Shown: positions 1-48,090, counted from the first letter of the whole stretch. The stretch: 48,090 nucleotides of DNA, filler included, from Basidiobolus ranarum (GCA_040143965.1; 2 parts of 2 records of this genome joined end to end with filler, not necessarily neighbours in it); one strand, 5' to 3'. The notes: generated by a model not told the origin, from the sequence alone. Program-made: numbers and translations.

Positions 1-630
1 CTGGGTGGTACACTTGGTGCTTCAGTGGTTGGTTCGCTAGGCGGTGCTCTTTGCGCATCGCTTGGTGCTTCGCTTGAGGGTTCGCTGGGTGGTACACTTG
101 AGGGTTCGCTTGAAGTTTCACTGGGTGGTACACTTGGCGCTTCACTGGATGGTTCGCTAGATGGTGCGCTTGAGGCTTCACTGGATACTTCTCTTGAGGC
201 CTCACTAGATGGTTCGCTGGATGGCGCTTTCGATGCTTCACTAGATGGTTCGCTGGATGGCGCGTTCGATGCTTCACTAGAAGGTTCGCTAGATGGTGCG
301 CTTGAGGCCTCACTAGATGGTTCGCTGGATGGTGCGTTCGATGCTTCACTAGAGGGTTCGCTAGATGGTGCGCTTGAGGCCTCACTAGATGGCTCGCTGG
401 GTAGTGCACTTGGTGCTTCGCTTGAGGGTTCGCTAGAGGGTGCGCTTGAGGCTTCACTGGATGGTGTGCTTGAAGCTTGGCTAGATGGCTCACTTGAGGT
501 CTCACTAGACGGTTCGCTGGATGGCGTGTTCGATACTTCACTAGAGGGTGCGCTTGAGGCCTCACTGGATGGTGTACTTGAGGCTTCACTAGATAATTCG
601 CTGGATGACGCACTTATAGTTTCACTAGAT
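1..630. repeat. Degenerate 12-bp coding tandem repeat with 36-bp higher-order units
   Basis: Recurrent units such as ctagatggttcg, ctggatggcgcg and cttgaggcctca encode the SSEP/SSAP/SSEA repeats on the minus strand. Confidence 0.9.
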
Positions 631-1025
631 GATCCAATGGACAAAGGGACACCAGGTGTGGTAGAAGTGTGGAAAGTAGAAGTTACTATAGTAGAGAACT
701 GCTGCAAATTGGTTGACGTACTCAATTGAGTAACCGTTAGAGTGGTTGTAGTTTGATAAGTATCACTAGCCACGATATTTATCATATTCGAAATAGTCTC
801 TGTTAAGGCGATAACAGTGTTTGTGCTAGTTGCACGATAAACAAGTTTTTTTCCGTGGAGAGTCTTTGTAACGGGATAGATTTCTGGCTGAATGACCTTG
901 ACTCCATGAACCTCTTGTCTTTCAATACCAACTGCCTCATCTGCCCATCTTCGTTGGATGGGTGAGGAATGGGACACTAGTGTGAGCGATGCTAAAACAG
1001 CCACAAGTAAGGCTTTGGAGATCAT
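1..1025 (-). CDS. Secreted Ser/Thr/Pro/Glu-rich mucin-like or cell-wall protein, 3' end outside window
   Basis: ATG at 1025. The minus frame reads MISKALLVAVLASLTLVSHSSPIQRRWADE (signal peptide, then dibasic RR), a Thr-rich segment, then SSEP/SSEA/SSAP/SSTP tetrapeptide repeats to the window edge. It is absent from the ORF track because its stop lies outside the window. Confidence 0.85.
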   Translation of the reverse strand, partial: MISKALLVAVLASLTLVSHSSPIQRRWADEAVGIERQEVHGVKVIQPEIYPVTKTLHGKKLVYRATSTNTVIALTETISNMINIVASDTYQTTTTLTVTQLSTSTNLQQFSTIVTSTFHTSTTPGVPLSIGSSSETISASSSELSSEASSTPSSEASSAPSSEVSNTPSSEPSSETSSEPSSQASSTPSSEASSAPSSEPSSEAPSALPSEPSSEASSAPSSEPSSEASNAPSSEPSSEASSAPSSEPSSEASNAPSSEPSSEASKAPSSEPSSEASREVSSEASSAPSSEPSSEAPSVPPSETSSEPSSVPPSEPSSEAPSDAQRAPPSEPTTEAPSVPP

Positions 1026-2065
1026 GGTGGGGTTGTTTTGATAGTGATCGTTAAAGAAATAACTGGAGTTATGGTCAAGTTAACCGTCGGGAATTTATAT
1101 GGGTTGACTTTTTTCATAAGTACAACTGCGACCTGCATGATTTCTATCCAAGTATTCAATAATAGCATCCTGCCGTTGAGAGAGGCAGTATTTTTGTGCT
1201 GGTAAAGAGGCTAGAGTGGCAGATTCAACTATGTTTGGGTCAATGTTGATACAGATATGCTAAAAATAATTCCAACAAGAGCAGTTATCTAATCTACTCC
1301 ACAGCCACAGTCACTGCACCCGCAATCCACAACTCACTCCATCTACAAATAGATACAATTGTTTAGAGTTTCAGTCGCCAATCATAAGTGAAGTAATCGT
1401 AACATCCATGGTAAGAGATATTTTTAACTTGTGCCAATTGAGGGTTGGCATCCAGAAGGATATTTACCGGTGTCTACCTAGATTGCATCACTAGGGTTAC
1501 ATCATATCGCGATTGCATGCAACGCAGGTAGTTACCTGGTAAGAACAACCTCGATTCTATAATACTTCGGAGTATTATGCTGTAGCCATGCTTAAAAACT
1601 CTCATGCATAAATATGTAGCAGTTATTGGCGATCATCATAGCAAATATGGTCGTAATGCGCGGCTAGGGTTAGGGTTAGAGTTCAGTTTTGACATTCTCT
1701 TTGGTGAGATATTTGGCAATCATGAGTCATGATGCTTTCCAAAAAGTGTCTAATCTACTGCCGAAAACGTAAGGAACGGGTCTATATTGAAAACGTAATG
1801 TAAATAGGTTGGCACTGCACTTGCCGAAATTTGAATCTGTACTCTCAAGTAACGATTTACCAACCTCTTTTGACACCTATCAGATTTCTTGGGGGTGAGG
1901 TTCTAATTGGATGTGAGGAGGGGAGGGGGAGTTGTACAATTAAATATTTATGTCATGTCCTCGTGAACCCTACTGCTACTATATTTATGCAACGCTCTGT
2001 TAAATAGATATTTCGGAATTTCTTTCTCTTGTTTACCTAGTTTGCATATCTTCAAGTTCTACACC

Positions 2066-3425
2066 ATGACTACCAAACAAACCACACCCGTCGTCTCTCA
2101 ACAACGTAATTATTGGTTACTTTATTTTTTGGAATTCTTACTTACGTACTTTGTTTTTTAGCTCTTCCGTTTCATCTCCAGTTCGTGGCTGGTGCCGTTG
2201 CTGGTGTCAGTGAGATCTTGACCATGTATCCTCTAGATGGTATGTACCGCATATACCTTTTAAAAAAAGAAAAGTAAATTTAAGGTTTCCCCTCTGTCAA
2301 GTCGTCAAAACTAGGTTCCAGTTACAAGTTGGAAAAGGTGGTGCTGAAGGTTACACTTCTATTGTTGATTGCTTCAAGAAAATCATCAAGACCGAAGGGT
2401 ATGTATATCTCCTCAAGTTCTTTCCTTTTTCCTTTAGTAACTTAGCATACTATCCAGTTTTGGACGTTTGTATCGCGGTATCATTCCACCTGTAATGGTT
2501 GAGGCTCCTAAGCGTGCTGTCAAATTTGCCACCAATGAACAATACAGTATTATGTATAAGAACCTCTTCGGAATGCCAAAGATGACCCAATCTTTGTCTA
2601 TTCTTACCGGAGTTAGTGCTGGTGTTACCGAAGCCTTTCTTGTTGTTTCCTTTGAGCTTGTAAAAATTCGTCTACAAGACAAAAGCAGTGTAAGTTATTC
2701 ATTTATAATGCAAATTGAATAGTTCATTGATGCTAACTTTTTAATATTATAGGCTGGTAAATACACAGGAACGATGGATTGTGTTAGAAAAATTCTTGCT
2801 CAAGAAGGTAGAGTTTAAAGTTTGTCTGTTTATCTTTTAAAGAGATGAGGAATTAAAGTCAATGTCGTTTCTTCTTTTTATCATAGGTCCTCTCGCTTTC
2901 TTCAAGGGATTGGAGGCCACTATTTACCGTCATGCGTTCTGGAACGGTGGTTATTTCGGTGTTATTCACGGAGTTAGAACGGCACTTCCTGAAGCTGAAG
3001 TAAGTGCAGTTATTTATAAAGAATCTGGGTTCGCGCAAGTCCCTAAATACTAAATGCACACTTTCATAGACTAAACAAGGTGAACTACTTCGCAACTTTA
3101 CTGCTGGTGCCATTGGTGGTACAGCCGGTACCCTCCTTAATACACCCTTCGATGTAGTCAAGACTAGAATCCAAAACCAAGCTCCTGGATCGGTTGTGAA
3201 GTATAATTGGACTTTCCCAGCTCTCAAAACCATCTACATGGAGGAAGGGTAAGCAAATATTCAGATGACTTGTAGCAATGTCCATATGAGCTAATTCTTT
3301 TTCGTAGTTTTGGCGCCTTATACAAAGGATTCGTTCCCAAGGTCTTGAGATTAGGACCAGGTGGTGGTATCTTACTGGTCGTTTTCGATCAAGTTAGCAC
3401 CATCTTACGAAAGAACTTCATGTAA
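2066..3425 (+). CDS. ODC1: Mitochondrial 2-oxodicarboxylate carrier (SLC25A21/Odc1-like), 8 exons
   Basis: Spliced protein MTTKQTTPVVSQQPLPFHLQFVAGAVAGVSEILTMYPLDVVKTRFQLQ...EAPKRAVKFATNEQY...SFELVKIRLQ...RHAFWNGGYFG...NTPFDVVKTRIQN...YKGFVPKVLRLGPGGGILLVVF. It has three carrier repeats and GT-AG introns. Confidence 0.93.
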
Positions 3426-3447
3426 ACAGCAATTATAGATACATCTA

Positions 3448-3482
3448 CCATACCATAGCCATAGCCATAACCACAGCCATGC
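3448..3482. repeat. Imperfect hexamer microsatellite (CCATAG/CCATAC/CCATAA) just downstream of the carrier gene
   Basis: ccataccatagccatagccataaccacagccat. Confidence 0.7.
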
Positions 3483-3773
3483 ATTCCCCAAAAGTAGATT
3501 GAAGTCCAAGATAATAAAACATTCTTAAATCATTCGATATGAAACCATCAAACATAGCTTTATTTAGTATTGTATGCAACAAGTACATCAATCGATGCAG
3601 TAAGTTAGAGATGAAAGATTCCTTAGTTAGTTTCAAACATTCATCAGTAACGCTCGGAATTAGCAGTTGGCTTGGCTCAAATGTATTTACGATATAAGCT
3701 GAACCATCATCCCCACTGTTAGTCTTGAGCTCTTAATCCTTAACCCTTAACTCGGATCCTTCACCTTAAATCC

Positions 3774-5190
3774 ATGATTAAAGCCACCACGATCTTCTTG
3801 CTTGCTTACATGATACTAGAGGGAGCAGGGGTTCCTTTAGATGACATGAGTTCGGAGAGTTTATGTTATGAACACTCGCATCCATCGGACCCTAGCTATA
3901 TCTCCCCAGTAGAGTGCCTTCTCTCATCGAAAGAAACCACCAAGTATTCTGGTGAATTCGATAAGGATCGATCAGCAATGAGATTAGCTTCTTTTAAATG
4001 TACCGAAAGTCCAGCTGCGTGTAAGAAAGCTGAAGCTACATTTCAGATAGCTTTTGACATTCTGAGCAACGTAATAGAGTTTAAACGCCCCGTAGATGTT
4101 AGAGCTTCGTATGTGAATTATTGTAGAGACATGCAATGGTGTCGTTCGTCACTCCTAGGTAGGTACCAGAGTCGCCATCATAAAAATAGTCACACTAACC
4201 GTTCTTTGTAGGCTACGCTGGCCCAGCCAGAAGTATCAAATTGAAAGGAACCGATGGAAAACGTCGATTATATCCACAGGCACTAGTCAAGCAAATGAAC
4301 TTATCGGAGGTCCCAAAATTCAATGGAGTTGATATTCAAGCCACCTTTAACTCCGAAGCAAGATTCTGGTTTCAAGTGGTAAGAAAACCAATGAACATGT
4401 CCATGCACACATCGTAATATCTGACAATTACATCGTTTAGGACTCAACCCCCATTAAACGCGGGCAATACGACTTTCTCTCAGTCATTCTTCATGAATTG
4501 ATTCATGGCTTGGGATTTACGACCCAATGGAATAACTACTCCAAGCTCGGCTTAACACCGAGACCTAACTTCAAGAGCTCAAGAAATGGTGGTACAAAGT
4601 TTGTCGGGTTCACCGAGAATGCATTCGATCAATATCTAGTGGAAATCCCTACCATGAGAAACCTCACGGAAATCTCCGATAAGATGAGTAAAAAGCTTTC
4701 ACAACAGCACGAAGCCACCTCAAAATCAGGGATCTTCAGGAAGTTTCAAGATACCGCAGAGTCCCAATTCCCAAAGGATCTGTTGAAAGCCGTCACCCAA
4801 CCTAAAACCATTGCATTCCTGCCCAAGAATGCCAACGGCCCTAAAGATCTGATCTTCTTGGAAACCTCTATACGCAGATTCACTCAGGGTAGCTCACTCT
4901 GCCACTTGGATTATCGAAGCAATCTAAACTCACCAGACTTTGTGATGAAATACAAGAGTGGCCCTGGCTCAATCCAAGCCAAATTGAACCAAGTCAAATT
5001 AGGCAAATACTCACCCCTTGGTCCGAAGCTAATTGATATTCTAGAAACCTTGGGATATACAATTAACCCAAATCCCAAACCATTGTCAGAGATTCTTCCA
5101 AACTGGAGAGCAGTGACCAATACCGCCCAAGGCTACCAACACGACCAGGAATCAGATGACAACTCGTCCGATCAGTTCTTTTTGTGGTGA
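3774..5190 (+). CDS. Secreted zinc metallopeptidase, metzincin/leishmanolysin (M8)-like, 3 exons
   Basis: Signal peptide MIKATTIFLLAYMILEGAG. Introns at about 4159-4211 and 4379-4440. Exon 2 has LYPQALVKQ...DIQATFNSEARFWF. Exon 3 has DFLSVILHELIHGLGF (HEXXH), a distal GSSLCHLD and a Met-turn-like PDFVMKY. Confidence 0.8.
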
Positions 5191-5320
5191 AGTATTCTAT
5201 GCGGCAGTAGTCAACTGTATGTTGTGTAGTTCAACTAATACCAATGATTTATTTACACGAGCTATTAGTAGAAGGATTATTGACAGGACATTAGTGCTCA
5301 AGAATGTAAAACCCTAGTGC

Positions 5321-7270
5321 TCAAGGATGTAAAACAGTAACCAAATATTCTTGATATCTATTTAAGATTAATTTAAATTCCTTTCTTGATAAATTCTCTC
5401 GATACATAATCTCCTCCACATGATGCTTGCCATCAAAGTACTGCGTTAATCTATATAGAATGAGAGTGGGTCAGTGAGAGTGGGTTAGGGCGTGTTAACC
5501 AGATGCGTGTTGCATGTTAGGGTTAGGGTTAGATGAGTTACCTTTGAAAAAGAGATGCAACCTCTCGAGGCTGTGAGGATGCCAACCTTTTCAGCCAGTC
5601 TCTTTCAACATCAGTGGCTTGTTCAGAGCCAGAGATTAATGAGTATGTCGAAGAGGCAACTAGCTCAGTGCTCATATCATGCTGAAGCTCTTCCAGTTCT
5701 TCCACGTTGTAGCCCAACTTGATGTGTTTGGGAATCATCAGATATATATAGGTGTGTAGCTGGATTACCAGATCTTTTTTGAGCAGATGAACCAACGCCT
5801 CAATGTACACCGATCTCTGCTCTTTGCTGGGGATGATCGATGAGTAGGCTTTGGGAGTCGAGAACGAGGACATCAGAGTAAATAGGTCCAATTGTGGAAA
5901 ATCCAATTGGAAATGCTCTGCAACTGTTGAAATACTAAGAAATCCAAACAAAACTGCTTAGTACACTGCTCTCTAGACATATTCTAGTCTTTAGCTTACT
6001 TGCTGAAATTCGCACGTGGTGGTATAACGTACACATTTCGAATGCTAATGGCATCAATTAATTTGGCCTTTCTCCAGTAAATGAGGTGAGCAGCCAAGCG
6101 ATATATCTGTGCTAAAGAACAATCAATGACTTCGTGTAACTCGGCAAGACTATGCTCAAAAGAGATTAACTGGGGTGGTTCAATGGGTTTTTGTAGGGAT
6201 TACTACCTTTTAGTGGGCGTCAGAGCTTTGATGAACTGGATCAGAGTAGGGGAGGAGTCGAATGGCATCTCACTCAACAACTGCTCCGAGTTCTCCAAAA
6301 GTAACAAAGTATGATAGGGTCTCAAGACTGGGTAATGCTCATACTGATACTCAGTACTTTCGGTGTCTTCATCTTCCAGAAAATTCGGAGATGTTTTCGG
6401 CAAATACGGGGGAATTTGTAAAGATAAGCTAATGTAATTGTTCACCTCTACTTGGGCCACTGATTTGGTTTTAACCGCATAGTAAATTCGAGCAATATCT
6501 CTTGCTAGAGAGCTCTGAGCTAACACTCGGCCCATTAACTCGTCATATCCAAATTCAACTAAACCGTTCAAAATTCATGTTACTTTATGGTCTTTCAACA
6601 TAATTCAAAATATCCCCCTACTGTTCGTTCCAGCCTCGTCCGTCAACGTCATTATCCGGTCCGCTTCCTGACGAACATACCCGCATCGTATTTGCTCATA
6701 TCTTAATGCGGCAGTGAATTTGGTAATGACATGGTTATACAAATCATCTACTTCTCGATTTAGGTCCAAAGCAGCTGGTTCCATAACAAACACAAGATGG
6801 AACATGGTTACTTGGGAAACTGGAGTATTAATATTCCCTTGTTGTTCGCCACCTGGAGAATACTCTGGAGAACTAAATTCCCCTTTGACTCCATTTTTAC
6901 CATTATCGGATATGCTTTCGTTACGTTTAGAGAGATTTCGTACTATCAAAGTAGGGTGACCGACAAAAGTAAGTTCATCTATGGTTAACTGAAAACGTGA
7001 ATCACACAAAGAAGCCTTCGGAGATAATATATCTGCTAGTAAATGGGGCTCATAGCCGAATAGATTCTCTGCTAACCAGTTACGTCGTGCTTCCGAAACA
7101 TCGGGATTACTAACTGAAAGTCGTTTAAAACTTGACTGAATGTTATCTCCAAAATCCGGGGGAATCTCGTTACGTTCAGCATTTGAAACGGAATTCTTTG
7201 GGTATCTAAAGACGAAATGATGACCTCTACTTGAGTTCACAATTAAAAGTATAGCTAACAAAGAGGGCAT
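5321..7270 (-). CDS. NPR3: Nitrogen permease regulator 3 (GATOR1/SEACIT subunit, NPRL3), 5 exons
   Basis: N-terminus LLAILLIVNSSRGHHFVFRYP, then LADILSPK..LCDSRFQLTIDELTFVGHP, ALRYEQIRCGYVRQE, LRPYHTLLLL and IYRLAAHLIYWRKAKLID. The last exon YFDGKHHVEEIMYRE ends at TGA 5321-5323. Confidence 0.93.
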
Positions 7271-7490
7271 GTTAGACTGTAAAAGTCAATAAAAAACCGT
7301 GGTATTCGAAGTAATCCGTTTATTCAGCATAAATTCATTTAATAATCGAGAAATTTATATTCTAAATCGATAATCCCAGTCTCGGTTTCGAATACAACTT
7401 CAGTATTCGATTTATTGATGTGCCATGGATGTGTTGAAACATTACTACTGGTTTGTTGCTGTTTTGTTGATTCGTGACTTCAACTAAAAT
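7271..7490. promoter_or_regulatory. Compact bidirectional promoter between NPR3 and RAD51D
   Basis: Only 220 bp separate the two divergent start codons. Confidence 0.6.
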
Positions 7491-8999
7491 ATGACTCTCT
7501 TAACTTCCTTGGAATTTGAAAACTTTGAAAAAGACCAGTTAGAGTCATATCTAACACAACTTCAGGCCATAGGAATTAAAAATGGTAATTTTGATTCAAG
7601 TCAACTTTTCAAAATGTCTGCTTTCAATCTAGATTCAACTTTTCTTTAGAACAGGATTTCTTGCTAGCTGAGTTTAGCACTTTGCTAAGTAAAACTAAAA
7701 TTCCCGTTAATGTAAGACGGATACCTTTAAACTGGTTACTTCAGCTCCATAACTTAGAAAAACTAGTCTTTAAGACAGATTGAAACTCAGATCTTAAACT
7801 CAAGTCACGTAGACTGTCAATTAGCCAGTGAATTATTTGTTAAAGAGAACTCCAGTCGATTTACTTTAAGTACCGGAAGTAAAAGGTTGTTGAATTCAAC
7901 CCTGTCAAAGTGACGCGCTCGTAGTAACCAAGCTTTTAGGATAGATCAGTTATTAGGAGGAGGCTTCATATCACGAGAAATAAATGAAGTGAGTGGACCA
8001 CCAGGAGCAGGCAAGACTCAAGTACAGTGCAATTGTTATTGGGTTGTTCAAAAGAGGTCAACTCACGGTTTCTTGTGCAATAGCTTGCTTTACAAATGAC
8101 CGGCTTGATTTTAGTGCAAGATCCCTCAGCGTGTGTTATCTATCTAGATATCAGCCGGAATTTCTGCTTGCGACGAATAAATGAGATAATTCACCATAGA
8201 GGATATATTGAGGTAGATTAACATCGAATACCTATGCACCCAAAATCTTTCTAAGCTACCCCTTAGACAGACATAGAGGTACTAGCAACACGTATAAAAT
8301 ACTCACAATGCAACGATGTATATTCCTTCATGGATTACCTGGAGACAATCACCATCCAACTAAAGAAATGGGTAAATCTATGCAATAACAAAACGCGTCT
8401 TTTCTCTGGTCTGACAGTCATCTCTAGAACAATACCAAACTGCTGGTCATTGACTCCATAACCAGCATATTTTCACCAATCCTAGGCGTAGCATACATCA
8501 AAGGTAAAATATAGGTGACTTTCAGGTAGATATCTAGTTACGGCTGACGGGATTCTTTTCAGGTCGAGCTATGATGTATTCTGCAATCAGAACGCTTCAA
8601 CAACTGGCACAGGAGCACAATTTGGTGGTACTGGTAAGAGATAGTAACCACCATAGTGTGGAAGATCATAGTATATTTAACCAATTTCACAGATAATTAA
8701 CTCCGCAGTTGGTAACCACCGAAACCTGGAAAGAAGCACTCTGAATAAAGCGAACACTAAACCGGCGCTAGGGAGTGCTTGGTCCAATCTTCCATATACT
8801 CAAATATTTCTATCGCGAAATCAGGAATTAATCGAGTACGACAAATATCGAAGAACGACTATAGATTGCCAAATTCTCAAATCACACCGATCGGTTAGTG
8901 AATTCAACTTCTCCTGTTGTATTCTCTGCTAACCCCAAATTATATTAGGACATAGGGTCAATGGCTAAAGTTGAATTATCTCAAGCAGGAATATATTGA
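7491..8999 (+). CDS. RAD51D: RAD51 paralog, RAD51D-like, about 10 small exons
   Basis: Spliced: STGSK/IDQLLGGGFISREINEVSGPPGAGKTQ (Walker A), KLLVIDSITSIFSPILG (Walker B), RTLQQLAQEHNLVVL/IINS and KPALGSAWSNLP. Stop TGA at 8997-8999. The ORF track misses it because the exons are short. Confidence 0.85.
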
Positions 9000-9221
9000 C
9001 TAAGTAATCCTCTTGCAAGTACCGAGAATCAGTGTGCCTCTATAATAGCCATATAAACCATATAATTCAAATCGATTGAATCGGACACCTAGCATTGTCC
9101 TGAGTTAGCATAACCAGACGAGACCAGCGTCCATATAGTAAATACATAAAGAGTAGATAGAGCAATGACTTGAGGAATCATTTAATTTAGAGTTATTTAC
9201 ATAAATATCTTAACGTAGCTT

Positions 9222-12200
9222 CTACTCGTTCCTATTGTCTAATATATTTTCCAATTTGTCTATCAAAACATATAACTCTTGTGCATTTGGAGCTTGCTCA
9301 TCAATACTACGATGTAGTGCAGATATACCTTGACGAAGTTGGTTGAGAGTGACAGGACTCAACGTATAGCTCGTTCCCTGACTAGCAGCTAACAACGACA
9401 TAAGAAGCTTAAGGGAGCCCACACACAACTAAAAGAATCACCACATTAATTGAAATTCATAGAACTAGCGGTTGATACGAAGAATTACCTGAGAATTGGT
9501 TGAAAAGATTCCTTTGATAGATAGATCAATCAACTTTTCATGATTGATATACTCAGGAATTAGATATGAGTAATGGAACAATGCCTACGAATGAAGAGGC
9601 GCTTTAGTTAATATATGTTCATCAATAAACGATAGGGTTTCCATATGCTACCTGGAAGCAAGCCGCCCCGGAAGTGGCAAATTCGGAGTGTTCGATAGCG
9701 ACATGAACGGTATTCATGAGTGTAGGAATGGTACGATCACCAAAAGCCTTCAATATCTGCTTTTCGAAATCGATATTGACCGCTTGTTTTGTGCCCCCTA
9801 ACGGCTGATTGCTGAGTCGTTTGATGGTCATTACAATTACATTAGCCATGCATGTAGATATTTGGGTTTGAGTGTAATCTTGCTCATTAGAGTCTTCGAA
9901 TGAGGATAAATTAAGCAACACAAAATTCAAAGTGAACTCAAAAATGGACTCCTTAATGTCAACACATTCATCTTCAATTTCAACAATGGGGCTGGGATGT
10001 TTCAACACTTCAGTTCCACACAAAACCAACATCAAAGACAAAGTATCTATACAACCTAGCTGTAGCTTGTAAAGATTCTCTAAATGCCATAAGCTATACA
10101 TTAGTAAACAGCCCAATGAATGCAACAACAGTAGAATCATTCACCATCTGCAGACTTCCAACTCAGAAGCTTCGAAAAGCTCGTAGACACAACCTGCTGA
10201 ATGATCTTTATCTCTTGCTGGCCAAAAGTAGCTTGACGTCGTTGGTCGTTGAATGTTTGAATGAACCATTGACAGTAGCCAAATATCCAGTGCTTTATGT
10301 TTAAATAGTCGTTCGAAGTAGCTTCACACAATCCATTCAATTTGTTAGAGATTACAAAGATCGATTCTGGTATTCTGGCGAGAATTTCCAATGCCATAGT
10401 ACGAATTTGAGGAAATTCCAGATCTCCGTTACATCTTTCGTACATCTGAGAAGCAAAGGATCGGATATAATCATCTACATCATTACCTTCCACACTTTCA
10501 GGGTCTTGAAGTTCCGCTTTCAACGGTGTTGCAAGGCAAAACAATAAAGTAGGAAATTGGCCAGTTTCTTTCAATGTTATTTGTTCAAAACAATGTAATG
10601 GAAGAGTCTAAAGTCCATAGGAATGTTAGAAAAGATCTCTTTTGGATGTAAAAGTCAGCATACCTTGAGAATTAGCAAGGGATGCAAGCGTAAGAACAAA
10701 ATCGTTTGCATTTCTAGCGATGATTCTTCAGAATTAGAATCCAACATTTCCTGCGTTAACCTTGGACAAGTAGTGCAGTCAGTAACTGTGACTAACATAA
10801 TGATGAAACCTTCACAAGAAACCCATACCGTGGCTGAGAGATCAGGATTTTAGTGAGTTCGGAGAGTAGCATGTCTACAGAGAGTGGATTCCTTCCAATC
10901 CCTTCAGAGACAGTATTCCAAAATCGAACCAGAATCGTATCTTTTGGAAATGAATAAGACTTTCGCAATAATGGTTTCACTAAGTCACTCCATAGTTGAT
11001 CAGGAATCTACCAGCAACAGAAAACGAAGTTTAAGAATACACTTCAAGCAGCCAGAGCAATTCAAAGCACCTACCAACTGGGTCCATTTCTTAATCAAAT
11101 CAAAGAGTCTTTCAACTAATAGCAGCAATAACAAGGTAGTTAGTAACTAACACAGCCGAATGAAGAATTTTGCTACATCTACTTTGCTTTTGCGTGGCCT
11201 GGCCATCGTCTTGATTGGAGATTGCTGCTCGAATGCTGTGAATTTCCCCCGGGTTCGAGGGCAGAGGTAGTAGCTTGGCATTCGCTGAGTGTGTGGCTTT
11301 CGACAAACTCCTGTTGATAATGGAAATAATGAATCATTGGTATTGAGGTCCATGTATGCTATATGCTATCGATCCTACACACTATGTATGCTAATGCTTT
11401 GATACATACCTCAAGAGATCAAGCAGCGACAGAACTCCCTCTGCGTTACGATTATGCTCGTTCAACATAGATATCAAAGCGGCTTCAGCCGAAGAACGCG
11501 TGATGGCATCAGGGCTGATGAGACGCTTTGAAATTCTTGAAAATGTATCCAAAGGATCTATAAGTTGAGGCTGTCAGTGCATATTATGGACGATTGCGAT
11601 GGAGTTCAATGAGATACCATAATACGACAAAAGTCTAGATGCTATATTCCGCAACGTGATTTGCTCATCCGTCATCCGATCAAATAATTGTTCTCGAAGA
11701 GCGTCTCTATAGGGTCAAAGGAGGCGGTTTAATAAAGCAAACGCAGTATCGTTCAATCCATTGGATTACCTTATTTCCAATGTCTGTCCAGTCAAGAATC
11801 CACCATAATTACTCCTAAAGATCTTCTCCAACAAATGCATGGCATTCTTCTTCTGCACGATGTCACGTGACCCCATTCGTTTCATTACATGATGGATTAT
11901 TTCATCTGAATAATACAGCGATGAATAAGGTTAGAACATTGGTCTCCTCATTGCTCGTAGACAGTTGAACTAACTTGACATGTCAGGGTATGATGAAAAG
12001 CAATCAGCGAGAAATCCAATCGCCGCACTTGAAATAGCATCATCTTCATTTAACATGGCAAGAAGATTGCTAAGAATTGACTCGAGCATAAGTTGCGAAT
12101 TGTTTGATTGATCGATAAACCTCTTCAGCATAGAAAAAGCAATCCCATGGCCATGATGGGCCTTGTCATTGATCTACACATGTAAGTGTGAGAGTTACCA

Positions 12201-13885
12201 CGTATTAGATCTAAACGATGACTGATATCAATTCCTACCACAGCTTCAATCAACGTAAGAAATGCCTTGTCTAGGCCAACTGTCTCGGATCCGTCCACTA
12301 CTCTGTAGCTAGGTAATTTACTCCAGAACAGATCATCTCTGTATCCAAAGAATAACGCACAGCAAACTAAGCGATAGTGAGCATCCAGCTTTTGCGAGGT
12401 TTCCTTTGGTGCAATGTAAGTCGAAAGAAATTAAGTCATTCAAAAGCTGCGCACTACCTTGTCAAAGAGCTTTCCAATATGCTTCTGAATTGAACGCTCG
12501 CTTAGATGTAAATTTCGGGGATCCAAAAACAAGGAAAACCAAGGCCACCACACTTTATACTCTGTTAATATTACTAGAACCTCGGTAATAAGTATCTAGA
12601 ATTAATCCATTTAGCGTAGATTTCCGTGGGAATACCTTCAACTGATGCATCGGACGAGGTCCAGATTTTGAAGCAGCGCTCCAGAATATTTACAACTTCC
12701 TCCAGTCCCTCCTGAAGGAATGTACTGTGGGAGCGATACCACTGTGAATCATACAAGTTTAAAAAAATATAGAAACTCCTGATATAGATTCTGGGCATTA
12801 CCTCTTTTAGCTGCTTCACAATACGAATAGACTCCTGAACAATGGTGATGACTTCGAACTTTAAACTCTCCGACTGGCTAGATCCATGTTCTTTAGCGTT
12901 CGTTGCGATATCATCGGAAACTGTTAACGAAGATGAGGCAATAATTCTTCGTGAAATATGTAAAGCTATAGTTGCTGCGGTAGTCGTAAGTGTCGTAGCT
13001 GTTATGGCTCCATCCACCTCGAGCTTACTAGGATATCTCTTTAGTTCTGGCTCAAATTCTCTATATATAGTACAACAATCAATTCAAATACCTATCCTTC
13101 TGCATTATGGTAACAAGAGCGGATATAAAGAGTGTAGAAGCACCAACACTAAAAAAATCTTCTAGGAAACGAGGGGTTTGTGTTAACAATAATTTATTGC
13201 ACCTAATAAGTATGACTATGGTGTTTTTACTACCTTGACTATCTGTAATTTCTTGAATACCGACTCCCTCGATTTTACGATTCATAGGAGTTTTCTCCGC
13301 TTCATTGAGCAAATGATCCAAAAGTAACACAACACTTAGTTTACTCCGCTTATCTGTACCTTGAAGTTGCTCTATCAAAGCTGCTTGAAAAATATCATGA
13401 ATAGGACTTCTAGCGAACCAACTCAAAATTCGTAGAGCTGCTTTTTTTTCTTCGCTCTTTTCCCTTCTTAAAAGCTAGAAAATAGTTTCAGTAAAATACA
13501 CTAGTAAGTGCGGATTTTATCCCAGCATTAAGAGGTCAAGTACCTTAGTCTCTAACGGATTCATAATTTCTATCAAGTTTTTGCGTTTTTGCATGACACT
13601 TGAACCCACTGAACCATTCACAGAGTCTATTAGGGATTTGAGTGCCAAAGTTATGGGTGCTTTCATAAATATGTTATTATACATTCAACTAGATACACAG
13701 AGAAGTAAAATAGTTTCATTACTATTGTCATGCTTTGTTGACTTGGTGGCAGAGTTGAATGCCTGCTCATTAGTATTCAATAGTAGATATAGAGCCTTTC
13801 CAAGTGTGAGATCTTTTCTCTCCTTCACAGTCAACTCTGAATCGGTTTGTTGGAAATGCTTAGTCTTTAGATCTAGAAATACCAT
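9222..13885 (-). CDS. Large multi-exon ARM/HEAT-repeat protein of unknown function
   Basis: Chain of minus-strand exons with GT-AG introns encoding a Leu-rich helical protein. Motifs include LFLRLHPLLILK, LEFPQIRTMALEILARIP, KLQLGCIDTLSLML, CMANVIV, AACFQVAY and GSLKLLMSLLAA. The start codon and some junctions are approximate. Confidence 0.7.
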
Positions 13886-14313
13886 GTCTTATTCTATATT
13901 GAAGTTCTATCAGCCAAAAGAGAAATATGGTTTCACCAACACCGTTGGAGTGATTTGACATTCATTGTAATCGAAAGTTTTAATCATCAGTGATCATCAA
14001 CACTGAATCTTCATTTATCATAGAAAATGATATAGAGCTTTGGAATGTAGGACCAATTCTAAGCATTTACAAATCAATGAATAGAATCAACCACACATGC
14101 ATACAATTCCACTATTTTTAGCGAACAGATAGAATCCTCGACTTGTATAAATATAGACAGCTCTCATTGGAAGAATTTTCAACAGTCCAACTGCCTCCAG
14201 AGATTTCACCTGCTGTCGTCATTTCTTTCACTAGGTCAGACAACTTGCTCCACACTTTAATCCATTATCACGGGGCTCTTTCTTCACAAAAGTGATACAA
14301 GTCAATAAGAAAT

Positions 14314-16100
14314 ATGTCGCAAATGGAAAATCCAACCAACAACGAAGTAACTCACTTACAAACGGTTCTTCAAGAACAGAAAGACCAGATTAACCGTCTC
14401 ACCGAAAAACTTCGTGTATTTGGAAAGCAACAAAAAGAGTCTGCTGCTGAACTAAATGTATTTTATCTTTATAATATATTCTTAATTTCTTTCACTTTCG
14501 ACTTGATATAGTCACCGACACTTGGAAACTGAAAATAACCTGGTTTTTTCGTTCTCTTTTTACCAAACCTTATAGGCTCGTGACCAAATATTGACTCAAG
14601 TCGAACAAGGTGAAAAATGTATGAACAACTCTCTTGAATATCAACTGAACCAAGTAAGGATAATTTGCTTCCTCATGGACTTTTTATCCTTCCATAACTA
14701 ATCATTCTTCACAGAACCGCAAAAGTAAAGCTGATCTTGAAGGAAGTACTGCTGCTATCCTGTCCGATACTGACAATGTAGAAGAACTCAAAAAACTACT
14801 AAATGAATATGTTCAGCGCTCACAAGATCAAGAGCGCTCCATCAAAAGACTGCAATTTGATTTGGAAATGGAGATCGGTCACGTTAATATTTTGCGTCAC
14901 GAAAACCAAACGTTGAAGCAGTTAACAGTTGATATGGTTGGTTGTTGTTTACACATGACTATTCAATTATGATGTATTAAGTAAGTTCTCCTAGCATGCA
15001 TCAGCCGAGCAAGAGGAGGAGTATATCTCCAATAAGCTACTTAAAAGCATTGCCAATCTCAAGAAAGAAAAGGCTGAATTGCTGGTTCAGGTTGAACGAG
15101 AGGAGGAATATCTTACCAACACCTTACAACGAAAATTGACACAGGTACTAAACCATTTGAATTCATATCTTTTAAATCTTAGCTAACAGTGGTCTGTCCT
15201 GAAGCTTCAAAAAGAAAAAATCGACCTTGAGAATGCTCTTGAGCAGGAACAAGAGTTCATGGTCAACAGACTCCAAAAGCAGCTAGATGGATTGCGTTTG
15301 GAACAATCGCAAAAGGATTTGGGAACGAGCCCACCATCACCATCTCTTTCATCGTCACCCCCAGCGTAAGTTATATCTCTATGTAAAGCACCACTTTCTC
15401 TTAATAATTACTAACACTATATACAGTCACAGATGGAGACCTACACATTCGCCATCCTCTTCTGATGTTAGTGTTTCATCCCATGCTGTTACTGAAGTTT
15501 TGAAGGCTGAAGTGACTGCTCTACGTATAAAGCAAACTGAGCTCGAAAAAGAATGTATGCTCAACATGCTAGTTGAAGTATATTTACATGCATAATTGCT
15601 AACCATCATCACTTGTAGTTACTGCCACATACAACCAACTCAAGATTTACAAGAATGAATTGATTGAATTGCGCAAGAAATGCCAACTTCCTGTAGATGA
15701 CCTTTTATCTGAAAGGTAGGTTACCTTTTGCTGTTCTTGAGAAAATCATTTACTCACTTTGTGTGCTTCAAGCGCTGTTCCTTCATTTATGCGATTCAAC
15801 AATGCGTCTTCAAAGCATGTAAGTTGCCCCATATTCACCAACGTTTATTAAATCGAGATATTAATCATATTTGAATATAGCGCACCAGACGTTCAATGTC
15901 CAGTGGAGATCAAACCCAAATGTTGAAAACACTTGTTACTCAAGAATTCCAGTTCCCAGCTGGGTCAGTGCCTGCGGAAACCCCGCAAAACTTGGCACCC
16001 ACGTTTGCGCATAAGCCTAGAACCGGTAAGTGGAACAATCTCCCGTATCCCATCCATCATTGGCTTCATTCACTGACATGACATTACTTGGATAGACTGA
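14314..16100 (+). CDS. CCDC6: Coiled-coil protein of the CCDC6/H4 (DUF2046) family, multi-exon
   Basis: Spliced: [74 protein letters not shown], the DUF2046 signature. Confidence 0.85.
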
Positions 16101-16711
16101 TCTCAAGGATATTGATTACTCTATAGGGGTGTGACTTTTGCTTGTTTACTTTCCCAATGGATTGCTCAGCGCTCACCCGATGCCTAGGTTTGAGAATAAT
16201 AAATATAACACAGTATTGAGGATCAGGTGTTAGGTTATGCTCAAATGGATACTTCTTTGCATAAACTAATCAAACCTTCGTCTAACCTATATACCAATAT
16301 TGTCACCAGATTTCTCACTTCGAATGAGCTCAGTTATTTTCGGTTCTTCGGTTCTTAAATTCCCTTAGTGATAGATCAATAAATCAATTTAACTCGACTA
16401 AATGTCTGCTTGATGCCTATTTCTTATTGGTCAAGTGTAAAGCAGGTGAGACTACAGGAACAATGCATTTCATTACCAAGGAGACATTTACACTTTAATA
16501 CGCGTATTTCATATATGGTGAAATATTTTATCGATATTTAAAGATGGCCACCAGAAAACAAGAGAAATTCAAGAAAAATTTGCAAGCACTCATAACACGT
16601 TCGAGAGAAAGATATACCATGAAGACGCACTCAGGCGAATACTTGAGTGAATAATTTGACTTGTTTATTATAGGAAGATACATAAACAATCATTACAGAC
16701 GACTAAATAGA

Positions 16712-17239
<528 letters not shown>

Positions 17240-17547
17240 CTGCTTTGTGACCTTGCGGATACCGAAAGTGAAAGAGGGGGTTCGCATGGATGGCAATTCG
17301 TTTTAAACCTCAATCCCAAAAAAATCAGCAATTTTTAGCATGAGCTGTTATTGGTCCAATACAAATATTTTGTCTGATTTTTCTTGACTAACACAAATTG
17401 CTACAATAAATCAATTAAAACCACCCTGATGTCCACAATCTACGCAGAAAGAGTGGACTAAATCGAAAGCCTGGATATCGAATCCGCTATCGGACTGTTA
17501 TTAAAGATAATATCTGGAAGTTGGTTGATAGTGGTTAGTGTGTTAGT

Positions 17548-19057
17548 ATGGTCGATACAACGCTCAATGAAGGCAAGTGCACACATACATTGTATTCGAG
17601 CTATTTGTAATAGATTCTTACTCTTTATAAAACATTTCTTTGAATATCGTAAATAATAGAGGATCCCAGTCTTTTGGTGATAATACTAGATACAAATCCG
17701 TTCTCTTGGTCCAAGTCAGAGGAATCCGCCACGCCGCTATCCTTCAACACTGCTCAAAGCCATTTACTCATCTTCATACATGCTTATTTATCCTTGAAAC
17801 CAGATAATAGGATTGCCGTTGTAGCCAGTCATTTGGGCACTAGGTCGATTAGTTAATTCAACTTACAAAGATGGTAAACCCAATGCTGACGTTATTTTAT
17901 TTGTACCTGCAGTCGTTTTATCTATCCTACCGAAAAAACTGACTTGGTTGCTCAAAGTGAAGAGACTTCCACTTCCGCTAAGGATGCAAACGTATACCAA
18001 CGCTTTAAATCTATCGATAAACAAATCTCTAAAAATCTTAAAACACTCATCGAATCCGACTTGAATCTTGACTCCTTTCCTGATAAAGGTATGTCAATTG
18101 CCTACGCAAGTTCATGCAATGTTATGATGCTAAGTATCAATATAATTTCTCAGGTTCCTCCGCAATATCTGGGGCTTTTTCAATGGCTCTATGTTGTATC
18201 CTTTTGTTTGAGACAGTCTATTGGGTAAGCGAGAGACTCCTACGTTACGATACTTAACTCTATCATATAGACATCAACCGTATGATGAAGCGTGATGACC
18301 TTGGAAGAATCAAACCTCGATTACTTGTACTCTCCGTTTCTGCCGATTCGCCTTATCAATACATTCCGATTATGAATTGTATCTTTTCAGCACAAAAAGC
18401 GGTACGCACTATTTTAAAAGGCTACTTCAAAATCAACAGAGTATTAATTGCCCACGAGTAGAGTATCCCCATAGATGTATGCAAGATCTATGGAGCAGAT
18501 TCTGCGTTCTTACAACAAGCAGCGTATATTAGTAGTGGTACCTATCTCAAAGCAGAAAACGCATCTGGGCTTTTGCAATATCTTCTGGTTAGTTTAAGGA
18601 AGCAGTAATGTTAAGAAAAATAGGAGGCTAACATGCATTGTTAGTTCACATTTCTTCCTGATCGGTATGTTAGGAACTACTTCTGTTTACCTGGAAAAGA
18701 TCAGGTGGACTTTCGTGCGGCCTGTTTCTGCCACAAAAAGGTGATTGATGTAGGATACGTATGCTCTGTATGTTTATCAAGTAAGTGTTAACCCTGTATG
18801 AAATGTTTGTGTTGAGCCTTAACTAACATTTGCTCTAGTTTTCTGCGGTTTCTCTCCCGTCTGCTCAACATGCAGGTTTGATCTATTTACTGTTTACGTG
18901 TCCATTGTGTAGCTTGTTATTCATCAATCTTTACAACAATAGAACCAAGTTTGAATCGCGAAACGGAATATCCGATGAGCCCCAAATGGTCAAAACTGTC
19001 TTTCAGAATGGACTGGCACCAACCACCAATGGTACATCTTTGCCCAGTAATTCTTGA
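17548..19057 (+). CDS. TFB4: TFIIH subunit Tfb4/p34 (GTF2H3), 9 exons
   Basis: PSLLVIILDTNPFSW, NRIAVVASH, SMALC/YINR, QYIPIMNCIFSAQK, IPIDVC, FLQQAAYISSGTYL, VDFRAACFCHKKVIDVGYVCSVCLS/IFCGFSPVCSTC. Confidence 0.96.
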
Positions 19058-19435
19058 GTTCTCCTCGTCCCACCAATATAGAGCTGCTCGTGATCTGCTC
19101 GTGATACACGAAGATATATGTTCATCATTGTATTTAGTTTATGGTGCTTCGAAGGAAATCCGCATTATGATACTGTCTAGCTTATGTTGTTTATTTTGTA
19201 TGACTACCAGAGATAATGATTAAAAACTGAGATCTGCAATTAGGATCTTGATTAAACTATCTTTTTTTTTTAAATACCCTCGGGAATCAATTTCTTTCAC
19301 GCAGCAAAGTCCAAAATACATGAATAGGTTTTTTTTTTCTTTTTTAACAAATATCTTGGATAAAAAAATTGCTTCTAAGTATTGTTAGAGTTTCCTTGTG
19401 AATTGTAAACTTTCTTCCTTTTAGCTACTAACAAG

Positions 19436-20340
19436 ATGGTATGTTTGAATAAGCAATAGTTAGGAACCATTCACAAACAGATAGAACTAAATACCATGCT
19501 ATCATACAGGGTAAAGCCAAGAAAACGAGACAATTCGGGCTTGTAAAGCGTATGATTAATCCTAAGGATGCTAGATTGTAAGTGGACTTTAGTCGGTTTT
19601 GTATTATCTTGTCACACTCTAAACCTGGTGTTTTTAGGAAGGAGAATCAAGAGAAATTGAAGAAAAAGGAAGAGGAGAAGGAAAAGAGTTTGGTTAATCA
19701 CATGTAAGTTTCAAACTCTACGTTCAATTTCTCCGCCTTTCAATTATTCAAACGATTCTTTTAGCCCTCAAGTTGCCTCTTCTCTCTTCTTCCGTTACAA
19801 CACAGCTCTGGGACCTCCTTATCATGTGCTGGTCGATACCAATTTCATCAATTTCTCCATCCAAAACAAGTTAGAACTTGTCAAGTCTATGATGGACTGT
19901 CTCTATGCCAAGTGTATCCCTTGCATCACTGACTGTGTCATGGCTGAATTGGAAAAACTTGGACCCAAATATCGCGTTGCGCTCAGGTAATTATTGAGGA
20001 GTCGTCTTTACAAAAGTCAATCTATGTACTGATTATTTGCTCTACAGAGTGGCGAGAGATCCTCGTTTCGAGAAGCTTCCTTGTTCTCACAAAGGTACCT
20101 ATGCTGATGACTGCTTAGTTAACCGTGTTATGCAAGTAAGTGGTTTTTCGACCTAATATTTGTTTTGTAACCTGATGATTAATGTCCCGTTTCTAGCATA
20201 AATGCTACATCGTGGCCACTTGTGATCGCGACTTGAAGCGTCGTATTCGTAAAATCCCTGGTATCCCAATCATGTATATCGCTCAGCATAAATATACCAT
20301 TGAAAGATTACCTGAAGCCTATGGCGCGCCAAATATCTAA
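19436..20340 (+). CDS. FCF1: rRNA-processing PIN endonuclease Fcf1/Utp24, 6 coding exons
   Basis: [24 protein letters not shown]...[59 protein letters not shown]...[11 protein letters not shown]...[24 protein letters not shown]. The first coding exon is only the ATG. Confidence 0.97.
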
Positions 20341-21180
20341 ATTTTAGTTAGGCCTGGCTAGACTCACCACCCTGCTTTATTCATTTTCTACCAACTGAAA
20401 TAATTTGCAATGTAATATGTTTTTCTCTTTCGCACCGTTGTTACCTCGCTCCGTTCCCATCCCCTCTCCGTCCCAGTCCGCGTCAATTCTTGTGTTCTTC
20501 ATTTCTCAATAAACTCTAATCATAGAAACTATGGTGATACTATTTCCTACTTTTACTGATTCTCTAATAAATAAAATAGGGGCTATATTTAGTAGGATCC
20601 AGCTAAGATCTGATTAGTCTAAGCGTTTATTTATGCCCAGAAAAACTTGTTCACCATCAATAGGACTTTTCAAGGCATCCCTAACAACAAATACACTTGG
20701 ATAGAAAGTCTGCTTTTGTATTAGGGGCTAATAGTACGCGGCCATATTCACTGATTTCTCGAAGTTAGGCCACACCCACCCTTGATCTTATATATTGAAC
20801 TGAACGCGAAACTTTCTTGTCATATATCTCTTGGGTTTTTTTTGTTTTGTATTTATATCTTTCTTGTGTCCTTGCCTTTGTTCTATAGAATAACAAACTC
20901 AACGTAGCCTTTTGAAAGGGTAATATTCATACTAGTTGTTACACCTAGCTCGTTTTGTAAACAACTTTCGGTGCTTGTTAAGGATACGTACTCGATTCCC
21001 TTGTGTTTACACTTTGATAATTGCAGTGGGAGCCTATCTTGACCGGGCTGACTTTTTGACTTGACTGATTCAGAGAGATTGACTTGGATCCCCTCTATGA
21101 TCCACTTTTACAGTCCTTACTCCCTCATATTTTAAGAAAGTACTAGAGACCCAATTCTCTCATAGCAACCTATTGAAAAC

Positions 21181-24022
21181 ATGGCATTGTTCCGGAAGAA
21201 AAAACTCAAGCACAATAGTACCTCCACGGAATACGGTGATTTAGAAGAGCTAAGCTCTCCTGTTGGTAGCTCTTCCGGTATATCTCCAAGAACCCCCAAT
21301 AATCCTAGGTCTACGTTGAATGCACCAAATTCTTCAGGAACTCGTGGCTTGGGTAGAAGTCCCACCATCATGTCCAAAAATACTTTAAGTCCTACTCATT
21401 ATTCGGAGATTTCTGATGACCCTGAATATGAATATTTAATGAAGAACTCGGAGGCTTTAGCTGAAGAACTAGAGAAATTGATCGTAAGTTAAGCAATCCC
21501 CTTTTCTGTTTCATATTACTTTATGCTAATTCAATGAACAGGAATCTATGGGAATGGATGAAGCAACTAAAAACGCCATGCGAAATCTATCCGATGAAAA
21601 TAAAGTGAAAATCATCATATCAAAACGTCAAATGGCCATTGACGAGGTAAAGTCTACCCAAGTTTTTTAAAAGTTTGGTTTTTATACTGATTCAAGTTTT
21701 CTTATGGACTCAGAATAAAGCCGCACCAGATCACTATATTCGTAAATTCTCCAAGGAGGATCTTCGGAGTATCGGATTGAAGAGCATTAAAAGCTTGAGA
21801 GTTTCTTTGAGTACTCGTCCTATAGGGTAAGTTTAGCTCCTTAATAACGAATCAAACTAGTTTAACAAAATATGTTCTTGTAGATGGGTGCGTCAGTACC
21901 TTGAACTTGGAGGATTTCGCTTGATTTCCAAGTGGATTTTTAATCTTGCTGGCACTAGAAATGGGTAAATAGATTTGTTAGCATATTATTAAATGTTCTT
22001 GTATTCGAACTAATTGGGGTTGGTTTGAATTCATCTAGACGAAAAGAGATGGAGGAACAGGTCGAATATGAGCTTGTCAAGTGTGTGGGTTCGATACTTA
22101 ACACGAAGGTTAGTATTTTGTTGCACTGTAAATTACTTGGATAAAGGGTTTTCTTTAACTCTCCTTTCTTATGGGTCAATAGTGGGGTGTCCAAGAGGCT
22201 TTAGCAACTCCAGAGTGCATTATGAACGTAGCATATTCCTTAGATGCCACCCTCATACATACTCGTAAACTCGCAGTAGAGTTATTGACGTTCATGTGTT
22301 ATTGTGAAATTCCCAAAGGCTGTAGTTACGTACTAAAGGGAATGGACCAAGTAACGAAAGCGCGTGGATATCATCTACGCTTCGAAACTTGGTTGAAATC
22401 CCTGGAAGCCACCATCGACGGTCGTGGTATTCTAGGTTCACTGGTCAAAGCTAGTGAGGAAATTCGACGGGCCGGTGGAGCAGATCGAGAACTTGTTGAG
22501 TATGTTCTATCCAACATGATATTGCTCAATGGTATCTTGTACGCGTATGATGAGGTGGAGATGCGTACTCATTTGAGAAATCAACTTCATGCTGCTGGCT
22601 TGGGTAGGGTATTGAAGAAAATTCGAGTCTTCGCCAATGACCTTATTCTGATCCAACTGGACAAATTCGACGATCTTACTGAAAATGATTACCTCGAGTT
22701 ACGGGAGTTTTGTAACCACCAGGTACTGAAGGACATGTCCGATCCGTCCGAGGTCTTTCATGCAGTGTTGGAGTCGGTCGCTAACACCAAGGGCTACTCA
22801 TATCTACTCTCCATATTGCAGCATTTGCTAATCATACGCGATGATGACAACAATGAGGAAAACAGAATCAAATACTTCGAACTTGCTGACACCCTGATCA
22901 CTCAGATGGTATTGGACCGTCGTGGTTACGATCAAGATTTCTCAACTACCTATGGCGTTTCGGTGGAGTCCATCCTCTCCAGATTAGGTGATGATGAGAA
23001 ACTTCAACAGGCACTCAAGATCGCCAAAGAAGCAGAGAAGGTGGCTGAAGAGGCTACTGCGCGAAAAAATGACCTCGAACTGGAGATCGCCATGAAGTCT
23101 GACGGCCTGGTCGGAATTTTGAAATCGAAGATCTATTCTTTAGAGGACTTGGTTCGCATGTCCCGTTACACCATAGAAGCATTGGAAGATGAAAATAAGG
23201 ATCTTCGAAGCCAATACCGTAGTAAACTTACCAAGCAAGCAGCCCAATTAAAGGAACTTTACCAAATGATCCGTGATGGTCATCGAAGCAACATAACCCT
23301 TCCTCCCTCTGATGGTACAATCGAAATCGGGAAATTTGTTGCTGCCAACGATAGAGAACAAAAGCTACAAGATGAGGTCAAGCGATTGAAAAGTGAACAA
23401 AACACCATTCGCGAACAGATGGTTACTTTAAAAGCACAAATCAAGCGATCTCGTCATAGCTCCCAATCTAGACAAACGCGGAAACAAAGTTTATTGGAAA
23501 TGTCCGATTCAGAAGACTCCAACATTGACTCCTCTATTCATTCATTCATATTAGTTGACCACAAAGATCAGGATTTGTTGGATGATTCTGAGGATACTTC
23601 CACTGAGGAGCCTCTTTATACCCTCATGCCCAAACGAAACCCCAGTTACAATAAAGATCAGCCTTCATCCAAGTTGATACCTGTGTCAGGTGACTCTGTA
23701 GCACATAGTAGAGTTACAGACCTTGAGTCCACGCCGTCTGCTTCTGAGGCTGAAGAAACCGATAAGCAGGAAGTTGATGTAAACAAAAGAATCAACTCAT
23801 CTGCCACACCCGGATCGAAGGAATCGTTCAATATTCCAAATGAGTCATTAAATAGTAATGCCTTGGGGGCATCACCCGCATCAAGTGAGCCTAGCTCTGC
23901 ATCTCTACCTTCGCCACTACCACTCTCTATTAGTACACCAGGCGGACTTCCATCTGGCTCTGTTCTACCACCACCACCACCTCCACCACCACCCCCTATG
24001 GGCACTCCAGGGGGGCTTCCTT
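21181..24022 (+). CDS. Diaphanous-related formin (GBD/FH3, coiled coil, start of FH1), truncated by assembly gap
   Basis: LRVSLSTRPIRWVRQYLELGG, RKLAVELLTFMCY, EMRTHLRNQLHAAGL, GYSYLLSILQHLLII, YFELADTLITQMVLD and a polyproline FH1 run directly before the Ns. Confidence 0.9.
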
Positions 24023-24122
24023 NNNNNNNNNNNNNNNNNNNNNNNNNNNNNNNNNNNNNNNNNNNNTTAATTAATTAANNNNNNNNNNNNNNNNNNNNNN
24101 NNNNNNNNNNNNNNNNNNNNNN
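24023..24122. other. 100-nt assembly gap containing an artificial TTAATTAATTAA linker
   Basis: N runs flank ttaattaattaa (24067-24078), a self-complementary spacer with stop codons in all six frames. Confidence 0.95.
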
Positions 24123-25164
24123 TCATCCTTACCCTCCCTTACCCTTACCAGAACATCTATAACCTACGTCTACACCATCTGGTGCTTTTCATCCCCCCTA
24201 TGGGGAGAAAAGAGGTAGGATGAGATTCTGAAACTCTTGGAGCTATCATCCTCAAATTTTTGTTAGGAATACTCTGACTAAATAGCAAAGAAAATCATGC
24301 CCAACACCTCAGTCCAAAGAGGAAAGTTAACCCTACCAGGAAGCCTAAGGAAAATTGCAATCTAAGTTTCAATTGCCAAATAGGAGCTCACACTCTGAGT
24401 TTTTGGAAAGCATTGATATAAACATTACAGCTGATAAACTTAATGCAACTATCAATAAATCACAATCAACCAGCCATGGTGTTAGCTTGAGAAGCAGTAA
24501 TAGATATTACAAAGCTATGGGGAATATTTCACTTCCAAAGTAGGTCAACAATCAGGACCAGCCTTTAATGCTTTTCTGCTGAAACTGGCAAGACTTGTAC
24601 CAAGTATAACTCATGAAGAAAACTTGTAGGAGAAACTAAATTGATAATGGCATATCAATTAAGAATTCCCACTGCTATGGAAGAAAAACCTCAGTAGGGG
24701 TACACTAATTGAATGATATATTTGTTTTGAGCTGCCAAAATAATGTAACATAGGAGATATTACTCTACATACCATGACTCAATGTAATATAGATGAGTAG
24801 ATAAATGTAGTCAAACTATAATAAATAAAAATCAAAGTATTTGATTATGTGCTGTGAGGCTCATCCAATCAAACTTGAGTCCATTGGTCATTAAATATGG
24901 ATACATTCCTATACTGTCAAAATATATTAGAGACTGATGTTGTTAATGTTACTTTGTGGAGATTAGTATATAAGCTAATTATAGTACACACCACCTGGTG
25001 CTTTTCATCCCCCTCCCTAAGTGATTTGCAGAACAAGGGAAATTGGTGATTTTCACTTATTGATTTGTTCAGTAGAAGTTGTCACTTATAGATTTATCAA
25101 GACATAAGCAAAGAAACATGTAGGATGTGTTAAGAAAGTTCTAAGGAATTTGTATGTAAAGTTC
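24123..25164. mobile_element. Probable degenerate transposon or repeat relic
   Basis: No CpG from 24169 to 25164. A 26-bp direct repeat (1 mismatch) sits at 24172-24197 and 24988-25013. Frames are full of stops and the region abuts a gap. Confidence 0.55.
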
Positions 25165-25749
25165 CGGGCTTCTAGTACAAATTTGAAATAACCATTCTTC
25201 TGAGAACTTCTAAGTTTGTAAAAATATTTCAAGTAAATTCCGATTGAGAATAGTGAGTGATATCTTAGTTCAATACAGGATAACGAAGTACTAAGCCATA
25301 TATGCCTATATCGGTGCTTAGACAATGCTAATTTCAACAATGTTTAAATTCATGGCAGCATCAGTGCGTTGGGCAATATGGAAAGTACAGTTGCCAAGGT
25401 ACAACTGCGGTATTTGGAAATTAAGCTCAGCTACAATTTTGGTGTATGGTTCCCAATTTTATTGAATGTAAATAGTGATCAGATATTACCAATGATTGGG
25501 CGAAGTGGATTACTCTTGAAACTGAGTAGAGACGCAAGGGTAAATATAATGGGGAATGAACAAATGAGCAACACTACAAAATGCTCAGAGCAAACTGATT
25601 TCAAGATTTTGATGAGGCTCGTGAATGTTTGCACTAACCATGGCCATGGCTAGGAATGGGGAAATAGATTAGATGACTATGAATAAATGTTGGATGCTAC
25701 TGACACGTATCCTAGATGATAGATGGATGAAACTTGGCCACCCAGGACA

Positions 25750-27380
25750 CTACAATATATACTGGAAATTGGACTTCATCGCTTCAGGTTTCACCCCGCT
25801 TTCCATATCTGCATTCCCCTGTTTGAGGTTTTCTCGGCGCAAGAAGATCTTGATGAAAATTGTCACAAAAATCCCCACTAGAATCAAACTAAGGGAGACT
25901 AAATGGCCTTCAAGGCACCGTGGCCCCTGTGAGGGATGATAGAATTGACCTCCAAAGGCACCTCCCATTGTACCAAAGCTCACCATCATAGCGGTGGCTG
26001 TAGCAGTTTTGGTGGTACCTACCATGTTGTTCGATAGCCAAGCGATAACCACCGGGATTACTGGGAAAAGTCCCACCATCACCAGCATCGAGGAAATATA
26101 GAGTGGACCAGGCCCATCCAATGTAACTAGCAGTGCGTAACCAACAATGCAGATAAAACTGGGCACCATGATATGATACCCTCGTTCTTTGGTACGGTCT
26201 GAGTGGAATGTGTTGATAAGTGCAATGATAGCCGATAGAATATAAGGCGGGGTAGTAAGGAGCTGTGTTTGCATATTGGTGAAACCCATTTGTGAAATCA
26301 GTGTTGGAAGATATAACGAGATAGAGATCGAAGGGGTGACTATACAGAAGTACAATATCATGTAGAGCCATACTTTGAGATCGCCAACAGCAGCCCAAAA
26401 CTCCTCTCTCTTAAAGCCAGTTTCTGCGGAATCCACCAAGTCGATTTTTAGCCGATTGACCGCAAACTCTCGTTCCTCTGCACTAAGCCATGCAGCTGTA
26501 CCAGGGAAATCTGGTAGATAGAACCAGGTACATACTCCAAGGATCAGTGATGGGGCGCCTTGAATAATAAACACCCATTGCCAGGCATGAAGTCCGCCGA
26601 ATGCCTCAAGATGGCTTAATAGAAACGACAATACACCACTAAAAGCGCCTGCCAGCAAACAAGCGGAGAAAAATAGCCCGATTCTTGATCCTTGTTCACT
26701 TCTTTTGTACCAGAAAGAAAGATAGAATATGATGCCTGGAAAGAAACTGGAGAATGGTAAGTATATTGATTGTAAGCAGGTGTTTTTGTTTGAGTACGTA
26801 CCCTGCTTCCGCGCATCCAAGAAGGAATCGGCATATCATCAAGGATGCAAATCCTTTCACTGCGGCAGTGCACATGGTGATGATTCCCCAAGAGACCATG
26901 ATGCGAGAAATCCAGCGCGAAGGACGGAATCGCTTCAGCAAATTGTTAGATGGGACCTCCAGTAAGACGTATCCTGAGAAAAAGTTAGGATCCAGTTGAT
27001 AGAGATTCCAGATAGCGTGGAGACTTACCAACATAAAATATTGAAAGGGACCAAGCAAATTGATCATCAGTGACACCTACGCTTTCCTCCATGCTAAACA
27101 AGCGAGCATTCCCTATAGATGGAGATTCTAATATTTAGCACCATTGTTGAGCATCCATTCCGTTTACAAAGGTTTACTTACCGATATTGACTCTATCGAG
27201 AAAGGAGCACAGATACAGCAAACTCAAGAATGGGATCAGATGCCAGTCCATCTTTCGTAAGAGTTTTTGTTCCGAAACTGGGGGCTCCTTCGCTTCAAGC
27301 TTAACTTCATAGCTGGTGGAAATTACATCTCCCTCCACACAATGATCAGGTTCCTTGGATGGTGACTTGTTTCCGAGCAT
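25750..27380 (-). CDS. MFS transporter, anion:cation symporter (Tna1/Dal5-like) family
   Basis: EQKLLRKMDWHLIPFLSLLYLCSFLDRVNIG/NARL, YVLLEVPSNNLLKRFRPSRWISRIMVSWG, RFLLGCAEAG/FFPGIIFYLSFWYKRSE, AWQWVFIIQGAPS, QLLTTPPY, SDRTKERGYH. Confidence 0.93.
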
Positions 27381-29182
27381 TAACCGCGAGAGTAATTGAG
27401 CAAGAATGAGTAAGTTTAAATAAGAAATCAAAGTTGTTGGAGATTAAAGCCGGCACCGTGTGCTTTTATATCTAGTTTTGACTAAAGATTCCTCGGGGCA
27501 AGTAACATTCAAGCATTATCATAGTATATGCAAGTGTAGATGAGTATTGCGACTCCACCGAAGTACACCAGTGGTCTTGCATTGAATCGGCAGAAAGTGT
27601 TTTATTTTTAACGATTACAAATACGAATCCAATGTTCCGAAAAAATCGGTTTGGAACGTGATAGATAGTCTAAGTGAACTAGTTCTGAACGCATCAATGC
27701 GAGAAATTGGACCACAATGAGACATTGGAAACTAACCGAGTTGAAACACTCGTTGCCCAGGATTAGAGGAGGTTACTTTCAGTTCTATTCATGTTGAAAC
27801 AGGCTTCATATGTAAACTGGCTCAAACTCAACCCATACAAGATCCTTACTAGAAGAACAAACTTAAGCGAGAAGTACAGTAGTGTCCTGCATAGATACTC
27901 TAAGACAACGCACTAAGCTAATCGGCAGGTAATTTGTTAAGCGCTAATTCTTACTGTTATTTTTGATATGAGGATGGATCAAGTGAGATAGTTCAATGCG
28001 AGACTAAGTTTAGCATCATGTAAGATACTGACTTCCATGGCTTTTCCGATATTGTTTCTGTTCTCATTAGGTCTTTCATCAGTACACACACGTTGGGAAA
28101 CATCACGGTAACCTCCATGTCCATTCTGCGGCCTGATGACCACCCCCAGTGCTTGTTATTAAACTGTTGGACTCTTCTGGCACCGTCCACTAATGCTTAA
28201 TGCTTTGCTTGAAATTATTTTTAGAGTGGAAGGGAATGGTTATAACCGCTTTTACATTGTTGGCAACAGTGCGTACAAAGCTGACTCTGTCAAATTAACT
28301 AAAATTGAGCTCTTCGGCATGAAAGTTTCTTCATTCGTAACAGATTTAGTTTTGTGAGCACATTTGAGGTTTCCATGATAACTAATTTAGCTATCGAATA
28401 ATTACACTTCATTCCCAACATGGGCAAGTGATCGGGCTAATTATGCACTAGCACACGGATATGATGGATTACTAGGCGGCACTCTGATTGGTTAAAGGGT
28501 TCAAAGTTGTTCTACAGTCATGTCTATAAACGAGCACTCATTAGATGCCTTGTAACATGTAAAACCATTGATAGAATCCCACTCTGCGGAAAGTTATGCA
28601 ACACTCGAAGACAGCAGAAAAAGCATCAACTTAACCCTATTGAACAATCAAAGTATAAGCACCAAGTCATTTAACGTATCGATGAGTCCAGATTCTTTTA
28701 TGCCATTTGTATCTCCTTCTCATTGGTACAAGAGCTTCAGACCTCGGCCAGCTAAGTACTAGTCAGCCTAGCGAAATGTTTTCTAGCTCAATCAGACTTT
28801 GTGATACAGCCCCTTAATACTTCCTCAATCAACCAAGGAGGCTATAACCTGTGGAGTATCGTGACAGTATTTGTCTACAGCAGTAGAAACGTCAGGACAG
28901 CTCGCTGAAAAGTAGATAATTGCCGCTTCGTGAGATCACAACAACGACTGTTTGGAGCACCTGGCTAAATGTAGTCAAAAACTGAATAGCATCATGCACT
29001 GATGATAATGATGGTATTAAGATACTTTCACGTACTTGACTCATTAGATTAACAAAAGGAATTGAGCTACGTCAGTATTAGGTGGATGGCTGGAGTGGGA
29101 TTTAAATTAATTTGATCATGATAAAATGAGAGCCGCTTGGAAGAATTATAAACCAATTCTACAATTTTCCATTGATTCTAAC

Positions 29183-29488
29183 ATGTTTGCCTCCCTTCTT
29201 TCTATCAATATTTTACGCGGCGTTAAAGTAACCAGGCCTTCTACTGCTACGCACTTTCTGAGAGTCCGATTCTCCTCCCATATGGGTGAAAGTGGAGAAG
29301 ATATAGAGAAGGAGAAGGAGAAATCGTTGAAAGGAAAGGCCAATGAGTCTATTCCTGATCATCCTGGCTGGAACGAGAAGTTGGCAAGTCATGCCGAAGC
29401 CAGTGTAAAAGCTGACCATGCCTCAGAGAAGCCATTGGAGCAATTGCAAAGAGAATCCGTGCAGCATATTAAGAAGCAGCATCACTAA
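29183..29488 (+). CDS. Small conserved fungal mitochondrial protein of unknown function
   Basis: Arg/Ser/Thr-rich presequence (MFASLLSINILRGVKVTRPSTATHFLRVRFSS) followed by HPGWNEKLASHAEASVKADH...LQRESV, a motif I recognise from small uncharacterised fungal proteins. An upstream ATG at 29126 is also possible. Confidence 0.7.
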   Translation: MFASLLSINILRGVKVTRPSTATHFLRVRFSSHMGESGEDIEKEKEKSLKGKANESIPDHPGWNEKLASHAEASVKADHASEKPLEQLQRESVQHIKKQHH

Positions 29489-29754
29489 CTACGAACTAGT
29501 TTAATGTATATAAAAGCAGCCTTGAACCGTAACATTTTCTGTCATTTATTTGTCCATCCTTTTTAATTATCTGATAGAGAATGTGGTGATAGATGGAGAG
29601 CATTACAAGTCACAGAGGTAGGAACCGAAAGCCTAGTGGATCACAAGCCTTGCAGCTTTGTCTATATATGACAGTGACTTGAAGTGGACATAAGATATAG
29701 AAATCCTAGGGTAACTAATTAGCAACTGGGATCTGGAAGAGATAAGCCTGGAAT

Positions 29755-30710
29755 TTATAGTATTTTGGTTCTCTGGGTCCAATAGTTATAACCGTAAGAA
29801 ACGTAGATTTGCTGATCAGCAGGAATGTTTTCTTGGGCTACATACATCACATACCAGCGATTTTTGTAAGGCACATAAATACCACGAGCGTTTGGTTCGT
29901 CGTGATGCTAAAAATCATTCGTTAGTGAATCTCAAAGGGGTAAATTGGTGTGAAGAGAGTAATAGCAGTAGTTACTAACATTTGCAAAGCGGAACCAGTT
30001 TCCATAAGCCTTAGCATCGATGCCAAGGTCAATTTTGTTTCCTTGATCATCCAGAACATTGCCTTTGTAGCTCCACATATAATCTGTAGTGTAGGATTCA
30101 TTTGTAATCACTCCACCAAATACCCCAAGAACAGAGCCTCCAGGTATATTAATGGAGCTATACAAACCGTAACCACGGTCATCATCTACCCACCTAACAT
30201 ACATCCGCTTATCGTTAGCAGTACCCTTCTCGATGAAAGGCCCATACTTTTGGGCCAGATAGATGAGTGAGGCTTCGTCATCTACGTACTCAGGATATTC
30301 AGAGTCAGTGGTGATATCGTGGCTATCCAAAAAGCGCTCGATATTCGGGTCGGCTACCTGCAATGGCATAAGTATTTACTACGAAAAGATGCTCAATCGG
30401 ATTATCTTACCATTTTGTTAAGCGGCACTACTTGATGAAAATGAAGAAAGTCCTGCTGGTAAAACTTACGGACACCAGCTTCAGCTCTGGGTGGCTCCTT
30501 GTTCATGATTGCACTTAGCAAATGATTTTGTTTAGCAATGGTTTCTTCATATGCGTGTAATTGATTATCTCCAGAATAATGGGTATCTGCAGCATGATTA
30601 ATCCCAAAGTACTGATGAGCGAAGTAGTAAAATAGAAATGCGTAGATGGCAGTGTGTATCAAATAGAGTCTGCTCTTCGGCTGTTGGGTGTTTTGTAATG
30701 CCTGAGTCAT
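29755..30710 (-). CDS. Membrane-anchored SET-domain protein, paralog A (276 aa, 3 exons)
   Basis: Exons 30710-30411, 30357-29980 and 29907-29755. N-terminal TM LYLIHTAIYAFLFYYFAHQYF. SET motifs RGYGLYS, IDAKAYGNWFRFAN/HHDEPN and QIYVSYGYNYW. Confidence 0.88.
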
Positions 30711-32532
30711 TGAAAAAGTGAGAAAGAGCTGGTAAATTCAATGAAAAGTACTACTGATCTGTCGCCACTTGTATATATTTTGGATGGATAGAACCAGCAT
30801 TATATAGACCGTTAGCTCCATACATCTTTCAAGCCCCTGTTCTATTCCACAATACACATCAAAGATCTACAGCAGCAAGCTTAGGGATCATACTCTCCCT
30901 GTTTAACCTGATCCTTGAGGGGTATCGATGGTGCTAAGTTAGCTGAGACATGATAGTGTTCCACATGATGATTAAGATTCATATAATAGAACTGATGAAT
31001 CTAAGTGTACGGAGCAATCTGAGGATCTGGGCGGGCAAATGGACCCAACCCTCCATCAAATCATGAATCAAATGGCCAAAATCTAAACTTCAACACTGTC
31101 GTATGTAGCCTCCTACTGCTTCAATGTGTCAGGTACAACACAGCCCTAAGGAGGTTGATGCAAAGCACCATGATAGGACGATACGTTTGTGTGACGAAAT
31201 AAGAAAGGAATGTATCGCGGCATTATAGTGTTATTGTCGCCTATTCCGTGAGCGAGCCCGAATAGCAGTGAGGGGAATTGTTGTGGACGAAGAGTAAACA
31301 ACTGAGTAAGGGGGTCAGTACAAAAGTGGGCTACAATTATTTACTATTTATTAGCCGCACATTTGATTAAGCTGATTTTGAATCAAATTATAAATATTTA
31401 CGGGGAGTGTTTGCATCCTTAAGATGTGGCAAAAGCACCACTCACTGGGCTTGTTTGGGATTATCTTTTACCGACAGATCATCAAATGTGTGAACGATAC
31501 TCGCGCTTTTTCCAGTAGACACTACATAAGAGGAGGAGAGATATGAAGGTAGCATTGGACAATCCCAACTAAATCACGTATGAGCCTTCTTGCGGGATAC
31601 CAAGTACTCGGCCACATAAAGGTTGGCCGGATCACCTCAATAAACGTACAATGATTTGGTTTCAAAGCAGAACCCCTTTTGGCTTGATGACTGCTTTCAC
31701 CATCAGGATTGAAATGGCTAGTCATATACCATTTGGTAAATGGCGTGGTACAAGCCATTATATTGAACATGTCTCAATATAAAAACATATACATTCTTAG
31801 AGGGTTAGAGACAAACAAGAGCACTTGACCAATACCACCAAAAGAGTATGAATGAATGCAAATTGACTCCTTGAAGACAACACCTTCCATTTGCTATGTA
31901 TTAATGTGATCTTATGCGAGTAGACCAGTTTCCACTCACTCAGATTAGCAACACTCTGTTGGCTAGGAGCACTCGCTTGAAAGGGGTGTACCAAGATGTT
32001 TCTGCTGGTATGAGCAGTGAATCTATTTGAACAGGTAACATAAGGCCATCTCTACATTTCTGGCCCACGAATTTCATGAAACCAGATTAGATCGAATACA
32101 CTCAATAGACTCTCAAATTTCTCTAGTTGAAGATCTCGGATCAATTCCCAATGAAACATCCCCTTGGGATCTACTCAAAGTTAGGTACATTAAGCACAGC
32201 CGGGTATTGTCTGGATGGATGATCAGCAATTAATGTCAACTTTGAAGTATCACCCATTTCCTAGAAATCGATCTGTATTCTAAAAACCCAAATAAGTGAG
32301 CACTCAAGGGGCACTGGACACCATTTGAAGGGATTGAATCTACAACCCAACGAGCTCCTCCAGACTCCTTTTGAAGGAGAGTTTGTATGACTAAAAGCCG
32401 AATATAAAGCTGCCCCATGAGCCATCTCTAACTTCTCAGGAAACCCCAACGAAGCTCTCTGTTTGCATTGTTTACAGTTATATATTCTTTACAAAGGCTT
32501 ATCAAGTTTATCCGTTATATTCATTAAGCACA

Positions 32533-33480
32533 ATGACTAAGGCTAGGTTTGCACAAACTGAAGCGAAGGAACTCAGAGTGGGAAGCCATTCAGAGGGTCA
32601 CGTCAAACGCATGCTGAAATCAGTCCCCAATGGTGTCTACGCTTTCGTATTTTATGTGGCAGTGTTCTTCTTGATTGGTAGGTACTTGGATCCGTTGAGT
32701 TCAACCTCATCTACCCAGCATGTCGGAATAGCTTCGGAAGTGACCAGATTGCATCAACAAACGATGCTACTTCAAAACGAGATATTCGAGATGATCTTAA
32801 AAGGTAAGAAGATCGATACCCATGGCAACGCCGATTCTCGGCGCTTCTACATGGAAGACTTTGAGGACTATCATCAAGTAGTTCCTATTCATACCATGGT
32901 AAGATGCAATATAGTATGTTAATATAGCTTGAACAACTTACAAACCGAGAATTATTAGTTGATTGATCCAGCAATTGAGAGATTCGTACACGCCCACGAC
33001 ATTACAACGGACGAAGAATATACGGAGGACGCCGAATCTATCCAGACTTTGGCCCTTAAATACGGAGCTGCTATTACTGAAGGTACCCGCTATGATAAAA
33101 GATTCTATGTTCGTTGGGTTGATGATATCCGAGGCTATGGACTGTTCACTACTGTTAATATACCCAGTGGAGCCATCCTAGGCATTTACGGTGGGCTCTT
33201 GACCAACGGTTCGTATACCACCGACTACATGTGGAACTATAAAGGAGAGGTGTTAGATGATCAGGGCGTTAAAATCGACCTTGGCATTGACGCCAAATTC
33301 TACGGAAATTGGTTCCGTTTTGCCAATCATCATGACGAGCCCAATTCACGAGGTATTTACATACCCTACAACAACAAATGGCATGTGATCTATGTTGCCG
33401 AAAGTACCATTCTTGCTGATACACAAGTGTTTGTCTCCTACGGCTCCAACTATTGGACAAAAAGAACCAAAATTTTATAA
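32533..33480 (+). CDS. Membrane-anchored SET-domain protein, paralog B (295 aa, 2 exons)
   Basis: Exons 32533-32898 and 32959-33480. TM VYAFVFYVAVFFLIG. SET motifs RGYGLFT, IDAKFYGNWFRFANHHDEPN and QVFVSYGSNYW. Confidence 0.9.
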
Positions 33481-34135
33481 CCACTTTTACAGTTTGTAGC
33501 ATAGATTTATACACCAGCCTATTGATACTTCAAACTCAGTCTTATTCTCTATAATGGCAAGGCATATTTCAATTCAATTCTGTCCCTTTGGATTTATATA
33601 ACTATCTGAATAAATAACCAGATTCCACACTATCCATGCTGAACACATGTCTATCGTTGCCTCTAATCGAGCATCTTGCCGCGACTCCGGAAAAAGGTTT
33701 GTGATGCAACGCTCAACGGATGCAATCCCCAGCCTTCTCAGCATTTGCTGATCTATTCTGTGGTTAGAGTCTTGCAAAAATGGAGACAGTGGCAGGGCTA
33801 CACACAATACTAATACTTCTATCCACAAATTTGTCTATAATTGTGCATCGATGATGTGATTAGGAGACATATTTGTCGCATTCGAAGTATACCATTGAAT
33901 TTAGTGAAATCGACTGTGACAAGTGTTAATTGGTCTCACGTACATTAGTATTGCAGCTGTTTATTTAGACGTTTACAGGTTATTTACATGCTCCAGAGGG
34001 CAAGTGATTAGAACGGAGTTAGCTGAAGTATTAAGTAAAACCCCGCCGATTGGTACATTTATATCTCTAGTATAAAGGAAATTCTCAATGTGTGATATGG
34101 AAACCACTAACGCATTTAAGCTCAGTGAATAGTTA

Positions 34136-34881
34136 CTACTCAGCATCATGGGCTTTGTATGCATCAGAAACTCTTTTCCAAGCGGCAATTCTATCTGGCA
34201 AGGTGCTTCCATCTGTCTTGACACAGGTTAGGGTATAATACTTGAAAGCTTCTTCAGTATTGGCTCGTAGCTTTTCTAAAGCATCCCTAGGGCACTCAGA
34301 AGACTTAGCCAAATACCAAGCCGCCGAAGCGAAGCTATCTCGGTCATTAAGCACTAATGCCCTGATCTCGTTTTGTTTTTCCTCTGAGTAAGGCTCTGGA
34401 ACATTTAGAGTTATCTTAAGATATTTACGGTTTAAGGAGGCCAGACTCTTCACGTACTCGTGAATCGCTGGAAACATCATCATGTTACGCGCTAAATATA
34501 TCAGAAGTAGGCAGGTCAGAACTATTCATGTGAATTACCCTGAAGCTAACAATCAAACTTACTTCCTTGACCAGCACGACCTGGCCAGTGGTTAATGTTA
34601 AAGGCGAAGGAGCCCGACTCATATGCAATCAATGCTACAATAGCTGCCTCAGCACCCACACTGTCAATACCATACTTTAAGAAAGATTCTCTTAGCGGGG
34701 CTAGTGCTTGCTGTGCATTCCGGCATTCTTCTTTGAAAGTTGCTTGGGAACATTGGCCTTGCCCAGCACTGACTGGAACCGCAATCTCCAATATTTCCAA
34801 GGTTAATTTTGGTTCGTAAGCACAAGTGATATTCAAGACAGTGGCGAGTGAGAGACAACTTAAGAATAATGAGGATTTCAT
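34136..34881 (-). CDS. Secreted Cys-containing protein, probable lysozyme-like (GH19-related) fold, 2 exons
   Basis: Signal peptide MKSSLFLSCLSLATVLNITCA. Intron 34562-34492. Motifs ECRNAQQA, AIVALIAYESGSFAFNINHWPGRAGQG/TRNMMM and LVLNDRDSFASAAWYL. Confidence 0.7.
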
Positions 34882-35731
34882 GATAAAGACTGATGCTAGA
34901 GTGGAGCTTCCTTGATTGAAAAATGAACCGAGGCACTTGTATAAATACGAAGAACAAATGAACATAGTATCGCTTAGTTTATTATCAAATGAATAGTAAT
35001 GAAATTCTATTGTACATGGATTTACAGTACTTGTTGTATGTAGAAGTGGGGATTTGATTGAAACGTTGATATTGTTATATTACATTGTTAAAAGCTCCCT
35101 TATGTGTCTTTCTTTGCTCCCAAGTCTGTAAGCAGCATGGCATAGAATCTCCCTTGGAACCTGCTCGCATTTTACCTGGATCTCGAATGGAGAAATACTA
35201 AGAATGATAAGGATGTGCAGCCAAGCTCATGTGTACTGGTGTTTTGTGTCATTGCGTGATACTAGCAACATGCACATGCTACGCTACTTAATTCGCTATA
35301 GGGATTATCGGTTACAAGTAACAATAACCATTAGAATTAATTATCGATTCTGGATGTTCATATTAATTGTAACTTACAATGTCAACTAGTCGACAAAACG
35401 GACGAATCCCCTGACTCAAGATCCAGCATATCATGAGTTAATTGGCAATTTGAATGGCCCTTTCTCTACATTGATGATAATTATCAAACCACATTAATTT
35501 CTCTGCCAGACACCATTACAACGTCTAGACAACGTAGGGATTTATCGGATAAAATACAACTTGGGTCAACATTATCTTAAGCATGAAGTGCATGGATGTG
35601 CTTTCTTCGCATTTAATAGATCCTTTTAATTTTGGTAAATTTCCTCTTTCTTTAACAGCAATATATTCAAACAAGGACGGAAACGATATTCTTCGAGATT
35701 AAGCAGTGGACTCTACAATGAAAGGGGCAGT

Positions 35732-37057
35732 TTAGAAGCTACAGTAGGGCTGATGACCTCCGTCGCGTACTAAATAGCAAGGGAAATCACTGAAAGTGGA
35801 GTAGTAGGTCGAAGAATTCCCAAATTCGTAACCAACGAGAGGATTTAAGGGGTATGAAAATTTCGGCGATGACTGATAATTAATTGTAGAAAAATTGGAG
35901 AAAGGAGGATAATTTACAGAAAGAAGTGATGGTGAGGACATCAAATAATTGTGTTGGATTTGAATCATCACACTAGCATATTGGCAAGTAGCAGCCATAC
36001 TAGCGAGAGCAGCCACTGCGGCAACATAGCACAAGCAAATAGCACCAAGAACTTTACTCATGAGCATCATGGCATCTACAGGGCGAAGTGAAAGATTCAA
36101 GCGATTTATATACTTTGGGAGCAGTGATTGGGAGAGTATCGATACATCCTTGTAAGATAGCACATTCCGTCCATAGATTTGACTCAGACTCAGGCTAACT
36201 TCGATATACGATAAGAATGCCTCATACATCTCCTCCGTAACATAAAGGTTGTAATTCAACTGTGACAAGAACTTCCTTTCCATTTGGTTTATCTCATTCA
36301 ACGAAAATCTGCCACACGTAAAGTCGGCCCAATCTTCATTTGTATATGTAGCGGCTGAAAGATATTTATCCGCAACAATAACTGACGCCAAGAACATAGG
36401 AATTGTTGACCACTCCCCAGAGCCATCTACATCACTCACATCGAATGAATGCTTCTTTACATAGGAAACCTCATCATCATAAATGCAGCGTCGGCTCCTT
36501 CTTCTAGGTGACTGATACACTTGATTTGACTTGGATTTGAGTCTATCCACAAAAAATAAACCAAGGATTAAGCTAGTACAAGAGAGTTGTGTTCTATTTA
36601 ATACTCTACGAATAAAATTGACAGCGGCGTGATCAACTTCCAATGGATATATAAGAGATGGGTCGCTAGAATCATCCATAGGCTGAACATAAAGTAAAAA
36701 GAAATTTTCTCCAGTAATTATGGAGGCTATCATAGTAGCAGTTAGATCTAAACGTAAAAGGAAGGGTAAATTGGTGGCCAGTCAAGACAGAAACTATGAG
36801 AGATATTACCAATTAAATTAAGTGGGATGTGAGTGTAGTCTTCGGTGTTCATACCGTAAGAACGAAGTCGTCCAACAAAAAGTCTATATTCTCCTAAAGG
36901 ATCGGAAATCTACGTAAATCTCATTAGAATGGGCTGTAACAAAGAGATTGAGAATATTTTAACTGGAACATACTTGCGACACAGTTTTTCTTAGAGCTTC
37001 GTCTTTATCTTTTATGCTTTGCTCTCGGCGTTGTTCTTTTCTACGCTTGGTTCCCAT
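35732..37057 (-). CDS. CNPPD1: Pho80/Pcl-type cyclin with C-terminal transmembrane helix, CNPPD1-like, 3 exons
   Basis: Cyclin box LGLFFVDRLK, FLASVIVADKYL...YTNEDWA and LNEINQMERKFLSQLNYNLYV. Then FLSYIE...GRNVLSYKDVSIL and the hydrophobic VLGAICLCYVAAVAALASMA, as in animal CNPPD1. Two upstream exons splice in frame from ATG 37057. Confidence 0.75.
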
Positions 37058-38147
37058 GTCAAAGGGTCGATGATTGCTAAGAAGACTTTTGGTTATAGAT
37101 TTGATGAATCTCAAAAGGAATGATGTAGCTCAAACAACGATGTTACTTGATGGTTGTGAAAAAAAGGTGGCTTATTGGCAAACGAGTGAAGTGGGGAAGA
37201 AGATAAAACGCCAAGAAGCTCGATTTAATATATTTATAAATTTTTCTCATCTAAAATAGAGAGTTAATTTAAATGTACAATTAGTACTGCTGAGTATTCA
37301 TTAAGAGTTGATAAATTCCGGTTTTTACCGCCAAATCACCCATCCATCCACGGCATGACTGTTTATAATGGTTATATATGCACATACTATACATGAAGCC
37401 ACTCAAATCTTGGCTCAGCCTGATAGAGGCAATCCAACATTAACATGCGCATACTCTCATGACTTGACTTTCATCAACTCTAGACCAAAGATGGTAACAC
37501 ATCGTCATTAGTAGCTCATGATCGGATACTAGTGCTACAATAGTGAATGATGTATAAACTAGTGGCAGTTTTAACAAGAATTTCAATTTCTGAGCGTTAA
37601 GAAAGCAACCAGAGCCTAAAGTACGAAGGGATTGTAGCAAGAGCTAATTCAAGACCCAATACTGGTATTGATGACTGCCTCATAGAAGTCATCTGAAACC
37701 GATTGTCTACATATAGGTAGTTCACACAGAGTATTGTGAGTGTACTGCTTGGTATCGATGACGCAAATTTGTGTCTCAATCCGAAATGTAAGCCCTCGGG
37801 GATCCTTATTTTCCCTTGTATGTTTCGCTGTTTTCTGGTAGGGTTTGGCGCAAATTCATGGTCCATCCAACGTCAATATGCTGAAACTGAGCTGGAAACA
37901 TTTGATTACATCTAAATCGATCTTCAATTTATGCTTGCTTGCGTCCTTCATTTTCCTCAGTTCATCTTTCGCTATCTCAGCCTCCTTACTTAATTTACTC
38001 TGTATTTAGTTGACCCCAGAGGCTCCGTAAAGGTTCTTGAAGTTACAGTAAACTTAAAATTCAACTATTTTGTAACTATACTTGTGTATAGCCTAAAATC
38101 ATACTGCCTGACCTTTTGATTTATCAATTGACGTGCTTACTCTGAAC

Positions 38148-40109
38148 ATGGAACCTTCAGAATGCTGTTGCAAAATAGAGGAGGCATTTCGTCATGGCTC
38201 CTTTAAAATAACTGGTTCCCAGAAAACAAATGACAACGGTGGAAGTACCTATGTCGCCTATGTTGTAGTTTTTGGTGTAAGCTAGTCTCTTTTCTGGTTA
38301 CTGCATTATTCAAACTTAATTTTTATTCTGTGATTAAACCTCCAGAACCTGGAAGCGAGACGTAGATATTCCGAATTTGAATCCTTACGAACTGCCTTTT
38401 GTAAACTACATCCAACTTGCATAGTTCCACCAATTCCCAGAAAACACTCAATTAGTAAGCGTTCAAGACATAACTCTTGTGGAGATTATTTTTCGTGACC
38501 AATTCATATGGCTTATTTTCTGTTTCGAATAGCTCATTATGCAACCATGCAGAATAGAAAAGATGATATATTAGTAGTTGAGAAGCGTAAACGCTTGTTA
38601 CAGTCGTTTTTAAATCGAGTGGCCGAACACCCAATTTTGTCTCATGAACATGTATTCCACCGTTTCTTGGAAAATGTTTCTTGGGTATTTTTGGTTTTTC
38701 AAGTCAGAGTTTCGAAATTATTTGGGTTACCAACGTTATCTTTCGATTTGTAGGCTGAAGTATTAAACTCTCCACCACTTAGTAACTTGCCCAAGAATTC
38801 ACTTCAAACACCTCCATCACCTGTAGTTTCTTCCCATAGTCAGGCTGGCTCCTCGCCCTTGCCTACGCCTAGCTCACTTCAACAATTGAAGAAGCCAGAC
38901 CCTCGTTTCTTGGAATGTGAACTTTACACCAACAGATTCTCTAATCATATTACAGCCCTTGAAAAAACGCAGAAAAGAGTTACCAAGAAACTCGGAGGTA
39001 TTTCGTTGATCCCCTCTTTGGTAATGATATCATGTAGTAACTAAGCAATCACTAGATCTTGCAAATGATTTTGCTGAGCTTGGTGCTGTTTTCAATGGAT
39101 TTAGTCTTAATGAAGTCGATTCTCTAGCTAATGCTCTCGAAAGAATTGGACAGGCAGTAGATGCGGCATTCATGTCTACTGGCTCAATGGTACGTCTTAA
39201 GTGATGTAAAGAAACAAAGGAAGTACCTAATGTTTATTTTACTCACATTTAAGGTAACAATATTGGAATGCGATTTTTCTGAACCATTGCAAGAATATGT
39301 TCAATTTTCATCTATTATCAAGACACTTTTGAGGTATCGGCATATGAAGCATTTACAGCTTGAATCTACCTCCGACTCTTTGGCCAGCAAACGGTCATAC
39401 CTGAATGAGTTAGAACTCGCTGAACAAGAATCAAAGAGATTAGACGAGGCCTTAAAACAAACGACTTTGTTGAATAAAAACGAAAATTCTACTGACGTTC
39501 CGATTGTAGCTTCACAGAATCCTACCGAAGAGAATAACTCTACTCTGGATGAAGTAACTATTTCCACCGAGGATGTTACGGTACCACAAAGATCTACGTT
39601 AACTCCACCCGTCACTTCTCCGGCAACTGGGAGCTTGTCCTCCCGAAAAAAAAATAGCACTTCCTTCTTAAATCGTTTGAGTTACACTATCCATGGAATC
39701 ATAGACGTTGATCCTGAAGCCACTCGACGGAATAATATTGGCAAAACACGAGAACAAATTACTCTGGTATTATATTAGCTCGTTCTTCATCTTCTCTTCC
39801 ATTTTATTCAGTCATTTATACTTCATCATTTGTAGTTGGAGGAGCAATTGGAATCGATTAACACCGAACTATCCGAAATCTCATCTAATATTCAAATCGA
39901 CCTAGACCGATTCCAGAAACGTAAAGAGTTGGATTTGCGAGATATGTTACTTGCCTATGCTAAATCCCAGGTCAAATGGTGTCATAAGGTAAATGACTCT
40001 GTAACCTCTTTTGACGGAGTTGAGATGCCACTGACACGTATTACACCTCAACTAGAATTTAGACTCATGGGAGGAAGCCAAAGAAGAAGTAGAGCGTATT
40101 TGTAATTAA
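38148..40109 (+). CDS. SNX41: PX-BAR sorting nexin Snx41/Atg20 family, 8 exons
   Basis: PX domain ARRRYSEFESLR...HPTCIVPPIPEKHSI and KRKRLLQSFLNRVAEHPIL..EHVFHRFL. BAR domain AELGAVFNGFSLNE, FSEPLQEYVQFS and IIDVDPEATRRNNIGKTRE. Confidence 0.9.
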
Positions 40110-41103
40110 GAGAGAGGATAACGATGAGTTGAGGAACTGAGTGCCATGAGATTCCCCGACATCTATCTTCTTTCCATGAACAGTCGCATCGTGTCCTAAT
40201 TATCATGAAATCGATCAAATGTTCATTTTTACAGGTAGTCAATCAAACAGCAACTTCTTTTATGAGCATTTGTCCTCCGTCTACATGGTTTTCTTTCCAT
40301 TTGGAATTTAGTATGAATCTGGTTTCATGTCAGACTGGATTCTTCTTCCGACCTCTTTAGTATCCCACTACAATACGTTATGTATCCCTTTATTCATAAT
40401 TAAATACCCATTTTTATCAATCGATGCAAGCTCAATTAGCGTTTGAATACAAAATCCTTTTATGCAAATATCATACCTTAAATTCCCTATCTTTCTCCGC
40501 AAACCGATTCAAAGATGAAGTACCGATGGGTATATATCTAAAGGAATATCAAAAGGACCGAGTATAGTTGGAAAGGAATCCATCGAATGCACTATTTTCT
40601 TTTTCATTGGTCGTGTTCAGGCACGGAATGCCTTCTGTGATATGTTTTCTTTCCTTGTATCGCTTATTTCTAAATAGTGAAGACGCAAATCGCTGTCATG
40701 CATGCTTATCATCGGATCGTATTGATGAAAACAATGTTGTACGACCCGGCTTTGTTGACAATGTGAACACATAAGATAGATAGAGGACCTGGTGGTGAAC
40801 AAGCATATTTCTCAACCATCAAATAATTTACTCTCGATATTTAGAATTGTGTTACCAGAGGCGAAGCAGTACATCATTTTATACTCAGGAAATCTACGAA
40901 TAGGGAACAGGGGGAATGGGTTCTTTACCGAGCGTTTTAAGCATTAGTTTTCATGCTCTCTAAGCAATAAGTTAAATATGGAGAAGAGTTGTACAAATGC
41001 AACATTAACATCAGATCGGTAATTTAACGGAAAATATAAGCTAATTTTGTATGTATACGGTATTGAGCATCAGTCTAGGCTTAATACTTGGGGAATCTAG
41101 CCA

Positions 41104-42342
41104 CTACGAATAAGTGATTTCAAACTCTGAATGAACATCATCACTACTAACGCTGATACTTTCATTGGGATCTAAATCACGTCTCATCAATAAACGTTGG
41201 TATATCTCCCGTTCTGAAGCACCAGTTCTTGCCATCATTACTCCGTTAAATAATACTAGAACTAAGGGACCATCTCCGCTATTCAATAGCTCCATGAACG
41301 AACTTGAATGCTGAAAATCTAACCAGTGTTTCGCTACAAAGAGACATATTTTTGCTAATACGCGGCACAATTCATATTTGTAGGCAAAATGTAACAACTG
41401 ATCGTAGTTCTCCATTGAAACGATACTTACTAGTATCTTTTCCGTCCAGAGACATAATTCTGGCAAGTCATACATATCAGATAATGTATAAACAGCAGAT
41501 AGGTATTCAAAAGCATCCTTCTCTTCACTTCCTTCGATATCTCGCTGCTTTGGTGTTTGAACATCAAACTCGAAACAACCGGTGTAAATGTACTTGAAGA
41601 CAGCGAAAACAGGCTCATATTGAAATCCGGGAAGTTGTATGATTTGTTGCGTACTCTCGCACATATTGGATGTTTGGAACATAGCTCTAAAATAACTACT
41701 TCTACAGCACAATAGGAATTTGGTAGCATATAGAGCCTTCCCTTCTACCTTGAATTCCACATCGCTAAAATTGGGATCATTTAATTTATCTTCAAACTGT
41801 GGTATGTAATAAGTCGGTGGATCGAAGTTCTCCAAACTTGTAGCATCCGTGGTATTTCCACCAGAAGCAGTCAGTTGTTGTGAATCAGTTATCTCAGTAT
41901 CGCTACTTGTGTTGATGAAGAACAATTCCACACCAATGATAAAACTATCCCGTTCTCCCAATAGTTCATATAACTCTCTCCTATCTACAAAGCGTTCGAA
42001 ACCTTGAGATTGTTTCTCACAAAATACCCGCCTGCTAGTAAATTTCTTCAGTTTACGCTTTAGTCCTACGTCCAGTTTGAGATAAATACAAAATTCCACC
42101 TCTTTAGGACATGGTAGTCGTGTTGGCCTCAAATAGACTGATACAAAATTCTCATGTTCGTCATAACCGATAGGATATATTTCTAGACGCCAGATAGTAT
42201 CCACTATTAAAAACTCCGAAGTGCAGACTTTGCGCGTGGTGATGTGATGGAAATTTTTGACCTCCCATTGGAAAGAATAATACATATGAGATTCGGAAAC
42301 AATTGGTCTTCTACGACTTAGGTTCATATCCAAGGTTGTCAT
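41104..42342 (-). CDS. MATH-BTB (SPOP-like) Cul3 adaptor, intronless
   Basis: MATH domain FQWEVKNF...WRLEIYPIG....FVSVYL...GFERFV. BTB domain FSDVEFKVEGKALYATKFLLCCRSSYFRAMF...VFKYIYTG...SDMYDLPELC. Confidence 0.9.
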   Translation of the reverse strand: MTTLDMNLSRRRPIVSESHMYYSFQWEVKNFHHITTRKVCTSEFLIVDTIWRLEIYPIGYDEHENFVSVYLRPTRLPCPKEVEFCIYLKLDVGLKRKLKKFTSRRVFCEKQSQGFERFVDRRELYELLGERDSFIIGVELFFINTSSDTEITDSQQLTASGGNTTDATSLENFDPPTYYIPQFEDKLNDPNFSDVEFKVEGKALYATKFLLCCRSSYFRAMFQTSNMCESTQQIIQLPGFQYEPVFAVFKYIYTGCFEFDVQTPKQRDIEGSEEKDAFEYLSAVYTLSDMYDLPELCLWTEKILVSIVSMENYDQLLHFAYKYELCRVLAKICLFVAKHWLDFQHSSSFMELLNSGDGPLVLVLFNGVMMARTGASEREIYQRLLMRRDLDPNESISVSSDDVHSEFEITYS

Positions 42343-43053
42343 CGCAAGTTGAGGGTAAACCAATTTCTATACTTCTAGTAATAGCAAGACCAAGTTGGGG
42401 AAGGGGTTTCCCAATTTAGTTGTATTTGTATATAACTTAAATACTCTTGTTTGCAAGCCACTATGAATACAGTACAGGCAAGGAACAACGTGGAGCTCGT
42501 TTAATGAAAAAGATTAAAATAATAATTTGTTTAGAGACTTTAATACGAGCTGAGTATATGTATATATGCCAATAAGATAGTAGTTTGAGGTGACGAGATA
42601 CAGGAATATATTGAGTTTCAAATGAAAACGAGGATTCCAGGGAACTGATCGAATTAGAAATACTAAAAATAGGTTTCTTGCAATATACAGGTGCAGTTAA
42701 GTCGTAACACATGTCGACGATTTGAGACAAGACTAGTACTCTTTAATAAGAGGATGAAGTCACGAGCACTTTCCCTTAATGCTAATGATATTCGAGCCAA
42801 ACATGATAGGTGTTGATAAGTGAGAACGATGCTTATTCGTCAAGTTTAATATAATCTTGAATCAGAGCCTCAATGCTCACGTTGGAAGCGCATCTAGTCA
42901 TCCAAGATGGCTCAATAGCATTCACCATGAACAGTTGCTCTAGCAATAACATAGGAACAAGCATAGCCACAGTAGTGATTAAAGGTCAGTGACTAAGGTA
43001 GTCTCGCAGAATATTTATTGATGGGGTTTAGAAGCCACAAGAAGCACAGAAAA

Positions 43054-44265
43054 TTAAGGATTCAGATTATAACTCGCTTTTATCCGCTCCATCTCATTAC
43101 GAACTTTATCTGCTTGTTGAGTCAAATGTTGATAAAGATCAATATTAAGACCATTTTCCACATACAGTTTAAGCTGGCGTTGGGTGGCTGCCATGTCTGA
43201 TACGGAGTCGGTATTGAACTCGCGTTTTGTAATCAAAAAGTAAAGATAACCAACAGTAGCCATTCCGATACCCGAAAAGTATGTAAAAGGCTCCATTACT
43301 GAAAGGGAATATTCAAGTCAGATAATCATGAGAAGAAGCGAGCATCAGAAATACAATATTTACCATCCCACCCAAGGTCGACCCAAACAAGCTTGGCCAT
43401 GACAACCCAATAACTGCATAGACCAGCAAAACCACCAACTGAAATAAGTTGCGATGTTCGGTTTGCTTGAGCATCACACTTATGCTTTACCCTATTTAAA
43501 GCATCAATGCGGGACTGAAGGTTAATTAACTGACTACGTAAGCTAGCTGTGCGTTCTGTAGAATGGGTTTGTAGATAAAATCGAGATTAGCCATGGAAGA
43601 TTTTGGTTTCTTTAAAGAAAGTCTGGTATTCGATGTTTACCTTCAAACGATGGCATGCGAACAAGTACTTTAGTATCGTCAGCAATAATATAAAAGGATT
43701 TAGCATCAGACATGGTAGACTCTTGAATTAGGTCATCTATAGAAGCTCCAGCAGTCCACCGAGCTCCAACAGATAGGTTTTTTAACGAGTCATGAACGTG
43801 AACCAGTTGAATATCACCACCATGCTCGCGAATTTGGTGATACAAGTTTGAAAGGGTTAATTTTGGATGTAACATAAAACTATGTTCTTTCATCTCAGCA
43901 CCCCCTTGAGTAGGTAGAGGTACAGTGATACGAGGAAGTCCATTACTAACAGCAAAATCAATTCGCCCTGGATAAATAAAATAATCAATTATGAGTTATG
44001 CAATAATAAAATAAAATAAATTGCAGTTACCTAAAGGAATCTTCTCTCCCTTAACATCCAGAAGCTTACTATCCGATAATTTTGTACTTTGAGAATTATA
44101 GAAACGTGAGGCATGGATAAAAGCTGAAGGCAACAGCAGGCGGCTGGTTAAAGTTCTGCCTATAGTAGAATTGAAAGTAGAATTTTGCAGAGAGCTGGCG
44201 ACAAAGAAGCGTGGGGAAGTTGCCCTTAAGGAGGACCTTAATAAGTTGATTGGAATCGAGCCCAT
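43054..44265 (-). CDS. MCU: Mitochondrial calcium uniporter pore subunit (MCU family), 4 exons
   Basis: Mitochondrial presequence, coiled coil, TM1 GGFAGLCSYWVVMAKLVW, pore motif DLGWD/VMEPFTYF (WDxxEP, split by an intron) and TM2 GMATVGYLYFL. Confidence 0.92.
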
Positions 44266-45266
44266 AACAATACTACGACCTTTACCTACGATAGGGTCTC
44301 TACTGGTACAACAAAATAAGAGTGAGCAAGATAACTACAAACAGGATCAAGAATTATGGTTGGTGATACTTAAATGCCAGGAGCGGTCTGTTTTTCACCA
44401 GTAGTTGAACTTGCAAAATTACCAATATGAAAGCATCTATTTCATCAAATAGATATATATTGTAATATCAGTATTTGAGCACAATCTAAATCGAACTTCC
44501 AAATCGGGTATTTTTCCTTGGCGTTTACTCACAGGTTTCTATGTCGTGGAACCAATTATATTAACATAAACTACACCTATTCCAAATCCTGGTTATTTAT
44601 CGGTACAAGGAGATGAATGATTTTCTCGGCAGCGATCATCAGCATAATAACTTAATAGCCAGGAACTTGACCTTCTACAACCTTCGCACTATATAGGATT
44701 GGAACGAGCACTAAATATCCACATACTCGACTGTTGTTCTTAGTTCTTCACAAGACCAGAAAACAGTCACCTTTACGAATAAATTACTACAGAGCACATG
44801 ATTGAATAGCATAGTTGCCAAAACTTGTTAGACCGCTGAGCGTGAATCAAATTTATTACTGATTGTTCTAATGAATTATCGGGGAGACTGAGCATTTGTG
44901 TGAGTGTATATGGAGTGTAGGTGTGAGTTTAACGTAAAAATAATGCGCAGACTGGATGCTTTTATCTTCAAATTTACCTTCTTCCAGTTAGAAAAAAAAT
45001 CAGTTGAGATCAAGAAAACCTTTCGTAAAGAGCTCAAATCCAATGTTAAAAGGGAAATGTGCCTAATAAGATATATATGAGTCAAAAATAAACCAAGTGA
45101 AGGATTAACGGAGGAGGTGTTCAATCAATGTAAAGTGGGACTGTGTGGGTTGATCAAATACGACAGTGATGTTAAATATGCATGCAAGCATTAATCAAGG
45201 AGTAGGTTACCAATGGATTAAATCAAGGAGTAGGTGTATAAGTTAACGAATGAGGAATGTCCAAAT

Positions 45267-48090
45267 TCAGTCAAATTTTTTACTTCTGGAAGAGTTACCG
45301 CCTCGTCTAACACTTTGACGTCGGCGACGAAGAGTTTCGCGCCGCTGGATGTCATCGTGGATTTTGATTGCTTTGGTCATGAAGTCCATAAATCGGTTAG
45401 CATAAAGGGATGGGTTTACTGCTGATATCCCGTTCTGATGATAGTAAGAATTAATAATCATTGATAATCATGAAAATAACGCAATACCACACCACATACT
45501 TTATCATGACTTAGCGATTTCCACATGTGCTCCATTCTTTTAGCAAAGTTATAAGGCGTAAGGATATCAATAATACCAACATAAAAAATGGTGTCGGTGA
45601 AAACGCCGCTTTCATCAGATCCAGCAAAACCACCCTCGTCTTGATAAAAGATACAGTTGTTTCGCCTAGGAGAGTTAGTGTTGGAATAGATTAGCATGAA
45701 GACTGAAGGGCGTAGGAACTGAAGTATCATTACTCATTAAATGGGTCTTCAGGAAGTGTAGAATTTGAGGGACCAAGTGCAATAGGGTCAGACTCTACAA
45801 TCATCTTTCGAACAGCGTCTGGGTGATAGGATCCTCGCTTTTGTATAGGCTTATCCAGCTTCTCAGTATCGGGCTAAAGATAAAGGTTAGTCAAATATAG
45901 CAGATTACTCAGAGTAAAGATGAGATGAACCTTAAAGACAGAAAGAGTGTTATCTCTAATGTTGTCCCTGTTTCCACGTTGTTTATCATGCAATCCAACT
46001 AGAAGACTATAATCCATGATTTTAAGTTCTTTCAAAAGCTATGATATACATCTTATTAGTTGGGTCTGAGATATAAGAGAATAGCTATCCGAACATACTT
46101 TGACATCACGATCCATTTGATCAACAAAAAGTTGCCGTTTCTCAGGTCCGATTTCCAGTTTGCGATCACGAGTCTGCCAGTTTAAATCTTTCATTACAGC
46201 GTGAGGGCTTTTCTTGAGGTCCTCATCACCAAGCTCACGCCCAACAGTTGATCCCTAAACGAAAAATCAAAATGCTATTTGATGGTTTACGAGAAATTCT
46301 GCTAACTAACCTTGAGATCATAAGTTTCGTGTATATCTTTGTTAGGTGGGAAATTGTTGGCCATTACTACGAAGTGAATTTTGCGACTGTGAGGAAGCTT
46401 TACACGGTGAAGACCAAAGAATCGAGAAATCAAAGTGTTTGGATTCTCTTTGACGTGCTATATAGAAACTCACCATTAGTAAAAATAGATACCAAACTGG
46501 TTTAAATTCAAAATCACCTGGTAATAATAGGGTAAGATTCGGCGCAGGAACTTGTGTTCAGTATGATGAATCGTCTTGATAATAAACCGATAGTCTTGTG
46601 AATAGTAAAAAAAGCTTCCACTCTTTCCTGGAGAGCCCAATTCTGACAGAATGTATTTACTTGTAAGGGATACCTATATCAATGATTATACATAAGCAAC
46701 TGTAAAACAACAGTTCAGAATATTTTACAAGTACCAGGTATTCTGCGGAATCAATACCAAAAAGCTCTCTCAAATGTCTAAAGACCCAAGGGGCGTAGTC
46801 CTTAAATTTAAAGTCATATTTTGATGACGGAGTCATTTCATTTCCGACACTAGAATAAAGGAAGTAAGTGTCTGGAATTCTACATTTCATGAATGTATCG
46901 AAAAAATGACTTACATATCGAATGCTAGTTTGTGGGCGGCACTAAAGTCAATATCATGCAAGTCACGACGCGACTTACCAGTGCAGCGTGATACCTAATT
47001 TAGAAAACAAGTGTGTTAACGGCCTAGAGTTCAAAAGAAATAACTACGTTATCAAAGCTTACTGCGACACGGATACCAGTCAACATATTGTACATCAAAA
47101 TATAATTCTTATGGTCTTTATCGATACGAGTTCCGATGGCAATTCGTTGCTCCTCGTCAGTTTTTTTTCTTCGAATGGTTCTACGATAAGAAAGCTTTCT
47201 ACTTAAACGTCGGATATTTTCCATCGTTTGGCGTATGTTGCTTGGATTTTCAGAGTTTATACACTCTGTGTCAACGGTGGAACTTACACTTGTACCAGCA
47301 AGATCGTCCTTTAGTTTGGTTGGAGCCCGGGATATAGTAGAGTATCGTTTGGATTTTCTTCTCTGAATTTTCATGGTATTATTTCTTGTTATTTGAGGAT
47401 TAGAGGGTTGCTCAGAAGCCGTAGGAAGGATAAAACTGGTAGGACGACGATTTGTAGACACTGAGCGTCCAAGTCCTCTATTACTACGTAAGCGAATAAT
47501 TGGCTTTTTGTGTACTAATTCAGAGGATAACATGATTTCTTCAGTTGAACAAGGTATGTCACATTCATCGATATCATTTAGAGACAGTTCAGTTTTAGTT
47601 TTAACCATAATTTCGGAGTGCGAGTGATTTGATATTAATAACTCCTCACCACTGGTTTGGTCTGAATCTTGGTCCTCAGAATTAATCATGAGGATTGTCG
47701 ACTCGGAATCACTTTGAGGTAAGGAGCTGTTGCGGGGTGGTAGATTTTCTAATAGATGCAAATCACTCTTCCTCTTATATCTTGAACGACGATACCATGT
47801 AGCAGAAGCACTTTTTTCCCAATTGACAGAAGATTCTAGGGCACCCGTTGAGAAAGAGCGAAAATTCCTTGGATTATAGTCTGGCAAGTGCATATCTTCT
47901 TCGATGGAAAGTCGATAACTTAGGGGAAAAGTCGATTTTTTATCACTAATACCATCCTGCCCCCCAGTTGAATTTGTGACGTTAGACGAGACATCCCGTT
48001 GAAAATCGAGAGAATCATCAGAGGCGAAATTTCTTGTCACCGAGGCCAGATTCTTGGACGGGAAACTGATTTCAACTGTTGGTATTCCAA
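45267..48090 (-). CDS. MSS4: 1-phosphatidylinositol-4-phosphate 5-kinase (Mss4/Its3), 5' end outside window
   Basis: [112 protein letters not shown]. Confidence 0.96.

Follow-up and report, generated by a model that had tools for sequence, protein, structure and literature searches.

Work on SET-domain enzymes has dealt almost wholly with their role in writing lysine methylation in the nucleus or cytosol; to our knowledge, those that have been characterised act in the cytosol, the nucleus or the organelle stroma, where SAM is present. In type II Golgi glycan-modifying enzymes a short basic cytosolic tail is followed by one short span, and a stem links this span to the catalytic domain; the Golgi pectin methyltransferases of plants are served by Golgi SAM import. 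In diatoms, methyl-lysines are known in the secreted silaffins, and SET proteins termed BacSETs were reportedly found by Nemoto and colleagues among putative ER-targeted proteins. As cited in later work, BacSETs are a SET methyltransferase family linked to diatom cell-wall formation (Nemoto et al. 2020, Mar Biotechnol 22:551). They were described as diatom-specific and silica-linked. They are co-expressed with silica-deposition-vesicle genes, and their proposed substrates are cell-wall proteins and long-chain polyamines, not histones (PMC11151724, bioRxiv 10.1101/2020.11.23.393678, PMC11554505). A preliminary description of the Basidiobolus ranarum locus analysed here stated that no system like it had been described. 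Our full-text literature search turned up no work on fungal SET enzymes that are transmembrane or lumenal. The statement needs qualifying, since the diatom BacSETs are a printed precedent.

The locus consists of two head-to-head SET paralogues at 29755-33480 of the window (the whole 48,090-nucleotide stretch of DNA that was analysed). Gene A lies on the minus strand (NCBI model K7432_004556; P0009, 276 aa) and gene B on the plus strand (K7432_004557; P0006, 295 aa), with position 29755 being the first base of the gene A stop codon (minus strand) and 33480 the last base of the gene B stop codon. The exon translations of both genes are identical to the deposited proteins, and since the joined exons reproduce P0006 and P0009, both proteins are spliced as had been claimed (Table 1). 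The joining of exon 1 to exon 2 is also supported by relatives from other genera, in which a conserved block crosses the gene B junction gap-free. The sole intron of gene B has the same position as intron 1 of gene A, the aligned junctions being IHTM|LIDP (B) and LNKM|VADP (A). Intron 2 of gene A interrupts the N-H SAM-binding motif and has no counterpart in gene B.

Table 1. Features of genes A and B and of the region between them; positions are counted from the first nucleotide of the window.
Feature	Position	Strand	Content
Gene A exon 3	29755..29907	-	aa 227-276 and TAA stop; translation matches P0009; HHDEPN, catalytic Tyr in VSYG, C-terminal NYWTQRTKIL
Gene A intron 2	29908..29979	-	72 nt, GT..AG; between N226 and H227
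Gene A exon 2	29980..30357	-	aa 101-226; conserved pre-SET block, GYGL, sequon NES (30094-30102), GNWFRFAN
Gene A intron 1	30358..30410	-	53 nt, GT..AG, phase 0
Gene A exon 1	30411..30710	-	aa 1-100; tail, hydrophobic helix, stem, start of conserved block
Gene A hydrophobic helix	30606..30668	-	aa ~15-35; aromatic and His-rich
Between divergent start codons	30711..32532		1822 bp; presumably holds both promoters
Gene B exon 1	32533..32898	+	aa 1-122; tail, hydrophobic helix, stem, start of conserved block (RRFYMEDF…HQVVPIHTM)
Gene B hydrophobic helix	32629..32685	+	aa 33-51
Gene B stem helix	32710..32799	+	aa 60-89
Gene B intron	32899..32958	+	60 nt, GT..AG, phase 0
Gene B exon 2	32959..33480	+	aa 123-295 and stop; helical pre-SET region and SET domain; Pfam SET match 33133-33444; sequon NGS 33205-33213; NHHDEPN 33325-33345; catalytic Tyr283 33439-33441

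The two proteins are 54% identical (147/274 aligned residues). Inverted DNA similarity between the genes is limited to the exons, with none in the intergenic region, which also holds no long ORF (no stop-to-stop frame exceeds 84 aa). The 'divergent pair' of the preliminary description is a pair of adjacent paralogues and nothing more than that, a third copy (P0008) lying elsewhere in the genome. Pfam scans of other large ORFs in the window covered 19 translations, of which five matched housekeeping families (NPR3, formin, MFS, cyclin and MATH-BTB) and 14 gave no match, and neither Rfam nor ARAGORN found an RNA family or tRNA anywhere in the window. Since none of the matches is related in function, the neighbourhood gives no functional hint, and a functional gene cluster around A and B was rejected because the neighbours are unrelated housekeeping genes.

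Assignment to the SET family was confirmed with Pfam, where exon 2 of gene B scores 48.1 bits against PF00856 (cut-off 22.4). The gene A domain is split by an intron and therefore scores in pieces, at 13.0 and 22.2 bits, the second piece being exon 3 and covering Pfam SET positions 67-105; full-length P0009 is annotated with PF00856. The motifs GYGL, GNWFRFANHHDEPN and SYGxNYW were found in both proteins, and the core is intact, as had been proposed, with the SAM-binding and catalytic motifs kept and Zn-Cys clusters absent from A and B. In gene B, GYG (181-183), RFANHHDEPN (242-251) and Y283 align with GWG, RFINHHCEPN and the FDYG Tyr of EHMT1, so that VSYG..YW is paired with FDYG..FW. Key residues are conserved in the family: G183 in 135/147 rows, N239 in 141/146, N245 in 129/146, N251 in 140/142 and Y283 in 123/137. 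Structure prediction with AF2 from the four Basidiobolus sequences alone was unusable (mean pLDDT 33.1), and a 148-row alignment was used instead. The resulting gene B model has a mean pLDDT of 87.3 and 10-residue block means of at least 93 over residues 101-290. Foldseek matched it to 365 PDB entries at E ≤ 0.001, and the best 50 of these are all SET methyltransferases, the top ones at 5e-10 or better. Genes A and B are paralogues encoding small cysteine-free SET-domain proteins, and we hold with moderate confidence that these would be SAM-dependent protein-lysine methyltransferases.

The SET fold is common to A, B and the histone SET enzymes (EHMT1/GLP, G9a, EZH2, MLL, SET2/NSD/ASH1L and ATXR5), as are GxG, YxG, RFxNHxxxPN and a catalytic Tyr followed by an aromatic C-flank. 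The core matches EHMT1 at 2.8e-6 by sequence and EZH2 at 3.5e-18 by profile; the top Foldseek matches of gene B are Set2, GLP and ATXR5, the last over ~200 columns that include the pre-SET helices. Unlike the histone enzymes, A and B have no chromatin-reader or additional domains and no Zn-Cys clusters, and they carry a predicted N-terminal hydrophobic anchor, a stem and a family-specific pre-SET block. The lack of any cysteine reported earlier was found in both P0006 and P0009, from which the pre-SET/AWS/CXC and post-SET Zn clusters of the SUV39/G9a, SET2 and EZH classes are missing. The pre-SET block of the family reads RFYxxDF…HDIxxDxxY and its SET core ends in SYGxxYWxxR; a sequence search with the block (residues ~101-165) gave no PDB match.

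Ahead of this core, the basic tails described previously (PKSR in A and VKRMLK in B) are present in the deposited proteins. The tail of A has 12-14 aa and ends in PKSR, that of B has 30 aa and ends in HVKRMLKS. As had been claimed, hydropathy gives each protein a single N-terminal span; its strength, however, differs, the best 19-residue Kyte-Doolittle window (KD19) being 1.87 in B (1.76-2.07 for B, P0007 and P0008) and 1.04 in A, so that the gene A span is marginal. Simple Hessa-type sums place all four Basidiobolus helices in a marginal range of +0.2 to +1.8 kcal/mol over 17 residues. The AF2 model of gene B has helices at residues 33-51 and 60-89. The coiled-coil character ascribed to the stems amounts to no more than a heptad pattern, with hydrophobic residues at 6/8 a/d positions in the best 28-residue window of B and 4/8 in A; the second of the modelled helices lies in the stem of B.

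Such helices might not enter a membrane at all. They could instead pack on a partner or drive oligomerisation of an enzyme that is soluble, or the mature product could lack exon 1; taken together we regard these two forms as improbable. The gene A helix, with its low KD19, two His and several Tyr, would suit a soluble protein, as would the slightly positive Hessa-type sums of all four Basidiobolus proteins, and the motif YAFxFY…G, invariant inside the helix of all four, could mean a specific helix-helix contact. Using hydropathy and charge statistics from our own scripts, we searched 119 full-length rows for a span of KD19 ≥ 1.6 before the conserved block. A span precedes the SET domain in 81 rows, whereas 100 shuffles gave 12.4 such rows on average and never more than 20; lowering the threshold to 1.4 raises the count of real rows to 99. 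The 38/119 rows below 1.6 are again what a soluble enzyme would allow, and a span of KD19 ≥ 1.6 inside the catalytic part was found in only 3/119. The order of tail, hydrophobic span, stem and SET domain proposed for A and B is thus kept far outside Basidiobolus. The segment is retained while its sequence varies between clades, and hydrophobicity that is kept in this way, with the sequence itself not conserved, is the behaviour expected of an anchor. Loss of exon 1 is countered by the fact that the helix exon also contains the start of the conserved block that runs into exon 2.

The orientation of the anchor was judged from the charges on either side of it. Of the 81 rows with a span, 54 have the more positive charge on the N-flank and 15 on the C-flank, and 12 are tied. 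The tails contain 15.4% K+R and 8.2% D+E, the stems 11.0% K+R and 13.9% D+E. Basic tails followed by acidic stems favour an orientation in which the N-terminus is cytosolic and the SET domain exoplasmic, a pattern in agreement with the type II topology of the preliminary description, and the SET domain probably faces the interior of the secretory pathway, not the nucleus.

An anchor inserted the other way round would leave the SET domain on the cytosolic or nucleoplasmic side of the ER, the nuclear envelope or the mitochondrial outer membrane, with cytosolic, ribosome-associated or peripheral chromatin proteins as substrates. We consider this arrangement unlikely, while giving it real weight. 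It would leave the enzymes in the SAM-containing compartments in which known SET enzymes work, and the closest solved relatives, among the matches listed, are all histone methyltransferases. The spans are moderately hydrophobic, and in B (…IGR) and P0007 (…IGK) a basic residue comes right after the span, a feature of signal-anchored outer-membrane proteins; the 15 rows with the more positive C-flank and the 12 tied rows also fit. The charge bias of the family as a whole runs in the opposite direction, with net basic tails and net acidic stems. Tails of at least 40 aa with no earlier hydrophobic segment, which would be difficult to translocate, occur in 16/81 rows, and in 29/81 the span starts within the first 12 residues, giving a signal-peptide-like N-terminus. 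A further argument against a cytosolic SET domain comes from the relative P0017, in which three LIM domains are followed by a single span at 733 and then SET, so that a cytosolic Zn-finger module would be set across the membrane from the SET domain. In this protein 22/23 cysteines are on the LIM side and residues 625-742 are without Met; it is a single predicted model and may be a gene-model fusion.

The tails also resemble mitochondrial presequences in being basic, acid-poor and rich in Ser/Thr/Pro (28.9%). If the tail were a presequence and the span a stop-transfer segment, the SET domain would be held on the inner membrane in the intermembrane space, which SAM reaches freely, and the hydrophobic segment after the basic tail would correspond to the sorting segment of a bipartite presequence. 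We think a mitochondrial location very improbable. The tails of A and B make poor presequences, that of B having three Glu in its first 21 residues and that of A being short. The 29/81 nearly tail-less relatives do not fit, nor does the presence of the same layout in bacterial relatives.

Signs of residence in a lumen were sought within the catalytic domain. The N-x-S sequon reported as shared by the two proteins is indeed present once in each, at the aligned residues N205 (B) and N186 (A), and is kept in 23/30 closest rows and 42/144 rows overall. As evidence it is weak, because the frequency in the family is about that of chance: family domains have a mean of 1.13 sequons, approximately the composition-only estimate, and 41/141 have none. 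The sequon was therefore dropped as an argument for glycosylation. The cysteine content of the SET domain across the family is 0.55%, with no cysteine in 48/141 domains and one in 62/141, and no conserved disulphide pattern was found among the 141 domains. With neither a disulphide pattern nor sequon enrichment, the features by which lumenal domains are usually recognised are missing, which is a point in favour of a cytosol-facing SET domain.

The best reading, to which we give an even chance on the basis of sequence features, is that A and B are type II membrane-anchored lysine methyltransferases of the ER or Golgi lumen. The model makes a proposal for membrane insertion, orientation, compartment, lysine acceptor and substrates. 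The basic N-terminal tail would remain cytosolic, and the single short span would serve as a type II anchor inserted in the ER or Golgi. The stem would then hold the catalytic domain in the lumen, where methyl groups from imported SAM could be transferred to lysines of proteins that transit or reside in the secretory pathway. By analogy, the predicted layout is that of type II Golgi enzymes such as glycosyltransferases and the plant Golgi pectin methyltransferases; the catalytic fold is different, being SET in A and B and GT-A, GT-B or a Rossmann-type methyltransferase in the Golgi enzymes. Amino sugars had also been suggested as substrates, and this analysis found no evidence for them. Kex2-type shedding was considered as well; a reading of the sequences showed the KR site to be absent from both stems.

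The family is wide. A profile search gave 1586 matches with E ≤ 1e-3; at the stricter E ≤ 1e-30 there were 73 representative proteins. The relatives combining TM and SET that had been anticipated in early-diverging fungi were found, with at least seven Blastocladiomycota proteins among the matches listed, from Sorochytrium, two Blastocladiella species, Paraphysoderma, two Allomyces species and Catenaria. Proteins from bacterial MAGs, for example of Babeliales, are likewise among the 73. In the tree, the four Basidiobolus proteins form one clade (96% SH-aLRT), and the bacterial sequences form a clade of their own with 99% support, apart from the fungal clades. The hallmarks of the family are a predicted N-terminal signal-anchor helix, a helical acidic stem and the pre-SET block joined to a canonical SET core. 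Genes A and B are not an oddity; the family is widespread and almost undescribed, and as a membrane-tethered minimal SET family of Basidiobolus, Blastocladiomycota and intracellular bacteria such as Babeliales it appears to be undescribed.

The Legionella LegAS4/RomA, Chlamydia-type and Babeliales SET proteins are, like A and B, small and without Zn clusters. The likeness goes further in two bacterial proteins, L001 (253 aa) and the Babeliales protein L002 (234 aa), in which a K-rich Sec-type N-terminal anchor and a spacer precede the same SET domain, ending in SYGxxYWxxRK. A related-locus search with P0150 gave four MAG loci, and one with a family alignment gave 15 matching stretches in genomes of bacteria and archaea, of which none was confirmed. 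The Atlas model of P0006 has Chlamydiota SET clusters as its structure neighbours. Against the NCBIfam LegAS4/AnkI model NF043024, P0006 reaches 34.2 bits and P0009 reaches 33.1, over the SET core only; these scores are far under the cut-off of 550, and A and B are thus not LegAS4 members. Unlike the bacterial proteins, genes A and B have spliceosomal introns. On account of these introns and of the separate bacterial clade (99%), recent transfer from bacteria was rejected as the origin of A and B.

A SET domain placed behind a signal anchor, without Zn clusters and with a charge pattern that points to the exoplasmic side, would depart from the SET enzymes studied so far; even with a cytosol-facing domain, a membrane-tethered minimal SET family appears new to the literature. 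A broader proposal, which we put forward tentatively and somewhat more in doubt than in belief, is that A and B represent the fungal branch of an ancient exoplasmic SET family of eukaryotes and of the bacteria living inside them, whose catalytic domain would be translocated into the ER or Golgi lumen and there methylate lysines on proteins of the secretory pathway, the wall or the cell surface; the BacSETs, for which a role in modifying silaffins has been proposed, would be a specialised branch. BacSETs were compared with A and B by description only, and Basidiobolus and the Blastocladiomycota make no silica. If the proposal is true, lumenal protein-lysine methylation would be a general, overlooked modification of the secretory pathway, older than biosilica, and early-diverging fungi would need to import SAM into that pathway. 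It would also supply candidate enzymes for the methyl-lysines of the secreted diatom silaffins, and would raise the question of which targets silica-free fungi methylate. Taken as leads only, ESM Atlas feature comparisons gave scores of at most 0.86 for a query with P0041, and for P0006 the top-scoring feature neighbour was a diatom SET cluster (0.94, 166/256 features).

The deposited Basidiobolus ranarum proteins K7432_004556 (gene A) and K7432_004557 (gene B) match the window, which is eukaryotic with a G+C content of ~40%, at 100%. The two genes lie head to head with start codons 1822 bp apart, and all three of their introns have GT..AG borders. One intron occupies an identical phase-0 position in both genes (between M and LIDP in B, and between M and VADP in A), and gene B has no intron at the position of the second intron of gene A. 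The proteins are 54% identical (147/274), and inverted DNA similarity between the genes is confined to exons. Each protein carries the features first read from the sequence: a basic tail and a hydrophobic helix, the GYGL, GNWFRFANHHDEPN and SYGxNYW motifs, no cysteine, and one sequon, at aligned positions in A and B. The observation of a SET gene pair is confirmed.

Coordinates of the genes, open reading frames and bacterial homologues (window positions unless a locus is named)
Feature	Position	Strand	Remarks
Gene A exons	30710-30411, 30357-29980, 29907-29755	-	Joined translations equal the 276-aa database protein
Gene A second intron	29908-29979	-	72 nt; splits Asn/His of the SAM-binding N-H motif (N226/H227)
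Gene B exons	32533-32898, 32959-33480	+	Joined translations equal the 295-aa database protein
YAFxFY…G helix, gene A	30606-30668	-	
YAFxFY…G helix, gene B	32629-32685	+	
ORF	6608-7285	-	NPR3
ORF	22183-24075	+	Formin (FH3/GBD)
ORF	25753-26835	-	MFS transporter
ORF	35735-36781	-	Cyclin
ORF	41107-42366	-	MATH-BTB
Open frame	29111-29488	+	125 aa
Protein of bacterial MAG locus L001	1350-2111	+	253 aa; K-rich N-terminal anchor, spacer, same Cys-poor SET, end SYGxxYWxxRK
Protein of bacterial MAG locus L002 (Candidatus Babeliales label)	3791-4495	+	234 aa; layout and SYGxxYWxxRK end as in L001

The SET assignment was supported by profile and by structure. With Pfam SET the score was 48.1 bits (cut-off 22.4). 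The NCBIfam LegAS4 model gave 34 bits (cut-off 550). Among PDB sequences EHMT1 matched best (2.8e-6), and its GxG, RFxNHxxxPN and Tyr-Gly…Phe/Tyr-Trp motifs were aligned. AF2 run on four sequences only gave a pLDDT of 33.1, and the model used was instead built from 148 family rows (mean pLDDT 87.3, pTM 0.70); its helices cover residues 33-51 and 60-89, and residues 101-290 form a globular domain in which the 10-residue block means are at least 93. Foldseek returned 365 PDB matches at E ≤ 0.001 and, among the matches listed, all were SET methyltransferases (Set2, GLP, ATXR5, NSD1 and EZH2), the ATXR5 alignment spanning ~200 columns and including its pre-SET helices. The best viral structural neighbour was the Bodo saltans virus lysine methyltransferase (1.2e-12). 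Since matches of the family profile to solved structures are confined to the SET core, no member of this family has a solved structure.

A word-based search found four close proteins only, three from B. ranarum and one from B. meristosporus. An exhaustive profile search gave 1586 representatives at E ≤ 1e-3, of which 461 reached E ≤ 1e-10 and 73 reached E ≤ 1e-30; most are 200-370 aa long, and their matches start near position 100 and run to the C-terminus. The SET proteins here are members of a family and not a Basidiobolus oddity. Names were recovered for few of the relatives, all Blastocladiomycota (Sorochytrium, Blastocladiella britannica, B. emersonii, Paraphysoderma, Allomyces macrogynus, A. 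javanicus and Catenaria), bearing out the suggestion that orthologues be sought in early-diverging fungi. In the alignments, a family-specific block, RFYxxDF…V.P.H….DP.I….HDI..D..Y, precedes the SET core, and the C-terminal motif is SYGxxYWxxR. In a quick maximum-likelihood tree built from 75 rows, with SH-aLRT support values, the four Basidiobolus proteins fall in a single clade (96%), gene A branching first; a second clade (99%) holds the seven named Blastocladiomycota proteins with three other rows, and a third (99%) four bacterial sequences. Seven further relatives (P0037, P0041, P0058, P0065, P0067, P0070 and P0072) also group at 99%, and all but P0072 stop a few residues past the GEEL strand; lacking the SYGxxYW tail that bears the catalytic Tyr, these six may have no activity or rely on a different residue. 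At the alignment column of reference H246, Asp replaces the His of the N-H motif in 28 of 144 rows, including the Blastocladiomycota proteins P0010, P0013 and P0016 (RFANDG…).

The N-terminal anchor was assessed on a family alignment of 148 of the 156 proteins in hand (omitting three of more than 480 aa, and five that were fragments or matched poorly), using the 119 rows with a Met start and at least 30 residues ahead of the conserved DF motif; the remaining 29 are N-terminally short and were set aside. With a 19-residue Kyte-Doolittle window, the N-terminal part reached at least 1.6 in 81 rows and at least 1.4 in 99, whilst a score of at least 1.6 occurred within the catalytic part of only 3. 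Shuffling the N-terminal parts (100 times each) gave a span in a mean of 12.4 rows and a maximum of 20. The helix of gene A is the weakest case (1.04). The sequence of the hydrophobic segment differs between clades, which fits the expectation for an anchor. The predicted anchor is thus conserved in the family, and a membrane-anchored SET methyltransferase is likely. We assign genes A and B to a new, conserved, putatively anchor-bearing subfamily of SET-domain methyltransferases. Within the helix, all four Basidiobolus paralogues share an invariant YAFxFY…G motif with variable flanks, which hints at a specific helix-helix contact instead of a plain anchor.

For orientation, the 15-residue flanks of the 81 spans were compared: the N-terminal flank carried more positive charge than the C-terminal one in 54 rows and less in 15, with no difference in 12. 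Pooled tails contain 15.4% K+R and 8.2% D+E, and pooled stems 11.0% and 13.9%. Tails reach at least 40 aa in 16 of these rows and at least 60 aa in seven; 29 spans start within the first 12 residues and resemble signal peptides. In the 1007-aa relative P0017, a region rich in Gly and Arg and three LIM domains (113.7 bits) precede a single span at 733, a stem and SET, and 22 of its 23 cysteines lie N-terminal to the span, on the LIM side. Because LIM domains are Zn modules of the cytosol or nucleus, the SET domain of P0017 would, if the model is real, lie across the membrane from them. P0017 may be a real, topology-fixing fusion or a gene-model artefact; residues 625-742 hold no Met able to start a separate gene. 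Another relative, P0150, joins a signal-like N-terminus and an OmpH-like segment (35.8 bits against 32.4) to SET, and its relatives are present in four bacterial MAG contigs; two of these relatives, at L001 and L002, carry a K-rich N-terminal anchor ahead of the same SET domain, and the 205-aa homologue of locus L004 has no anchor. Weighing all of this, we consider a type II topology most likely, and a lumenal orientation of the SET domain is plausible, though unproven.

The family lacks the features typical of lumenal domains. No disulphide pattern was found across 141 domains, in which Cys makes up 0.55% of residues, 48 having none and 62 one. The mean number of sequons is 1.13 per domain, close to the value estimated for chance, and 41 of the 141 have none. 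The sequon noted in the preliminary description is conserved in 23 of the 30 closest rows, but across the whole alignment in only 42 of 144. The ideas of that description on glycosylation and substrates gained no support. An oxidising compartment would be consistent with the loss of every Zn-Cys cluster, without being proven by it.

No paper describing fungal SET enzymes that are membrane-anchored or lumenal turned up in full-text literature searches. Nemoto et al. reportedly found the diatom BacSETs among putative ER-targeted proteins. Papers citing Nemoto et al. describe seven such genes with a suggested role in regulating cell-wall proteins and long-chain polyamines (PMC11151724), 24 BacSETs co-expressed with silica-deposition-vesicle genes (bioRxiv 10.1101/2020.11.23.393678) and 12 SET genes inhibited by salinity (PMC11554505). 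The sole hint of kinship between the Basidiobolus family and the BacSETs is a diatom SET cluster as the best Atlas feature neighbour of the gene B protein (0.94, 166/256 features).

Among 19 large ORF translations of the window, Pfam families were found in five, all ordinary eukaryotic genes, and in none of the remaining 14; no RNA genes were found in the window. An open frame convergent with gene A, ending 267 bp from its stop codon and matching no Pfam family, probably represents the final exon of an adjacent gene.
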